Below, in pieces: positions 1 to 64,000 of a stretch of DNA of 64,000 nt. Numbering within the stretch: position 1 is the stretch's first letter; every line of letters begins with the position of its first letter. The notes below the pieces were generated by a model. It was not told where the DNA came from, ran no database searches, and worked only from the letters and a program-made list of their open reading frames with translations. Both the position numbers and the translations under genes were made by a program. The DNA is from Candidatus Latescibacterota bacterium (lineage in GTDB: Bacteria > Latescibacterota > UBA2968), in NCBI GenBank assembly GCA_965116885.1, contig OZ220741.1, positions 4,160,001 through 4,224,000 of the forward strand, read 5' to 3'.

Positions 1-13
1 TAAATTTATCCGG

Positions 14-3000
14 ATGGGTGTCGATTATCTTGGCTTTCTGTCTAAGCAGCTTGGCGACCTTCGTGGTATAACAACGCTAGCACACGAGCTTATCCAAAAT
101 GCGGATGATGCGAAGGATGAATCAGGGGCGCTCTCTGCGACACGGATCACTTTTGATATCAATGACGATGCCCTGATTGTTAGTAATGATGCAGTCTTTA
201 GAGAAATTGATTTTGAACGGATGCAAAATGTAGCCAGTGGTTCAAAACGCAGCGAATCTGGAGTTCGTACTACTGGGGCATTCGGAATTGGCTTTATCTC
301 TGTATATCAAGTTACGGATAGACCAGAGATACACTCAGCAGGCCGTCGTTGGATCCTCCGTCCTGAAGCAGAAGAAGGCCGACGGATAGAAGAGTATAGC
401 GATTCTTTGATCACTAAAGATAATGGCACTGTTTTCCGACTTCCTTGGGCTTTTGGGGAATCCGAGGTACGCACAAAACTAAAAGTTCCTCCGGTTGATA
501 AAGATGCCCCTGATCTGTTTGTTAAGGAATTGAAGAACTCGTTGCCCAAAGCGATTTTATTCCTGAAGAAGCTTGAAAAGATTGAGTTATTTCGAAACGG
601 CAAACGTGTCATTCAAGTTACAAAAATTAAAAAAGAGAATGTAGTCGAAGTTAATTGTGATGGTGTAAGCCAAAACTGGCGGGTTATGCAGGGAACCTTC
701 CAAAATGAAGCCCTGGAACTAAAGAAGAAATTCCAATCGTATATTGAGGACAATCGCGAGGCCCAGGTTCAAATTGCTATCCCCGATACACTTCTCGCTG
801 ATGGATTGCTATTTGCAACATTGCCAACTGAACAATCAACAGGACTACCGTTTCACATAGACGCAGATTTTTTCCCTACTTCTGATAGGAAATCCATTGC
901 ATTTGAAGACATTAACATTATTGACCACCGATCTGAATGGAACCGTATGGCAATACGGGAAGCCGCATCCGTAATTGAAGCTAATCTGATTCCACTGCGA
1001 AATATGTTCAAAAATGATGCTTCAACATTTTGGGCTATCTTGAACAGTCTAAACCGCATATACCAAGAATACACAAACGACACACAGAAGCCGTTTGCTA
1101 CGTTTTGGAAGGTATTGCATCCATTGCTAAAAGCTTCACAAATCGTTTACACCGAATCAGAAAAATGGCTTACTCCTGACGAGACCCGCATTCCAACAGG
1201 TGAGAAAGAAGAAGAGGCTATCCCTATATTCAAAGCTCTAAACATTGAGATAGTCCATCAAGACCTAAAGAGATATCGCAATATACTGAGAAGCAATGGC
1301 GTAGGTGTGCTGAGAGTCAACGATATTTTTGAATCACTCCAGCACGAAGGATTGACCAAACATCCCAAGTGCGTTCCTTCAGACTTCCAGACTCCTGAGC
1401 AATTGGAACTGCTATGTAGAGGAATTTACGGGATACTTGAAAACACTCAGGGAGAATCAGCAAAGGAAGAAGCTAAAAAATTGTTGCGCCATTGCGCATT
1501 GGCTCCGGGGCTTGACGGACACCTCTGGCCATGTGGTTCAGTTTATCAAGCTGATGAGCACACCCTTAAAATCTTCGCTAATCTGATACCCGCCGATGTC
1601 TCGTTCTTAGCCGTAGAGGGGATACCTTTATTCAAAGAACTCTGTCCTCAATTCAAGGCCGGAAATGCTATTAAAGAGTTAGAGCGTCTGGAGACTGTGA
1701 AACTTCAGAGAGCTTGGAGAGACGACCATTTCGATCCTTCTACTGTGCTTAAATGGTTCGATAGCTATAAGAAAGAGCTATCCGAAAATGAAGAATTACC
1801 CAAAAGACTCGCAAAAATCCCCTTATTCCCATCCGCAGAAAGGCTATGTTCATTGGAAAATTTGTATCTACAGGGAGGATTCTCTGACCCAATAGGAGAA
1901 GCCGATCTTGTGGATATGAGACAACTCAAAGGGCTTTCAGATTTCCTGAAATTTTTGGGTGCCAAAGAACTCACATTCATAAACTATGCAGAACGCTACA
2001 TTCCAAGAGCGTTTGATGCTAATAAGGATACAAGTTTGGAAGCTAAATGCAAGCTTCTGGATATTTTGGCAACCCGCATCGGTGAGGTTCGGGAGAATGA
2101 CTGGCTACGGAATAAGCTCACTGAAGCAAACATCGTTGAATGTACAGACGGTGAGTTTCATCAACCAGAGCAAGTTTACTTCCCTCGCAAAGAAGTCAGA
2201 GCAATCTTTGAGGATTTTGTTCATTATGCCTGCCTTACCAAAAAATCGGAGAGCAGGAAGGACCTCTATCGCTGGCTGGGTATCGCAAGTCGCCCTCGCC
2301 CCTATGACGTATTGCGATTTATCGACAAATTAACGAACAAGCCACCTAATCAAAGCTCCATACAGGTAATAAAGAGAGTCTTGAAGGCTGTAGGGAACGC
2401 CTGGGATAGAATACCTGAAGATGAGAAGCAATCCTATGATCCTCTGAAAAATAAGAAATGGCTCTTGGCCGATGAATCAACTAAAAAATGGTACTGCCCC
2501 AACCAACTATACGCCGCTTACAATAAGAGCCTTTTCGAATCACAGGCGAAGTTTATTGATCTAACCGTACCAATACAGCAAAAAATCCGAGATTTCCTCG
2601 AATACCTGGGAGTCAATCTTAGACCACAGCCCTCTCAAGTGGCTCAACACCTACTCAAGTGCTCCAAACTTGATAGAGAACCCCCGAAAGGCATTTATCA
2701 GTGGCTGAACAATAGTGAGCAATCCCAGGACATCTATAAGTTAAAGAATTTCGCCTGTCTTCGTATCCAAGGTAAATATCTCCGTCCGGACCAAGTCTTC
2801 TGGGGACAGCATTATTTTGGCAGATTCCGCGTCCAATTGGGGACGGACTTTCTATCATATCAGAATCTACTCCAAACACTTGGTATCAAGGAGTCACCCG
2901 ATTATAGTGATGCATTTGAAGTATTGAAGGACATCTCAACAGCAATAGGCAATAATCGATTGAAGCCAGAGGACAAAACCGTTGTAACCCATTGCTGGAT

Positions 3001-4666
3001 CATGCTAACCGAGGCACTCCAAAGCGAACAACTCGATTCAGCAAGCATACAAACTGAATTACATAGTATCCAATGTGTGCCAAATCTTGACAATATATTG
3101 TACCTGCCGTCCAGAATATTCTTTGAAGACCGTCCTCGCCTCGCAGACAAATTCTCTGAACCACTCGAAAAACATACGATTCCACGTAAAGAAGGCATTT
3201 TGCAGGCACTAGAAGCTGCCGGAGTTAGGCCAATCTCAGATATAGTAAGAGGATTTATAGATGAATCTGTAAACTCGCAGGAAGACGAGATGCTGAAGAC
3301 ACGAGTCATAGAGCGTACTGATCTCATTAGAACTATCTCAAATGATACGGTCCAACTTGACAGTATCCGCTTTCTACGCACGAATCAACTCAAGGTAAAA
3401 TGGTCTCTTAAGGACTTTATCCACGACTGGCCGCCTACTTCACCTGAACCGGTCGAGGCCCATTTGGATGGAGATGAGCAGGCTATCTATTTTGTTTTAC
3501 GAAATGGTAATATTCGCCCATGGCCAGCTATTGCCCGTGAATTAACTCAGTTAATCGCTCCAAGGAAGGAAATTGGGGCCATTTCCCCTGGACTTAAGAT
3601 AATTCTGGAAGCATCTACCTACGAAGATGCGGTAGAGCAACTCAATGATTTGGGCATAGCTCTTACTGAAGAACTGAGAAATCTGGCAAAAACAGGAAGA
3701 GTTGCAAAAACATTTGACGAGAAACCTTCCAGTGAAAATCAGGAATTATCCGATTCTTCACAGAATGGAGTAATGTCAAGTAGCGGCATTGAAAAGACTC
3801 ATCAGAATGAATTGGAAGACGAAGATGATGTAAGCGGCCATACATCCGATACTACGTCCAATCCGACTATCTCAGACAGCAATGGTACGGAATATAGCAC
3901 AGAGAATAATAATGAAAAATCAGATGGTATTGATAGAAATGGTCACACCAAAGGAGAACAGGAAGAGAATACCGAAGATGATGTTAAAGATGGCAAAACT
4001 ACGATGACTCGTGATCCGAAAAGCGGACAAACTACAGATAATGTTAAGGATCAGAACAACAGTAATGGTACGAGTCAGAAGGAATCAAATCGTTCAAACG
4101 GACTGAACAGACCGAGACCCGAAACAGGTCGGGCGGCAGAGGATTGGCTCGAAAAAAGGCTCGAACAAGTGTTCCCAAACTGTGTACAACGACATATTAG
4201 AGATAAAGCAAATAGAGAAAGTGATTTTGTTGTTTTATCCGGTAGCTGCAAGTTTCATATAGAGGTCAAACATGTGGCAAATTGGCCAGGAACATTTTAT
4301 TGGTCCGAACTCGAATGTGAAAAAGCTCAACTCCTCGAAGAGAGTAATGATGAATATATTATGGCAATCCTTTCTCCCAACGGAGGCAGAGAGTATAAAA
4401 TACATTGGATCTGGCATCCACTCGATGAATTGAAAAGCGCATCTCGAGAGGTCCAATGGACAGGTAACAGCGATTATGAACTGGTGGACGCCGATTCTTG
4501 GGATGTCGAGACACGGAGACCTGACGAAGTTCCCACAAAACGACACAGATTTCGTATCAAGCTGGACGGCGAAGCCGTCAAGGGATTTGAGGAAGACACG
4601 GGGGGGCTTGAGGCATTGTGCAGAAAGATTGATAGTGTGAATGCTGAGATGGGAATAGAGTCATAA
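14..4666 (+). CDS. Sacsin-like GHKL ATPase protein with C-terminal DUF3883 (NO VEIN)-like PD-(D/E)XK nuclease domain
   Basis: N-terminal ELIQNADDA, GAFGIGFISVYQVTDRPEIHS and LPTEQSTGLPFHIDADF match the sacsin-type GHKL/S5 module. An acidic low-complexity linker is followed by GRAAE...SDF...IEVK...FYWSELE. The frame is open to the window edge, so the true start may lie upstream. Confidence 0.8.
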   Translation: MGVDYLGFLSKQLGDLRGITTLAHELIQNADDAKDESGALSATRITFDINDDALIVSNDAVFREIDFERMQNVASGSKRSESGVRTTGAFGIGFISVYQVTDRPEIHSAGRRWILRPEAEEGRRIEEYSDSLITKDNGTVFRLPWAFGESEVRTKLKVPPVDKDAPDLFVKELKNSLPKAILFLKKLEKIELFRNGKRVIQVTKIKKENVVEVNCDGVSQNWRVMQGTFQNEALELKKKFQSYIEDNREAQVQIAIPDTLLADGLLFATLPTEQSTGLPFHIDADFFPTSDRKSIAFEDINIIDHRSEWNRMAIREAASVIEANLIPLRNMFKNDASTFWAILNSLNRIYQEYTNDTQKPFATFWKVLHPLLKASQIVYTESEKWLTPDETRIPTGEKEEEAIPIFKALNIEIVHQDLKRYRNILRSNGVGVLRVNDIFESLQHEGLTKHPKCVPSDFQTPEQLELLCRGIYGILENTQGESAKEEAKKLLRHCALAPGLDGHLWPCGSVYQADEHTLKIFANLIPADVSFLAVEGIPLFKELCPQFKAGNAIKELERLETVKLQRAWRDDHFDPSTVLKWFDSYKKELSENEELPKRLAKIPLFPSAERLCSLENLYLQGGFSDPIGEADLVDMRQLKGLSDFLKFLGAKELTFINYAERYIPRAFDANKDTSLEAKCKLLDILATRIGEVRENDWLRNKLTEANIVECTDGEFHQPEQVYFPRKEVRAIFEDFVHYACLTKKSESRKDLYRWLGIASRPRPYDVLRFIDKLTNKPPNQSSIQVIKRVLKAVGNAWDRIPEDEKQSYDPLKNKKWLLADESTKKWYCPNQLYAAYNKSLFESQAKFIDLTVPIQQKIRDFLEYLGVNLRPQPSQVAQHLLKCSKLDREPPKGIYQWLNNSEQSQDIYKLKNFACLRIQGKYLRPDQVFWGQHYFGRFRVQLGTDFLSYQNLLQTLGIKESPDYSDAFEVLKDISTAIGNNRLKPEDKTVVTHCWIMLTEALQSEQLDSASIQTELHSIQCVPNLDNILYLPSRIFFEDRPRLADKFSEPLEKHTIPRKEGILQALEAAGVRPISDIVRGFIDESVNSQEDEMLKTRVIERTDLIRTISNDTVQLDSIRFLRTNQLKVKWSLKDFIHDWPPTSPEPVEAHLDGDEQAIYFVLRNGNIRPWPAIARELTQLIAPRKEIGAISPGLKIILEASTYEDAVEQLNDLGIALTEELRNLAKTGRVAKTFDEKPSSENQELSDSSQNGVMSSSGIEKTHQNELEDEDDVSGHTSDTTSNPTISDSNGTEYSTENNNEKSDGIDRNGHTKGEQEENTEDDVKDGKTTMTRDPKSGQTTDNVKDQNNSNGTSQKESNRSNGLNRPRPETGRAAEDWLEKRLEQVFPNCVQRHIRDKANRESDFVVLSGSCKFHIEVKHVANWPGTFYWSELECEKAQLLEESNDEYIMAILSPNGGREYKIHWIWHPLDELKSASREVQWTGNSDYELVDADSWDVETRRPDEVPTKRHRFRIKLDGEAVKGFEEDTGGLEALCRKIDSVNAEMGIES

Positions 4667-4668
4667 CT

Positions 4669-4788
4669 CTATCGACTAATGAGGTCCAATATGAGCCGAA
4701 ACTCTTAGGCGGAGATAATGGCCACCAGATTGTCGATCTTTGATGTCCTTCAACTTGAAAGCACGCGGTAGAGATATTCGCAGTTCAA
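4669..4788 (-). pseudogene. Relic of an addiction-module antidote (HTH antitoxin) gene, copy 1
   Basis: Minus strand reads LNCEYLYRVLSS*RTSKIDNLVAIISA*EFRL with two in-frame stops, resembling the LNRESLYRALS...NPxLxT...ALGxRL antidote C-terminus. 60/77 identical to 8163-8239. Confidence 0.65.
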
Positions 4789-4802
4789 CCGGTCCTTAGA
4801 AG

Positions 4803-5630
4803 TCAATACTCATTTTCTGCCATAGCTTCTTCTAAATCAGGAATGTCAGGCACAAGCAAAGTCAAAAACTTCCCGTTGTATCCTAACTCGATAACTGATT
4901 CTGTAGCTCCAATCTCAAAGGGTAAATCATCAAACCACTCGTCGAGTGATATGGGGCAGGCATCTTCTTCTTTGCGACCATTGATATAATCATAGGTAAG
5001 GGTGGTTCCTTTTACCGGTTTTTTACTGAGAAAATCCTGTTTATACGTTTCTTTCATACGGTTAGAACGCTGTTCATACTCAATGAGTCCTTCCTCATTA
5101 CAAACCACAAGTGTACAGGCAAGATCTGTAAGTTCTATAAAACGTAGCACAGCGGCATATGACGAAATACCAAAATGCTCAGATAATTCCAATATAGTTT
5201 CCTTCGTATATTCCTTATACCTCATCGCGGTCTGAAATGCTTTCTTGGGAGCTAAGAAACAAATGGCAAAGTAGTCGGCTTCTCGTTCAATTCGCTCTTT
5301 CGACTGAAATTCGCACTTGGATCGATGCAGTCCTGCTGTTTCCAACATTCGCCTGTGCTCCGGAATATTAATGTGTCCCAACTCATGGGAGAGTGTAAAC
5401 CTGTGGAATTTGTTGCTCCAGAAATGGTCACTATTAAATCCAATCAGATAGTTGCCACCTCCCAATGCTTTGGAAAATCCAGAAAAATCATCTCCGAATG
5501 ATTTCTCCAGGTAGCGATATTCAGATTTCTGAATCTGATCAACAATATCTTCGATAACCTCGTTATCACCAATTGCCATGTTTTCCCGAAGTTGGGCCGC
5601 ATGTGCTGCTATTGATTGTCGCAAATTCAT
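4803..5630 (-). CDS. ImmA/IrrE-family Zn metallopeptidase, CapP-like
   Basis: RFTLSHELGH (HExxH), EREADYFA and an HTH-like FGISSYAAVLRF; 275 aa; overlaps the stop of the upstream HTH gene. Confidence 0.85.
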   Translation of the reverse strand: MNLRQSIAAHAAQLRENMAIGDNEVIEDIVDQIQKSEYRYLEKSFGDDFSGFSKALGGGNYLIGFNSDHFWSNKFHRFTLSHELGHINIPEHRRMLETAGLHRSKCEFQSKERIEREADYFAICFLAPKKAFQTAMRYKEYTKETILELSEHFGISSYAAVLRFIELTDLACTLVVCNEEGLIEYEQRSNRMKETYKQDFLSKKPVKGTTLTYDYINGRKEEDACPISLDEWFDDLPFEIGATESVIELGYNGKFLTLLVPDIPDLEEAMAENEY

Positions 5631-5956
5631 CTTATACCTCTTTTTCTAACCTGTTCGTTCTGCTTTAGTATTACTACATATTCATTAATCTTATTAAGTG
5701 TGTCAGGCGATAAATCCCGTATATTTCGCATTAACAACGTTTTTTCAAACTCTCCTTTATCTTGTCCAGCTAGATCCACTTCGAGTATATTTAAAATCTG
5801 AGCAAACTTGCGAATATTGGCTGGCGTTGGCATTCTTAGACCTTTCTCAAACTGGGAAATCGAAGCCTGAGTCAGCCCTATAGCCCTTGCCAATTCTACT
5901 TGGCTCATACCCTTGTTTATCCGTGCCCTCCTGAGTCGTTCTCCAAATTCTGACAT
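5627..5956 (-). CDS. XRE-family HTH repressor, CapH-like
   Basis: FGERLRRAR..MSQVELARAIGLTQASISQFEKG..P; 109 aa with a C-terminal helical tail; AGGAG RBS; translationally coupled to the peptidase. Confidence 0.9.
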   Translation of the reverse strand: MSEFGERLRRARINKGMSQVELARAIGLTQASISQFEKGLRMPTPANIRKFAQILNILEVDLAGQDKGEFEKTLLMRNIRDLSPDTLNKINEYVVILKQNEQVRKRGIR

Positions 5957-5973
5957 GACTTTTCTCCTTTTTC

Positions 5974-6026
5974 TTGACGAAATAAATTTATGTGTTATAT
6001 TATAGCACCATCTTATGAAAATTCAA
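5974..6026. promoter_or_regulatory. Overlapping divergent sigma70-like promoters with candidate operator
   Basis: Plus strand TTGACG-N16-TATATT (5974-6001); minus strand TTGAAT-N16-TATAAT (6026-5999); palindrome ATAAATTTAT at 5982-5991 within the plus-strand spacer. Confidence 0.5.
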
Positions 6027-6072
6027 GGGTCAATTCACAACCCATTGTCTTGAAATTGAAAGGAGTTGCCTC

Positions 6073-6465
6073 ATGGCTCGCATATTCATCAGTTTCGCGA
6101 TAGAAGACCGAATCCTACGGGATTTTCTCGTTGGTCAGAAACGGAATACACGTAGCCCCATTGTTTTCACTGATTATTCTGTGAAAGAACCGTGGTCATC
6201 AAGATGGAAGACGAATTGTCGCCAAAGAATAAGATCCTGCGCTGGAGTGATAGGAATTATTACAAAACATACATCAAAAGCAGATGGACAATTGTGGGAG
6301 TTGAAGTGTGCGATTGAAGAAAATGTGCCCTCAATTCTCATTCATGGATACAGGGCACCTCAAAAAAGACTATCTATACTCCCCTCAATCATCAGAGGTC
6401 GTCGCGTCAATATCTGGACTGAAGATAACATTGTCAACTTTCTTAACAAGTTCTCAGGGAGATGA
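6073..6465 (+). CDS. TIR-like domain protein (ThsB/MTH538 DUF1863-type)
   Basis: RIFISFAIED, DYSVKEPW, and GQLWELKCA with the putative catalytic Glu; strong AAGGAG RBS. Confidence 0.85.
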   Translation: MARIFISFAIEDRILRDFLVGQKRNTRSPIVFTDYSVKEPWSSRWKTNCRQRIRSCAGVIGIITKHTSKADGQLWELKCAIEENVPSILIHGYRAPQKRLSILPSIIRGRRVNIWTEDNIVNFLNKFSGR

Positions 6466-6469
6466 TACG

Positions 6470-7468
6470 ATGAAAAAAGCTCTTATAGTTGGAATTGATA
6501 ATTACGATCCACCCAATGCATTGGGTGGATGCGTGAATGACGCAGTAGAGGTGAGTAGGGTCATAGAAATGAACGAGGATAGATCGCCAAACTTTGATGT
6601 TCGGTACATGATTAGTAGCGAGAGTGGTGTAACTAGCCAAAGGTTAAACGAAGCATTAAAAGAATTGTTCTCTGGTCAAGCAGAAACAGTAATCTTTTAT
6701 TTTGCTGGGCATGGTATCATCGATGATGTGGCCAATGATGGCTATCTAGTTACTCAAGATGGAAGTGAGCCTAATTGGGGTATTTCTTTATCCCATATCC
6801 TCGAAATGGCCAATAATTCTCATCCTAAAATCCAATCTACGGTGATTATTTTGGATAGCTGTAATTCAGGTTTTGCAGGAGAAGTGTCCGGCCTGGGGCA
6901 AGGTGATGCCACCCCTTCAATAATCGGAAATGGCGTGACTATACTGACGGCCTGCCATCGTCAAGGAACAGCGGCAGAGTCAAATGGACACGGAACATTT
7001 ACGTCAATTATTCTGGATGGATTGCGCGGTGCGGCCTGTGATGTCATTGGCCGCATAACGCCAGCTTCCCTTTATGCTCATGTGGATCAGACTCTTGGAG
7101 CATGGGAGCAACGTCCTATCTACAAGGCGAATGTTCAGAGTTTTATCACCCTGCGTGAAGTCAGCCCTAAAGTACCTTTAGAGGTGCTTCGTAGGCTTCC
7201 AGAATATTTTCCGAATTCTTCAGATGTATTCAAACTTGATCCAACTTTCGAACCGGACCGTGGGGAGAAAGCTGACTGTTTGAAGAACATCCCTATCAAT
7301 GAGGACAACGTAACTATCTATCGGGAACTTCAGCAGTGCAATCGTGTCAATTTGGTCGTACCAGTAGGCTATGATCATATGTGGCATGCAGCCGTGTTTT
7401 CAGGAGGGTGCAGACTGACCGCCACTGGAGCCCATTATCGCAAATTAGCCAAACTCAATAGAATTTAG
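6470..7468 (+). CDS. Caspase-like protease (peptidase C14), type IV Thoeris-like effector
   Basis: Start reassigned to MKKALIVGIDNY after a GGGAGA RBS; LGGCVNDA; His-Cys dyad FYFAGHG and ILDSCNSG; GTFTSIILDGLRG. Confidence 0.9.
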   Translation: MKKALIVGIDNYDPPNALGGCVNDAVEVSRVIEMNEDRSPNFDVRYMISSESGVTSQRLNEALKELFSGQAETVIFYFAGHGIIDDVANDGYLVTQDGSEPNWGISLSHILEMANNSHPKIQSTVIILDSCNSGFAGEVSGLGQGDATPSIIGNGVTILTACHRQGTAAESNGHGTFTSIILDGLRGAACDVIGRITPASLYAHVDQTLGAWEQRPIYKANVQSFITLREVSPKVPLEVLRRLPEYFPNSSDVFKLDPTFEPDRGEKADCLKNIPINEDNVTIYRELQQCNRVNLVVPVGYDHMWHAAVFSGGCRLTATGAHYRKLAKLNRI

Positions 7469-7478
7469 GGAGGTACCA

Positions 7479-7961
7479 ATGCCGATTAAAGTATTCATAT
7501 CGCACAAAGACTCTGATGCAATAATTGCCGAAAGCGTTAACAGACGTATTCGTAGGAATGGACTGGAAACATATCTTGATGTTATCGACGACGCTCTTGG
7601 GAAAGATGGACCAGACCTCGCAGATCATCTTTTAAGTAGGATGGGGGAGTGCCAGCAACTTGTGGCTGTTGTTTCATCCTCCACCAAAGATTCTTGGTGG
7701 GTACCGTGGGAGATTGGTGTCGGCGCAGAGAAGGGATTTCTAATGGCGAGCTTTTCATATAGCCATGTTCAGTTGCCAAGCTATCTTGAAAAATGGCCTG
7801 CTCTTCACTCTGATCGTGATATTGATCTTTATTGCCGATATTCAAGGCGGACAGATGCAGAGATTGGCAGGAGATATTGGCTCACAGAACAACAAAAATT
7901 TTCCCTTCGCAAAGACGAAGCCCTTAATTTCCATAAACAACTACGTACTGCTTTGGGTTGA
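7479..7961 (+). CDS. TIR domain protein (TIR_2/ThsB-like)
   Basis: KVFISHKDSD, YLD, and SWWVPWEIG with the catalytic Glu; GGGAGG RBS 10 nt after the caspase stop. Confidence 0.9.
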   Translation: MPIKVFISHKDSDAIIAESVNRRIRRNGLETYLDVIDDALGKDGPDLADHLLSRMGECQQLVAVVSSSTKDSWWVPWEIGVGAEKGFLMASFSYSHVQLPSYLEKWPALHSDRDIDLYCRYSRRTDAEIGRRYWLTEQQKFSLRKDEALNFHKQLRTALG

Positions 7962-8137
7962 TAGAGTGTCTGAAGACTACCCGATATCAGGTACTACTGA
8001 ACCATTAATCCCAAGTGCAGGTCCGTCAGAATGGATAAAAAATGAAGGATGATTGACATACTCAAAATCAATTGATTATGCTAAATATCTGGGCAAGATA
8101 AAGTTATGCATCCGAATAGCTTTTCCGTTGTCCTGTA

Positions 8138-8239
8138 CTACAACTTGATACAATCTAACCTCAGCCGAAACCCCAGAGCAGAAATAATAGCCATCAGGTT
8201 GTCGAGCTTCGGTTTGCTGCGACTTGAAAGCACGCGGTA
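8138..8239 (-). pseudogene. 3' fragment of an addiction-module antidote (HTH antitoxin) gene, copy 2, cut by IS3
   Basis: Minus strand reads YRVLSSRSKPKLDNLMAIISALGFRLRLDCIKL*; the fragment ends exactly at the IS3 left end (8240). Confidence 0.7.
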
Positions 8240-8294
8240 TGGACTTGACCCGTTTTGGTGGGTACCTTATCAGTAATCAGAAAGGAGCCCTACT

Positions 8295-8606
8295 ATGCCA
8301 CCAACACGTCCACCTTATCCAGCCGAGTTGAAGCACCAAATCATCGAGCTTGTGCGCGCTGGTCGCTCTCCGGCTGAACTGGCCAGAGAGTTTGAGCCGA
8401 CCGCTCAGACCATCCAAAACTGGATACGCCAAGCTGATCGAGATGAAGGACTTCGAGAAGACGGCCTGACCAGTTCTGAGCGAGAAGAGTTGCGTGTTCT
8501 TCGACGTGAGAACAAGCAGTTGCGCATTGAGCGCGAGATACTCTCAAAAGCAGCAGCCTGGTTCGCAGCGGAGACCGACGCGATCCCAAGAAAATCTTCG
8601 CGTTGA
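8295..8606 (+). CDS. IS3 transposase OrfA
   Basis: HTH plus leucine zipper ELRVLRRENKQLRIEREILSKAAAWFA. Confidence 0.9.
   Translation: MPPTRPPYPAELKHQIIELVRAGRSPAELAREFEPTAQTIQNWIRQADRDEGLREDGLTSSEREELRVLRRENKQLRIEREILSKAAAWFAAETDAIPRKSSR
8546..8550 (+). other. Probable programmed -1 frameshift motif A-AAA-G
   Basis: A -1 shift at AAAAG gives an open frame KSSSLVRSGDRRDPKKIFALIKAHQ running into orfB, as in IS3 itself. Confidence 0.65.
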
Positions 8607-9454
8607 TAAAAGCGCACCAGGCACTTTGGCCTATCGCCACGCAATGCCGAGTCTTGGGTGTCTCCCTCAGCGGGTATTATGCCTGGCGAGCACGTCCACC
8701 CTCTAAACGAGCAAAGGTTGATGTGGACCTGAAGAAGCATATCGAAGCCTTTCATACCCGATCAGATGGTACTTATGGTGCCCCTCGCATTTGGAAAGAT
8801 CTGATGGATATAGGCATCCTTGTAGGCAAGAAGCGCGTGGCGCGTCTGATGCGTGAGATGGGTATTTGTGGCATAAGCCGCAGAAAGAGCACGCAAACGA
8901 CGTGTAAGGTGCAACAGTCTGATAAGGCTCCCGATCTGGTCAAGCGTGACTTTGCTGTGGCAACGGTCAATAAACTCTGGGTAGCCGACATCACCTACGT
9001 ACCCACTTGGTCGGGCTTCTTGTATCTCAGTGTTGTCATAGATGCCTTCTCCCGCCGCGTCGTGGGTTGGGCAATGGCAACACACCTGCAAAGTGAGTTG
9101 GTCTTGTCAGCTTTGAATATGGCCCTTTACCAGCGTCGTCCCGAAGGCGTGATCCACCACTCTGATCAGGGGGCGCAATATACCTCCATCGCATTTGGAG
9201 AGCGTTGTCGTGAAACTGGCGTACGTCCTTCAATGGGGGTTGCTGGCGACTGCTATGACAACGCGCTGTGCGAGAGCTTCTTCGCCACGCTTGAATGTGA
9301 ACTGATCAATCGCCGATCCTTCCGTACGCACAAGGAAGCCCGCTTGGCTATCTTCTCCTACATTGAAGGATGGTATAATCCACATCGCAGGCATTCTTCC
9401 ATCGCCTACTATGCGCCGATAGCTTATGAAAAACTGCATCTATCACGGGCTTGA
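8603..9454 (+). CDS. IS3 transposase OrfB (DDE integrase core)
   Basis: WVADITY, HHSDQGAQY, DNALCESFF, YNPHRRHS. Confidence 0.95.
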   Translation: MIKAHQALWPIATQCRVLGVSLSGYYAWRARPPSKRAKVDVDLKKHIEAFHTRSDGTYGAPRIWKDLMDIGILVGKKRVARLMREMGICGISRRKSTQTTCKVQQSDKAPDLVKRDFAVATVNKLWVADITYVPTWSGFLYLSVVIDAFSRRVVGWAMATHLQSELVLSALNMALYQRRPEGVIHHSDQGAQYTSIAFGERCRETGVRPSMGVAGDCYDNALCESFFATLECELINRRSFRTHKEARLAIFSYIEGWYNPHRRHSSIAYYAPIAYEKLHLSRA

Positions 9455-9505
9455 TACACAAGCCCTAAACTCTCCACCGAAGCGGGGTAACTCCAATACT
9501 ACTGC

Positions 9506-9533
9506 TTGACAGAGAGAGAAATAGCTCTATATT
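9506..9533 (+). promoter_or_regulatory. Sigma70-like promoter upstream of the SLATT-like gene
   Basis: TTGACA-N16-TATATT. Confidence 0.4.
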
Positions 9534-9645
9534 TTTTAGAAACTACACTTAAACTTTTCTTTTTTGAAAAGAATTTCACACAAGTTATACTTTCAGTGCG
9601 TGTTGTGAATCGGCGAATATCGGGGACGGGAAGGGAAAATTTAAC

Positions 9646-10161
9646 TTGAACTATCAAAGCCTATACTGGGATGCCTTAATGCAACTCAGGGCCAGTGTTT
9701 ATTATTTACAAGCCTATCAGATACACTCTGAAAAATGGGATAACAGGATACAGATATTTTTGGCTATTACCTCCAGTTCAAGCATTGGTGGATGGGTTAT
9801 TTGGAATGAATATGGCATAATTTGGGGGTGCGTAATTGCCGTCTCACAAGTGATCAATGCCATCAAGGGATTTTTGCCATTTCAGAAACGAGCTAAGCAG
9901 ATCGGGAGCCTTAATACAGAAGTGGAAAAGTTGGCCTTGGATGCAGAAAGCCAGTGGTATTCGGTATTTGAAGGCAAACTTACCGACGAGGATATTTTCA
10001 ACCTCGTCACCAAACTAAAGCAGCAAAAACTGGAGGCATCACACAAGCATTTCAAAGATCAAGCTCTACCGACAAAATCAAAGTACATCACCGAAGCAGA
10101 GGAACGAACAAGGGCCTATTTTCAGACCTATATAAAGGCCTTTACAACAGGAGAGAGTTAA
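9646..10161 (+). CDS. Two-TM membrane protein, SLATT-like
   Basis: N-terminal helix, two hydrophobic segments (IQIFLAITSSSSIGGWVIW; IIWGCVIAVSQVINAI), then FQKRAKQ and a helical C-terminus; TTG start. Confidence 0.55.
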   Translation: MNYQSLYWDALMQLRASVYYLQAYQIHSEKWDNRIQIFLAITSSSSIGGWVIWNEYGIIWGCVIAVSQVINAIKGFLPFQKRAKQIGSLNTEVEKLALDAESQWYSVFEGKLTDEDIFNLVTKLKQQKLEASHKHFKDQALPTKSKYITEAEERTRAYFQTYIKAFTTGES

Positions 10162-10162
10162 A

Positions 10163-10396
10163 ATGGCTAAAAAAAAGAATTCCATGAGAAAAGAAGAACC
10201 ATCAGGGAATAGACGGACCTCAGCTACGTCCACTAAGCGAGACACCCGCCTAGTGTTCCAAAGCGAAGATCGGAATATACCTACTTTCGACGTAGGTCTC
10301 CCCATGCCCCAAGCAGCTAAGCCTCCTAAAGAAAGTGATGGAGCAGACTTGTCGCCAAGTCAGAGAGAGAAATCTTCGCCAGAGAAGCCTTCTTAA
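10163..10396 (+). CDS. Small hydrophilic hypothetical protein
   Basis: AGGAGAG RBS within the end of the previous gene; low complexity; followed by a hairpin. Confidence 0.45.
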   Translation: MAKKKNSMRKEEPSGNRRTSATSTKRDTRLVFQSEDRNIPTFDVGLPMPQAAKPPKESDGADLSPSQREKSSPEKPS

Positions 10397-10448
10397 GTGT
10401 ATCTTCAATGCGATGTGTTAATTTAATTTTAGATTGCGTTAATTTTAA

Positions 10449-10490
10449 CAAAAGACGGCCTTGAGTATTTGATCACTCAAGGCCGTTTGT
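10449..10490. terminator. Hairpin, probable terminator
   Basis: ACGGCCTTGAGT...ACTCAAGGCCGT flanked by A/T runs. Confidence 0.6.
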
Positions 10491-10727
10491 GTACTCAAGG
10501 TGGTGCGGTGTAAAACCGTTTGGTGCATCTTTGGATTGACCTGGGTGGCTACGGGATTTGTCAGGCACGGTACACAATTTTTGAGTATAATAATCTTTAT
10601 ACTCAAAAATGACCTTGAAAACCCCTGTTTTTTCGAGCAAATTGCAGATAGACATTTATCATTATATACAAAAAGAGGAGGGGGCGATTCGCCCGGTTCG
10701 ACAGCGCATCTATGGAGACACGACGCG

Positions 10728-10994
10728 ATGAAGAGAACATTGACTATTGACTACGGTAGCGAAGTCCTGCTGGCCCTCGGATATACACCTAAGCAGTTCA
10801 GCGAAGAGGCCAAGATCCTCATCGCCGTCAAGCTCTACGAGTTAGGCCGTTTGTCCTCGGAGGGAGCAGCCAAGCTGGCCGGCATTCCCAAGCCCTTATT
10901 TCTGACAAAGCTCGCCGAATACGGCGTCGATACCTTCCAACTGACTGAGGACGACCTCCAACAGGACTTAGATAGTGCCCGTCGTCATCTGTAA
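10728..10994 (+). CDS. UPF0175-family antitoxin-like protein
   Basis: Start reassigned to MKRTLTIDY after GGAG; AVKLYELGRLSSEGAAKLAGI...FLTKLAEYGV. Confidence 0.85.
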   Translation: MKRTLTIDYGSEVLLALGYTPKQFSEEAKILIAVKLYELGRLSSEGAAKLAGIPKPLFLTKLAEYGVDTFQLTEDDLQQDLDSARRHL

Positions 10995-11004
10995 TACTTC
11001 TCCA
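10975..11004 (+). pseudogene. First 10 codons of a DUF3368/PIN-type toxin
   Basis: GTG-PVVICNTSP overlaps the UPF0175 stop and matches the VIxNTSPL start of the usual partner, then similarity ends. Confidence 0.55.
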
Positions 11005-11018
11005 GATGGGAAAACAGC

Positions 11019-11627
11019 ATGCATATTTATATTGTATTCGCGCACCCGAGTAGGCGATCTTTTACGGGTGATGTGCTTGTAGAATTTTGTCGTGGGTTGG
11101 AGGATGGGGGCCACTCGTATGAGATAGGTGATTTGTACGAAATGGATTTCAGGACTGATATGAGTCTGGACGAATACAACCGGGAGATGAATGTGTATGG
11201 CAATCGTCCGGATTTGCCCGTTCCCCCTGATGTGCAAGCTGAACATGCAAAGATTGAGAAGGCTGATGGCTTGGTGTTCGTATTTCCAAATTGGTGGAGT
11301 GATTGTCCGGCAAAATTGAAGGGATGGTTTGATCGGGTCTGTGTCTGTGGATATACGTATGTGTATGAGAACGAGGAATATCCGATGTCTGGACTCGAGG
11401 TTGATAGGGCATTGGTCTTGTGTACTGCGGGTCACACATGCGAGCATCTCGAAGAAACCGGTATTTTGGAGAGTATGCGGTGTATTTATCTCAATGATCG
11501 CCTTCGCCCTGAAATAGGCGTGGCATGGACGGATATGGTTGTGTTGGGAGGTATGGGAGAAGTCGAAGAGAGTATAAGGCAGGAGAATCTCGTAAAGGCT
11601 TATCAGTTGGGAAAGGAGTTTTGCTGA
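11019..11627 (+). CDS. NAD(P)H-dependent oxidoreductase, flavodoxin-like (MdaB/KefF family)
   Basis: VFAHPSRRSFT, DLYEMDF, ADGLVFVFPNWWSDCPAKLKGWFDRV. Confidence 0.9.
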   Translation: MHIYIVFAHPSRRSFTGDVLVEFCRGLEDGGHSYEIGDLYEMDFRTDMSLDEYNREMNVYGNRPDLPVPPDVQAEHAKIEKADGLVFVFPNWWSDCPAKLKGWFDRVCVCGYTYVYENEEYPMSGLEVDRALVLCTAGHTCEHLEETGILESMRCIYLNDRLRPEIGVAWTDMVVLGGMGEVEESIRQENLVKAYQLGKEFC

Positions 11628-11665
11628 AAGTATTCCGTCTATATGTTTGTCCACCAGATATTTAG

Positions 11666-11700
11666 CCCCACAAGTTTAATTGATTTTGTGGGGATTTTTT
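11666..11700 (+). terminator. Rho-independent terminator
   Basis: CCCCACAA...TTGTGGGG followed by a T run. Confidence 0.6.
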
Positions 11701-11816
11701 ATTTTTGCTAAACTATTTTTTTTGAAAAACATTTGATGTGTTTGACTGAGCGTCGTATTATTGGGAAAATGAATGTGTGATCGGTAAAGCTAAATTAACG
11801 ACTGAAAAGGTATAAC

Positions 11817-13232
11817 ATGCGCAGAGCGAAAATTGTGAGTACACTCGGGCCCGCGAGTTCTTCGGCGCGCGTGATAGAGCAACTGATTGGGGCGGGGGTG
11901 GATGTTTTTCGGCTCAATTTTTCACACGGCACGCGGGATGAACATGCGGAGAATGTTGGACGCATTCGGCAGATTGCGGATAACATGCAGCGCAGTGTTG
12001 CCATTTTGCAGGATTTGCAAGGTCCAAAAATGCGGGTGGGGAAACTCGCAGAGGATCCGATTGAGTTGAAGGAAGGCAACAGGCTGACGGTGACGACCCG
12101 CGAAGTGCCGGGCGATGCCGAGTGCGTATCGACAACTTATGCGGGGTTGCCCCGAGATGTGAAGCCCGCGGATCGCATTTTGCTCGATGACGGGCATATC
12201 GAGTTGATTGTGCGCGAGGTCTATCGCTCGGATGTCGTGTGTGAGGTTGTGGTGGGCGGGCTGTTAAAATCCAATAAGGGCATCAATTTGCCCGGTGTGC
12301 GTGTCAGCGCGCCTTCTCTGACAGTCAAAGACCGGGAGGACCTGGATCTGGGGATCGAATTGGGTGTGGATTATATTGCACTGTCTTTTGTGCGGGAACC
12401 CGACGATGTGCGAGAGGTTCAACATATTATTGAACGGGCAGAGAAGGAGATCCCCGTTATTGCAAAGCTGGAACGCGCTGAAGCCGTCGATCACCTCGAA
12501 GATATTCTCGATGTTGCCGACGGCGTGATGGTTGCGCGGGGCGACCTGGGCGTGGAATTATCACCTGAAGACGTACCGGTGATCCAGAAACGCGTGATTT
12601 CGGCGGCCAATCGCGCGGGGGTGTTTGTGATTACGGCCACGCAGATGCTGGAGTCGATGACCGATCACCCACGGCCCACGCGCGCCGAGGCGTCAGATGT
12701 GGCCAATGCAATTTTCGACGGCACCGATGCGGTGATGCTGTCTGGCGAGACCGCGATTGGTAAATATCCCGTTCAAACCGTGCAAATGATGGCGCGGATT
12801 ATTGAGAAGGCAGAAGCAAGTGTGGAACTCGCCCCGCCAATTTTAAATCTGGATGCATCGCTCTCTTTCCCAGATGCTATAGGGCAAGCCGCTGCTGCGG
12901 TATCGACTGCGGTATCTCCCAAAGCCATTGTCGCATTTACCCAGTCGGGATCTACAGCGCGTCTGATTTCAAAGCGCAGACCGCGCACGCCGATTATTGC
13001 GTTTACGCCCAGCGAGCGGATATGTCGGCGGTTGTGCTTGTGCTGGGGGGTTGAACCCCGTCAAATTACGCTGATCGACGATACGGATCGCATGGTAGCG
13101 GAAGTTGAAGCGCGTTTGCTCTCTGAGGGCAATGTGCGTTTCGGAGATACGCTGGTGATCCTGGCCGGTGCGCCCATCACGGCGCGTGCCGAGACCAATT
13201 TGTTGAAATTGCATCGGGTTGGGGAAATATAG
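11817..13232 (+). CDS. pyk: Pyruvate kinase
   Basis: KIVSTLGPAS, RLNFSHG, DLQGPK, VARGDLGVE, ATQMLESM, PTRAEASDVANA, MLSGETA. Confidence 0.98.
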   Translation: MRRAKIVSTLGPASSSARVIEQLIGAGVDVFRLNFSHGTRDEHAENVGRIRQIADNMQRSVAILQDLQGPKMRVGKLAEDPIELKEGNRLTVTTREVPGDAECVSTTYAGLPRDVKPADRILLDDGHIELIVREVYRSDVVCEVVVGGLLKSNKGINLPGVRVSAPSLTVKDREDLDLGIELGVDYIALSFVREPDDVREVQHIIERAEKEIPVIAKLERAEAVDHLEDILDVADGVMVARGDLGVELSPEDVPVIQKRVISAANRAGVFVITATQMLESMTDHPRPTRAEASDVANAIFDGTDAVMLSGETAIGKYPVQTVQMMARIIEKAEASVELAPPILNLDASLSFPDAIGQAAAAVSTAVSPKAIVAFTQSGSTARLISKRRPRTPIIAFTPSERICRRLCLCWGVEPRQITLIDDTDRMVAEVEARLLSEGNVRFGDTLVILAGAPITARAETNLLKLHRVGEI

Positions 13233-13237
13233 CTCTC

Positions 13238-15010
13238 ATGGGTGAAAAACTGATAGAAAATAAGGTCCTCAAATTGAGGGCCTGTTTTATACTAATCGCT
13301 CTGATGGCTGTTGTGCCAGCTCATGGGCAAACTTTATCTGATGACCCCATTGTGAGATGGCTACACATTTCGGGGCATCGGGCGATTTGGGGGGGAGAAC
13401 TGAAAGCGCTGATGGTCACGCGCGCTTCGCCCTGGTATGATTTTCTTCCCTGGATCCACGCACGCAGACACGATCCTTTGACACTTGCCTCTGATCTGAA
13501 AAAATTGCGAGTATATTACCGAGATTTGGGATATTTGGCAGTATCGGTGCATTCGACTATTGAGCAGCTTGGCCCAGATGAGATTGGGCTGGGGGTACAC
13601 ATTACAGAGGGGCCTTTGACGCGGATTTCCAGAGCGTCAGTAATTGGCGGTGAAGATATCGAGAACGCTTTTGGACAGCTTGAGGGCAAACCGCTATCGA
13701 GCGACCTCGTGAACAAGAGCGTGTCGGAGGCGGTAAGTGGGTTGCGGAACAAGGGCTATGCGTTTGTGCGCGCTGAGGTCGATACGACGATTGTGGCACA
13801 ACAGGCTGAACTCGTTCTAAAACTTGCACCTGGCCCTGTATGCAGCGTGGGCGTTGTGCAAATATCGGGGCACAAAGCCATGGCGGAAAATACGATCTTG
13901 CGCGGTCTCACATTTAAGCCGGGCGATCAATTTAGCGAAGAGGCATTGCAAAACAGCCAGTACCTGCTCTATCGTGCGGGAGTGTTTCGGTCTGTGGCTT
14001 TGGGATTGGCAGATAGCATAGCGCACGGCAATCGGGTAGATGTAGCTTTGCGCGTGTCCGAACGCCCCTTTCGTACGTTGCGCGTGGGCACGGGGTACGA
14101 CACGGATGAAGACTTGTGGGCCTCGGGTGCGTGGACACATCGCAATTTTGGAGGGGATTTCCGTCAGTTTAAGCTGTCTGGGCGCGTTTCCGGAAAGAAC
14201 AGGGAAGCGGTTATCGGCTTGCGGCAGGCGCATTTCAGGGGCAGTCGCAATTGGTTGAATGTCGGTGGGTTTGTGCAGCGCGAACGGCAGGCGGCATTCG
14301 TGCAAGAAGAGGTGGGGGGAAATATATCTATTGAGAGAAATCTTACGAGCGCAACAGATGTGATCGCGCAGTTCAGCGGTGGCGTAGTTGATTTTTCAGC
14401 TGATAGCGCGTTTGCCGAAATGAAGGCCGGATTGCTCAGGGATACGCGTGACGATATTTTTGACCCGCAATCGGGCATGCTCGCAAAACTCACCCTGCGC
14501 GAACGCGGGCGGTTTCTAAGGGCGGACAGCGAATTTTTGCAGGCGACGGCAGAGGGGCGATGGTTTCGTCGCATACCCTTGCGAAGTGTGCTGGCACTCC
14601 GCGTGCAGGGCGGCGTGATTTTTGAACTGGGCAAGGCGGGCGGCGTGCCCAATGTCGAACGGTTTTTTGCAGGGGGGCTCAATAGTGTGAGGGGATGGGG
14701 ATTGAATGAATTGGGACCAAAAGACCAGCAGGGCGAGCCAACGGGCGGTTTGAGCCGTGTGGAAATGAGCATGGAGATTAGAACACAGATATTTTTTTCA
14801 CTGGGTACAGCCGTTTTTGTAGATGTGGGCAATGTCGATGCGAAAGCGGGTGCGTTTAACCTCGGATCGCTTAAGTACGCTGTAGGCGCGGGACTTAGGT
14901 ATTTGAGTCCGGTTGGGCCCGTGAGATTTGATGTGGGCTACCGCCTGTCGGATGATATTACTGTGAAAAAACGAATCCAGTATCACATCAGTTTGGGACA
15001 GGCGTTTTGA
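13238..15010 (+). CDS. tamA: Omp85-family protein, TamA-like
   Basis: Signal peptide, POTRA-like repeats, RFFAGGLNSVRGW, GLRYLSPVGPVRFD, C-terminal SLGQAF; adjacent to a TamB-like gene. Confidence 0.85.
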   Translation: MGEKLIENKVLKLRACFILIALMAVVPAHGQTLSDDPIVRWLHISGHRAIWGGELKALMVTRASPWYDFLPWIHARRHDPLTLASDLKKLRVYYRDLGYLAVSVHSTIEQLGPDEIGLGVHITEGPLTRISRASVIGGEDIENAFGQLEGKPLSSDLVNKSVSEAVSGLRNKGYAFVRAEVDTTIVAQQAELVLKLAPGPVCSVGVVQISGHKAMAENTILRGLTFKPGDQFSEEALQNSQYLLYRAGVFRSVALGLADSIAHGNRVDVALRVSERPFRTLRVGTGYDTDEDLWASGAWTHRNFGGDFRQFKLSGRVSGKNREAVIGLRQAHFRGSRNWLNVGGFVQRERQAAFVQEEVGGNISIERNLTSATDVIAQFSGGVVDFSADSAFAEMKAGLLRDTRDDIFDPQSGMLAKLTLRERGRFLRADSEFLQATAEGRWFRRIPLRSVLALRVQGGVIFELGKAGGVPNVERFFAGGLNSVRGWGLNELGPKDQQGEPTGGLSRVEMSMEIRTQIFFSLGTAVFVDVGNVDAKAGAFNLGSLKYAVGAGLRYLSPVGPVRFDVGYRLSDDITVKKRIQYHISLGQAF

Positions 15011-15033
15011 ATCCGCAGATGGACGCAGATGGA
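15011..15033. repeat. Short intergenic CGCAGAT tandem repeat (copy A)
   Basis: ATCCGCAGATGGACGCAGATGGA; an inverted relative lies at 30895-30924. Confidence 0.55.
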
Positions 15034-15069
15034 AAAGTCAAAAGCAATGACTGAAAAGGCAGCAGTCAA

Positions 15070-18000
15070 ATGAACAGGCGAGCGAAATCAATAATCTGGA
15101 TTCTGGTCGGCGCGGGCATTGTACTGGCGGTAGGGGTGATGCTCGTCACCGGGGGCTATGCCAATGGTATTTTGCGCGATTTGGCGCAGCGCGCCCTGTC
15201 CCGGCAAGGGGATGAGGTCTGTCTGATTGGTGAGATTCAAGGCAATCCGTTGGGTGATTGTCGCATCGTTGGTGTGCAGATCGGAGATAGGGCGCGGGTG
15301 GATACGCTCGATATGACGTACAGTTTTTGGAACCTGCTTATAGGAAAAGTTGTGATTCATCGGCTGCGGTTGTCGGGAATCGAGATGCGACTTGATGCTT
15401 CTGATGAAGAGACCGAGACGCCGGTATGGGATGCTCCTCCCCCCCTGGATTTAGATATCGAGTCGCTGGAGATTGCGGATGCCAATGTCTTGGTTGATGG
15501 TACACAGGTGCGCGATATCGCGCTAAAGGGTGCTATTTTCGCGGGAAAATCTGAGTATCGTTTAATCCTGGAGCGTTTTCGTTCGGTGCAATTCGATCCG
15601 CCACTGGAGGTGACCAATCTATCTGGTATTGCCATTTTACAGGCCGGTCACTTGCGACTGAACGACGTGGCGTTGCACACCCACGGCTCTCGCATTTTGC
15701 TGCGCGGCAAGGTTTGGCAATTGGATAGTCCCGAGGTGGATCTCGTTGTGGAAGCCGATTCTCTATGGCTGGCAGATCTCAGGCCCCTGATTGATCTACC
15801 CACACGCGCGATGCAGATGCACGGAAACGTGAAAGGTGACCTACAATCCCTTGTTACAGAATTAGTTATGCAAGATGATGAATCTTTTGTCGAATTTAAT
15901 GGCGTCCTGGGGATTGCTCCGTTTGCTGTGCGCGGAGATGCGGTCTTTAAGATCGAGACCAATGATCTCATCTCGTTGGGATACACGGAATTTGATGCTG
16001 ATTTACCCCGTATCAGCACGAGTCTGGATGGAATGATCACTTTCGCAGTGGATTCCTCCGGCGTGGAGAGTGCCGTTGCTGAGGGTGTTTTTCGGCGCGT
16101 GCAGTTTTGGGATGCGCGATTCGATTCCGTGCGTTTTGCCATCAATTTGGCAAATGATCTGTTGCAAATGCAGGTCACCGCTAATGGGCCAAGTGGCAAT
16201 ATAGTGGGAAACGGGGAAGCGCGGTTGACCGCCTGGGATAGCGAGTGGAAAATGCAATTCCGCGATCTATATGCTGAACATTTACCCGGTGTACCCAAAA
16301 AAGTCGGGCGGGTGACGGGGCGTATTGGTGGTGCGAGATATGTAGATCAACGGCTTTTTATCGATCATTTTGAAACATCTTTACAGAGTTGGGGGACGCG
16401 CGTCACCGGAAATGGACGGATGCATTTTGAGGGAGACAAGCCAGCTATTGGAGGGAATATCCAAGCAGAGGTCGCGTTGCCCAGTTTGACGGGTGCAGAT
16501 AGGTGGGGCACATCGCTGACGCTTGGGGGTGATGTGGATGGCATCACAGGTGACGACTTGACCGTTGAATTGGCGGGAAATATTGTGGGAAATGCTGCGG
16601 CAGACAGTTTGCACATTTCTGCATTGATCAATTCTGAGGGAAAATCTGATATTCGCGTTGATCTGTCGGGCGCGGGTGGGGTGTTTTCCACTCAGGGGCA
16701 GATTGATCGACACGTTGAGGGCCAATGGCTAATGGATGTACAGAATTTAGAGGCGATAGGCGAGGTGATCGGTGTGGATTTGTCCGGAACGTTGGCCTTA
16801 TCCGGCACCTGGTCGGGAGCGTTGGATGCGCCTGGTTTTTCTGCACAAGGTGGCGCAGATAGCCTCGTTGTAACGGGCATCCCGCTACAAAATCTTACGA
16901 TTGAGACGCAGTGGGCGCGGCCTGATTCGGGTGCTATGAACCTGCAAGTGGATCGCTTGACCTGGGGTGAACGTTCATTGCAGAAGGTGTTTTTCGAGGC
17001 AGTGTACGCACAGGGCGAAACATCATTTTTGTTGGGTAACGGCGCGCAAGTAAATGACCAGATCCTTTTTCAGGGACGCGCAGGGCAAAAGGATGGGCAT
17101 TTACAGGTGGGGATGGATTCGCTGTACGTTAAGGTTGATCAGGTGGTGCTGCATAACGAGGGACCCGTGCGGTTCGCGTATTCGCCATCTCACGGCGTTC
17201 ACATTGAGCATCTGGTGCTTTCTGGGCCAGCAGGGCGTCTGGTCGCACAAGATCAACAGGGCTTTCAGGCGACTGTTGAAGTGTTGTTGAAAGATCTGGA
17301 CTTACGCCCCTGGGCATTTCTGGCGGGAGCTTCAGGTATGGGGGGTATTCTCAATGGTGAAGTGCTTTTTGCTGGCACATTGGCCGATCCCCTTATTTTT
17401 TTCCAATTCGATCTTGCAAAGGGCGAAATATCGAGTGTGGAGTTCGATAGCGCCACAGGAGAGATGTCTCTGGGCAATGATAGGATACATTTTGAGGTGA
17501 AAGTCGTACCCGATAGAGATGAAGTCCTGACACTGTTTGGTAGCCTTCCTATTGCAGGTACAGGTGATATGCATCTACGCGCTCGGTCTGAGGGGATCGC
17601 GTTGAGGACACGCCCGAACCTATCGGATGCAAAAACGGAATTGGTCGGAATAAAAAGATCCGAGAGATTGGTAGTTGGCACAGTGCCAAACGCGTTTTTC
17701 GGTGCCGCTGAGGGGATTTCAGGGATGTTATCGTTCGATCTGGAGGCACGCGGTCGTTTTGAGCAACCGGATATTCGGGGAGCGATCGAAATTCGAGATG
17801 GGGTATTCCACATATCCGATCTGAATCGGTCTTACGCACCTGTTTTTGGACGTGCTGCGGTTGGAGATGGAAAAATTCAGATTGACAGTCTTGCAATTGG
17901 GACTTCGGCGAATCTTTTCGGCGACATAATGCTCGAAGGGTTTTGGCCGAGCAGGTGGAATTTGTCTGCACAATTCCGCGATTTCGAACCGGTTGCCCGG

Positions 18001-18930
18001 CCCGAACTACAACTCGTGACAGATGGTCAATTGCAGATCACGGGAACGCTGCAGGGCATCAAAGTTGAGGGCAAACTCGCGATGAAACAGGCAGAGATTC
18101 GCCTGGCGGAATTGCTCGGAGTACCGAGCCTGGCGACGAAACAGGCAGAGATTCGCCTGACGGAATTGTTTGAAGAACCGAGCCCGGAAATGCCGTCGTT
18201 TCTGAGGGATCCGGAAATACACCTGCAAGTGTCTGCCGACAGACAGGTGTGGTTGCGCGACCCGTTCTTTGAGGTGGAAATTGGGGGCGATCTGGATATA
18301 ATAACAAAACGTGAAGATTCGCGTATTTATGGCGCGCTATCGAGCCGCCGGGGCAATTACATCTGGCAAAACCGCCGCTTGCGTATTACACAGGGCGAGA
18401 TTCAATTTCAGGGCAGGCCCGACTGGAATCCCGATCTGGATATTCGCGCCGAGACGCGCGTGCGTGCTGTGACCGGGCCTGTTGATATTATTGTCATAGT
18501 GGGAGGAACATTGACGTATCCGCAGATTTCGTTTGACAGCAGCGATCCGTCATTGGGGGGAGATATGGGGAATATTGCATCTCTACTGTTGACTGGCAGA
18601 CCGGCTGGTCAATTTGAGTTTGAGTTTTCCCGCGATCACACGCTGGACCTGTTTGCGGGGGCTGTTGCAAATCGCCTGGGGCGCCACATTGGTCAAAAGT
18701 TGCATCTGGATCTTGTGGAGGTCGATGTCTCCAGGATTCGATTGGGCAAGTATATCGGAGACAGGTTGTTTATGAGTTATGCAAAGGATATTTCGAGCAC
18801 GGCTTATGAAGCGGCGATGGAGTTTGAAGTATTGTCAGGGCTGACATTGGAAGCGAGTCAGATAGAAGAAGATACGGAAAATCGACGCAGGCGAGGATCG
18901 GTGGGGTTGTTCTGGAAGAAAGAGTGGTGA
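15070..18930 (+). CDS. tamB: Translocation/assembly module TamB-like protein
   Basis: N-terminal TM anchor, long beta-rich body, C-terminal DUF490-like region (NPDLDIRAET, GTLTYPQISFDSS, LGKYIGDRLFMSY). Confidence 0.85.
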   Translation: MNRRAKSIIWILVGAGIVLAVGVMLVTGGYANGILRDLAQRALSRQGDEVCLIGEIQGNPLGDCRIVGVQIGDRARVDTLDMTYSFWNLLIGKVVIHRLRLSGIEMRLDASDEETETPVWDAPPPLDLDIESLEIADANVLVDGTQVRDIALKGAIFAGKSEYRLILERFRSVQFDPPLEVTNLSGIAILQAGHLRLNDVALHTHGSRILLRGKVWQLDSPEVDLVVEADSLWLADLRPLIDLPTRAMQMHGNVKGDLQSLVTELVMQDDESFVEFNGVLGIAPFAVRGDAVFKIETNDLISLGYTEFDADLPRISTSLDGMITFAVDSSGVESAVAEGVFRRVQFWDARFDSVRFAINLANDLLQMQVTANGPSGNIVGNGEARLTAWDSEWKMQFRDLYAEHLPGVPKKVGRVTGRIGGARYVDQRLFIDHFETSLQSWGTRVTGNGRMHFEGDKPAIGGNIQAEVALPSLTGADRWGTSLTLGGDVDGITGDDLTVELAGNIVGNAAADSLHISALINSEGKSDIRVDLSGAGGVFSTQGQIDRHVEGQWLMDVQNLEAIGEVIGVDLSGTLALSGTWSGALDAPGFSAQGGADSLVVTGIPLQNLTIETQWARPDSGAMNLQVDRLTWGERSLQKVFFEAVYAQGETSFLLGNGAQVNDQILFQGRAGQKDGHLQVGMDSLYVKVDQVVLHNEGPVRFAYSPSHGVHIEHLVLSGPAGRLVAQDQQGFQATVEVLLKDLDLRPWAFLAGASGMGGILNGEVLFAGTLADPLIFFQFDLAKGEISSVEFDSATGEMSLGNDRIHFEVKVVPDRDEVLTLFGSLPIAGTGDMHLRARSEGIALRTRPNLSDAKTELVGIKRSERLVVGTVPNAFFGAAEGISGMLSFDLEARGRFEQPDIRGAIEIRDGVFHISDLNRSYAPVFGRAAVGDGKIQIDSLAIGTSANLFGDIMLEGFWPSRWNLSAQFRDFEPVARPELQLVTDGQLQITGTLQGIKVEGKLAMKQAEIRLAELLGVPSLATKQAEIRLTELFEEPSPEMPSFLRDPEIHLQVSADRQVWLRDPFFEVEIGGDLDIITKREDSRIYGALSSRRGNYIWQNRRLRITQGEIQFQGRPDWNPDLDIRAETRVRAVTGPVDIIVIVGGTLTYPQISFDSSDPSLGGDMGNIASLLLTGRPAGQFEFEFSRDHTLDLFAGAVANRLGRHIGQKLHLDLVEVDVSRIRLGKYIGDRLFMSYAKDISSTAYEAAMEFEVLSGLTLEASQIEEDTENRRRRGSVGLFWKKEW
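18079..18184 (+). repeat. In-frame 54-bp tandem duplication in tamB
   Basis: AMKQAEIRLAELLGVPSL / ATKQAEIRLTELFEEPSP. Confidence 0.85.
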
Positions 18931-18988
18931 GAAAAAATACAGGTGAAATAAAGAAACTGCTGGCCGAAAGACTTCGGACGGCATTTTT

Positions 18989-20689
18989 TTATTTTAAGGT
19001 AATTTTCAATAGTTCAGCCACTTCTTCTGATGTGCGGTATTTGCCGTCAAAGAGTTGGATGAGATAAAGTTGATAGGTCAGGTAGCGTCCCAGAATGATA
19101 GTGTGGTCTTCTCCTGCGAGATGGCGTTGCCAGAGTTTGGAGGTGTTAGATGTGTTGTAGAGTATATGGTCGCACAAATTTTTGCCCGGCGGTTGGCGCA
19201 ACCAATTCGCGTAATCGGCAAAGGTTTGGGGGGGGCGATTGCGCAATCCTGTGAGTCTCCGCAGGATTTTGACAGTCCAGGGGGAATGGGATATGGGAAA
19301 TCCCGTAGCTTGATAGGGAATATTTTTGAAATATTCGGGAAAGGCCTGGAGAAGCATTTGCCGGTAGAGCCGATTGTTGGCTTTTTGTTGCAGGGGAATA
19401 GAATAGAGAAATTCCTGCACTTGATTGTCGAGGAATGGCAAGCGGTATTCGAGGCCATGCAAAAGTCCCAGGCGGGGACCGTAAATGGTGAATCCGCGCA
19501 TGCGCCAGTCTATGTAAAAAGCGTGTGCCGATCCCGCCTTGTTAAATGCGGTTTCGAGGTGTTGGGCCGTGTTGCGGTCTGCCTGGACGTGTAGCTTGTT
19601 TTTCAGGTAAGCTGAGAGTCCGTTTGGATGAAATAGATGGCCAGCCCCTGCTAATCCATCGCCTCCTGCGCCGTTGAGGCAGATATCACAGGCTTCTTTC
19701 TGTTGTCTGAGATGTTCAATACCGTGCATATGGAGCAAGTCGAGCGCGCCATCGACATACCACACGCCGGAGATTCTCGGCAAGAGCCAATTTTGATCAT
19801 CCAGAGGCAGGATGGTATGTGGCGCGTTTTTTACGGATGCTGCCTGGGCTGCAATGCGAACATCTGCGCTGTCGGGGTGACCGAATGTGAAGGTTTTGGG
19901 CGTGCGAGGCATGGCGGCGAGGATCGCGCGCGAATCGAGGCCACCGCTGAGGGCGAGACCCGTTCGTCCCGTGGTTCTCTGTTCTACGGCAGTGCGAAAG
20001 CGCGCGCCCAATTCATGTGCCAATTCGCGCCGGGTGTGATGACCTGTGAGGGGAGCAATTTCATCCCAGGACCAGTAGCATTGCTGTGTAAGACTACCAT
20101 CAGAGATGCGAAATGTCATTTGCGTTGCAGCGGGCACGGGCGCGACGCCTTCGAGCCAGGTGTGATCAGAAGGCAATTGTCCGGTGGCGAAAAACAGGTC
20201 GCGGGAAATGGGGTCAATCACAGGTGAAAATTCGGGTAGCGTGAGAAATGCCTTGGTCTGAGAGGCCCAGGCAATGCGATTGCCCAAGCGCGTCCAGTAG
20301 AGCGGACGCAAGCCATAGCGGTCAGTGATAATGTGCAGTTCATTTTTGTGCGTATCAAAGACCACACCGGCAAAAATGCCATCGATGCGGCTCAATTTTT
20401 CGCGTTCATCTGTGATAGCCTGAACCAAAAATTCTGGGTCAGAGGTAGCAGAGCGAGCCAGCGCAACGCGGTTAAAAATTTCGCCATCAAACCAGGCAAT
20501 AAGTCCCGATTGTTCATAAACTGGGGACACAGGACGCCAATTGGGCGCAAACGCGACGCCCGCAATGTGCGGGGCAAAGACGACACGGTGCGCTTTTTGA
20601 TGTACGACAAGGCTATCTGCCATGCGCGTGAGCGAGCGGGTGAGTTCGCGGGTGGTAAGAGGCGATTGGGATATGAATCCTGCGAGCAT
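18989..20689 (-). CDS. Asparagine synthetase B-like amidotransferase/ligase
   Basis: FDGEIFN, DRYGLRPLY, ALSGGLDSR, GAGGD, RLPFLD; no N-terminal Cys; start could be 20689 or 20713. Confidence 0.8.
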   Translation of the reverse strand: MLAGFISQSPLTTRELTRSLTRMADSLVVHQKAHRVVFAPHIAGVAFAPNWRPVSPVYEQSGLIAWFDGEIFNRVALARSATSDPEFLVQAITDEREKLSRIDGIFAGVVFDTHKNELHIITDRYGLRPLYWTRLGNRIAWASQTKAFLTLPEFSPVIDPISRDLFFATGQLPSDHTWLEGVAPVPAATQMTFRISDGSLTQQCYWSWDEIAPLTGHHTRRELAHELGARFRTAVEQRTTGRTGLALSGGLDSRAILAAMPRTPKTFTFGHPDSADVRIAAQAASVKNAPHTILPLDDQNWLLPRISGVWYVDGALDLLHMHGIEHLRQQKEACDICLNGAGGDGLAGAGHLFHPNGLSAYLKNKLHVQADRNTAQHLETAFNKAGSAHAFYIDWRMRGFTIYGPRLGLLHGLEYRLPFLDNQVQEFLYSIPLQQKANNRLYRQMLLQAFPEYFKNIPYQATGFPISHSPWTVKILRRLTGLRNRPPQTFADYANWLRQPPGKNLCDHILYNTSNTSKLWQRHLAGEDHTIILGRYLTYQLYLIQLFDGKYRTSEEVAELLKITLK

Positions 20690-20834
20690 AAAAAATACCT
20701 GTCTGAATACCACTTCATTCGGGATTAGGTGTAGTCAATATAAGAAAAACTTTATTATTTCACTTTTCATTTTTTGTTTTTATTGGTACAATACAACAGT
20801 TCTAATATCATCGCATTTAACCGCAGGGGTCGAA

Positions 20835-22046
20835 ATGGAAGAGAAGAATTATAAAGTTCGCGCAGCGCATTGCAATTGGCGGGCGTCGGAGGAAGAAATA
20901 TACCAGACTTTGCGCCGCATTACAGATCCATTGCATCGGTCGTGGGAAAAGCTGGAAAAAGCCAATCGGATTGTGATCAAGTTCAATATGATGAAGCTAC
21001 ACAATCGCATTATTTACTACATGGGACGGCGGCGCGAGTTGGTCGATGACATGGTCGCACGCGCTGTTTTGCGTTTGTTGAGAGAACGAACCCGTGCGGA
21101 AATTATTGTGACGGATACCAATCCCTATACGCGCGACCATCTGATGGGTGAAGATTTTAATTACGCACATATTTTGAAAGAATACGATGTGGGGTTTGTC
21201 GATTCAAATGCGCCGCCGTTCAAACAGTATGACGTGCCCGGCGGCGGATGCATGTTTGACCGCTATACGCTTAGCGCGTGTTTTGAAGGGGCAGAGGTGG
21301 TTTCTGTAGCCAAGATGAAGAATCATCTGTTTATGGGGATTACGCTTTGCATGAAAAACCTCTTTGGCCTGCCTCCAATCACACTGCCACACGGCCGCGT
21401 GAGATCCTATTATCACCACTTTATTCGCCTGTCTTATGTATTGCCCGATTTGGGATTGATAACCCAACCTTGTCTGAATATTGTGGATGCACTAACCGGG
21501 CAATGGGATAGAGAATGGGGCGGACAGGGACGTATCTGCAATGCGTTATTAGCAGGTGACCATGTAACCGCTACCGACGCTTGTGGTACCCATTTGATGG
21601 GGCACGACCCTGGGTCTGATTGGCCCAATCCGCCGTTTCGGCGCGACCACAACCATTTGTTGATCGCAGACAGGCGCGGTTTTGGTACGGTTGATCTGAG
21701 GGAGATTGATTTTGAGAGCGAGGTATCTGCGCCCCTGGCCGAGTTTGATTCAGAGCGTACAGACAGCGAGGAAATTGTGGAAAGCTGGCGTCGCACCACC
21801 TGTGAACAGGCCCTGCTTTACCAGGACCGTCGGCGGGATATCGTTGATCGGTATCGAAATGAATTTATCTTTTTGCAAGATGGCGATGTGGTCTGGCACG
21901 GTGTGGATCCCGCCAATTTGAGTAGCCGCAGGCAGTTGAGCGGACAAAAAAAGGACCAGGGGATGTGGCTCAAGTTGGTCGATCCCGAAGAAACCGAAGG
22001 CGAACGCTTTGAGACTTATGAGGCGTGTTTGAGGATGACGGGATAA
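20835..22046 (+). CDS. DUF362-domain protein
   Basis: IVIKFN, SVAKMKNH..GITLCMKNLFG, IVDALTG, ATDA; start reassigned to MEEKNY. Confidence 0.8.
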   Translation: MEEKNYKVRAAHCNWRASEEEIYQTLRRITDPLHRSWEKLEKANRIVIKFNMMKLHNRIIYYMGRRRELVDDMVARAVLRLLRERTRAEIIVTDTNPYTRDHLMGEDFNYAHILKEYDVGFVDSNAPPFKQYDVPGGGCMFDRYTLSACFEGAEVVSVAKMKNHLFMGITLCMKNLFGLPPITLPHGRVRSYYHHFIRLSYVLPDLGLITQPCLNIVDALTGQWDREWGGQGRICNALLAGDHVTATDACGTHLMGHDPGSDWPNPPFRRDHNHLLIADRRGFGTVDLREIDFESEVSAPLAEFDSERTDSEEIVESWRRTTCEQALLYQDRRRDIVDRYRNEFIFLQDGDVVWHGVDPANLSSRRQLSGQKKDQGMWLKLVDPEETEGERFETYEACLRMTG

Positions 22047-22071
22047 AATCCGCTAAGACAGTGCAATAGAT

Positions 22072-22821
22072 ATGGATATTTTGCGAACCGATACTGCCCA
22101 TGTCTGGGCGGTGGATTTAGAGCGCGAGACACACATGTTGGCCGAGACGCTATCGGCAGATGAGTGGATGCGTGCCGACAGGTTTCTCTTTGAAAAGCAC
22201 CGAGCGCATTTTGTTGCCGCACGCGGATGTCTGCGCGCGATTCTCGCAAAATACATGGATTGCAAGCCAGGTGAACTGGCTTTTTTTTATGGCGAACACG
22301 GCAAACCTGCTCTGGCATCTCCCTGGGATAAATCTCAGTTGCGATTTAACCTGAGCCATTCGGCTGGCCTGGCTCTTATCGCGGTTTCGATGCGCCATGA
22401 GATTGGGGTTGATGTTGAGCATCTCAGTCGCAAGGTCGGCCAGATGCAAGATATTGCGAAACGTTTTTTCGCACCTGGCGAATACGAGCGGTTATGCGCG
22501 TTGCCGAGAGAAGAACAGCGACGGGCTTTTTTTTGTTGCTGGACGCGCAAAGAGGCATATCTGAAAGCTGTCGGCACCGGTCTTACCCAGTCATTGAAAA
22601 ATTTTGAAGTTAGTATGGGACGCGAGGCAAAATTGTTGCGAACCAAAAAAGGCAATACAGAAGATTGGACGCTGCAACACCTCGAACCCGCAGAGGGTTA
22701 TGTCGGGTCTGTAGCGATTGCGGGAAAAGATGTTGAGGTAAAGATCGTGAAACACTTTTTGCACGGCCTTTGTCTGAACAATGATGATGCGAACGCGCAA
22801 TGCGGGACAGTATCTCTGTGA
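22072..22821 (+). CDS. Sfp-type 4'-phosphopantetheinyl transferase
   Basis: GKP, FNLSHS, IGVDVE, WTRKEAYLKAVGTGL. Confidence 0.92.
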   Translation: MDILRTDTAHVWAVDLERETHMLAETLSADEWMRADRFLFEKHRAHFVAARGCLRAILAKYMDCKPGELAFFYGEHGKPALASPWDKSQLRFNLSHSAGLALIAVSMRHEIGVDVEHLSRKVGQMQDIAKRFFAPGEYERLCALPREEQRRAFFCCWTRKEAYLKAVGTGLTQSLKNFEVSMGREAKLLRTKKGNTEDWTLQHLEPAEGYVGSVAIAGKDVEVKIVKHFLHGLCLNNDDANAQCGTVSL

Positions 22822-22840
22822 TCGCCGGATGCAGGAGCAG

Positions 22841-25063
22841 ATGATGGATCGTTTACTGGACAATGGACATAGTTTGAATTGGTTGAAACAGGCTTTGCCC
22901 GAAGGGGAAGATGAACTTATCCGGGTGCAGACCGATTTGAATGAAAAAGGCGACTTCGGAAACCAGTGGGTAGTGGTGACGCGCAATCGCGTGCTGGTGC
23001 GGCAAAATGGCGCGATAGCAGATATTCCGATTTCCGAAATTGAACTGGCGCGAACCGAAGCTCTGGTGGGCGGTGCGCGTCTGGAAATTCATCGAAAAAA
23101 TAAGCCGACCATCCATGTTCCGTATTCTCTGACGCAGGCACAAAAATTTTCGGAGACCACGCGAGGGATCGAGCAACTGCGCAAGGGGCAAGAATTTTTT
23201 ATTAATGCGCATCTGGATCGCACAGTCTGCGAATCGTGTGGCCGACTATTGCCCGAAAAAAATGGGATATGTCCGGCGTGTTTGAACAAATTTGCAACGT
23301 TGGGACGCATTGCATCGTATTTGAAGCCCTACAAAACACGCGCGATTGTACTGGCTCTGGCGTCTATTGTGACGACGGTTGCCGAATTGATTCCGCCTTA
23401 CGTGACCAAGCTCATTGTCGATGATGTGTTGGTGCTGCCCGAAGGCTCGGAGATGCTGTACGACGAGCGGCTCAGTTTGCTCGGCTGGCTCGTGCTGGTT
23501 CTGGTGGGTATCCGGCTGCTAACCTGGGGGGCAGAATGGGCGCACGGCTGGACAGTTACGTGGCTTTCCGCACGGGTAACGGCAGATATCCGCAGCCAGC
23601 TTTACAGGCGTTTGGAGTTGCTATCCCTGCAATTTTACGACAAACGGCAAGTTGGCGCAGTGATGTCCCGCGTGACGAGTGACAGCAGTCGTTTACAGAT
23701 GTTTTTGGTCGATGGCTTGCCATATCTGGTGATCGAGGCGATGATGTTGCTGGGGATTCTCGCCGCGCTGTTTATGATGAGTTGGTCACTGGCTATTCTG
23801 GTGCTCATTCCAGTTCCATTAATCATGATCTGGGGGTATGCGTTTTATCGGCGGATGCGGAAATATTTTACCCGCTGGATGCAGTCCTGGTCTGAGACGA
23901 TGTCGCGGGTTAATGAAGCACTCACGGGCATTCGCGTGGTGAAGGCATTTGCACAGGAAAAGCAGGAAATTCGGGTGTTCAAAAGGCGTAATGACAAATT
24001 GACGCGCATCGGTATTACCGCAGAGGTCAACCAGGGTATTTTTTACAAAACGATGACCTTGTTGACAGCGGCAGGCGTGATCATCGTGTGGTATTTCGGT
24101 GGGTTGGAGGTGATCGATGAGGAGTTGACGCTCGGCACTTTGATGGCTTTTTACAGTTATATGATGTTGCTCTACGGTCCCCTGGAATGGTTTGGGATGG
24201 TCAATTCGTGGATGACGCGCGCAATGGCCGGTGCAGAACGCATTTTTGAAATTATCGACACGCCCTCCGAGGCATACCAAGATCCCAATGCCGTGCCGAT
24301 GCCGCGTATTGAGGGGCGCGTGAAGTTCAATGACGTCACATTTGGATACGACAAAAGTAAGCCCGTGCTTCACGAAATTAACCTCGATATCAAACCGGGG
24401 GAAATGATCGGACTGGTGGGAAAATCCGGCGTGGGTAAGACGACAACGGTAAATCTGATTTGTCGGTTCTACGATGTTGACCGCGGAAGCATTGAGGTAG
24501 ATGGGGTGGATTTGCGCGATATTCGGCTGGAGGATTTGCGGTCTCAAATTGGCATTGTGTTGCAAGAGCCGTTTCTGTTTTCGGGCAGTATTGCTGAAAA
24601 TATCGGCTACGGCAAGCCTGGCGCGACATTCGATGAGATTGTAGCAGCGGCCAGAGCTGCCCATGCACACGATTTTATAGTGACGAAGTCCGATGGCTAT
24701 GATACGCTTATTGGCGAGCGAGGAGAATCGCTTTCGGGCGGTGAACGGCAGCGCGTGTCCATTGCACGGGCTATTTTACACGACCCCAAGATTTTGATCT
24801 TAGACGAGGCCACGTCGTCTGTTGATGTGCAAACGGAAAAACGCATTCAAGATGCGGTTGTGCGATTGGTCAAAGGACGAACGACTTTTGCAATAGCCCA
24901 CCGTTTATCCACCCTTCGCAACGCAGATCGGTTGCTGGTGATGGATGCCGGACGCATTGTGGAAATTGGAACGCACCACGAATTGCTTGAAAAGAAGGGC
25001 ATGTTTTACAAATTGGTTCAGATGCAAGAAGAGATTTCACAGATTATTGCGATTAAGGAATAG
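22841..25063 (+). CDS. ABC exporter (TMD+NBD) with N-terminal extension and Cys4 knuckle
   Basis: GKSGVGKT, LSGGERQR, ILDEATSS, AHRLST; CESC-x10-CPAC before the TM domain; start chosen after an AGGAG RBS. Confidence 0.92.
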   Translation: MMDRLLDNGHSLNWLKQALPEGEDELIRVQTDLNEKGDFGNQWVVVTRNRVLVRQNGAIADIPISEIELARTEALVGGARLEIHRKNKPTIHVPYSLTQAQKFSETTRGIEQLRKGQEFFINAHLDRTVCESCGRLLPEKNGICPACLNKFATLGRIASYLKPYKTRAIVLALASIVTTVAELIPPYVTKLIVDDVLVLPEGSEMLYDERLSLLGWLVLVLVGIRLLTWGAEWAHGWTVTWLSARVTADIRSQLYRRLELLSLQFYDKRQVGAVMSRVTSDSSRLQMFLVDGLPYLVIEAMMLLGILAALFMMSWSLAILVLIPVPLIMIWGYAFYRRMRKYFTRWMQSWSETMSRVNEALTGIRVVKAFAQEKQEIRVFKRRNDKLTRIGITAEVNQGIFYKTMTLLTAAGVIIVWYFGGLEVIDEELTLGTLMAFYSYMMLLYGPLEWFGMVNSWMTRAMAGAERIFEIIDTPSEAYQDPNAVPMPRIEGRVKFNDVTFGYDKSKPVLHEINLDIKPGEMIGLVGKSGVGKTTTVNLICRFYDVDRGSIEVDGVDLRDIRLEDLRSQIGIVLQEPFLFSGSIAENIGYGKPGATFDEIVAAARAAHAHDFIVTKSDGYDTLIGERGESLSGGERQRVSIARAILHDPKILILDEATSSVDVQTEKRIQDAVVRLVKGRTTFAIAHRLSTLRNADRLLVMDAGRIVEIGTHHELLEKKGMFYKLVQMQEEISQIIAIKE

Positions 25064-25078
25064 TTGTTCGAGGTTCAC

Positions 25079-27358
25079 ATGAATCACTTACCAGGAAAAC
25101 CATTGATCGAAAAACTCCCGCCATCTGTGGCAAAGAAGCTAAGTGCTGCAAAGCCCAATGGCGAGACTGTGCTGATGCAGGTAGCAACGGATCTGGACGA
25201 GTCCCTGAATTACAACCCGCAGTGGGTGGTGGTGACTGATCAACAGGTTCTGGTAATTCCCGAATTGGGTGTGGATGGCACGCAGTCGATGGCGATCGGC
25301 GATGTGGAAGACGTGAAAGTAGAGGAACGCGTGGGGTTGGGTGCCCTGGCGTTGACGCACAAAGCAGGACCTGGAATGCAGGTCCCCTATTCCCCATCTC
25401 TCACTGCTGTGTTTGCCGAAGTAGCCGATGGGATTCGGCAGTTGAAGGATAATGAGTCACTAACATTGCCCACAGAATTAGAACAGACCCACTGCGAACA
25501 CTGTGGGCGTCGGTTGCCCGAAAAAAATGGGGTGTGTGCTGCGTGTTTGAAAAAGTGGCAGACGTTTCGACGCATTGTGGGTTATATGGCCGCTTATCCC
25601 GTGCGCCTGGTTACAACCATTGCCCTGACGTTTGTCAGTGCTTTATTGACTCTGTTGCCGCCCAAAATTACAGAGTATGTGATTGATGGTGTTTTGACAG
25701 CGGGTTGGGACGCAGTTGCCATTCCACTAATCGAATCAACAGATCGCCTTAATCGATTGGGGCTGTTGATCTTAGGGCTTATTATTGTACGGCTGTTGAT
25801 CTGGAGTGCCGATGTGGCAATGGCGGCACTGAGTCGATCGTTGGGATTGCGTGCTATTGGCGATTTGCGAGAAGATCTCTATCGCGCGTTTCAACTGGTA
25901 CCCATTCGTTTTTACGATCGGCGGAAGGTGGGGGCACTGACGTCTCGCATGCACAATGATACAGACCGCATGGAAGGGATTATGGTGTATGATTTTTATT
26001 TTGTATTTTCCAACAGCCTGTTATTTGTCGGTATTCTGGGTTTTCTGTTGTGGATGAACTGGAAGCTTACGCTGTTTGTCGTGGCCCCCATTCCGCTGAT
26101 TTTGCTCGCTGGCACAAAGATATGGTACCGCATCATGACATTCTGGACGCAGTGGTCGGGCAAGTGGGGCAGACTATCGGCACAGTTGAATGAGTCGATT
26201 CACGGTATTCGCGTTGTAAAAGCATTTGCACAGGAAGCCAAAGAGAGCGAGCGATTTGACCGGTACAACGAAGATTTGCGCGATGTGGATACCCGGGGCG
26301 AACGGGCCTGGTTTGTTTTTTGGACCGTGACAAATCTGTTTATGAACGTGGGGGTGTTTTTTGTATGGTATTTTGGTGGGTGGCAGATTCTGGACGGAGA
26401 ATTGACGCTGGGTGCGTTAATCGCATTTATGAGTTATCTCTGGATGTTGTACCAGCCGCTGCGCTGGTTTGGCGATTTTTACAGTTATATTTTACGGGCA
26501 TTTGCCGGCGCACAACGCGTGTTCGAGGTGATCGATTTTGAACCCGAACCCTACCAAAAGCCCGATGCTGTGCGCTTGCCCAAACTTGAGGGTGGTTTGA
26601 AGTTCGAGTCCGTGTTCTTTGGTTATGATCCCGGCAAACCCGTGCTCAAGGGGGTTGATCTGGAAGTGAAGGCGGGTGAGATGATTGGGCTTGTGGGCAA
26701 GTCCGGCGCTGGCAAGTCAACGCTGATTAATCTGGTGTGTCGGTTCTACGATCCCGACCGCGGGCGGCTGCTGGTGGATGGCGTGCCGATGACCGATGTG
26801 AACTTGCGCGATTTGCGATCCCAAATCGGAATGGTACATCAACAGCCCTTTTTGTTTGACGGCACGATTGCCGAAAATATCGCCTATGGCAAACCAGACG
26901 CGACCTTTGACGAGGTGATGCGCGCCGCAATCGCAGCCGAAGCACACGAGTTTATTGTCAAAAAACCCGATGGCTATGACATGCGGGTGGGAGAAAGCGG
27001 CGGGCGTCTTTCAGGTGGCGAAAAACAGCGGGTGTCTATCGCGCGGGCGATTTTGCACAACCCGCGGATTCTCATTCTCGATGAAGCGACGTCTTCGCTG
27101 GATACACCGACCGAGAAGAAGATCCAGATGGCGATTGCGCGCCTGGTTGAAGGGCGTACGACATTCGCCATAGCACACCGTTTATCAACCCTTCGCAGCG
27201 CGGATCGGCTCGTGGTTATGGATGAAGGCAATATCGCCGAAGTCGGAACGCATCAGGAGTTGATGGATCGGGAAGGTATTTTTTATCGCCTGGTCAAGAC
27301 ACAGCAAGAGACGACACTGGATATGTTTATGACTGCGGTGGGGGTAGAGTTGGAATAA
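25079..27358 (+). CDS. Paralogous ABC exporter subunit
   Basis: GKSGAGKS, LSGGEKQR, DEATSS; CEHC-x10-CAAC; same architecture as the upstream gene. Confidence 0.92.
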   Translation: MNHLPGKPLIEKLPPSVAKKLSAAKPNGETVLMQVATDLDESLNYNPQWVVVTDQQVLVIPELGVDGTQSMAIGDVEDVKVEERVGLGALALTHKAGPGMQVPYSPSLTAVFAEVADGIRQLKDNESLTLPTELEQTHCEHCGRRLPEKNGVCAACLKKWQTFRRIVGYMAAYPVRLVTTIALTFVSALLTLLPPKITEYVIDGVLTAGWDAVAIPLIESTDRLNRLGLLILGLIIVRLLIWSADVAMAALSRSLGLRAIGDLREDLYRAFQLVPIRFYDRRKVGALTSRMHNDTDRMEGIMVYDFYFVFSNSLLFVGILGFLLWMNWKLTLFVVAPIPLILLAGTKIWYRIMTFWTQWSGKWGRLSAQLNESIHGIRVVKAFAQEAKESERFDRYNEDLRDVDTRGERAWFVFWTVTNLFMNVGVFFVWYFGGWQILDGELTLGALIAFMSYLWMLYQPLRWFGDFYSYILRAFAGAQRVFEVIDFEPEPYQKPDAVRLPKLEGGLKFESVFFGYDPGKPVLKGVDLEVKAGEMIGLVGKSGAGKSTLINLVCRFYDPDRGRLLVDGVPMTDVNLRDLRSQIGMVHQQPFLFDGTIAENIAYGKPDATFDEVMRAAIAAEAHEFIVKKPDGYDMRVGESGGRLSGGEKQRVSIARAILHNPRILILDEATSSLDTPTEKKIQMAIARLVEGRTTFAIAHRLSTLRSADRLVVMDEGNIAEVGTHQELMDREGIFYRLVKTQQETTLDMFMTAVGVELE

Positions 27359-27369
27359 GAGGCGCGCCT

Positions 27370-27397
27370 GTAGGGGCAGTGCCCCTGTGCCTGCCCG
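27370..27397. repeat. GTAG-type REP-like palindrome
   Basis: GTAGGGGCAGTGCCCCTGTGCCTGCCCG in an intergenic gap. Confidence 0.55.
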
Positions 27398-27426
27398 TTT
27401 AAGAGTAATTTTGATTGGAGATTTTG

Positions 27427-27996
27427 ATGGCTACGGATATGCTGGAGATGGAAGTGGAAGAAATTGAAGAAAATACAGAGGAATGGAAGCCAATACCAAT
27501 TGAGATGGTGCATCCCGAATCGGTTGCCCCGGGTAAGATCCGTTTGTTTAAGGAGCCTCAGTGGATTTTGCGGATGACGATTGAAGGGGATCGGTCCTAT
27601 ACCCGTGTGAAAGTGGTGCGGGCAGCGCCTCTGTCAGAGCCGGATCGCTATTTTTGCATTCTGGATATCAAGGACGAAGCGATCTGCATGGTCAAAGACC
27701 TTTCCGATTTGCCAGAAGAGAGCCAGGCTCTGGTGTATGAAGAACTGGACAATCGGTATTTGACGGCGGAGATACAGAAGATCGTGGCATTGCAAAATGA
27801 ATACGGCGTGACGTACTGGACAGTCGATACAGATCGGGGCAGGCGCGATTTTGTCGCCAAGTCCGTCGCCGAAAACGCGCAGTGGCTGGGGGAGACGCGA
27901 TTGATGATTTTTGATGTGGATAACAACCGCTTTGAGGTACCCGATATACGGGCGTTGGATCGCCGCAGCCAGGGGTTGTTGGAATCGGTTGTGTGA
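27427..27996 (+). CDS. DUF1854-domain protein
   Basis: VRAAPLSEPDRY, EELDNRY, YWTVDTDRGRRDF, DVDNNRFEVPD..LD..S; usual position after this ABC type. Confidence 0.85.
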   Translation: MATDMLEMEVEEIEENTEEWKPIPIEMVHPESVAPGKIRLFKEPQWILRMTIEGDRSYTRVKVVRAAPLSEPDRYFCILDIKDEAICMVKDLSDLPEESQALVYEELDNRYLTAEIQKIVALQNEYGVTYWTVDTDRGRRDFVAKSVAENAQWLGETRLMIFDVDNNRFEVPDIRALDRRSQGLLESVV

Positions 27997-28015
27997 TGCG
28001 AAATTATATTTCAAT

Positions 28016-28057
28016 AAAAAGAACGCTCCGGCACAACGATGCTGGGGCGTTCTTTTT
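28016..28057 (+). terminator. Rho-independent terminator
   Basis: AAAAAGAACGCTCCGGCA...TGCTGGGGCGTTCTTTTT. Confidence 0.7.
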
Positions 28058-28067
28058 GGGGTGGGGT

Positions 28068-28103
28068 ATCCTGTTCATCCTTGCATCCTGATTATCCTGA
28101 TCC
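28068..28103. repeat. ATCCTG-core degenerate tandem repeat
   Basis: ATCCTGTTC ATCCTTGC ATCCTGATT ATCCTG ATCC. Confidence 0.55.
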
Positions 28104-28226
28104 TTTTTTCTTGTATAGCCAGTCTTGAATCACTAACTTGTCGAAACACAGTGAGATATTTGCGCGTCTCACTGCAGTCCAGGCAATATCAACAAGTCAT
28201 TTTAATCCAGTTATCAGGAGGATTTT

Positions 28227-29981
28227 ATGCGCAGGAAAATAGGTCGAATTTTGGCGTGGATTGGTGGGATTACGGTTGGGCTGATAGCCCTGACCGTCTT
28301 GTCAATTGTATTGCTATCTGGTGAAGATCCCGTGCCCGATCAGGTGATTTTGGAGATCAACCTGGAGCAGGGGGTTGCGGAGTATGTACCCGAAGATCCA
28401 TTTGCAAAGTTAATCTCAGACGATGTGCGCTCGCTACGCGATGTGGTAGGTGCTTTAGACGCGGCGGCTTTAGATGACCGCGTTGTGGGATTGCTGGCCC
28501 GAGGGGGCGGAGCACCGATGGGCTTTGCACAGGCGCAAGAAATAAGAGATGCGGTTCTGGATTTTGGAAAAAGCGGAAAACCCACCGCGATTTTTGCCGA
28601 GACATTTGGCGAATTTGGATCGGGAAATGTCGGATATTATCTGGCGACAGCATTTGAGCACATCTATCTTCAGCCCTCGGGTGATGTGGGTTTGATCGGA
28701 CTGGCAATGGAGCATCCCTTTGTGAAGGGAACATTGGATTCGCTTGGGATTGGCGTGCAGATGGATCACCGGTATGAGTATAAAAATGCGATGAACCTAT
28801 ATACCGAAACCAAATTTACAGATGCGCATCGCGAGGCGAGTGAGGTACTTTTGAAGTCGATGGTCGATCAGATGGTCCTGGGGATTTCACAAGGGCGAGA
28901 TACAACGCCCGAAGCCGTGCGCGATCTCATTAACCGTGGACCTTTTTTGGCCTTATCTGCCCATGCCGAAGGCCTGGTAGATAGCCTGGCGTATTGGGAT
29001 GAGGTGCGCGACCTGGTGAAGCGCGAGCATGGCGAAGATACCAAATGGCTGGATATAAAAAATTATCTCAAGCGTATCGATGAAAAGCCTTACGGCGAAG
29101 GGACAAAGGTGGCGTTGATATACGGCGTGGGACCTGTGCTTCGCGGGAAGAGTGCCTACGATCCCTTATATGGGTCTGCTACAATGGGCGCGAGTACCCT
29201 GACCAAAGCTTTTCGCGATGCTGTGAAGGATAAGGATGTGCGTGCAATTTTGTTTCGAATAGACTCTCCCGGTGGGTCTTACGTTGCTTCTGACGCGATC
29301 TGGCGCGAGGTTGCCAAAGCTAAGAAGGCGGACAAACCCGTAGTTGTATCAATGGGTAATGTGGCCGGTTCTGGGGGATATTTTGTGGCGATGAATGCCG
29401 ATAAAATTGTGGCGCAACCCGGTAGCATCACGGGATCCATTGGGGTATTAGCGGGAAAATTTGTGACAACTGAGTTTTGGGAACGTCTGGGCATAACCTG
29501 GGATACGGCGCAAGTCGGTGAAAATGCGCTGATATGGGGCTCGGGTACAGAATTTACACCCGAACAATGGGCGAGATTTCAGACGTGGTTGGACCGCATT
29601 TACGAAGATTTTACGGCAAAAGTTGCGGAGGGACGCGATATGTCACAGGCTGATGTCCATGCCGTGGCAAAGGGACGAATCTGGACTGGGAAGGATGCCA
29701 AAGCGCATGGCCTGGTCGATGAATTGGGCGGCATGAAGACTGCAATGAGTCTGGTTCGGGAGACATTGGAATTAGACGCTGATGCATCTCTCAACCTCGT
29801 GGTATTTCCCAAAGAAAAGACGCTGATAGAACAGGTGATGGAAAAAGGACTGATCCGCATGCTGAGCAATGACGATGCATTGGTGAGACTCACCACAGAG
29901 TTGCAACCCGTTTTTCGCTTTGTGCATACAGTGAGGCAGCCGCGACAGGTTTTGGAGATGGCGCCTATGAATATCCGGTAA
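28227..29981 (+). CDS. sppA: Signal peptide peptidase SppA (67K type)
   Basis: N-terminal TM, YYLAT, YKNA, RIDSPGGS, SMGNVAGSGGY, TGSIGV, GRIWTG. Confidence 0.95.
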   Translation: MRRKIGRILAWIGGITVGLIALTVLSIVLLSGEDPVPDQVILEINLEQGVAEYVPEDPFAKLISDDVRSLRDVVGALDAAALDDRVVGLLARGGGAPMGFAQAQEIRDAVLDFGKSGKPTAIFAETFGEFGSGNVGYYLATAFEHIYLQPSGDVGLIGLAMEHPFVKGTLDSLGIGVQMDHRYEYKNAMNLYTETKFTDAHREASEVLLKSMVDQMVLGISQGRDTTPEAVRDLINRGPFLALSAHAEGLVDSLAYWDEVRDLVKREHGEDTKWLDIKNYLKRIDEKPYGEGTKVALIYGVGPVLRGKSAYDPLYGSATMGASTLTKAFRDAVKDKDVRAILFRIDSPGGSYVASDAIWREVAKAKKADKPVVVSMGNVAGSGGYFVAMNADKIVAQPGSITGSIGVLAGKFVTTEFWERLGITWDTAQVGENALIWGSGTEFTPEQWARFQTWLDRIYEDFTAKVAEGRDMSQADVHAVAKGRIWTGKDAKAHGLVDELGGMKTAMSLVRETLELDADASLNLVVFPKEKTLIEQVMEKGLIRMLSNDDALVRLTTELQPVFRFVHTVRQPRQVLEMAPMNIR

Positions 29982-29995
29982 TAAGGGAGGGCATT

Positions 29996-30748
29996 ATGAT
30001 TACTGCAGATTTTGAAGCGTATTTGACAGATGATTGGTATGGGCAGCAGATAACGGTTGACGCTTTGCTGGAATGTGAAGCCGAAGCTGGATTTGAGATG
30101 GCGGTGGTCATGCCGCAGACCAGGCCTCTTCCAGATAATGATGGGTTGCTCGACAAGACAGCGGGACATTCCCAGCTTTTGCCCTGTCCGCTCGTTGATC
30201 CGCATTGGGACGAAGAAGGAATTGCAGCATTGAAGGATTATGTAGATCGCGGTGCTCAGGGCGTGAAGTTGATGGGTGCTATTCACAAATACAATGTGGA
30301 TGATTCCATGGTCATTCCGTTTGTTGAGACGGCGCGCGATCTGGGGATTGTGGTGTCAATTCATTCTGGGCGCGACAATTGCAGTGCCGAGCGCATTGGC
30401 AATGTGGCGCGACAAGTGCCCGGTGTGCCCATTATTATGGACCACATGGGCTTTCCAGATGGATTTGACACAGCGCTTGAGGTGTGTCGGGAGTGTCCCG
30501 ATGTGTATCTGGGCACAACGATTCTGCGATTTCACAAGTTGTGGGCTATTAATCCCGAAGAGACCGTGCCGCATGAGGTCAGACAGGCCGTTGAAGAATT
30601 GGGGCCTGAACGGATCGTTTTTGGGTCCAATTTACCGGAATATCGTCCGATCCAGGTCAAGCGGGCGATTCAGCGGTTGGAATTGGGCGACGAGGCGGAA
30701 GCTCTGATCTTCGGAGGGAATTTAGGGCGGATTTATGGGATTGAATGA
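29996..30748 (+). CDS. Amidohydrolase_2-family protein
   Basis: GVKL, SIHSG, IMDHMG, RIVFGSNLP, IFGGN. Confidence 0.8.
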   Translation: MITADFEAYLTDDWYGQQITVDALLECEAEAGFEMAVVMPQTRPLPDNDGLLDKTAGHSQLLPCPLVDPHWDEEGIAALKDYVDRGAQGVKLMGAIHKYNVDDSMVIPFVETARDLGIVVSIHSGRDNCSAERIGNVARQVPGVPIIMDHMGFPDGFDTALEVCRECPDVYLGTTILRFHKLWAINPEETVPHEVRQAVEELGPERIVFGSNLPEYRPIQVKRAIQRLELGDEAEALIFGGNLGRIYGIE

Positions 30749-30760
30749 AGTGTGAAGTGT

Positions 30761-30797
30761 AAAAAAAAAGGGCGGCCTGTGGGTACGCCCTTTTTTT
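30761..30797. terminator. Rho-independent terminator
   Basis: A9-GGGCG...CGCCC-T7. Confidence 0.75.
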
Positions 30798-30894
30798 ATT
30801 TTACCTTTTATTTGTATGTATCGGTGGTCATTGGTGGTTTTTTTCTGATTTTCCTTGATTTTTTTTCATAAACTTGTTTAAATCTTTGATTTTC

Positions 30895-30924
30895 ATCTGC
30901 GTTTATCTGCGTTTATCTGCGGAT
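30895..30924. repeat. Short intergenic ATCTGCG tandem repeat (copy B)
   Basis: ATCTGCGTTT ATCTGCGTTT ATCTGCGGAT; reverse complement of the 15011 motif. Confidence 0.55.
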
Positions 30925-30967
30925 AAACAGATTTTGATTTTTTTACTTACAGGAGGTTAATTTCAGA

Positions 30968-31912
30968 ATGATTCGAGTTGAGAATTTGGAGAAGTACTAC
31001 GGCGACATTCATGCACTTAAGGGCATTGATTTTGAAATTGACGACGGGGAAATCGTCGGGTTCCTGGGAGCAAATGGCGCGGGTAAATCTACGACATTAA
31101 AAATTATGACGGGCTTTTTAGCCCCCAGTGCCGGTAATGTCTTTATAGACGACCTGAATATTCAGGACCATTCGCTGGACATTCGCGAGCAAATCGGCTA
31201 TTTGCCCGAAATGAATCCCCTGTACGGAGAAATGCGAGTGTATGACTATCTCGAGTTTATATCTCAAGTTCGCGGTATAGACGCAGGAGAGTTCAAACCG
31301 GCTTTGGATCGCGTGGTCGAACAATGTGGTTTGCGCGATGTGATTCATCTGCCCATTTCTGCGTGCTCAAAGGGTTATAAACAGCGCGTCGGGCTGTCTG
31401 CCGCGATTCTGCACGATCCCAAGGTGTTGATCTTTGACGAGCCGGTTTCCGGGCTGGATCCCAACCAGATTGTGGAGATTCGGAATCTGATCCGAGAATT
31501 GGGCCAGCAGAAGATGGTGATTATATCCAGCCATATTTTGCAAGAGATTGAAGCCACTGTGGATCGCATTGTGATTATTGATCACGGCGAAATTGTGGCC
31601 AATGGGACGAGTCAAGAATTGATGGCGGGATTTATGGGGCGCACGCAACTGACGCTCGATGTAAAATACGCCAATGAAGAGAGTCTCGCCGCGTTGCCCA
31701 ACAGCGTTGATGAGGTCGAAGTAGCAAATATAGAGATGGTAGATGGACGCAGTATTTTGTCGATAGAATACGCCCGTGAGGTAGATCCCCGAGAGGCGAT
31801 TTTTGATTATGCCAAAAACAGTGGCTGGGCCATTTTGGAGATGACGCAAAATCAAGTTCTCCTCGAAGATGTGTTCCGCGGATTGACAGGAGAAGGAGGG
31901 AGCGATGAATAA
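30968..31912 (+). CDS. ABC transporter ATP-binding protein, GldA-like
   Basis: GANGAGKST, SKGYKQRVG, DEPVSGLDPNQ, SSHIL. Confidence 0.9.
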   Translation: MIRVENLEKYYGDIHALKGIDFEIDDGEIVGFLGANGAGKSTTLKIMTGFLAPSAGNVFIDDLNIQDHSLDIREQIGYLPEMNPLYGEMRVYDYLEFISQVRGIDAGEFKPALDRVVEQCGLRDVIHLPISACSKGYKQRVGLSAAILHDPKVLIFDEPVSGLDPNQIVEIRNLIRELGQQKMVIISSHILQEIEATVDRIVIIDHGEIVANGTSQELMAGFMGRTQLTLDVKYANEESLAALPNSVDEVEVANIEMVDGRSILSIEYAREVDPREAIFDYAKNSGWAILEMTQNQVLLEDVFRGLTGEGGSDE

Positions 31913-32618
31913 TGTGATGGCGATTTATCGCAAAGAAGTCGGCGCGTATTTCAAGAGTCCTATGGCGTATATTTTCCTGGTGTTTTTCGCCATGTTTAAC
32001 GGCTATTTCTTTAGCAACACGTTCTTCCTGTTCAGTCAGTCCGATATGCGGGCGTTATTTAATATTACGCCGATGATTTATCTGATTTTTGTACCCGCGA
32101 TCACGATGGGGGTGCTGGCGCGCGAAAAAAGCGCGGGTACACACGAGTTGATGGCGACACTTCCGATTAAAAATTTTGAACTTGTGATTGGGAAGTATTT
32201 GTCGTCATTTACCCTGGTGCTGGCCGGGCTGGGTTTTACACTGATACATTTTTTCACGCTTTTGGTCGTCGGAACAAATATCGACTACGGCGGGGTGATC
32301 TGCGGGTATTTGGGACTGGCTCTGGTGGGGGCATTTTACGCAGCTATTGGCACGTTCACAAGTAGTTTGACGGATAATCAGGTCGTTGCATTTATTCTCG
32401 CGGCGGTATTTGTTTTGGGATTTTATCTTCTCGACAAATTGCTGATTTTTGTGCCGGTGGCTCTTGCTGGACCCATTCAGTTTATGGCGGTCGATTACCA
32501 TTTGTCCAATATGTCGCGTGGGGTTGTCGATTCCCGCAATCTGGTGTATTTCGGATCGCTGATCTGGTTGTTTTTGGCGCTTACAGTGCGCGTTATTGAT
32601 ATGCGGAAGTGGAGGTGA
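31905..32618 (+). CDS. ABC-2 permease, GldF-like
   Basis: KEVGAYFKSPMAY, PAITM, EKSAGTHEL, GKYL, LTDNQVVAF; six TM segments. Confidence 0.88.
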   Translation: MNNVMAIYRKEVGAYFKSPMAYIFLVFFAMFNGYFFSNTFFLFSQSDMRALFNITPMIYLIFVPAITMGVLAREKSAGTHELMATLPIKNFELVIGKYLSSFTLVLAGLGFTLIHFFTLLVVGTNIDYGGVICGYLGLALVGAFYAAIGTFTSSLTDNQVVAFILAAVFVLGFYLLDKLLIFVPVALAGPIQFMAVDYHLSNMSRGVVDSRNLVYFGSLIWLFLALTVRVIDMRKWR

Positions 32619-32620
32619 TC

Positions 32621-34129
32621 ATGCCTGTTATTGATTCCAAAAAGACCTTTGTGATTTTTATTGTGGTGGCTATCGCACTCGTGGCACTCGGTAATCTGGT
32701 TTCTCGCAATTTTTTCTTTCGGCTGGACCTGACGGAGAATCAGATTTATTCGCTGTCGTCATCGAGCAAGGTGATAATTGAGAAAATCGACGATTTTTTG
32801 ACTGCTAAAGTCTATTTTTCCGAAAATTTGCCGGGACAATACGGCAATACGCGGCGGTATTTGCAGGATATTCTGGAGGAATACGCCGCGTATTCAGACG
32901 GCAATTTCCGATTTGAGTTTTACAGACCCGATGACGATGAAAAATTGGCGCTTGATGCGCAAAAATCCGGTATTCAGCCCGTGCAATTGCAGGTACTCGA
33001 AAACGACAAGTTTGAGGTGAAGCGCATTTATATGGGAATGGTGCTGCTCTACGGCGACAAGCGGGAGGTGTTGCCGGTTATTCAAACGACTACGGGGCTG
33101 GAATACGAGATTACAACGCGAATTAAAAAACTGGTTGACGATAACCGCTCTGTAGTTGGGGTGGCAAATACTGGGGCTTCGGCACCGGCAATGGAACGGG
33201 TGAGTGCGCGACTTCGGGAAGCCTACGACGTGCGCTCGGTCTTTTTGAGTGCCGGCGTGCCCGACGATATTGAAATGTTGCTCGTCAATGGGGTTGTCGA
33301 TTCTCTGTCTGAAGATGCACTCGGCGCGCTGAGGAACTATATCAACTCGGGAGGCAATCTGTTTTTGGCGCAAAGCAAGATCAATGGCGACCTTCAGGCA
33401 CAGCGAGGGACGCCCATTCAGTCCAATATCTTTGAGGTGCTCGAACCCTTTGGCGTGAGCCTGGCTGACAATCTGGTAATGGACCGGATATGTGGCACGG
33501 TTACGGTATCTCAGCAGCGCGGATTTTTGCGCTTTAATTCGGCGGTAGAGTATCCATTCTTTCCCGTGTTGCAATCTTTTCCCGATCACGAAATTGTCAG
33601 TGGCTTAGAGCAAGTCCAGATGCTGTTTTCCAGTGAGATTGTTTACGATACAGCTGATTCAACGCGCCTTGTAAAGCCTTTGCTGGTCACATCAGACCAT
33701 TCGGGTGCATCGGCCGGGTTTATCAATCTCAACCCCATTCAAAATCAGGCATTTCAATCGCTCAACGAACCGGGCAAGGTGGTAGGAGTTTATGCGACGG
33801 CGACCTCAGATAGCCTGGAAAATGTGATGAGCCAATTGGTGCTGATTTCTACGTCCGATTTTCTACTCGACAGCGGGGGAGGACAGGTGCCGTCCAATGG
33901 GATTTTTGTGATGAATGCGGTAGATGTGCTCATTGGCGACCGCGACCTCGTGGCTTTGAGATCGCGTGAGATTACAACGCGACCGTTGCAAACTGTGGAG
34001 GATACTACTCGAACCACTGTGAAAACCCTCAATATTGTGCTGCCCGTGCTGCTGGTCATTGTTTTAGGTCTGGTACAATGGCGGCTTGTGGTGGCGCGTG
34101 CAAAGCGATTGGAGGCACTCTATGAGTAA
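32621..34129 (+). CDS. GldG-family ABC auxiliary component
   Basis: RLDLTENQIYSLS, LEYEIT, C-terminal RSREITTRPL plus TM. Confidence 0.85.
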   Translation: MPVIDSKKTFVIFIVVAIALVALGNLVSRNFFFRLDLTENQIYSLSSSSKVIIEKIDDFLTAKVYFSENLPGQYGNTRRYLQDILEEYAAYSDGNFRFEFYRPDDDEKLALDAQKSGIQPVQLQVLENDKFEVKRIYMGMVLLYGDKREVLPVIQTTTGLEYEITTRIKKLVDDNRSVVGVANTGASAPAMERVSARLREAYDVRSVFLSAGVPDDIEMLLVNGVVDSLSEDALGALRNYINSGGNLFLAQSKINGDLQAQRGTPIQSNIFEVLEPFGVSLADNLVMDRICGTVTVSQQRGFLRFNSAVEYPFFPVLQSFPDHEIVSGLEQVQMLFSSEIVYDTADSTRLVKPLLVTSDHSGASAGFINLNPIQNQAFQSLNEPGKVVGVYATATSDSLENVMSQLVLISTSDFLLDSGGGQVPSNGIFVMNAVDVLIGDRDLVALRSREITTRPLQTVEDTTRTTVKTLNIVLPVLLVIVLGLVQWRLVVARAKRLEALYE

Positions 34130-34727
34130 TTTAAAATGGCTTCTCATCGGGATTGCAGTACTGCTGGGTCTTTACGCACTTTTGCAGGTGCGAGAAAGCG
34201 GATATACGACGCCTACAGGCCAGGTCTTTCCCGAAGATACTGATGGTATTTACAAGGTTGAAATGATGACAAAGGGCGATAGCCTGACGCTGCAAAAGAA
34301 GGATCTTGAATGGACGATTGTGGGACACGATACCCTGAAAGTTCGGGACCATCGGATCACGGCACTATTTGAGCAGGTGCTGAAGGTGAGTCGCGAGACC
34401 CCGATGACCGACAACGCCGACAACTGGTCTAAGTATGCCGTAGATGACGCGATGGGAACACATGTCAAGATCTATAATGCGAAGGATGAGTTGCTCACGT
34501 ACGCAGTATTTGGCAGATCGAGTACCGATTGGGCGCGCAATTACGTGCGGATTGGAGATGGTCCAGAGGTGTATCTGACGGATCGAAGTATTGTCTATCA
34601 AGTGAGTACCGATGCGACATTCTGGGGCGAAAAACCTCCAGAACCCGCGCCCACAGCGGTAGATTCCGCAGATGCAGCGCCCGTACCTACAGTGGTGGAT
34701 TCTGCTAAGGTAGGGGATGAAGGATAG
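34122..34727 (+). CDS. DUF4340-like membrane-anchored protein
   Basis: N-terminal TM, YVRIGDGPEVY; usual last gene of GldAFG-like operons; start reassigned after GGAGG. Confidence 0.7.
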   Translation: MSNLKWLLIGIAVLLGLYALLQVRESGYTTPTGQVFPEDTDGIYKVEMMTKGDSLTLQKKDLEWTIVGHDTLKVRDHRITALFEQVLKVSRETPMTDNADNWSKYAVDDAMGTHVKIYNAKDELLTYAVFGRSSTDWARNYVRIGDGPEVYLTDRSIVYQVSTDATFWGEKPPEPAPTAVDSADAAPVPTVVDSAKVGDEG

Positions 34728-34736
34728 ACCAGGTGG

Positions 34737-35696
34737 ATGGCTACAAAAATAACGAAAAAAGGCTTTTGTGCCTACTATCTGGGCGGTCTGTTTGTCAGGA
34801 TGAATGCCAACAACATTTTCTTGCTCTGTGCGGGGCTGGCTTTTGCCACTCTTTTGTGCCTTGTTCCCCTGGTCTTTCTGATATTCTTCGCACTTGAGAC
34901 CATTCTGGACGTGAGGGCGATCGCTCATTTAATCAACCAAATAGTGGATGTACTCATCCCATACCCAGAAGAGGCCGAGTATCTGAAGGAGATTTTTTCC
35001 GTGCGCGTCTCTGGCGTCATGACCTTCAAAAAGGCTTATGGAGTTTCGGGCTTGTTGATTTTGATAGTAAGCGCCAGTAGTCTGTTTAGCAGCATGAGAA
35101 CACTACTCAACACGGTCTTCAAGATCGAACACAGTTTTGGACAGAAAGAGGGAGAGGCGAGGTCGGTTGAGGTGGGATGGGTAAAAAATATGGGGACCTC
35201 AGGACGGTGGATAAAATTCTTGCACGGGGTTTTGCCAATAGCAGTGGGCAAATTGAAAGATCTCACTATGGTACTTCTGGTAATATATATTTTTCTTTTT
35301 TTGGTCCTCTCGTTGCCCATCCTATCTACCGTCATCGACACTGCTCCAGCTCTACCGCACACATATATCACCTACTTCTACGGTCTTACCTCCTTCGTCC
35401 TGATTTTTGCTGCCTTTCTGGGACTATACTGGCTGGTTCCATCCCAACAGATTCAGATAAAAATGCTGGTTACAGGTGCTTTTGGGGCTGCTTTGCTGTG
35501 GAAAATCACTGAATGGGGCTTTGGCTATTACCTGAGTCACTTTGCATCTATATCGTATCTGTACGGGGCTTATGTTCTGCTGGTGGTCGTAGCTTTATGG
35601 ATATACTTTTCGGCGATTATTTTTATTGTAGGTGCTCAGATCGCCCAACTCTGTCGCGAAAGGCCATCTGCTGACCTTCAAAGTTCTTTGTTTTGA
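34737..35696 (+). CDS. YihY/BrkB-family membrane protein
   Basis: AGLAFATLLCLVP, LYWLVP, YGAY...WIYFSAIIFIVGA. Confidence 0.85.
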   Translation: MATKITKKGFCAYYLGGLFVRMNANNIFLLCAGLAFATLLCLVPLVFLIFFALETILDVRAIAHLINQIVDVLIPYPEEAEYLKEIFSVRVSGVMTFKKAYGVSGLLILIVSASSLFSSMRTLLNTVFKIEHSFGQKEGEARSVEVGWVKNMGTSGRWIKFLHGVLPIAVGKLKDLTMVLLVIYIFLFLVLSLPILSTVIDTAPALPHTYITYFYGLTSFVLIFAAFLGLYWLVPSQQIQIKMLVTGAFGAALLWKITEWGFGYYLSHFASISYLYGAYVLLVVVALWIYFSAIIFIVGAQIAQLCRERPSADLQSSLF

Positions 35697-35737
35697 AATA
35701 AAGAAGCCGAGTTTTCAGAAAACTCGGCTTCTTTATT
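35697..35737. terminator. Bidirectional terminator
   Basis: Perfect 20-bp inverted repeat AATAAAGAAGCCGAGTTTTC-A-GAAAACTCGGCTTCTTTATT between convergent genes. Confidence 0.85.
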
Positions 35738-35753
35738 CATTGGCCCACAATAC

Positions 35754-38423
35754 TTAAAATTTGAAATCGTAATTGACTTTTGCGTATAGAAATGTGCCGC
35801 CAAAGCCATAGGGGCTATACTCGCCAAATGGCCTGCCAACAATGGGGCCCGGGTTGACGCCTTCTTCGATATTATCAGGCTCGACATCGAGAATATTTTG
35901 AATACCAGCGGTTATGGTCGCTCCGTTGCGAAGAGAAAGGCTGGACTCGAGGTCGATCAAAAATGCGTCTCCAAAGACTTGATGGCCCACACTCCACTCA
36001 TCCCAGGAACCGTAATAATTGACGCGCCCCAATGCACTCCAATAAGGCGTTATGGATTTTGACAGAGTCAAGTTTCCGCGGTGTCTGGGAAGGCCTTTCT
36101 CCAATAGCGTGATGCGTTGTTCGTCGAGAAGGGCCGGGTCGTGTTTGGTCACTTCGGTGTTGGTGTAGTTATACGCGACACTCAGTTCGCCATGACACCA
36201 CACCGGGGCCGTAAGAACAAAGTCAATCCCCTGGGTTTTTGTTTCAAAGTCATTGGTAAAGAACGCGAATTCTTGCAGGTTTCTCGCATTGATGCCCGTG
36301 GCCTCCAACTGGTCAATTTGTTGAGACGTAAGTGCTTTGTCGCTGGAGGTCGTCATGCGATCTTTCACTGAAATATTGAAATAGTCTATCGTTACATTGA
36401 GCGGAGCGATATTGGTATCGACGGGATAAACGTGCTTCGTAAAAATAAAGCCCGCCGAGATATTGATCGACTTTTCTGGCTTAAGCCCCTCGCCACCTAC
36501 CAATGCCGCTGCGGGATGGATAGAGGGAATTGTGCCTCTATTGACCAGGATAAAATTGCCGTCGTCATCTTCTCCAAACTCAGTCGTGACATTAAAGGCA
36601 TTTTGCTGGCCGGGCGTGGGTGCTCTGAAGCCCGTGCTGAAACTGCCGCGCACGTTCACGTTCTCGTTAAGCCCGTAATTGGTCGCCACTTTGAAGTTGG
36701 TCGTGGATCCAAAATCCTCGAAGTTTTCAAAGCGCAGGGCAGCGCCGAGCAACCAGTTTTCCTGTGGACTAAATTCGGCATCTCCATAAATCGCCCAGTT
36801 GGAGCGGCTCCAACTTCCGGATGCAATATCGCCGAAACCGGGGAAGCCGTTGGAAGCCGAGCTAAATCCCTGACTCGCCAGAGGGCCTATTTCAAAAGAC
36901 TCGCGCTGACCGGGCACAACTTCAAAGTTTTCAATGCGGTATTCGAGGCCGGATGCGAAGAAAAATTGCTCACTAAACGGATAGGTTATATCAAAGTTGA
37001 AATTGGTATCTGTCTGGATATAATCGCCGGGATTAAATTCCGTCGGCGTGTTGGGGCCCAAAGAGGCATTGACGGTGTTGAAGATGAAGAAATCGGAGTG
37101 GTGACGCCCATAAGATGCGCTGAGGTCCCAGGTCAGCAGCGATTGCGTCGAGCCCTTGATACCCGCCAGAAAGGCGCGGTCTTCTGTATCCGCGCCAAAT
37201 CGGGGGGTGAACCCGCCGGGAAAGAGTTCCTGGAATGTGAACAAATTGGGATCGTCAAAAACCTGTCTTAAGGCGGCTGCATCTGGCTCCGAACAGCTTA
37301 TGGGCACCACGGGGACATCGCCGCCGCTCATGTTGCCGACGAGCAATGTCGCGACCAGGTTGCCGTTTACCCCATCGACAATACCCAGTTTCTCTGCCTC
37401 GGCCTGTGTATAATAGTTGGTACCGTCCCACATCAATACGGGTCCCTGATATACGGCACCGCGCGTATTGGGATTGCGGAAGTAAAACCCGCCTTCGACC
37501 TGTTTGCTCGCATAGTTACCGTGCCCGTAGAACTCGATATTGTCGTTAATAGTGGCACCGTAGTTGGCAAAAATTTTCAGGTCGTCTCGAACAAAGGGTT
37601 GCCCCCAGGGTTGTGCGGGATCATTCACATCAGTATTGCCCACGCGTATCAGACGCGCGGCATCGTCGCGTTGCACCGAACGGTCGGTCTCATCCGCATT
37701 GCCGTATTCCACACTGAGGTTAATCCATGTATCGGGTGTACCCAGACCGATATTGCCAGCCAAGGCGTAAGTGCCTCCGTCCCCTTGCCGAAAAATACCG
37801 GGTTTGACTTCAATAGAGCCGCCTGAGTAATTGTCTTTGAGTTCAAAATTCAACACGCCAGCAATGGCATCGGAACCGTATTGCGCCGATGCGCCGTCGC
37901 GCAGGACTTCCACGCGTTTGAGGGCAATACTCGGGATAGCGGATATGTCGGGACCTTGCGCGGCATTGGAGAGACCATTGCCCAGCCAGTAAATCACGGA
38001 GGCGCGGTGGCGGCGCTTGCCGTTGACGAGTACCAGCGCGTGGTCGGGTGCCAGCCCTCGCAGATTGGGGGGGCGAACAACAGTTGCCGCATCGCTGATC
38101 GGCTGGAGGTTGACGTTATAAGAGGGCACAACATTTCTCAGCAAGTCCTGAACATCGCTACCGCCTTGCTTAACGAAATCTTCGCCGGTAACCACATCAA
38201 TGGGCACCGCGGATTCGGTGACAGAACGCGGTTGTGCGCGGGTACCGATGACCACCAATTCTTCGAGTACGACCACTTCTTCGAGTATGTCTGTGAGTGG
38301 GGGCAAGGCAGTTGTATCCGCACTCTCGGTACGCGGCGTTTCTTGTGATACGGCAACGCCACTCATCGCAAGCAAGACAATGAGGCCAAGAGCGAGAGAC
38401 TTGAAATGGGATTTGTGTTCCAT
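35754..38423 (-). CDS. TonB-dependent receptor (paralog 2)
   Basis: Signal peptide, EELVVIG TonB-box-like segment, plug motifs LRGL/VLVNGKR/RVEVLRDGASAQYGSDAIAGVLN, terminal Phe. Confidence 0.95.
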   Translation of the reverse strand: MEHKSHFKSLALGLIVLLAMSGVAVSQETPRTESADTTALPPLTDILEEVVVLEELVVIGTRAQPRSVTESAVPIDVVTGEDFVKQGGSDVQDLLRNVVPSYNVNLQPISDAATVVRPPNLRGLAPDHALVLVNGKRRHRASVIYWLGNGLSNAAQGPDISAIPSIALKRVEVLRDGASAQYGSDAIAGVLNFELKDNYSGGSIEVKPGIFRQGDGGTYALAGNIGLGTPDTWINLSVEYGNADETDRSVQRDDAARLIRVGNTDVNDPAQPWGQPFVRDDLKIFANYGATINDNIEFYGHGNYASKQVEGGFYFRNPNTRGAVYQGPVLMWDGTNYYTQAEAEKLGIVDGVNGNLVATLLVGNMSGGDVPVVPISCSEPDAAALRQVFDDPNLFTFQELFPGGFTPRFGADTEDRAFLAGIKGSTQSLLTWDLSASYGRHHSDFFIFNTVNASLGPNTPTEFNPGDYIQTDTNFNFDITYPFSEQFFFASGLEYRIENFEVVPGQRESFEIGPLASQGFSSASNGFPGFGDIASGSWSRSNWAIYGDAEFSPQENWLLGAALRFENFEDFGSTTNFKVATNYGLNENVNVRGSFSTGFRAPTPGQQNAFNVTTEFGEDDDGNFILVNRGTIPSIHPAAALVGGEGLKPEKSINISAGFIFTKHVYPVDTNIAPLNVTIDYFNISVKDRMTTSSDKALTSQQIDQLEATGINARNLQEFAFFTNDFETKTQGIDFVLTAPVWCHGELSVAYNYTNTEVTKHDPALLDEQRITLLEKGLPRHRGNLTLSKSITPYWSALGRVNYYGSWDEWSVGHQVFGDAFLIDLESSLSLRNGATITAGIQNILDVEPDNIEEGVNPGPIVGRPFGEYSPYGFGGTFLYAKVNYDFKF

Positions 38424-38723
38424 AAAAAACTCCTTTGTGTTATGAACACGGGGGAGATATGTGGTTGTTGGAAGACGTATGTGGCTGCCAATTGAATCCT
38501 CGTTTAATCCAAAATATAAAACGAAAAAAAAAAGCCAAATTAAATTTGATCTGGCTCATATCTTATTTTTCAATAATATGGCATATCGTCTTTAGTCGAT
38601 ATATCGCCCGCATTTTACAGAAATATTATTCCATATTTTGTTTAATTTCAAATATTTATGTTAATTATACAGGCTATATGACGATATATACACCTCGTTA
38701 AATACTACTCGCATTGATAATTT

Positions 38724-38764
38724 AAAAAAAGAAGCCGCGTTTTTTGTAACGCGGCTTCTTTTTG
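38724..38764 (-). terminator. Terminator after paralog 1
   Basis: A7-GAAGCCGCGTT...AACGCGGCTTC-T6. Confidence 0.8.
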
Positions 38765-38793
38765 ATTGGGTGAACAATCCTTTGGACAACGAC

Positions 38794-41523
38794 CTAAAAG
38801 CTGAAGTGGTATTTGGCATACCAGAATGCGCCGCTAAAACCAAATGGGCTGTACTGGCTGTACAAATGGCCCGAACCGCTCGTTGCACTGGGATTGATGT
38901 CGGGATAGATATCGAGGATGTTCTGACCGCCAACGGTTACCGTTGAGTGCTCGGCAACGGTATAACTAACTTCGGCGTCCAGTACCCATTCGTCGCCATA
39001 AACGAAGTCATCTTCTTGATCGTACCAGGAACTGTAATACCGGAGGCGTCCCAGTACCTCAAGCATATCGTTCAACGGTTTGACTACCGTCAGATTCCCG
39101 CGGTGTTTGGGAAGACCCTCTTGCAATTCTCGAATCCTTTGAGCGCCCAGGGTCTCCAGATTGTGTTCGGTCACTTCGGTATTCGTCAAGTTATACGCCA
39201 GACTCAGCAGGCCATCACACCACACCGGAGCCGTGAGCACGACGTCAATACCCTGGGTTTTGGTGTCAAAGTCATTGACGAAAAATTTGAAATTTGTAAT
39301 AAAATTCGCAGCCGTGATACCCGCCTGGAGCAGTTCATCAACCTCCGCTGGGGTCAGGGAGAAATTCTGCGAGAGCGTCAAGCGTCCCTTCACTAAAATG
39401 TGGAAATAGTCCACCGTTATATTGACAGGAGGGATACCGGTATCCACGGGAAAAACGGGAATTTCAAAAACAATACCAGCCGAGATATTGGTCGATTTTT
39501 CGGAATCAAGTGCCTCACCACCCTTGGATTCTGCAACGGGATTGTTTGACGGAATTGTGCCGTCATTTGTCAAATCACCGATTGTGGGATCGAAGATCGT
39601 GGATACGTTAAAGGCATTTTGTTGCCCCGGCGTGGGTGCTCTAAAGCCCGTGCTAAAACTGCCGCGCACTTTTGTATTCTCGTTAAGCCCGTAATTGGTC
39701 GCCAGCTTGAAGTTCGTCGTGGATCCAAAATCATCAAAATTTTCAAAGCGCAATGCCGCGCCGAGCAACCAGTCTTCCTGCGGGGTAAATTCGGCGTCAC
39801 CATAAACCGCCCAGTTGGAGCGGCTCCAGGTACCTGCGGCAATTTCGCCAAAGCCCGAGAACCCGTTGGACGCAACCGTAAATCCATACTCTGCCAGCGG
39901 ACCTTTAACCCAGGATTCTCGTTGTCCCTGAACGATTTCAAAATTTTCCGTGCGGTATTCAAGGCCGGCGGCAAAGAAAAATTGCTCGCTAAACGGATAG
40001 GTGATATCGAAGTTGAAGTTGGTATCGGTCTGGATATAGGTTCCAGGATCAAAATACGGTGCATCTTCGTGACTGGGATCAACTTGTGGTCCATTGGGCC
40101 AGGGTTGATCGGGTCCCAAGGAGGAATTCACGGTATTGAAGATGAAGTAATCGGCTTCGTTGCGCCCATAAGACGCGCTGAGATCCCATGTCATCAGCCC
40201 TTGCGATCCCCTAATACCCGCCAGAAAGGCGCGGTCGTCCATAAACGCGCCAAATCGGGGCGTGAAGCCACCGGGAAAGAGTTCCTGGAATGTAAACCAA
40301 TCGGGATCGTCAAAAACGCGTTGTAAGGCTGCGGCATCCGGCTCACTGCAGCTAATGGCCACGATGAACTCCTGGGGAATTCTAAGACCAGTATCTTCGG
40401 ACGGTTCGAGAACCTGTCTCAGATTGCCGGTGAGCAATGTTGCTACCAGATGCCCGTTTACGCCATCGACAATACCGAGTTCAGCAGCTTTGCCCGGATC
40501 ATAATAAGTGGTGCCGTCGGACATCACTACAGGCCCCCTGAATACGCCACCTCGCGTATTGGGATTGCGGAAGTAGAAACCGCCTTCGACTTCTTTGCTG
40601 GCGTAATTCCCATGGCCGTATAATTTGACATTGTCGTTGATGTTTATGCCGTAGTTGACAAAGAATTTCAGGTCGTCTCTGATGTAGGGTTGTCCCCAAA
40701 TTTGTGCGGGATTTTCCACATAATTATTGCCCACGCGTATCAAACGCGCGGCATCGTCGCGTTGTACGGAACGGTCGGTTTCATCCTCGTTGCCATACTC
40801 TACGCTGAAGTTGGCCCAGGCATCTGGCGTACCCAGACCGATATTGCCGGCAAAAGCATAACCGAAACCATCGCCTTGCTGAAAAATACCTGGCTTGACC
40901 TCAAAAGAACCGCCTTTATAATTGTCTTTAAGCTCGAAATTCAGCACCCCGGCAATGGCGTCAGAACCGTACTGTGCAGATGCACCATCGCGCAGAACTT
41001 CCACGCGCTTGATGGCAATAGAGGGGATGGGAGCTATATCTGGCCCCTGGGCGCCGTCGGCGACACCATTGGTTATCCAGTGAATAACAGCGGCGCGATG
41101 GCGGCGTTTGCCATTGATGAGGACCAGCGTATGGTCGGGTGCCAACCCACGCATACTGGGCGGTCGCACGACAGTTGAGGCATCGCTAATCGGGTTTGTA
41201 TTCACATTGTAAGAAGGCACCATATCTCTCAGGAGATTTTGTACATCCGTATCGCCTTGCTTGACAAAATCTTCGCCGGTAACAACATCGATGGGCACGG
41301 CGGACTCGGCGACAGAACGCGGTTGTGCGCGTGAACCGATAACCACCAATTCTTCGAGTATGACCACTTCTTCAAGTATATCAGTAAGTGGGGGTAAGGT
41401 AGCTGTTGTGTCCGCGCTTTCGGTACGCGGCTTTTCCTCTTCCTGTGATATGGCAATCCCGCTCATTGCGAGCAGAACAGCAATGCCAAGGACGAGGGAC
41501 TTAAAGTGCGTCTTAGATTTCAT
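38794..41523 (-). CDS. TonB-dependent receptor (paralog 1)
   Basis: Same plug and barrel motifs; terminal YHFSF. Confidence 0.95.
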   Translation of the reverse strand: MKSKTHFKSLVLGIAVLLAMSGIAISQEEEKPRTESADTTATLPPLTDILEEVVILEELVVIGSRAQPRSVAESAVPIDVVTGEDFVKQGDTDVQNLLRDMVPSYNVNTNPISDASTVVRPPSMRGLAPDHTLVLINGKRRHRAAVIHWITNGVADGAQGPDIAPIPSIAIKRVEVLRDGASAQYGSDAIAGVLNFELKDNYKGGSFEVKPGIFQQGDGFGYAFAGNIGLGTPDAWANFSVEYGNEDETDRSVQRDDAARLIRVGNNYVENPAQIWGQPYIRDDLKFFVNYGININDNVKLYGHGNYASKEVEGGFYFRNPNTRGGVFRGPVVMSDGTTYYDPGKAAELGIVDGVNGHLVATLLTGNLRQVLEPSEDTGLRIPQEFIVAISCSEPDAAALQRVFDDPDWFTFQELFPGGFTPRFGAFMDDRAFLAGIRGSQGLMTWDLSASYGRNEADYFIFNTVNSSLGPDQPWPNGPQVDPSHEDAPYFDPGTYIQTDTNFNFDITYPFSEQFFFAAGLEYRTENFEIVQGQRESWVKGPLAEYGFTVASNGFSGFGEIAAGTWSRSNWAVYGDAEFTPQEDWLLGAALRFENFDDFGSTTNFKLATNYGLNENTKVRGSFSTGFRAPTPGQQNAFNVSTIFDPTIGDLTNDGTIPSNNPVAESKGGEALDSEKSTNISAGIVFEIPVFPVDTGIPPVNITVDYFHILVKGRLTLSQNFSLTPAEVDELLQAGITAANFITNFKFFVNDFDTKTQGIDVVLTAPVWCDGLLSLAYNLTNTEVTEHNLETLGAQRIRELQEGLPKHRGNLTVVKPLNDMLEVLGRLRYYSSWYDQEDDFVYGDEWVLDAEVSYTVAEHSTVTVGGQNILDIYPDINPSATSGSGHLYSQYSPFGFSGAFWYAKYHFSF

Positions 41524-41772
41524 AAAAAAACTCCTTTGAGAAAATGGAGGAGAAATATGATGTCAGGAACATGAGGGAGAAACGAGGATTTACATTCCAA
41601 GCGGTCCGATTATAAAATAACTTTATATATATCAGGCGTCAACACCTAATTGCTTAGACAAATGTAAAAGTATGTATATGCCAATTTGCAATTAAGGGCT
41701 TATTTATATATATTTTTCCCTTTCATGTGTGAGATGAAAGACCCGCCAGATTTAATTGAGGGAGGTTGCGTT

Positions 41773-41934
41773 TTGAAGTCCAGTTATGTAAATAAAGACC
41801 TTGAGGAAACCAGACGCCTACTTACGCGGGTGAGGCAAGGTGGCAAGCGGGGCAAAAAGGCGCGTAAGAAATTGGAAGCAAAAGGCATCAGATATTATAC
41901 ATCTGAAGAAGCCGAGAGTCTCGGTATTGAGTAA
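41773..41934 (+). CDS. Small basic hypothetical protein (53 aa)
   Basis: GAGGGAGG RBS upstream of TTG; Lys/Arg-rich; followed by a hairpin. Confidence 0.45.
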   Translation: MKSSYVNKDLEETRRLLTRVRQGGKRGKKARKKLEAKGIRYYTSEEAESLGIE

Positions 41935-41967
41935 AAAGAAAGGCGTGTAAAAGCGGCCTTTTTTGTT

Positions 41968-42573
41968 ATGAATGACTCTGGAATCATCCTTATAGGCGGC
42001 GAAAGCAGGCGAATGGGCAAACCCAAGTATAGCTTGCCCTTTGGCGATGAAACTCTGCTTCAGCGAAGTGTCAGAAATCTGAGAGGAACTGTTTGCCCAA
42101 TTGTAATTGTGGGCGCGCCCGGCCAGGATTTACCCGCCATACCCCATGTTTTGTCTATATGTGATCCCGTTGCCGGGCAAGGTCCGTTAATGGGACTGAT
42201 GACAGGGTTAAAGCATGTCGAAGACATTTCTAAATGGGCGCTGGGGACGGGTTGCGACATGCCATTTATCAGTACCGAATTGGTCCAATGCCTCAAATCG
42301 CACAGGACAACAGAGGCGGAGATCGTCATGCCTCGCATAGATGATCAGTTTTACCCTTTGTGCGCGCTATATCGAACTGCTCTCTGGCGAAAGGCCAAAT
42401 TGCTACTCGAAAAAGGGGAACGGAGGCTTTTGGCATTGGTCAATGTCTGCCGCGTTCAGATTGTTGAACAAGAGGCACTCATACAGGTTGATCCCGACCT
42501 TCGTTTTTTAATAAATACCAATACGCCTCAATGGTATCAGCGTGCCCTTGAGTTGGCTGGCTTGCAGCGATGA
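41968..42573 (+). CDS. mobA: Molybdenum cofactor guanylyltransferase
   Basis: GGESRRMGKPK, GPLMG, CDMPF, PLCALY, NTNTP. Confidence 0.88.
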   Translation: MNDSGIILIGGESRRMGKPKYSLPFGDETLLQRSVRNLRGTVCPIVIVGAPGQDLPAIPHVLSICDPVAGQGPLMGLMTGLKHVEDISKWALGTGCDMPFISTELVQCLKSHRTTEAEIVMPRIDDQFYPLCALYRTALWRKAKLLLEKGERRLLALVNVCRVQIVEQEALIQVDPDLRFLINTNTPQWYQRALELAGLQR

Positions 42574-42674
42574 GGTTGGGCAGACGAGAAGGACAGTTAT
42601 CCACTGTTGACGATATTCTTTTTTCTCATATATTGCCACGTATCCATTTAACTTATCACCAAGGAGTTATCACG

Positions 42675-42977
42675 ATGGCTATTGAAGACAAAACCCTGCT
42701 GACCGAAGATCAGATTCGCGCAGAGGCTGCCAATCTCGAAGGATGGGAATATTTGGAAGACACAAAAGAATTGCAGCGCGTTTGGCATTTTGAAAAATTT
42801 GTGCCAACTATGGCTTTTGTACGCAGGCTGACAGAGATTATGGATGAAAATAATCACCATTCGGATATCAGCCTCAACAGCCGCACAAAAACACTTACAG
42901 TCACGGTGACGACCCATAGTGAAAATGCCGTCACCCGTGCAGATATCGATTTTGCAGGAGCAGTAAATAGAGGATAG
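42675..42977 (+). CDS. Pterin-4a-carbinolamine dehydratase
   Basis: NHHSDI, TTHS, VTRADIDFA; start reassigned after AAGGAG. Confidence 0.85.
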   Translation: MAIEDKTLLTEDQIRAEAANLEGWEYLEDTKELQRVWHFEKFVPTMAFVRRLTEIMDENNHHSDISLNSRTKTLTVTVTTHSENAVTRADIDFAGAVNRG

Positions 42978-42995
42978 AAAAGCATTGGAGATGGA

Positions 42996-44348
42996 ATGAA
43001 GGTAAATGTCAATATTCAGCCTGGCGACCTGAAAGTCAGGCTGAATCGTTTTTTTGAACTGGCCGCACAGAAAATTCGGAGTATCGATTCGACGTGGGAC
43101 CCCGGTCGGGGAACACCGGTATTTACAGAAGGTGGAAAATACACCACGCGCGGATGGACCGAATGGACGCAGGGATTTCAATTTGGATGCGCCATTCTGG
43201 GATATGAAATTACGGACGAGGAAGATTTATTGCGGATTGGGCGCAAGGGCACGGTCGAGCGCATGGCGTCTCATGTGACGCATATTGGCGTACATGATCA
43301 CGGGTTTAACAATGTATCGACCTATGGCAATTTGAGACGGTTGATGCGAGAAGGTATAATTCCGGAAAATGAATGGGAGCAGCACTTTTACGAACTGGCA
43401 CTCAAAGCATCTGGCGCTGTGCAGGCTGCTCGCTGGACGACCATTGGTGATGGGAAAGGGTATATTCATTCGTTTAACGGACCGCATTCCCTGTTTTCAG
43501 ATACCATCAGGTCGTGTCGCGCACTGGCTGTAGCACACGACCTCGGTCACGTTTTAATGGGTGAGAATGACCTCGCAATTTCGCTGCTCGAGCGCCTGGT
43601 TCACCACGCCGAGACAACCGCGCAGTTCAATGTGTATTACGGCGAGGGGCGCGATCGATACGATGTGCGGGGACGGGTTGTACACGAGTCCATTTTTAAT
43701 GTCACCGACGGCAATTACCGCTGCCCGAGTACGCAGCAGGGGTATTCACCGTTTTCGACCTGGACCCGGGGATTGGCCTGGATTGTGACTGGCTATGCCG
43801 AATTGCTCGAATATATGGCGCACCTATCAGATGACGCACTCGATCTTTATGGCGGTAGGGATGCGATCAATGGCTGGATGCTCAAAGCCGCCTGTGCAAC
43901 GGCAGATTATTATATCGATAGTATCACTTCTGCCGATGGCATTCCATTTTGGGATGCAGGCGCGCCGGGCTTGATTGAGGGTTATAGCGATAAAATATCG
44001 GATCCTTATAATACAAGCGAGCCAATGGATAGTTCTGCTGCTGCCATTGCCGCGCAAGGGCTTTACCGTTTGGGCAAATATCTGGACGACGCGCGTTATC
44101 GGCAGGCTGCATTAACCGTGGCTCATACGTTATTTGATGCGCCCTATTTGTCCGCGGATGAAAAACACCAGGGTCTTATTCTCCATTCTATTTATCACAA
44201 TCCCAATGGGTGGGACTATGTGCCCAGTGGGCAAAAAGTAGCATGCGGCGAGTCTTCTATGTGGGGAGATTATCACGCGATGGAATTGGCGGTTTTACTC
44301 CAGCGAGAGATGGATAACGCGCCATATTTGACATTTTTTGATCATTAG
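42996..44348 (+). CDS. Glycoside hydrolase family 88-like protein
   Basis: EWTQGF, HDHGF, QGYS..STWTRGLAW, DSSAAAIAA, WGDY. Confidence 0.85.
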   Translation: MKVNVNIQPGDLKVRLNRFFELAAQKIRSIDSTWDPGRGTPVFTEGGKYTTRGWTEWTQGFQFGCAILGYEITDEEDLLRIGRKGTVERMASHVTHIGVHDHGFNNVSTYGNLRRLMREGIIPENEWEQHFYELALKASGAVQAARWTTIGDGKGYIHSFNGPHSLFSDTIRSCRALAVAHDLGHVLMGENDLAISLLERLVHHAETTAQFNVYYGEGRDRYDVRGRVVHESIFNVTDGNYRCPSTQQGYSPFSTWTRGLAWIVTGYAELLEYMAHLSDDALDLYGGRDAINGWMLKAACATADYYIDSITSADGIPFWDAGAPGLIEGYSDKISDPYNTSEPMDSSAAAIAAQGLYRLGKYLDDARYRQAALTVAHTLFDAPYLSADEKHQGLILHSIYHNPNGWDYVPSGQKVACGESSMWGDYHAMELAVLLQREMDNAPYLTFFDH

Positions 44349-44361
44349 GAGTGGGCGGAGA

Positions 44362-45168
44362 ATGTGGCAAAGAGGAAATAAAAGGACTTCAGCATATGCC
44401 TTGATAATCGGCCTCTTATTCGCTGGATTCGCGTCTCAAAGTGGCGCCGAGACATTTGATTATGCACCGCTCAACCGCGTGCTCGGGCGGGTTGTAAATG
44501 CAAAGGGGGGCGTGGATTACGAGGCTGTAAAAACAGACGCGGATTTGCAGACTTTTGTAGATCAACTCGCTCAGATCAGTCCCGATACACATCCCGCGCT
44601 TTTCCCCAGCCGCGCAGACAGCCTTGCCTTTTGGATCAATGCGTACAACGCCTGTGTACTTGCAGGGGTCTCAATAGCCTATCCCGTTTCTTCTGTCACA
44701 GAAATCGCGCCTGCTTTTGGCTTTTTTAAGATATACCGATTTGTCGTTGGCGAGCGTCAGCTCACATTGGACCAAATCGAGCACGAGATTATTCGCAAGC
44801 AGTTTTCCGATCCGCGCATTCACGCTGCAATCAATTGCGCGGCAGTGAGTTGTCCGCGTCTTCTAAATAAAGTATTTACGCCCGATGAATTGGATGACCA
44901 ACTCAATGCGGTTATGCGAGACATGATTCGCAACCCAATGCACGTTCAGATCAACCGAGAGACGAGGGTTGTGAGTCTATCTGCAATTTTTGATTGGTTT
45001 TCCTCTGATTTTACGTCTTATGTGCAAGCGCATGAGGCAGGCGAGACTGTGTTGGATTATGTCTCTCTTTTTTTATCGCAAAACGACATCCTGTATTTGC
45101 AAAATCACCCCGATCTTCAAATTGTGTTTTTAGATTACGATTGGTCTCTGAATAATCAGCAAAAATGA
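44362..45168 (+). CDS. DUF547-domain exported protein
   Basis: VDY, LAFWINAYNA, LDQIEH, DPRIHAAINCAAVSCP, IFDWF, YDWSLN. Confidence 0.9.
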   Translation: MWQRGNKRTSAYALIIGLLFAGFASQSGAETFDYAPLNRVLGRVVNAKGGVDYEAVKTDADLQTFVDQLAQISPDTHPALFPSRADSLAFWINAYNACVLAGVSIAYPVSSVTEIAPAFGFFKIYRFVVGERQLTLDQIEHEIIRKQFSDPRIHAAINCAAVSCPRLLNKVFTPDELDDQLNAVMRDMIRNPMHVQINRETRVVSLSAIFDWFSSDFTSYVQAHEAGETVLDYVSLFLSQNDILYLQNHPDLQIVFLDYDWSLNNQQK

Positions 45169-46853
45169 GTATCTCAGATATACAAGTATCTTTGGGCGCG
45201 TTTCAGTCCGCAGTTGATCGCGCTATGAAAACATGGTCAAAAAATGGCAATACAGCACGGTTGTGGCGCAGCGATGCCACACTCTGGTCGGGGGCGGATG
45301 AAGCCAACTGGCTGGGGTGGCTCAATATCGCGCCTCAAATACGCGATGGTGCAGACGCCCTATGCGCTTTTGCACAGCAGGTGCGCGATAGGGGAATAAC
45401 GGATATCCTGCTTTTGGGAATGGGTGGTAGTAGCCTGTGCCCCGAAGTGCTGGCGATGACTTTTGGCTGTCGGGAAGGTTGGCCCAGATTGCATGTACTG
45501 GACTCTACGGTTCCCGCACAAGTACAGCGGTTTGCCGATGCCGTAAATCTGGAGACGACACTTTGCATCGTGGCCAGCAAATCTGGAACGACAACCGAAC
45601 CCCACGCATTTTGCGAGTTCTTCTGGGCAAAAATGCGTGAAACCATCGGCGATGCGGCAGGGCAGCACTTTATTGCCATTACAGATCCGGGTTCTGACCT
45701 GGAAGCGCTTGCCAGAGAGCGGGACTTTCTGTCTGTTTTCTATGGTTTGCCAGAGATTGGCGGCAGATTTTCAGCGCTTTCAAATTTTGGGATGGTGCCC
45801 GCAGCATTGATTGGCATTGACGTGCGAGAATTTTTAGCACGCGCAGTGGCGATGGGGAAGCGGTGCAAAATATCAGATGAGCAGAATCCTGGTCTTTTGT
45901 TGGGCCTTGTACTGGGTGAGTTGGCAAAAGCAGGGCGAGACAAAGTGACGCTTGTAACCTCTCCTCAATTGTGGGATTTGGGTGCGTGGCTGGAGCAACT
46001 TTTAGCCGAAAGCACGGGAAAAAATGGTCGGGGTCTCATACCTGTTGACTTAGAAGAGGTTGCCACGCCCGATGCGTACGGTGAAGATCGGGTATTCGTC
46101 TATATCCGACTAAAAGATGAGGCAGACCCTGAACAGGATGCAAATATAGAAAATCTGCGAGATGCTCATTTTCCAGTTATTCAGATCAATGTGGCAGATC
46201 TATTAGACCTGGGGGCAGAATTTTTCCGGTGGGAATACGCAACCGCGGTCGCTGGCGCGGTTTTGAATATCAATCCCTTTGACCAACCCAATGTACAGGA
46301 GAGCAAAGATTTTACGGCGGAATTGACGCAGGCTTATGAAAAAGAGGGAACATTACCGGCTCAAACGCCGTTTTTTATTGATGAAGATGTCCTAATTTAC
46401 GCCGATGTAGCCAACTCGCAGGCGTTGGGAATCATTGAATATCTCGATAGTTGTATTGCTGGACTGCTCAATCAGATTCGGGCGGGCGACTATGTCGCTT
46501 TGTGCGCTTATGTCGATATGAATGAAGAGAATATCACCGCTTTACAGGCTCTGAGACATCGGATACGCAATGTATATCGAGTAGCTACCACATTGGGATT
46601 TGGCCCGCGATTCTTGCATTCTACAGGGCAATTGCACAAGGGGGGACCGAACAATGTGGTGGTTGTGCAACTGACAAGCGACGATGTGACAGATGTAGAT
46701 ATTCCGGGACGAGCGTTCTCTTTCGGCGTTCTCAAGCAAGCACAGGCGCTGGGCGATGCCAGTGCTCTTTCGAGCCGAAAAAGACGGGCGATTCGCATTC
46801 ATTTTAAGACAGATATAATTGCTGGTATCCATCGGGTGAAGCAAGCGGTTTGA
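45165..46853 (+). CDS. pgi: Glucose-6-phosphate isomerase (Tal-Pgi-type PGI domain)
   Basis: GMGGSSL, ASKSGTT, ITDPGS, IGGRFSALS, EQLLAESTGK, INPFDQPNVQESK. Confidence 0.9.
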   Translation: MSISDIQVSLGAFQSAVDRAMKTWSKNGNTARLWRSDATLWSGADEANWLGWLNIAPQIRDGADALCAFAQQVRDRGITDILLLGMGGSSLCPEVLAMTFGCREGWPRLHVLDSTVPAQVQRFADAVNLETTLCIVASKSGTTTEPHAFCEFFWAKMRETIGDAAGQHFIAITDPGSDLEALARERDFLSVFYGLPEIGGRFSALSNFGMVPAALIGIDVREFLARAVAMGKRCKISDEQNPGLLLGLVLGELAKAGRDKVTLVTSPQLWDLGAWLEQLLAESTGKNGRGLIPVDLEEVATPDAYGEDRVFVYIRLKDEADPEQDANIENLRDAHFPVIQINVADLLDLGAEFFRWEYATAVAGAVLNINPFDQPNVQESKDFTAELTQAYEKEGTLPAQTPFFIDEDVLIYADVANSQALGIIEYLDSCIAGLLNQIRAGDYVALCAYVDMNEENITALQALRHRIRNVYRVATTLGFGPRFLHSTGQLHKGGPNNVVVVQLTSDDVTDVDIPGRAFSFGVLKQAQALGDASALSSRKRRAIRIHFKTDIIAGIHRVKQAV

Positions 46854-46864
46854 GAGGATTGAAT

Positions 46865-47863
46865 ATGGCACTGGCAACAATGGATTTAATGCAAATTGTA
46901 GGTGACGATCACAAGACTGGTTTTGCGAGCAAACTTCGCGATGAGCAATTGGAACTCACGCGCAATCGGTTGGATATTTTGCAGGTCAATGTCGGCAAGT
47001 TGTGCAATCAAGCCTGTCACCACTGCCATGTGGATGCCAGTCCGATCCGTACAGAGATCATGACCCGAGAGACAATTGACCGTATTCTATCATTTCTCGA
47101 AACATCCAATATTCAGACAGTTGACATAACGGGTGGCGCACCTGAGTTAATTCCAGATTTTCGCTATTTTGTCGCACAAATACGCGAGCAGGACCGTTGC
47201 GTAATGGTGCGCTGCAATTTAACTGTGATCTTTGAACCAGGGCAAGAAGACTTGCCTGAGTTTTATCGCGATCACGAAGTTGAACTGGTGTGTTCGCTGC
47301 CGTGTTATCTCGAAGAAAATGTGGATGAGCAACGCGGGCGCGGTGTTTTTACAAAAAGCATACGGGCATTGCAGATTCTCAATGAAATTGGATATGGACA
47401 ACCTGGCACGGGATTGGAACTCCACCTGGTCTATAATCCCGTTGGCGCGTCTTTACCCCCTCCGCAAGCCGAACTCGAAGCCGATTACAAAGAAGAGCTA
47501 AGAGCACGCTACAACATCGACTTTAATAAGCTCTTCACCATTACCAATATGCCCATTAGCCGGTTTGAAGAATTTTTAAAACGCCGGGGCATTTACGACA
47601 GCTATATGCAGACTTTACAGGATAATTTTAATCCGCATACGATCGATAACTTGATGTGCCGCTCTCTAATTAGCGTTGGATGGCAGGGTGAGGTTTACGA
47701 TTGTGATTTTAACCAAATGCTCGATATGCATTCTTTTGGGCGCGAAGTTAAATTATGGGAACTGACCGTTGAGGATCTGGTTGGATGCAACGTACGGGTG
47801 CGAGACCACTGCTTTGGATGCACGGCAGGCGCAGGCAGCAGTTGTGGGGGAGAGCTTGTTTAG
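46865..47863 (+). CDS. arsS: Radical SAM protein, ArsS/DUF3641 family
   Basis: CNQACHHC, DITGGAPE, DCDFNQML, C-terminal HCFGCTAGAGSSCGG. Confidence 0.85.
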   Translation: MALATMDLMQIVGDDHKTGFASKLRDEQLELTRNRLDILQVNVGKLCNQACHHCHVDASPIRTEIMTRETIDRILSFLETSNIQTVDITGGAPELIPDFRYFVAQIREQDRCVMVRCNLTVIFEPGQEDLPEFYRDHEVELVCSLPCYLEENVDEQRGRGVFTKSIRALQILNEIGYGQPGTGLELHLVYNPVGASLPPPQAELEADYKEELRARYNIDFNKLFTITNMPISRFEEFLKRRGIYDSYMQTLQDNFNPHTIDNLMCRSLISVGWQGEVYDCDFNQMLDMHSFGREVKLWELTVEDLVGCNVRVRDHCFGCTAGAGSSCGGELV

Positions 47864-47922
47864 AAGTGTGAAGAGCCACTGAAATTCAATCGCTACGAGA
47901 GGGCACCGAGATAGGTGCCTTT

Positions 47923-50208
47923 TTAGTTTACATTAACTGCTATGCGCTGTGTCTGCGGGGACAGGCATCGCGTGCTGTCGCAGGCTTGATATGTGAGTAG
48001 TAGTGAGAGGGTTTGCGGTCGGGTTTTGAATGATAGGGTAAGGGGTATATTGAGGCTGTCTTTATAAACGGCAATGGGACGCTCGGTAAAGGGGAACTGT
48101 AAGTTCTCGGCTTGCGGATAGTCGATTTGGGTGATTTCGGCAATGTCTGTGTCCAATGAGAGACGCGTGGGAATCAAATAATCGTCGGTGGGATTGGATG
48201 CTTGAATATGCCAGCCCGAAGCGATATTCAGGCGTACGTTCACTTTGTGGATATTTGCGCTATCATAGGACAAGACCGTTGCGGACGCAGTGAGCAGACT
48301 ATCGGGTGCAAGGATGGGAGAAGATGCCATCATTGTGCCGTGAATAAAGTGCAGAAGTGCGCCCGGCGTATTCTCCGCGAGGGGAGCGAAGGTATTGGTG
48401 AGCGCGAGGGCGCGTTGGGCATACAGGGGATTCTGCGTCAATACCCGGAGTTTCCACAAAACGTGCAGGGCAACGGCATTGCCAGAAGGCAGGGCACTGT
48501 CGTAAAAACTCTTGGTACGCACAATCATTTCATTTTGATCCCGCGTAAGAAAATATCCACCATTTAGTGTATCCCAAAATGCGGTGTGCATCCGTTCTGA
48601 AAGCGATAGGGCGTCCTGAAGATAGCGAGCAGAATGCGTTGCGCTATGGAGGTCGAGGAGGCCGTCGATTAAAAAGGCGTAATCTTCCTGATAGGCTTCA
48701 CCTTTGCGCTGTCCCTCGCGGTAGATGCGATACAGGTCGCCGTTTGCATTGCGGAGATTGTTGTGGATAAAATCGGCCGCCTTTTGTGCGACCTTCAAGT
48801 ATTCGGAATGACCGAGGACTTCATAGGCGCGGGCATACGCTCCGATCATGAGGCCATTCCACGCTGTGATAATTTTGTCGTCGAGGAGGGGAAGGGTGCG
48901 TTGGCTGCGAGCGTTCAGGAGTTTTTCTTTAAGTGGAGACAGACGCGCGTGCAGGGTTGTAGCGTCAATGTGATGGCGGATTGATAGCGCGCTGTCTGTA
49001 TCGGTTTTATATATAACGCCGGCCAATCCTTCGGGCATGGGCGCGAGCGCATAACACGAGAGGAAGAAATCGGCATCTTTTTTCAGGGTCTGGCGAATAT
49101 CTTGTTCTGTCCAGGTGTAATACGCGCCTTCTTCTGCTTCGGTTTCTGCGTCGAGAGCAGAGTAAAAGCCGCCTTTGGAATCTGTCATTTCGCGCGCGAC
49201 AAAGTCCAGAATTTCCTCTGCCGCAATGCGATAGGCCGTTTTATTGGTGATCTGATACGCACTGAGAAAGTTGTGGGTGAGGAGAGCCTGGTTGTAGAGC
49301 ATTTTTTCAAAGTGCGGCACGCGCCATTGTGCATCTGTTGCATAGCGATGAAAACCACCGCCAAGGTGATCGCGGATACCGCCCAGCGCCATGTGATTTA
49401 GTGTTTGCTCGACTATGACGAGATGTTTTGCATGAGGATTTTGCCAATAGGCCGCCAGCAACAGGTTGAGCGCGTGATCGGGTGGAAATTTTGGGGCTGT
49501 GCCCAGGCCGCCGTTGACGGGGTCAAACCGTTTTTCTATGTGGTCAATCGCCTTGTCAATCAGGTCTCCTTCCGCTTTCTCTGAAACGGCGCGTGTCGTG
49601 TGAATGCGCGCGATGGATTGCGATATCTGCTCGGCCTGTTTTTCGAGTTCCTGTCTCTTTTCCTGCCAGGCTACATGTAGTGCCTGAATCACGCGCGGGA
49701 AGCCCGGGCGTCCATGTGAATCTTCGGGGGGAAAGTACGTGCCAGCAAAAAAGGGTTTGAGATCGGGGGTGAGAAAAACAGAGTTGGGCCATCCGCCGTG
49801 TCCGGTCATGAGTTGGGTGGCCGTCATGTAAATATCGTCGATGTCAGGACGTTCTTCGCGGTCAACCTTGATATTGACAAAAAACTGATTCATCAAGTGA
49901 GCAATATCTGGATCCGAGAAGACCAGCCGTTCCATGACATGGCACCAGTAACAACTCGAATATCCCACCGATAAAAAGATCGGTTTGTCCTCATGACGCG
50001 CTTTTGCGAGTGCTTCTTCTCCCCAGGGATACCAGTCAACGGGATTGTGGGCGTGAAGGCGCAAATAGGGACTGAGCTCTCGGCTGAGGCGATTTTGTGT
50101 AGGAGAGGGCGTAGGAGGATTTTCTGTAGAATAAACACCCCACCAATAACCCGCAGCAATGGCGAAGATGACGATGGAGATGAATAGGAGGCGTTTGGCG
50201 ATTGCCAT
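47923..50208 (-). CDS. YyaL/DUF255 thioredoxin-domain protein with C-terminal DsbD-N-like domain
   Basis: [40 protein letters not shown]-terminal GWHI...[10 protein letters not shown]. Confidence 0.9.
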
Positions 50209-50220
50209 GTCATAAGCCTC

Positions 50221-51453
50221 TCAAGCTGCAAACGCGCGTTTGATTTTGGCGACCGCTGTTAAAATATCGTCCATATCTTCCCGTTCACTCAGCAGCATGT
50301 TTTGCAAGAACCAGATACTGGAGGCGCATATCGCTTCCACATGGGGACACGGCAAACGGCGAATCAGGTGTGGGTGTCGGTCCATCACGGTTTTGAGACC
50401 GCCTTCATCAGTTAAGGGCCGCTGATAGCCAGGTGTGCAGGGAATGCCTTCGGCCTGTAAGGCCGCGATAAATTCATCGCGTGTTTTCCCTCCGAATGCC
50501 TCACTATTGTAGCGCATCATATACAGGTGATAGCCGTGCTGCGTGACCCAGGGGTGCCATCGCGGCGGTTCCAGCCCGCCAATTTCGTCCAGGCCCTTGC
50601 TGAGATAAGCCGCATTTTTATTGCGCAAATCGATTTGAGGTTCGAGTTTGGGGAGCCGTTTTAACAGGATGCCTGCCAGATACTCAGAGGTGCGATAATT
50701 CCAACCCAGGCGGGGATATTCCCATCGCTCGCCCCCGGGGCGTCGCCCCACATCTCGGAATGCCCAGGCCCGATCTCTGAGGTCTCGATCATTGGTGAGG
50801 AGACACCCGCCTTCGCCTGAAGTCAGATTTTTGCTCGACTGAAAGCTGAATGCGCCCACATGGCCCAGAGAACCCACTTTGCGACCTTTGTGCTCGGCTC
50901 CATGTGCCTGGGCACAGTCTTCGATGACTTTGAGGTTGTGCTTGCTCGCAATATCGTTGAGCGCATCCATATCGGCCGGGTGTCCGCCCAGGTGAACGGG
51001 GAGGAGTGCAACAGTCTGATCTGTGATGGCGGCTTCGGTCGCTTCGGGCGACATAGTGAAACTCACCGGGTCGATATCGACAAGGGCCAGAGAACACCGC
51101 ACCGAGAGGGGGGCGCTTGCAGTGGCAATAAAGGTGTAGTTGGGAATAATGACTTCGCCACCATCAACCATGCCATCGAGGTCGAGCGCGGCGGATAATC
51201 CAGCCGCAATAGATGTGGTTCCACTGGGCATCATCACGCCATAAGCTGCATCGCAATAGGCGGCAAATGCCTGACCAAAGCGGTGCCCCACAGGTGCGGG
51301 AAGACCTTCGGTTTGATCGAGATAGACTTCTTTGAGGATGGGAGCAATTTCTTTTTCCCATTCCCGTTCTGTGTTATCCGGCCATGTCGGCCACGGCGAT
51401 GCTTCGGTATCGCGCACGGGAACACCACCATCTATTGCGAGTGTTTCTGACAT
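50221..51453 (-). CDS. DegT/DnrJ/EryC1/StrS aminotransferase
   Basis: IEDCAQAHGA, FSFQSSKNLTSGEGG, GWNYR. Confidence 0.92.
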   Translation of the reverse strand: MSETLAIDGGVPVRDTEASPWPTWPDNTEREWEKEIAPILKEVYLDQTEGLPAPVGHRFGQAFAAYCDAAYGVMMPSGTTSIAAGLSAALDLDGMVDGGEVIIPNYTFIATASAPLSVRCSLALVDIDPVSFTMSPEATEAAITDQTVALLPVHLGGHPADMDALNDIASKHNLKVIEDCAQAHGAEHKGRKVGSLGHVGAFSFQSSKNLTSGEGGCLLTNDRDLRDRAWAFRDVGRRPGGERWEYPRLGWNYRTSEYLAGILLKRLPKLEPQIDLRNKNAAYLSKGLDEIGGLEPPRWHPWVTQHGYHLYMMRYNSEAFGGKTRDEFIAALQAEGIPCTPGYQRPLTDEGGLKTVMDRHPHLIRRLPCPHVEAICASSIWFLQNMLLSEREDMDDILTAVAKIKRAFAA

Positions 51454-51590
51454 GTAAAGCTCCTTGTTGGATATATTGGAGACTACGCGCCTTGACCCGT
51501 AGTCAGACGGGATGTATATTTAATTTCTATCCCAATTCAAGGTACGGTTTATAGATTGATTGTCAAGTTATCAAGAGAGGATGATTGACG

Positions 51591-54452
51591 ATGAACCTCG
51601 CAGAAATGTTGATGCAAAAAATTGAGGGCGAAGTGCGTTTTGATAAGATGTCGCGCATTCTTTACAGCACAGATGCGAGCATGTATCAAATTGAACCTGT
51701 TGGCGTTGTTTTGCCCAAACACAAGCAGGATGTTTTGCATGTCATCAACCTCGCCAATGAACACGAGGCCCCGATCATTCCCCGAGGCGGTGGCACCGGG
51801 CTTGCCGGCGGTGTGGTGGGAAGCGGTATTGTGATGGATATGTCGAAATACATGAATCGCATTCTCGACTTCAATGCCGAAGAAGGTTGGGTCAGGGTCG
51901 AGCCTGGCGTGATACTCGATGAACTCAATGCCTTTCTCAAACCGCACGGATTGCAGTTTGCGCCCGATGTGGCGACCAGCAGCCGCGCGACAATCGGGGG
52001 TATGGTGGCCAATAATTCGGCGGGCGCGCATTCGGTTATTTACGGCAAGACCATAGATCACGTTTTAGAACTCGATTTGGTCTTGTCCAATGGCACGGAA
52101 ATAACGGTGGGGGAGTTAGACGAGCCTGCTGTGCAACAAAAATGCGAGCAACAAGACCTCGAAGGTCAGGCGTATCGGGAGGTAATTCGCATCGCTCGAG
52201 AGAATGCGGAAGAAATTGAGCGGCGATACCCCAAGATTTTGCGGCGGGTCGGCGGATACAATCTCGATGAATTTATCAAAAAGCAACCGTTCAATCTCGC
52301 GCGCATGGTCATTGGGTCTGAAGGGACTCTGGCGACCGTTGTCGGGGCAAAGCTCAGGGTAATTCCACTGCCCAAGGCAAAGGTGTTGGGCATTGTTCAA
52401 TTCAACGACCTGATTGCGTCTATGAAGGCCGTCGCACCAATCTTAGAAACAAATCCGGCCGCGGTAGAACTGATCGATAAGATGATTTTGGATCAGACCC
52501 AAGGGTCTATGGAACTGTCCAGGATGCGTTCGTGGGTGCAGGGGGATCCAGAGGCTGTGCTGGCTGTTGAATACTACGGAGATTCAGAGGGTGAACTGGT
52601 TTCTAAGCTGGACGAACTCGAGGTCGTTTTGGGCAATCAGAATCTCGAATATACTTTTTCGCGTGCTGTTTCCGATGTCGAGCAGGCCAATGTTTGGAAT
52701 GTGCGCAAGGCTGGGCTGGGTTTGCTCATGGGCGTAAAAGGCGATTCTAAGCCCATCGCTTTTGTGGAAGACGCCGCTGTACCGCCGGAAAGGCTGCCCG
52801 ATTATATTTCTGAGTTTGGAGCATTAGTGAAATCGCTCAACACGCGCGCGGGTTATTATGCACACGCCAGCGTGGGTTTGCTGCACGTTCGACCAATGGT
52901 CAATCTCAAAGATGCCGACGAGATCGCCAAAATGCGCTTTATAGCCGAATCCGTGCGAGATCTGGTGATGAAATACGGTGGTGCCGTAAGCGGAGAACAC
53001 GGGGATGGCCTGGTTCGGAGTTGTTGGAACGAAACATTCTTTGGCACGACACTTTACGAGGCTTTTCGGGAGGTCAAACGCGCTTTTGATCCCAAAGGGC
53101 TGATGAATCCCGGTAAAATTGTCGATGCGCCGATGATGACCGAAAATTTGCGTTATGGGGTAGAATATCGCGCGAGCGAGATAAATACCCACTTCGATTT
53201 TTCCGCCGATGGGGGACTTCACCGCGCCATTGAAATGTGCAATGGGGTGGGTGAGTGTCGCAAAAAGCTGGTGGGCACGATGTGTCCATCTTATATGGCA
53301 ACGCTGGAAGAAGAGCATTCGACGCGAGGGCGGGCAAACGCGCTTCGGGCGGCGATTTCGGGACGGTGGGAAGGCGGACTTACGGATCATCGCATCAACG
53401 ATGTGCTCGCGCTTTGTCTGGAATGTAAGGCATGCAAAGCCGAGTGCCCCTCCAATGTGGATATGGCGAAAATCAAGTATGAATTTAAGGCGCATTATTA
53501 CGCCAAACACGGGCGACCGTTGCGATCTATTTTATTTGGCAATGTGGAATTGATGGGCAAACTCGGATGCCTCGTCGCACCTCTTGCCAATCGTTTGTCC
53601 AGTATGGGTATTTCAAAGTGGATGATGAAGCGGCTTGGGATTGCGCCTGCGCGATCACTGCCGCCATTTGCGCGTCAAACATTTACACGCTGGTTCGCCG
53701 GTCGCAACGCGCCTCCAAAAAATAAACGCGTCGTGTTTTTTGCCGATACGTACATGACCTACAACTATCCCGAAATTGGCAAGGCAGCTACGGCCTTGTT
53801 TGAAGCAGCGGGCTATGAGGTGATTTTGGCTGTAAAGCGATGTTGTGGCCGTCCGATGCTTTCGAGTGGCTATATCGACCGCGTAAAAGAGAACGCCCTG
53901 TTTAATATTGAAAATCTCTATCAATATACCGAACAGGGGTATCCCATTGTGGGCTTTGAACCGTCGTGTGTTTCGATGTTCACGGATGAATACGGCGATT
54001 TAATTGACGATCCGCGCGTGCGTGCTGTAGCCGACAATATTTATACCTTTGAAGCATTTGTGCAGACGTTTTCCGAACGGGGCGAATTTTCCGTGCCATT
54101 TACCAATCTGAAAAAAGATATCTTACTCCACGGCCACTGCCACCAGAAGGCTCTGTGGGGGATAGGGCCGTCTGAGGTTGCGTTGGGAATGCCCGAGGGT
54201 TTTTCCGTGACGCCCATTCAGTCGGGTTGTTGCGGCATGGCGGGTTCTTTCGGCTATGAAGCCGAGCACTACGACGTGTCGCTCAAAGTGGGCGAGTCGC
54301 GGCTGCTTCAGGTGGTTCGCGACGCAGATGACACAACCGAGATTGCCGCAGCGGGGTTGTCGTGCAGGCAGCAGATTGCACACGCTACAGGTCGCACTGC
54401 CCGTCATCCCGCTGAGGTATTAGCAGACGCCCTGGATAAGGGCGATGGGTAA
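51591..54452 (+). CDS. FAD-linked/Fe-S oxidoreductase (GlcD-GlcF/YdiJ-type fusion)
   Basis: PRGGGT, GSEGTL, GEHGDG, CNGVGEC, CLECKAC..ECP, CCG motifs. Confidence 0.92.
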   Translation: MNLAEMLMQKIEGEVRFDKMSRILYSTDASMYQIEPVGVVLPKHKQDVLHVINLANEHEAPIIPRGGGTGLAGGVVGSGIVMDMSKYMNRILDFNAEEGWVRVEPGVILDELNAFLKPHGLQFAPDVATSSRATIGGMVANNSAGAHSVIYGKTIDHVLELDLVLSNGTEITVGELDEPAVQQKCEQQDLEGQAYREVIRIARENAEEIERRYPKILRRVGGYNLDEFIKKQPFNLARMVIGSEGTLATVVGAKLRVIPLPKAKVLGIVQFNDLIASMKAVAPILETNPAAVELIDKMILDQTQGSMELSRMRSWVQGDPEAVLAVEYYGDSEGELVSKLDELEVVLGNQNLEYTFSRAVSDVEQANVWNVRKAGLGLLMGVKGDSKPIAFVEDAAVPPERLPDYISEFGALVKSLNTRAGYYAHASVGLLHVRPMVNLKDADEIAKMRFIAESVRDLVMKYGGAVSGEHGDGLVRSCWNETFFGTTLYEAFREVKRAFDPKGLMNPGKIVDAPMMTENLRYGVEYRASEINTHFDFSADGGLHRAIEMCNGVGECRKKLVGTMCPSYMATLEEEHSTRGRANALRAAISGRWEGGLTDHRINDVLALCLECKACKAECPSNVDMAKIKYEFKAHYYAKHGRPLRSILFGNVELMGKLGCLVAPLANRLSSMGISKWMMKRLGIAPARSLPPFARQTFTRWFAGRNAPPKNKRVVFFADTYMTYNYPEIGKAATALFEAAGYEVILAVKRCCGRPMLSSGYIDRVKENALFNIENLYQYTEQGYPIVGFEPSCVSMFTDEYGDLIDDPRVRAVADNIYTFEAFVQTFSERGEFSVPFTNLKKDILLHGHCHQKALWGIGPSEVALGMPEGFSVTPIQSGCCGMAGSFGYEAEHYDVSLKVGESRLLQVVRDADDTTEIAAAGLSCRQQIAHATGRTARHPAEVLADALDKGDG

Positions 54453-54729
54453 TATCAAGCGCATTCGCGTGATAATCAGCGGACGGGTTCAGGGCGTTGG
54501 GTTCCGCTATTTCACACAGCGAGAAGGCGAGCGCCACGGGCTGGTCGGATGGGTAAAAAATTTGTCCAATGGCGATGTTGAGGCCGAAGCAGAGGGAAAT
54601 GAAACGCAAGTTGATGCATTTGTAGAAGCGATAAGACGAGGACCTCTTGGATCTCGCGTCCTAAGTTTTCAGATCGTTGAAATACCTGCGAACCACAGGG
54701 ATGCTGCGTTTGATATAACGTTTTTTTAG
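54445..54729 (+). CDS. acyP: Acylphosphatase
   Basis: GRVQGVGFR, GWVKN..GDVE. Confidence 0.95.
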   Translation: MGNIKRIRVIISGRVQGVGFRYFTQREGERHGLVGWVKNLSNGDVEAEAEGNETQVDAFVEAIRRGPLGSRVLSFQIVEIPANHRDAAFDITFF

Positions 54730-54750
54730 TAAATTTTAGGGGAGAAAATA

Positions 54751-55263
54751 GTGGACTTAAAAGAATTTATTCGCGAGGTGCCGGACTTTCCCAAAGCGGG
54801 TATCTTGTTCAAAGATATTACGACTCTGATTGCCGATGCGGACGCGCTTCGCGAGACGATAGAACAACTCGCACAACCCTATCGCAACGGGGCTGTCGAT
54901 CTCGTTGTGGGAATTGAGTCGCGTGGTTTTATTTTTGGTACAGCACTCGCGCGAGAACTCGGTGTGGGCTTTGTGCCGATCCGCAAACCCGGCAAGCTAC
55001 CGGCAGACGCGATTTCTGCGGAATATGAATTGGAATATGGAACAGATAAGATTGAGATTCACACAGACGCAATCGCCGGGGGGCAGAGGGTCGCGCTCGT
55101 AGATGATCTGCTGGCAACTGGTGGCACAATGGCCGCGGCGTGTCAGCTCGTATCCGAACTCGAAGGAGAAATCGTCGGTATCTCTTTTGTTATTGAATTG
55201 GACTATTTAAACGGGCGTGAAAAACTTGGGAATTGGCCCATTCACACGCTGATTCACTATTAA
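54751..55263 (+). CDS. apt: Adenine phosphoribosyltransferase
   Basis: PDFPKAGILFKDI, ESRGF, RKPGKLP, LEYG, VDDLLATGGT. Confidence 0.97.
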   Translation: MDLKEFIREVPDFPKAGILFKDITTLIADADALRETIEQLAQPYRNGAVDLVVGIESRGFIFGTALARELGVGFVPIRKPGKLPADAISAEYELEYGTDKIEIHTDAIAGGQRVALVDDLLATGGTMAAACQLVSELEGEIVGISFVIELDYLNGREKLGNWPIHTLIHY

Positions 55264-55271
55264 TATTATGT

Positions 55272-55344
55272 GCCCCTGTAGCTCAGAGGATAGAGTAGCG
55301 GATTCCTAATCCGTTGGTCGCAGGTTCGAGTCCTGCCAGGGGCA
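55272..55344 (+). tRNA. tRNA-Arg(CCT)
   Basis: Acceptor stem GCCCCTG/CAGGGGC, D arm GCTC..GAGT, anticodon loop TTCCTAA, T loop GTTCGAGTC; CCA not encoded. Confidence 0.95.
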
Positions 55345-55388
55345 CTTTTTTAAAAATAAATTCTATTAACGCAGCCGAGGAGTGAATT

Positions 55389-55580
55389 GTGAAACGCATT
55401 CTGACCATCTCCAAATTTGATCCAAACGAGAAAGCGTGCGATCATACGCGACACCTTACGGGTGACGAACGGGTTTCTCTCCTTGAGGGACTACGCCGAG
55501 AAATGTCTAAGGTAAGCCATCGTGAATATCCAAAAAGACTTCGAAGAGTTCTTACAATTGCTAAACGCAACGGGGGTTGA
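55389..55580 (+). CDS. Small protein typical of partners of nucleotidyltransferase modules
   Basis: GAGGAG RBS; LTGDERVSLLEGLR...RLRRV; overlaps the start of the NTase relic. Confidence 0.5.
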   Translation: MKRILTISKFDPNEKACDHTRHLTGDERVSLLEGLRREMSKVSHREYPKRLRRVLTIAKRNGG

Positions 55581-55711
55581 ATTTGTCATTGTTGGTGGAA
55601 ACTCCTGTCTTCTACATATCTCGATCAAACCTTCTTCACAACAAACGGGAATCCGCTCGCCCTAAGGATATCGCAGATGTGGACGAATTGGGCGGTAATA
55701 GAAACACTTAA
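55522..55711 (+). pseudogene. Nucleotidyltransferase gene with large internal deletion
   Basis: N-terminus MNIQKDFEEFLQLLNATGVEFVIVGG is joined out of frame to a C-terminus ISRSNLLHNKRESARPKDIADVDEL; the catalytic middle is absent. Confidence 0.7.
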
Positions 55712-55727
55712 TCACTTTTCAAGCGGA

Positions 55728-55803
55728 GGCGTCGTAGCTCAGAGGATAGAGTAGCAGCTTCCTACTCCGTTGGTCGCAGGTTCGAGTCCTGCCAAGGGAA
55801 CCA
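55728..55803 (+). pseudogene. Degenerate tRNA-Arg copy (att-like direct repeat)
   Basis: 64/73 identical to the tRNA; acceptor and anticodon stems cannot pair; ends in CCA. Confidence 0.8.
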
Positions 55804-55810
55804 TGTAAAT

Positions 55811-55850
55811 AAAAAGCCCGTCAACCGGTGATGATCGACGGGCTTTTGTT
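55811..55850 (+). terminator. Rho-independent terminator
   Basis: AAAAGCCCGTC...GACGGGCTTTT. Confidence 0.7.
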
Positions 55851-55974
55851 TGTACTCAAATAGCTACAAACAATAACATTATGAATTTGGCAGAGGCGGT
55901 TAAGGTTTTAAACTCTAAAATAAAGATTTTGAAAACTTTAATTGTAAATCCAGATCAGCCAACGTCACGATGGA

Positions 55975-56318
55975 TGGAGTTACCCTGTTTGAGTGTATAG
56001 GTGTAGAGGGTTCTACCCAGGCACTGACCGTTTGGACGGAGGATTCAAAATCCTCTAAATGTCATCTTTTGTCGTCTTTGAGTTTATCGGCCAGTGTCTC
56101 CAAAAGATCAGCAGAAGTTTCTCTAACACGACTGCTGTCTATCTTCTCAGAAATTCTGCGTAACACTTTGAGCGTGAGATATATAAGGCCCACCCCAATA
56201 GCGAACCATCCCAAGAACCAGAATAAAAAAAAACCAAGGCATCACTTCCTGCCATTGCGATAAGTGGCATCACTTGTCTCCTTGAAGCAAAGGTACTCAC
56301 CGAAACGGGTCAAGTCCA
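55975..56318 (-). mobile_element. Non-autonomous IS3-ended mini-element (344 bp)
   Basis: 56292-56318 matches the IS3 left end at 25/27; 55975-56000 matches the IS3 right end at 20/26; no transposase between them. Confidence 0.7.
56062..56270 (-). pseudogene. Small single-TM protein gene frameshifted in a T9 tract
   Basis: Changing the T9 tract length restores ...FWFLGWFAIGVGLIYLTLKVLRRISEKIDSSRVRETSADLLETLADKLKDDKR*; AAGGAG RBS. Confidence 0.55.
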
Positions 56319-56381
56319 GTTCGAGTGATCGGCCTGCCTCGGGCACAACGCCAGTAATCTACATCTACTTATGGGGTAGGA

Positions 56382-57503
56382 TTAGGATGTAGCAATCAGA
56401 GCCTTTATGCCAGCGTTTTCCCGGAAGGACAAAGCCACGCTGTCAATATGCGGCTTATTCTTATAGTAGAACAGATCATCATGGGTGAGTCCTGTGATGT
56501 TCAGAGCCAAGTTCAACATATGGGGTTGAAGGTGTTTGTTTAGATATATTCCAATTCCGGCTCCAGCTGCCATACCGGCTATGCCACCGATCAGGTTGCC
56601 AACTCCCGGTACGGCTATGCCTGCGGCAGCCCCACCAAAACCACCGGCAGTTGACAAGACAGTTGAGACGCCAAAACGAGACATTAAAGTTAGGGTTTGC
56701 ACGACTTGCATCTTGTTTTTAGTGGTGCGATCAGCAGTGCTGAATTCCTTCTCAGTTTTGAGGACGTTGTGTATCAACTTAGCACCCATAAAAATTGCGC
56801 CCGCGTAAGGAACTATCTCTCCGATGCTGTCGGGCAGGTCAAAGCCCTGATTGGCACTGAGGGTTTCGAGACCATCATCTATCCCGTTCACCAGTTCATA
56901 GTCGTATCCTATATTGACCATTTGATCAATGAGTTCCGGACTACGTTCAGCGATTCTATCGTGGATTTCAGTGCTGACTAAGAAGTCTATATCAGGATTT
57001 TCCAGCATTCTTGACTGTACATCACTGGCGTAATCTGTGTTGCCGGTTTTGACTTGCCAAGCAATGGGGTCGCCGTTGGGAGCATTGCCGGTAATGTCAA
57101 ACACAGGTTGGTTAGGATTCGAGGCTATTTCCACGTTCAGGTAGCCGCGCTCCTCCAACATATCTTTAGCGTTGATTTCAGCCAATTTGCCTTTGAGTGG
57201 GTTTAAGAAGTTGTCGTAAGAATTCCCACCACGCTGCAGTATGTCTTGCCAGTGTTCGTGAAGAGATCCCTCGTAGTTCCCGAAGGCCATTTCGTGGGCT
57301 TGAGTCAGTTTATCATCCACGTTGATAGTATCAAAAATGTTCCACATTGCGAACGAGGTCGCCGCCGTTGCTTCTGCCGCATAAAGTCCTCGATCCCTGC
57401 TCAGCAGATCAGTGATTATATCCCGAAAGGATTTGCGCTGGCCAGATTCTGGACTGGGGAGTTTCTGTAGCTCCGGCAAAAGGTTTAGGGATTGCATAGC
57501 CAT
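56382..57503 (-). CDS. Hypothetical protein with nuclease-like G..E/D/QxK motif and C-terminal glycine zipper
   Basis: KGKLAE...PVFDI...WQVKTG; GGFGGAAAGIAVPGVGNLIGGIAGMAAGAGIG; AGGAGG RBS. Confidence 0.7.
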   Translation of the reverse strand: MAMQSLNLLPELQKLPSPESGQRKSFRDIITDLLSRDRGLYAAEATAATSFAMWNIFDTINVDDKLTQAHEMAFGNYEGSLHEHWQDILQRGGNSYDNFLNPLKGKLAEINAKDMLEERGYLNVEIASNPNQPVFDITGNAPNGDPIAWQVKTGNTDYASDVQSRMLENPDIDFLVSTEIHDRIAERSPELIDQMVNIGYDYELVNGIDDGLETLSANQGFDLPDSIGEIVPYAGAIFMGAKLIHNVLKTEKEFSTADRTTKNKMQVVQTLTLMSRFGVSTVLSTAGGFGGAAAGIAVPGVGNLIGGIAGMAAGAGIGIYLNKHLQPHMLNLALNITGLTHDDLFYYKNKPHIDSVALSFRENAGIKALIATS

Positions 57504-57515
57504 GATATTTGCCTC

Positions 57516-57995
57516 CTAAACGAGAACCGCGACGATTAGCGCGACTATGGAGATGATAGCACTGCCAGCAGCCACGACAGTAAGCCGGTTTCGGGTTTGA
57601 TGTGACTCCTGGCGCAGGGTCTCAAGTGCTTTGGCATGGGCTTCATTGAGTTGTTTTTGAGCAGTATCTAAAGCTGATTCATACTGTTGGGCCTGTTCAG
57701 ATAACGACTTTTGAGTGTTTTGTTCATGGGCTTCATTGAGTTGTTTTTGAGCAGTATCCAAAGCTGATTCATACTGTTGGGCCTGTTCAGATAACGACTT
57801 TTGGATGGTATCACTGAGTATTTGCTGCAAGTTGTCGTGCTCGGCTATGTGCTGGGTTAGCAGTTCGTGCTGACGAATGAATCGAGGAATTAGCTCTTGG
57901 TTGATTCGGTCCTGTTCCTCCCAGAAGCGCACCTTGTCCGCTATTTTGACAGTTTCATCACCGGTACCAGATTTGGTTTTTTGTAGATCATTCAT
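57516..57995 (-). CDS. Tail-anchored coiled-coil hypothetical protein
   Basis: Gln/Glu-rich helical body, C-terminal TM (VVAAGSAIISIVALIVAVLV), AGGAG RBS. Confidence 0.75.
   Translation of the reverse strand: MNDLQKTKSGTGDETVKIADKVRFWEEQDRINQELIPRFIRQHELLTQHIAEHDNLQQILSDTIQKSLSEQAQQYESALDTAQKQLNEAHEQNTQKSLSEQAQQYESALDTAQKQLNEAHAKALETLRQESHQTRNRLTVVAAGSAIISIVALIVAVLV
57635..57803 (-). repeat. In-frame tandem duplication, 90-bp period
   Basis: 57635-57713 and 57725-57803 are 78/79 identical (QKSLSEQAQQYESALDTAQKQLNEAH twice). Confidence 0.95.
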
Positions 57996-58189
57996 GGTAT
58001 TTTCTCCTAAAAAATTTATGGTGGACCTGCCCTAGGCCTTACCTAATGTGACTTTATTCCAACAGCTATATTGTTGAGTTTTGTCAAGACAAAAGGACGA
58101 TATAAAATAAAAAACTTAAAATAATGATTGTCAATACTAATTTTATTATATTATTTATTATCAAATCTTTACGGTAATTCTCTATAATC

Positions 58190-58231
58190 ATAAGGGCGAT
58201 ATATAATGTAAGGGCTATATATCGCCCTTAT
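58190..58231. repeat. Perfect 16-bp inverted repeat
   Basis: ATAAGGGCGATATATA-N10-TATATATCGCCCTTAT between divergent genes. Confidence 0.8.
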
Positions 58232-58251
58232 TTCTGTAGAACTTTCTACAA

Positions 58252-58425
58252 TGGAGTTATTCCGTTTTAGATGCTGTTGCCGAATTGGTCAAGAGGGATC
58301 TGTGGTTGGAAAAACGGCTGTTTGTAGCCTGAATACAAGCTCTGTATGGACAGAATTCGGAATTCGGCAACAGCATCGTTTTAGTGGAATATTTAGGGCT
58401 TGGGTTTCAAGCCTGTGATTGATGC
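58252..58425 (-). mobile_element. Degenerate IS3 right-end relic, interrupted by a MITE
   Basis: With the MITE and one TSD copy removed, 48/60 identical without gaps to the reverse complement of 9436-9495. Confidence 0.8.
58271..58376. mobile_element. MITE (106 bp)
   Basis: Perfect TIR ATGCTGTTGCCGAATT / AATTCGGCAACAGCAT flanked by direct repeat CGTTTTAG (58263-58270, 58377-58384). Confidence 0.88.
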
Positions 58426-58678
58426 TACTTGCCGTATAGAATCATTACGGCACATGCTTCGTAGGCCATCGGCTATGTTCGCCATTATCGCTCCACGCTA
58501 TTAAAAGAAACAATTTTAGCTCTTGCCTCGGCCTGTTCACGCCTTACCAGCACCCTCAGATGCCCAGTCTCGAAGTATATTAAAAATAATAGACAGACAA
58601 GAAAAATGAGTGTAATTTTCAGTGCCCAATAACCACCTCCTTCAACGGAACAGACTTTGCAATGGAAAAAGGAAAGAG

Positions 58679-61591
58679 ATGCCCAAAACCAACGAAATCG
58701 CCTTCAATGTCCGGCTATTAGATGTGCTACAGACTAAGCATCCACGCTGGCGCGATCATGTCGGTGTGGAGCAACGAGATGTCCTCCGCGAGACCGCCCT
58801 GCAACCGGATATTGTCATTCGTCCTCCAAGCGGTGTACCGGTCATTATCGAGACAGAGTTTATGCCAGCGCGTAGCGTCGAAGCAGATGCTACGGCTCGT
58901 TTGGGGAAATTCCTGGAGTACAACGGCGACTTGATAGAGCAGACTATGGCTGTCCAGGTCCCACAAGAACTGAGCCGTGCGCCACAGAAAGACCTGGAGC
59001 GGCAAATCGAAGCCGCTGAGTTCCGGTACTGTACCTTTTCACAGCAAAAAAAGGATACTGTCGTGCGCTGGCCGTCTGAGGGTTGGCTCTCCGGCAGTAT
59101 TGATGATCTTGCTGCCTGCATTGAAAACGTCGCACTGTCCGAACGGCTGCTTGCTGAAGGAACGCAAATTCTGGAGCAAAGCATAGGCGAAGCCGCAGGC
59201 AAACTGCGCGAAACAGCCAGCATACAGGTGCTGGAGAAAATGGCTCAGTCTCTCCATCAAGAAGATGGCGAGCAAACCTCACGTATGGCCATGGCTATTG
59301 TCGCCAACGCCCTCGTCTTCCATACCGCTATTGTTGACGCTCACGGTATCGAAACCATCGACGAATTGCGTATTCCTGGTCGCAATGATGTCAGCAAGAG
59401 CCGTTTGCTCGAATGTTGGCAGCATATCCTTGACAATATCAATTACTATCCGATCTTCCGCATTGCCTCTGACCTGCTCCTGCCTATCGCCGACAGCACC
59501 GCGCATGCTGTTCTCAATCGTCTTGCTCAGGCAGCCAGTGATTTAGCTGGCTTAGGAGCTACTACCTTGCACGACCTCTCTGGACGCATGTTCCAAAGGC
59601 TTATTGCTGACCGGAAGTTCCTCGCCACGTTCTACACGCTACCGACATCTGCTGCTCTACTCGGTGAGTTGGCCGTGTCACGCCTCGACGCGGTAACGGA
59701 CTGGTCTAACCCCGATGCTCTCACTCGTCTCCAGGTCGCCGACCTTGCCTGCGGAACCGGTACCCTGCTCTCAGCGGCGTACCGCGCCCTGGCCTTGCGC
59801 CATCGGCGGACTGGCGGTGACGATCAGGAGTCGCATACTCAGATGATGGAACGCGCCCTTATTGCTGCCGACATTATGCCAGCGGCAACGCATCTAACTG
59901 CATCCATGCTGTCGAGCACCCATCCGGGCACAACCTTTGGTAACACCCGCGTCCATACTCTGCCTTATGGACAGCAGAGCCAGGAAAAACGGCACACTAT
60001 AGCTCTGGGTGCTCTCGACCTCATTGAGGATGACACCACACCATCGCTGTTTGGGACAGGCATCCATGTAGCGCGAGGTACGGGTGCAGATGTGGAAGCC
60101 GAGGGTAGTCAGGACATGATCCTCCCTCCCGAAACGGCCGATCTGGTAATTATGAATCCTCCCTTCACACGACCTACCAACCACGAAAAAGCCAAAGGGG
60201 TGCCTGTGCCATCGTTTGCCGGGTTAGGCACAAGTGAAGATGAACAGCGACAAATGAGTAGTCGATTAAAGGAAATATGCGCTAAAATAAAAAAGAAAGG
60301 GTACTTAGCTGGTCACGGAAACGCCGGGCTGGCCTCCAACTTTATTGACCTCGCCCATGTCAAGATCAGGCCCGGTGGCGTTCTCGCGCTGGTGTTGCCA
60401 GCAGCATTTGTGAGCGGTAGCTCATGGGCGAACTCCCGTCGCTTGCTGGAAAGCGAATACAAAGACTTGACCGTGCTGAGCATTGCGGCGTACGGCCAGA
60501 CAGATCGGGCCTTTTCAGCCGATACGGGCATGGCCGAGGTCCTCGTGGTGGCCAACAAGTGCCGCGGCGGACAACAGGGATCCGGAGAAACGCTGTTTGT
60601 CAATCTCTACCACCGGCCACACAACCTCGCGGAAGCCTTTGAGGTAGCGCGAGCGGTAGGTCGCCTATCGCCTCAAGCTCGACAAGGGCGGATTTGTGTA
60701 GGCGACCATGAGACTATTGGCACGTACATTCGGGCACCTTTGAGCCAGGGCGGTTGCACGTCCCTCCGCGAAACCACGCTCGCTTCCACCGCCATTGGGT
60801 TGGCCACCGGAACGCTTCAACTTCCTCAAGGATACTCCACAACGCTTTCTACAACTCAACTCAGGGTTCTTGGTAAGGAGGGATTATACCATCTCGATAT
60901 TATCGGAGGAATTAGCAAGGGAGTGCCGCGGGGACCGTTCAAAAAAAACGCCATTCAGGGCGTGCCGCAGTATCCGATGTTGTGGAGCCACAACGCGCAA
61001 CAAGAACGGGGCCTCGTCGTCCCACCCGATAGCGAAGGCGAGGTGCGCCCCGGATGCGACTCCCGTGCTATTGAGGTGTGGAACTCAACCGCCTCGCGGC
61101 TGCACTTCAGCCTCGATTTTCAGATCAACTCACAAAGCCTCACTGCTTGTCTCACGCCGACTGAAGCCATCGGCGGCACAGCGTGGCCCAACTTCATTCC
61201 GTCTCAAGACAAGTGGACCTTACCCCTCGTCTTGTGGGCCAACACTACATTGGGCCTCCTTGCCTTCTGGTGGATCGGAACTCGACAGCAACAAGGCCGC
61301 GCACGGCTCACGATTACTCAGCTACCTCGTCTAACTGTGTTGGACCCACGCCATCTCAGTGAGGAGCAGATCGCTCAAGCCGAAGACATCTTTGAAACAT
61401 TTAAGGGAAAGACATTCCTACCGGCCAACGAGGCGTACCGGGACGAAACTCGGAAAGCTCTCGACCATGCGGTTCTGGTGGACCTGTTGCGCCTACCCGA
61501 AGCAACTCTTGACCCTCTCTCCATTTTGCGCGACCAATGGTGCGCCGAGCCGAGCGTTCATGGTGGTAAATCGACGCGGATTGACGTTTAA
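58679..61591 (+). CDS. Type IIG-like restriction-modification fusion (nuclease-like N-terminus, N6-adenine MTase, TRD)
   Basis: FYT, motif I DLACGTGTLL, motif IV IMNPPF, GGVLALVLP; N-terminal PDIVI...IIETEF; start reassigned to MPKTNE. Confidence 0.8.
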   Translation: MPKTNEIAFNVRLLDVLQTKHPRWRDHVGVEQRDVLRETALQPDIVIRPPSGVPVIIETEFMPARSVEADATARLGKFLEYNGDLIEQTMAVQVPQELSRAPQKDLERQIEAAEFRYCTFSQQKKDTVVRWPSEGWLSGSIDDLAACIENVALSERLLAEGTQILEQSIGEAAGKLRETASIQVLEKMAQSLHQEDGEQTSRMAMAIVANALVFHTAIVDAHGIETIDELRIPGRNDVSKSRLLECWQHILDNINYYPIFRIASDLLLPIADSTAHAVLNRLAQAASDLAGLGATTLHDLSGRMFQRLIADRKFLATFYTLPTSAALLGELAVSRLDAVTDWSNPDALTRLQVADLACGTGTLLSAAYRALALRHRRTGGDDQESHTQMMERALIAADIMPAATHLTASMLSSTHPGTTFGNTRVHTLPYGQQSQEKRHTIALGALDLIEDDTTPSLFGTGIHVARGTGADVEAEGSQDMILPPETADLVIMNPPFTRPTNHEKAKGVPVPSFAGLGTSEDEQRQMSSRLKEICAKIKKKGYLAGHGNAGLASNFIDLAHVKIRPGGVLALVLPAAFVSGSSWANSRRLLESEYKDLTVLSIAAYGQTDRAFSADTGMAEVLVVANKCRGGQQGSGETLFVNLYHRPHNLAEAFEVARAVGRLSPQARQGRICVGDHETIGTYIRAPLSQGGCTSLRETTLASTAIGLATGTLQLPQGYSTTLSTTQLRVLGKEGLYHLDIIGGISKGVPRGPFKKNAIQGVPQYPMLWSHNAQQERGLVVPPDSEGEVRPGCDSRAIEVWNSTASRLHFSLDFQINSQSLTACLTPTEAIGGTAWPNFIPSQDKWTLPLVLWANTTLGLLAFWWIGTRQQQGRARLTITQLPRLTVLDPRHLSEEQIAQAEDIFETFKGKTFLPANEAYRDETRKALDHAVLVDLLRLPEATLDPLSILRDQWCAEPSVHGGKSTRIDV

Positions 61592-61751
61592 ATATAGGCG
61601 TCAAGGGGAAAGAGGTCCCATACGGTAAAAAGTTCAGTGAGTGCATCAGTCGGTAATTTTTAAGGCCGTAAGTTTTTGCTGTAAATGAACAGTTCTAAAC
61701 TTTCCCTCAAAAGCCACTTGTCAAGCCTGCATCACCAGAAAGGAGCCAATC

Positions 61752-62588
61752 ATGGCAACCCTACTGAGCGGCAGCCCGTTGAATCAAATTCTAGTGTTGT
61801 GTGTACAGATCTTTTCTTCCCTAATACAAATTTTAGTTTTTGGTATTATGGTATTTGTGTTTTTCCAGACAATGAGGCAGAACTTTAGAAAGGATATCGC
61901 AGACCGGATTGCAACATATAATACGCGCATATCCAACCTTCGGCTTGATGATCGCATAAAGTCTAAAAAGTTGCCTAATAACTCTGCTGAGGAAGATATT
62001 AAATTAGAGGATTTTTGTGGACATCGCGCCATTGGGTATTACTTTAATAAATTTGCATATTTGGTATTACAAATACGAACAAGCTTTAGCGACAACGACC
62101 TTAATCCGTATATGTTGAAGACATTATCTAAAAGATTTTTCACATATTACGATGAGTTAAAGGTCATCTACGAAGGCATCGTTCAAATAATGTTTCACAT
62201 TGAGAAATCTAAAGTATTCATGAGGTTTGAAAAAACTCGGATGTTTGAGGATATTCGAGCTTGTCTATCCAGTTTTGAAACTGGAATTTTGGCACTGTAT
62301 ATCTTTCAGCATTCGGAAAGTAAGGCATTAGAAAAAATTTTCAACTGCTATGGTTTTGAAAAGAGTGTGGATGAAGATTTTATACAATTTAGTGGTAGCG
62401 GGCCTTTCGGCAGCCATATACTGCCGCCATCCAACGACGCCTGCAATTTTATCCTGCTGAACAAAAAATGCTGGCATGAGGAGAAAGCGGTCTGCGAGCC
62501 AGAAAACTCCAAGCTGATGTCGTTTTTTTACAACGTATTTAGAAACTTATATACCAAAGAAGAGTATGCTAGGATTTTTGGGCGATAG
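61752..62588 (+). CDS. Membrane-anchored protein, possibly putative abortive infection (putAbiC-like)
   Basis: N-terminal TM; Y..IVQIMFHIE...IRACLSSFETGILALY loosely resembles the putAbiC LRAQLSxxELxLL motif; AT-rich; AAGGAG RBS. Confidence 0.45.
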   Translation: MATLLSGSPLNQILVLCVQIFSSLIQILVFGIMVFVFFQTMRQNFRKDIADRIATYNTRISNLRLDDRIKSKKLPNNSAEEDIKLEDFCGHRAIGYYFNKFAYLVLQIRTSFSDNDLNPYMLKTLSKRFFTYYDELKVIYEGIVQIMFHIEKSKVFMRFEKTRMFEDIRACLSSFETGILALYIFQHSESKALEKIFNCYGFEKSVDEDFIQFSGSGPFGSHILPPSNDACNFILLNKKCWHEEKAVCEPENSKLMSFFYNVFRNLYTKEEYARIFGR

Positions 62589-62650
62589 TCTTGAGAAAGG
62601 TGGAGTTACCTCATTTCTATGAATAGATTCCGCTATTCAGCCTGCTACTT

Positions 62651-62965
62651 TTACGCGACCTCTTGTTGCCCTTCCACTGGAACGAAATTAATCTCGACCC
62701 TTTGATTCAATGCGATCGCGATTCTTTGAAGCATCGTAAGAGAGTGCCCTTCATAATCTGCATCCTCAAGGCGGGCAATAACTGGTTGTTTGGATCCGAT
62801 CAAGTTTGCCAATTCAGTCTGTGTCAAACCCGCCATCTTTCTGGCTTCATATATTAGACGAGCAACTTCTGCGTTGACTGTCTCCTCTGCAATCATCTGC
62901 TGCAATTCTTCATCATCCCCTGTTACATCATCCAGGATTCGATTTGCATCTCTTGTCTTAGCCAT
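62651..62965 (-). CDS. XRE/HigA-type HTH antitoxin
   Basis: ARKMAGLTQTELANLIGSKQPVIARLEDADYEGHSLTMLQRIA. Confidence 0.85.
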   Translation of the reverse strand: MAKTRDANRILDDVTGDDEELQQMIAEETVNAEVARLIYEARKMAGLTQTELANLIGSKQPVIARLEDADYEGHSLTMLQRIAIALNQRVEINFVPVEGQQEVA

Positions 62966-63014
62966 AGGTCACGTCTCCTTCAAACAAATACTGATCAGGA
63001 TTTGCTTCAAATCT
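62958..63014 (-). pseudogene. C-terminal relic of an upstream RelE/HigB-like toxin
   Basis: RFEANPDQYLFEGDVTYG* overlaps the antitoxin start; AT-rich non-coding sequence lies upstream. Confidence 0.4.
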
Positions 63015-63257
63015 AAGCCTATATAACAATATTATTATAAAAATGGCTCTGAATGTCAATGGCCAATCATCTTAGATGGAACCAGAAAATGATTGGGCGA
63101 TTCCCTGAGACTTGTCGGGTTGAATGCGTTACGAAACGTCTCTGCCACAGACCATCATGTCATATATACAACAAAATCAATATGTTATATTTTTTCTTAT
63201 TTTATAGTTATTTTAAGTTAAAAAAATAACTTGACTTAACTCCTAACACATGCCATG

Positions 63258-63400
63258 TTGACGTACTCCCAAAGCTAAAGCATTGGGATTCTACAACCGT
63301 GTTGCTTCAGCAGGGATTGTGGGATCAACAGTAGTTGCCAGCTATGCAAGCCTGGTCTTACGCTACCTCCGCCATAGGTGGACGCCCCCACCTGTGAATG
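63258..63400 (-). ncRNA. IS605 right end / predicted TnpB omega(re)RNA scaffold
   Basis: Minus strand ends ...GAATCCCAATGCTTTAGCTTTGGGAGTACGTCAA (hairpin plus TCAA) just after tnpB; the 5' limit is approximate. Confidence 0.75.
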
Positions 63401-64000
63401 TTTATCGCCGCGTTGAGGTCTCTGTCTATTTCAAGACCACACGCGCAGCAGTGGAATGTTCTCTCTCGCAATTCGAGATTCTCTTTCACTGTATCACAAG
63501 CAGAGCAAGTCTTTGACGTGGGTAGCCATTTGTCGATTTGTTTGACAGCTTTGCCCGTCTTTTTTGCCACATACTTGAGAATGTTCAAAAAGTCTGAGAA
63601 GCCCAAATCGCTAATCTTTCTGCCCCACAACGCTTTCATGGCGTCGATATTCAGCGTTTCAAAATACATGAGGTCGTATTCCTCGCACAGTTGATAGGCA
63701 AGTCGCCAGTGATAGTCTCTGCGCTGATTAGCAACGCGCCTATGCACACGGGCATGATTCAACCTCGCTCTATGACGGTTGTTGCTCCCTTTCTTCTTGC
63801 GAGAAAGATTGCGATTAGCCTTTTTGACTTTTCTCGAATTACGATTGAAGAACAAAGGCGATTGTGTCTTTGTGCTGTCCGAGGCCGTTAGATATGTTTT
63901 CAAGCCAAAGTCAAAACCTGCGGTTTTACCCGTCTTGGCAATGTTCAACTCGAATCTTTCAGCCTTTGCAACAACACATAGCCACAAATCGCCTACGCGG
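63358..64000 (-). CDS. tnpB: RNA-guided endonuclease TnpB (5' end outside the window)
   Basis: RuvC-I GFDFGLK, RuvC-II FETL, Zn finger TSKTCSAC...CCACG, RuvC-III DRDLNAAINI. Confidence 0.95.
   Translation of the reverse strand, partial: RVGDLWLCVVAKAERFELNIAKTGKTAGFDFGLKTYLTASDSTKTQSPLFFNRNSRKVKKANRNLSRKKKGSNNRHRARLNHARVHRRVANQRRDYHWRLAYQLCEEYDLMYFETLNIDAMKALWGRKISDLGFSDFLNILKYVAKKTGKAVKQIDKWLPTSKTCSACDTVKENLELRERTFHCCACGLEIDRDLNAAINIHRWGRPPMAEVA

Follow-up and report, generated by a model that had tools for sequence, protein, structure and literature searches.

We found that positions 4803-7961 of the window, the 64,000-nt stretch of DNA analysed here, encode a type IV Thoeris operon of the order TIR-caspase-TIR that diverges from a genuine CapH/CapP regulator pair, and alignment breakpoints indicate that this pairing arose by a cargo swap behind a portable regulator cassette. 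The locus is likely to be an abortive-infection system in which two TIR proteins act as sensors and signal synthases for a caspase-like effector, with expression placed under the divergent CapH/CapP pair. All five open reading frames are intact and lie where the initial annotation had described three tightly packed TIR, caspase and TIR genes facing an HTH and HExxH-peptidase pair over 116 bp; only the start of the caspase gene was moved. The caspase frame as listed opens at a GTG at 6308, and because its homologues measure 330-333 aa, the true start is the ATG at 6470. The two regulator genes are co-directional and overlap by 4 bp, and the three operon genes are spaced by 4 nt and then 10 nt (Table 1). 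GC content is 0.40-0.46 in the module versus 0.50-0.56 in the backbone, and neither integrase nor phage genes occur among the module's ORFs. Positions 4700-8100 were covered with 0 differences by contigs from two runs, which belong to two studies; no RNA run is among the 10 runs listed for the locus.

Table 1. Features of the regulator-Thoeris module and its flanks (window coordinates)
Feature	Position	Strand	Description
Left copy of 86-nt direct repeat	4685-4770		family D1, 76% identity to 8154-8239
capP	4803-5630	-	275 aa, HELGH
capH	5627-5956	-	109 aa, XRE-type HTH repressor with C-terminal domain
Divergent control region	5957-6072		116 bp between capH and thsB-1
Conserved block, candidate CapH operator	5973-6003		imperfect inverted repeat; MAFFT, kept in 4/4 cassettes
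Plus-strand promoter	5974-6003	+	TTGACG, 16-18 nt spacer, TATATT/TATTAT; consensus match 10/12
Minus-strand promoter	6026-5999	-	consensus match 10/12
Second conserved block	6016-6035		MAFFT; mainly 3 cassettes
Cassette/cargo junction	~6043-6072		between cassette and Thoeris homology
RBS GGAG	6062-6065	+	5' of TIR1
thsB-1 (TIR1)	6073-6465	+	130 aa, short PsTIR-like TIR, predicted signal synthase
Caspase-like effector	6470-7468	+	332 aa, Peptidase_C14
thsB-2 (TIR2)	7479-7961	+	160 aa, TIR_2 type
Right, native copy of 86-nt repeat	8154-8239		conserved single-copy backbone element
IS3-family insertion sequence	8240-9499		limits from other full copies in genome

The operon at 6073-7961 had been read as type IV Thoeris-like, an identity upheld by profile, structure and synteny tests. 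The Pfam matches of the locus to Peptidase_M78, HTH_3, Peptidase_C14 and TIR_2 all lie well outside chance expectation. The effector matched Pfam Peptidase_C14 (4.3e-16) and the PADLOC caspase profile (4.9e-18), and at least 6572 homologues were found, the best 120 of them at 63% identity or more. His81 and Cys131, together with many C-terminal residues, were invariant in 24/24 aligned sequences. TIR2 was recognised by Pfam TIR_2 (6.6e-8; 33.5 bits, cut-off 28), by PADLOC ThsB (7.9e-14) and by a PDB sequence match to the TIR protein 8btn (4.1e-5), and its catalytic Glu78 was kept in 34 of 35 sequences. TIR1 was weak by profile (PADLOC ThsB, 0.0028) and had no Pfam match at E<=0.01. Its AlphaFold2 model (pLDDT 90.4), compared with known structures, had TIR and ThsB structures as its top matches (8fz9 at 3.3e-6, then 8wcf, 8v6t, 6lhy and the SARM1 TIR), and the protein is thereby predicted to have a TIR fold; its catalytic Glu76 was kept in 71 of 73 aligned sequences. 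The TIR glutamates and the caspase His/Cys motifs highlighted by the initial annotation are, by these alignments, conserved.

Gene order across 80 related loci pointed the same way: a TIR1 homologue lay directly 5' of the caspase gene in 65, a TIR2 homologue was present in 35 (3' of the caspase in 25 and 5' of TIR1 in 6), and the exact order TIR1-caspase-TIR2 was seen in 23, which makes TIR-caspase-TIR a common subtype within this sample. It has been reported by Rousset et al. (10.1101/2024.10.24.620036) that defence is lost with PsTIR E79Q and with PsCaspase C129A. We compared our proteins with the published ones, as given in Suppl. Data 1 of PMC13243611, by eye only and as short motifs in equal order. 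On that basis TIR1 shares common motifs with PsTIR, and the caspase is collinear with PsCaspase and EcCaspase over its full length, including the C-terminal domain; TIR1 Glu76 and caspase Cys131 sit 2-3 positions off the mutated E79 and C129. The detection rule described by Rousset et al. asks for a caspase profile with TIR_2 or ThsB within one gene, and here a TIR gene with its catalytic Glu adjoins the caspase gene. By homology, the TIR proteins would be expected to make N7-cADPR and thereby to activate arginine-specific proteolysis. A blastn search in distant mode of complete E. coli genomes gave no match to the Klebsiella-type TIR1-caspase DNA of one related locus (L043).

The regulator genes had been called CapH/CapP-like, and this assignment is confirmed by profile scores, by the best structure match and by the same divergent layout in relatives. 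CapP matched the PADLOC capP profile at 2.6e-38 (profile positions 31-240 of 242), Pfam Peptidase_M78 at 1.6e-12 and the PDB sequence of CapP 7t5t at 4.5e-7. The top Foldseek match of its AlphaFold2 model (pLDDT 93.9) was Thauera CapP (7t5t; 7.7e-14, TM 0.67, 287 columns), followed by IrrE/PprI, and the model also matched ssDNA-bound PprI (8sln) over all three domains. It is predicted to be a zinc metallopeptidase of the M78 family in which a peptidase domain is combined with an HTH and a GAF-like domain, and the zinc site (H82/E83/H86 and E115) was kept in 61/61 sequences. No cysteine switch was conserved in this alignment. C106, the sole cysteine of the loop, was rejected as a candidate switch: it occurs in 1/61 relatives, being unique to this CapP, and Ser is the commonest residue at its position (38/61); H92, H102 and S104 in the same region were invariant. 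Because the switch is missing, this CapP may be kept inactive less strictly, a behaviour described for IrrE. CapH matched the PADLOC capH profile at 3e-14 (positions 6-101 of 103) and HTH_3 at 2.5e-16, with no CapH entry of the PDB matched by sequence at E<=0.01. A [M/Y/F]-Arg motif was kept in 16/16 relatives; its position corresponds to that of the cleavage site described for E. coli CapH, F82|R83, and the candidate cleavage site here is probably M76|R77.

Overlapping promoters had been proposed for the divergent control region. Both sites are consensus matches only (10/12 each), and such sites are not enriched across the region (12 found versus 8.5 +/- 2.6 in shuffles); these two nevertheless fall inside blocks conserved among the cassettes. 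The block with the plus-strand promoter was kept in all four cassettes aligned (the window, L102, L103 and L104), and that containing the minus-strand -35 was kept in the window, L102 and L103 and was weaker in L104. The only strong plus-strand promoter lies within the conserved cassette block, beside the capH start. Placing the CapH operator at 5973-6003 is a guess, since the inverted repeat there is imperfect: the AATATAA-N9-TTATATT repeat of L104 (seen by eye in L102) is imperfect in the window. A palindromic operator was rejected, as a repeat search in the window gave only 6019-6027/6049-6057. A second promoter/operator-like block of ~45 bp is present in the three related cassettes and absent from the window. 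We also rejected the idea that the junction encodes a conserved hairpin in the 5'-UTR, since the stems were out of register between cassettes.

The origin of the pairing was traced with BLASTN. The capP-capH-promoter cassette (4796-6003) has 84.6% DNA identity to a same-genus cassette and 79.8% and 68% to two others in the phylum, and the divergent layout of capH-capP and an immune operon is shared by its 5 nearest relatives within the phylum. The divergent cargo of the related cassettes is of ThiF/E1 type (Bub-like) or E1-E2-JAB-patatin (CBASS-related). Cassette homology stops at 6003. Thoeris homology opens exactly at the TIR1 ATG at 6073, with 62-68% DNA identity to loci of Rhodobacterales, Pirellulaceae and others; because this homology to other phyla begins exactly at the ATG, it is the cargo that was swapped. 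Within the phylum, the caspase is found in 3/168 genomes versus 18/168 for CapP.

The module sits in a variable hotspot beside an insertion sequence and is bracketed by 86-nt direct repeats. The left copy has 80-84% identity to a single-copy element of same-genus genomes. The right copy matched at 90-93% over the full 90-nt query in 8/20 same-genus genomes, and in a ninth (G078) over 75 nt at 95%; it is cut at 8239/8240 by the IS3-family element. The repeat had no Rfam match as an RNA gene, and an RNA gene or att structure was rejected on the lack of a folding signal (z-scores -0.84 to +1.61).

The initial annotation would have counted it as a refutation if the pair never co-occurred with TIR-caspase genes elsewhere, but it does: the capH-TIR1 junction was bridged in two diverged metagenomic relatives, a contig of 1129 nt (~88% identity) and one of 2714 nt from a sponge metagenome (~91%). 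Loci of Acidobacteriaceae and Bradyrhizobium also carry independent peptidase-type regulators 5' of their type IV Thoeris genes. These comprise a divergent HTH_3+M78 pair in L032 and capP in L067 and L069 (1.7e-44 and 1.1e-39), in each case 5' of TIR1-caspase(-TIR2). With 3 of ~75 loci, peptidase-type regulators beside type IV Thoeris are rare. Our own CapP HMM, run over 82 loci, returned L067, L069 and an HTH-M78 fusion located 3' in L076. LexA-like S24 repressors occurred in 5/75 upstream regions and a WYL regulator in 1/75. When metagenomes were scanned with the CapP alignment, only distant M78 relatives (23-37% identity) came up, with TIR or caspase genes nearby in 0/80 loci.

These features suggest the following scheme, whose biochemical steps, including DNA-damage induction, the anti-prophage role and the N7-cADPR chemistry, we infer from homology. 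CapH dimers would sit on the block at 5973-6003, which overlaps the -35/-10 of the operon, and would keep the operon, and probably capH-capP too, low. Single-stranded DNA from damaged DNA, an induced prophage or a replicating phage would activate the CapP metallopeptidase, which would cut CapH in its C-terminal dimerisation domain and so derepress the operon. On sensing phage, TIR1 and/or TIR2 would turn NAD+ into a cyclic ADP-ribose isomer; this signal would bind the C-terminal domain of the caspase-like protein, whose promiscuous cleavage after arginine would lead to cell death or arrest. One published result makes the benefit of the switch uncertain: as described by Lau et al. (10.1101/2022.04.27.489752), CapH/CapP of E. 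coli CBASS are dispensable for defence against a lytic phage.

The HTH/M78 pair could instead belong to the stress or mobile-element modules typified by ImmR/ImmA or IrrE/DdrO and merely adjoin a constitutively expressed Thoeris operon that it does not control. Such a reading would suit the hotspot setting between repeats and the many type IV Thoeris loci, the majority, that have no such pair, and ImmR/ImmA and IrrE/DdrO are indeed related families. We nevertheless regard it as very unlikely: capH and TIR1 are just 116 bp apart, the only strong promoter towards the operon lies in the conserved cassette block by the capH start, each of the nearest cassette relatives likewise diverges from immune-type cargo, the best HMM and structure matches are to CapP ahead of IrrE, and the module is free of integrase and phage genes.

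Granting that the pair regulates the operon, its cue might be a phage protein, zinc or redox in place of DNA damage or ssDNA, or CapP might be constitutively active and set a steady-state level. The missing cysteine switch speaks for this: IrrE is described as lacking it too, as needing no ssDNA to cut its substrate and as dependent on free zinc. Also in favour are H92, H102 and S104, invariant though unexplained residues of the loop that would carry the switch. However, the fold matches CapP and ssDNA-bound PprI over three domains, the switch is not obligatory in that Lau et al. report it in 134 of the 408 CapP proteins linked to CBASS (67% are without it), and the three Cap regulator families characterised so far are all described as sensing ssDNA, so that we judge a different cue unlikely. 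Somewhat easier to entertain, while still improbable, is a TIR2 that acts as a modulator, for instance by hydrolysing or buffering the signal or by serving as a decoy for phage inhibitors, or that makes another signal, meant for an effector whose gene lies elsewhere. TIR2 differs in TIR class from TIR1, is optional and varies in position among the 80 loci; yet its catalytic Glu is almost always kept, several ThsB genes per Thoeris system are a known pattern, and the published EcTIR and PsTIR also differ in class, with metabolites from EcTIR-expressing cells having been used to activate PsCaspase. Two TIR synthases under an ssDNA-responsive CapH/CapP switch are the reading we hold to be likely.

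Both modules resemble known systems. The type IV Thoeris systems of Pseudomonas sp. 1-7 and E. coli described by Rousset et al. carry the catalytic Glu and Cys at nearly equal positions and likewise sit in defence islands beside other systems, here Tiamat. They are described as two-gene operons, whereas this operon has three genes, the last of them encoding a TIR_2-class TIR 3' of the caspase, and a CapH/CapP cassette lies upstream of it; Thoeris systems with several TIR genes have been reported. CapH/CapP are described as regulating CBASS, DISARM, Bub and DUF2188/DUF3892 operons (Lau et al.; Calloji et al., 10.64898/2026.05.16.725639). As in our locus, those capH-capP genes are co-directional, overlapping and divergent from their cargo, the repressor combines an XRE HTH with a C-terminal domain, and the peptidase has an M78 peptidase-HTH-GAF fold; their E1/Ubl-type and CBASS-related cargo is also that of the nearest relatives of the present cassette. 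What differs is the type IV Thoeris cargo and the CapP without a cysteine switch, and, with regard to the E. coli MS115-1 operator reported by Lau et al. upstream of the -35, a candidate operator that overlaps the promoter. CapK and CapS (PMC13373217) are also a DNA-damage-responsive pair found beside type IV Thoeris (12/443 capK loci); they are described as a kinase and a phospho-substrate, in contrast to the peptidase and cleaved repressor here. Deinococcus IrrE(PprI)/DdrO and the ImmA/ImmR pairs of ICEBs1 and phages share the peptidase family and the logic of a damage-activated M78 enzyme cleaving an XRE repressor, but control DNA-repair regulons or mobile-element excision and not an adjacent immune operon. 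In line with the initial annotation, the combination of CapH/CapP with type IV Thoeris was not found in the literature searched; the supplementary tables of Rousset et al. and Lau et al. may list such loci or three-gene type IV operons. The novelty is modest, since neither the modules nor the principle are new and type IV Thoeris beside CapK/CapS has already been published.

A broader reading, which we offer tentatively and hold to be possible but doubtful, is that capP-capH-promoter is a plug-in cassette recombined, inside one genus and phylum, at a fixed junction immediately 5' of the cargo RBS onto unrelated suicide systems (ubiquitin-like, CBASS-related and type IV Thoeris), and that type IV Thoeris has come repeatedly and convergently under mechanistically unrelated DNA-damage sensors, namely CapH/CapP in the window and L032, capP in Bradyrhizobium, the LexA-like S24 repressors, WYL and the published CapK/CapS, which would form a damage-to-caspase death pathway tuned to prophage induction and not to lytic infection. 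Knowledge of the individual modules is unchanged by this locus. Its value lies in being a clean natural example of immune operons gaining stress-gated expression: in related genomes, three unrelated abortive-infection cargos are driven by near-identical cassettes (80-85% DNA identity), with the breakpoint mapped to ~30 bp. Damage-induced apoptosis offers itself as a comparison for this layout, in which a caspase-like executioner is placed behind a sensor of DNA damage. Should the switch behave as predicted, these loci would allow us to ask why a minority of suicide systems are DNA-damage gated, and whether two TIRs broaden the range of phages sensed.

The initial annotation placed five genes at 4803-7961 and read them as a type IV Thoeris-like operon beside a CapH/CapP-like pair. 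The ORF listing of the window confirmed the positions, and profile, structure and synteny evidence showed the reading to be correct. The caspase ORF is listed from a GTG at 6308, and starting it at the ATG at 6470 gives 332 aa, which fits homologues of 330-333 aa. Neighbouring operon genes lie 4 and 10 nt apart, while 116 bp separate the divergent capH and TIR1 genes. Because the PADLOC ThsB score of TIR1, the first TIR protein, was only 0.0028, we modelled it from a 49-sequence alignment (pLDDT 90.4, pTM 0.86); Foldseek comparison with the PDB returned TIR and ThsB structures as the best matches (8fz9 at 3.3e-6, then 8wcf, 8v6t, the SARM1 TIR and 6lhy).

Features of the window and of three related loci (L067, L069 and L102, in their own coordinates), with E-values in brackets
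Feature	Position	Strand	Description
TmtA (Tiamat)	14-4666	+	1550 aa, sacsin/GHKL-like; PADLOC PDLC03969 (E=0, 1079 bits), Pfam SACS (4.2e-23)
86-nt direct repeat	4685-4770 and 8154-8239		76% identity; module between copies
capP	4803-5630	-	275 aa, HELGH; Pfam Peptidase_M78 (1.6e-12), PADLOC capP (2.6e-38, profile 31-240 of 242)
CapP switch-position loop	~5319-5357	-	residues 92-104
capH	5627-5956	-	109 aa; Pfam HTH_3 (2.5e-16), PADLOC capH (3e-14, profile 6-101 of 103); overlaps capP by 4 bp
Operon promoter block	5973-6003		-35 and -10
capH promoter block	6016-6035		-35
TIR1	6073-6465	+	130 aa; TIR fold by model
Caspase	6470-7468	+	332 aa; Pfam Peptidase_C14 (4.3e-16), PADLOC caspase (4.9e-18)
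TIR2	7479-7961	+	160 aa; Pfam TIR_2 (6.6e-8), PADLOC ThsB (7.9e-14)
IS3-family insertion sequence	8240-9499		orfA/orfB 8295-9454; inserted exactly at right-repeat end
171-aa ORF	9646-10161	+	weak SLATT-like PADLOC match (0.0012)
capP + two ORFs, Bradyrhizobium L069	3721-5337	-	divergent from TIR1-caspase-TIR2
capP + two ORFs, Bradyrhizobium L067	3609-5342	-	divergent from TIR1-caspase-TIR2
Cargo of the sister cassette, L102 (same genus)	9740-12689	+	tandem 76-aa + 125-aa pairs (no family match), then 490-aa ThiF/E1

Judged from its sequence, the operon at 6073-7961 is a type IV Thoeris system. Rousset et al. (10.1101/2024.10.24.620036) describe type IV Thoeris as a two-gene operon whose defence is abolished by PsTIR E79Q or PsCaspase C129A, whereas the operon in the window has three genes, TIR1-caspase-TIR2. 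The sequences of PsTIR, PsCaspase, EcTIR and EcCaspase are printed in Supplementary Data 1 of PMC13243611, and we judged likeness to PsTIR, PsCaspase and EcCaspase by eye from the printed sequences. By this comparison, TIR1 and PsTIR have a series of short motifs in common, arranged alike: FAIED close to the N-terminus, then SVKE, GQxWE, which holds the catalytic Glu (Glu76), and a C-terminal W..DNI. Also by eye, the caspase runs parallel to PsCaspase and EcCaspase over its whole length, and the motifs common to the three include FAGHG, LDSC (Cys131), YAHVDQ, QRP..K.NV, LDP..EP, HMWHAA and RLTA. The caspase family is large and well conserved, with 6572 matches out of 7999 scored candidates and the best 120 at 63% identity or more. 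Caspase H81 and C131, together with many residues of the C-terminal third, were invariant in 24 of 24 sequences, and the catalytic Glu was retained in 71 of 73 TIR1 and 34 of 35 TIR2 sequences. At a different place, the genome has one more gene with a C14 caspase domain (G000:C1:2485464-2486120; open frame of 532 aa).

We examined gene order in 80 caspase loci, one genome per species from many phyla (caspase identity 51-72%), using the proteins of the window as queries against the six-frame ORFs of each locus. TIR1-caspase was found in 36 loci and TIR1-caspase-TIR2 in 21, plus two with an extra TIR1 after it; the window's order is thus present in 23 of the 80, which makes the three-gene form a common subtype, and most of the closest relatives (L005 to L012) have it too. 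The remaining orders were TIR2-TIR1-caspase (6/80), caspase-TIR2 (2/80), TIR1 followed by a broken caspase (1/80) and, by this query, caspase alone (12/80), while a TIR2 homologue was present somewhere in 35 of the 80 loci. Among the 12 caspase-alone loci, seven have a Pfam ThsB_TIR gene upstream (L013, L027, L036, L046, L049, L077 and L079), and two (L015 and L017) begin at a contig end. This ThsB_TIR class (PF08937) sits directly upstream of the same caspase family, and the window's TIR1 and TIR2 queries found it only in L077. This effector is therefore paired with three TIR classes or more. Several ThsB proteins broaden phage recognition in other Thoeris types. We read TIR1 and TIR2 as two putative sensor/synthases for one effector. 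Thoeris systems with several TIRs have been described.

The HTH/peptidase regulator is a bona fide CapH/CapP pair. The sole PDB sequence match of the peptidase was 7t5t, 'CapP' (4.5e-7), and a model built from 40 sequences (pLDDT 93.9) had Thauera CapP 7t5t as its best structural match (7.7e-14, TM 0.67, 287 aligned columns); IrrE/PprI structures came next, among them the ssDNA complex 8sln. CapP residues H82, E83, H86 and E115 were invariant in 61 of 61 relatives. The loop between the zinc-site residues is as long as in Thauera CapP and lacks a conserved cysteine; C106 occurs in one of the 61 relatives, the window's alone, and 38 of 61 have Ser there. The CapP of the window is therefore without a cysteine switch, which, according to Lau et al. 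(10.1101/2022.04.27.489752), is also absent from 67% of CBASS-associated CapP. The missing switch suggests a leakier, IrrE-like peptidase. In the switch-position loop, H92 and H102 (61/61) are invariant and S104 (60/61) nearly so, and the Thauera switch cysteine falls beside H102 in the pairwise alignment of the window CapP to 7t5t. A histidine might serve as the switch instead. It has been previously reported that E. coli CapH is cleaved between F82 and R83. A hydrophobic-Arg pair is present in the CapH C-terminal domain in 16 of 16 relatives (M76-R77 in the window), and we propose M76|R77 as a candidate cleavage site.

Sequence comparison shows that the cassette (capP-capH and its promoter) and the cargo (the operon that it faces) differ in history, and we regard the cargo swap as demonstrated. 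CapP relatives were found in 18 of 168 genomes of the phylum (E<=1e-10) and the caspase in three (E<=1e-20), with caspase identities of 47% and 41% in the two other genomes. In the genome of the same genus, G082 (CapP 84%), the cargo is two copies of a 76-aa + 125-aa gene pair with a ThiF/E1 protein; in G133 (CapP 78%) it is a 390-aa protein with a 1183-aa E1-E2-JAB-patatin fusion, and in G037 (CapP 66%) a DUF6791-ThiF protein. Two further pairs (CapP 46%) face small ORFs that carry no annotation, one of them weakly matching DUF3892, with further HTH_3 genes adjoining. The cargo of the nearest cassettes thus falls in classes already published for CapH/CapP, namely ubiquitin-like (Bub), CBASS-related and DUF3892 (10.1101/2022.04.27.489752 and 10.64898/2026.05.16.725639). 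The cargo of the L102 sister cassette is probably a Bub-like ubiquitination operon.

At the DNA level, 4796-6003 is 84.6%, 79.8% and 68.0% identical to three of these cassettes, and 6073-7855 matches Rhodobacterales, Pirellulaceae and other Thoeris operons at 62-68% identity, starting from the TIR1 ATG. The operon promoter block is conserved in four of four aligned control regions, and the capH promoter block is common to the window and two of three related cassettes; this conservation places the breakpoint at ~6043-6072, immediately ahead of the ribosome-binding site. After the operon promoter block, the three related cassettes have another block resembling it, ~45 bp long, which is absent from the window; its absence suggests that control is simpler here than in the sister cassettes. 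The GC content is 0.40-0.46 throughout the module (cassette plus operon) versus 0.50-0.56 for backbone sequence starting at 12 kb.

Upstream of the module, the Tiamat gene TmtA converges on capP, which makes the locus a defence island. The right repeat copy is part of a single-copy element with matches in 9 of 20 genomes of the same genus: eight align at 90-93% identity along the entire query, and G078 over 75 nt at 95%. In relatives ~600 bp separate this element from the homologue of window 11009-11903 that follows it, and one relative's left flank maps just ahead of the window start; TmtA and the module (~8.2 kb) therefore occupy a variable hotspot. The repeat gave no Rfam match and no folding signal, and may mark a recombination or integration hotspot. 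Besides the IS3-family copy described here, the genome has two further complete ones (100% and 90% identity) and numerous fragments.

Across 4700-8100, 0 differences separate the window from contigs in two public runs, each of a different study; one of these runs may be the genome's source. In a third run, a 1129-nt contig spans 5787-6910 and differs at 138 positions, and a 2714-nt contig from a sponge-metagenome run covers 5554-8099 with 237 differences, so the divergent capH and TIR1-caspase-TIR2 layout exists in diverged relatives. The sponge-metagenome contig (record 24 of run X6, ~91% identical) keeps capH and the Thoeris operon. At 5554 it jumps leftward to 4708-4736, and most of capP (4737-5553) is seemingly missing; this gap may reflect either a variant with a deletion or the assembly.

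Outside the window's lineage, an M78/CapP-type regulator beside type IV Thoeris is rare but not unique. Our own CapP HMM detected M78 proteins close to the operon in 3 of 82 loci (L067, L069 and L076), and a metagenome scan with the CapP alignment found distant M78 relatives only, with a TIR or caspase nearby in 0 of 80 loci. PADLOC capP scored 1.7e-44 and 1.1e-39 in the two Bradyrhizobium loci (L067 and L069), where two minus-strand ORFs (140 and ~181 aa, no family match) replace XRE capH between capP and TIR1. The two ORFs may encode another kind of substrate or regulator that works with a CapP-type peptidase; alternatively, they may be artefacts of ORF calling in DNA of high GC content. L076 has an RmrA-like HTH-M78 fusion downstream of the operon. 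A Pfam survey of upstream ORFs, at most two for each locus (133 ORFs from 74 loci, plus L069), revealed a divergent HTH_3+M78 pair in L032 (Acidobacteriaceae; PADLOC capP 2.8e-7) and LexA-like S24 repressors directly upstream, ~100-1400 bp from TIR1, in 5 of 75 loci as a raw count (L023, L029, L031, L037 and L041). DUF2188 or DUF3892 lies between regulator and operon in three loci (DUF2188 in L029, DUF3892 in L031), and L055 has a divergent WYL protein and DUF2188 upstream. L037 looks like a prophage, with a terminase nearby. The S24 and WYL regulators suggest convergent DNA-damage control, a hint that type IV Thoeris has repeatedly been placed under DNA-damage sensors.

Alongside the gene identity, intact catalytic residues, architecture and cassette homology that this analysis demonstrates, characterised families offer a mechanism in which CapH would repress the operon from the conserved promoter block and ssDNA-activated CapP would cut CapH, derepressing the operon. 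Upon phage sensing, the TIR proteins would then make a cADPR isomer, and the caspase-like protein, activated via its C-terminal domain, would cleave proteins after arginine. Among the papers that our literature search covered, none links CapH/CapP with Thoeris. In the CapH/CapP-related papers searched, Thoeris appears only as a protease-effector example or with CapK/CapS. 'Cap' has been reinterpreted as 'Controller of associated/adjacent pathways', and type IV Thoeris follows CapK/CapS in 12 of 443 cases (PMC13373217). The principle behind the pairing is already established, and the locus joins two known modules in a new way. Our analysis adds a mapped cassette swap, TIR-caspase-TIR as a common subtype, and a hint of repeated DNA-damage-sensor control of type IV Thoeris.
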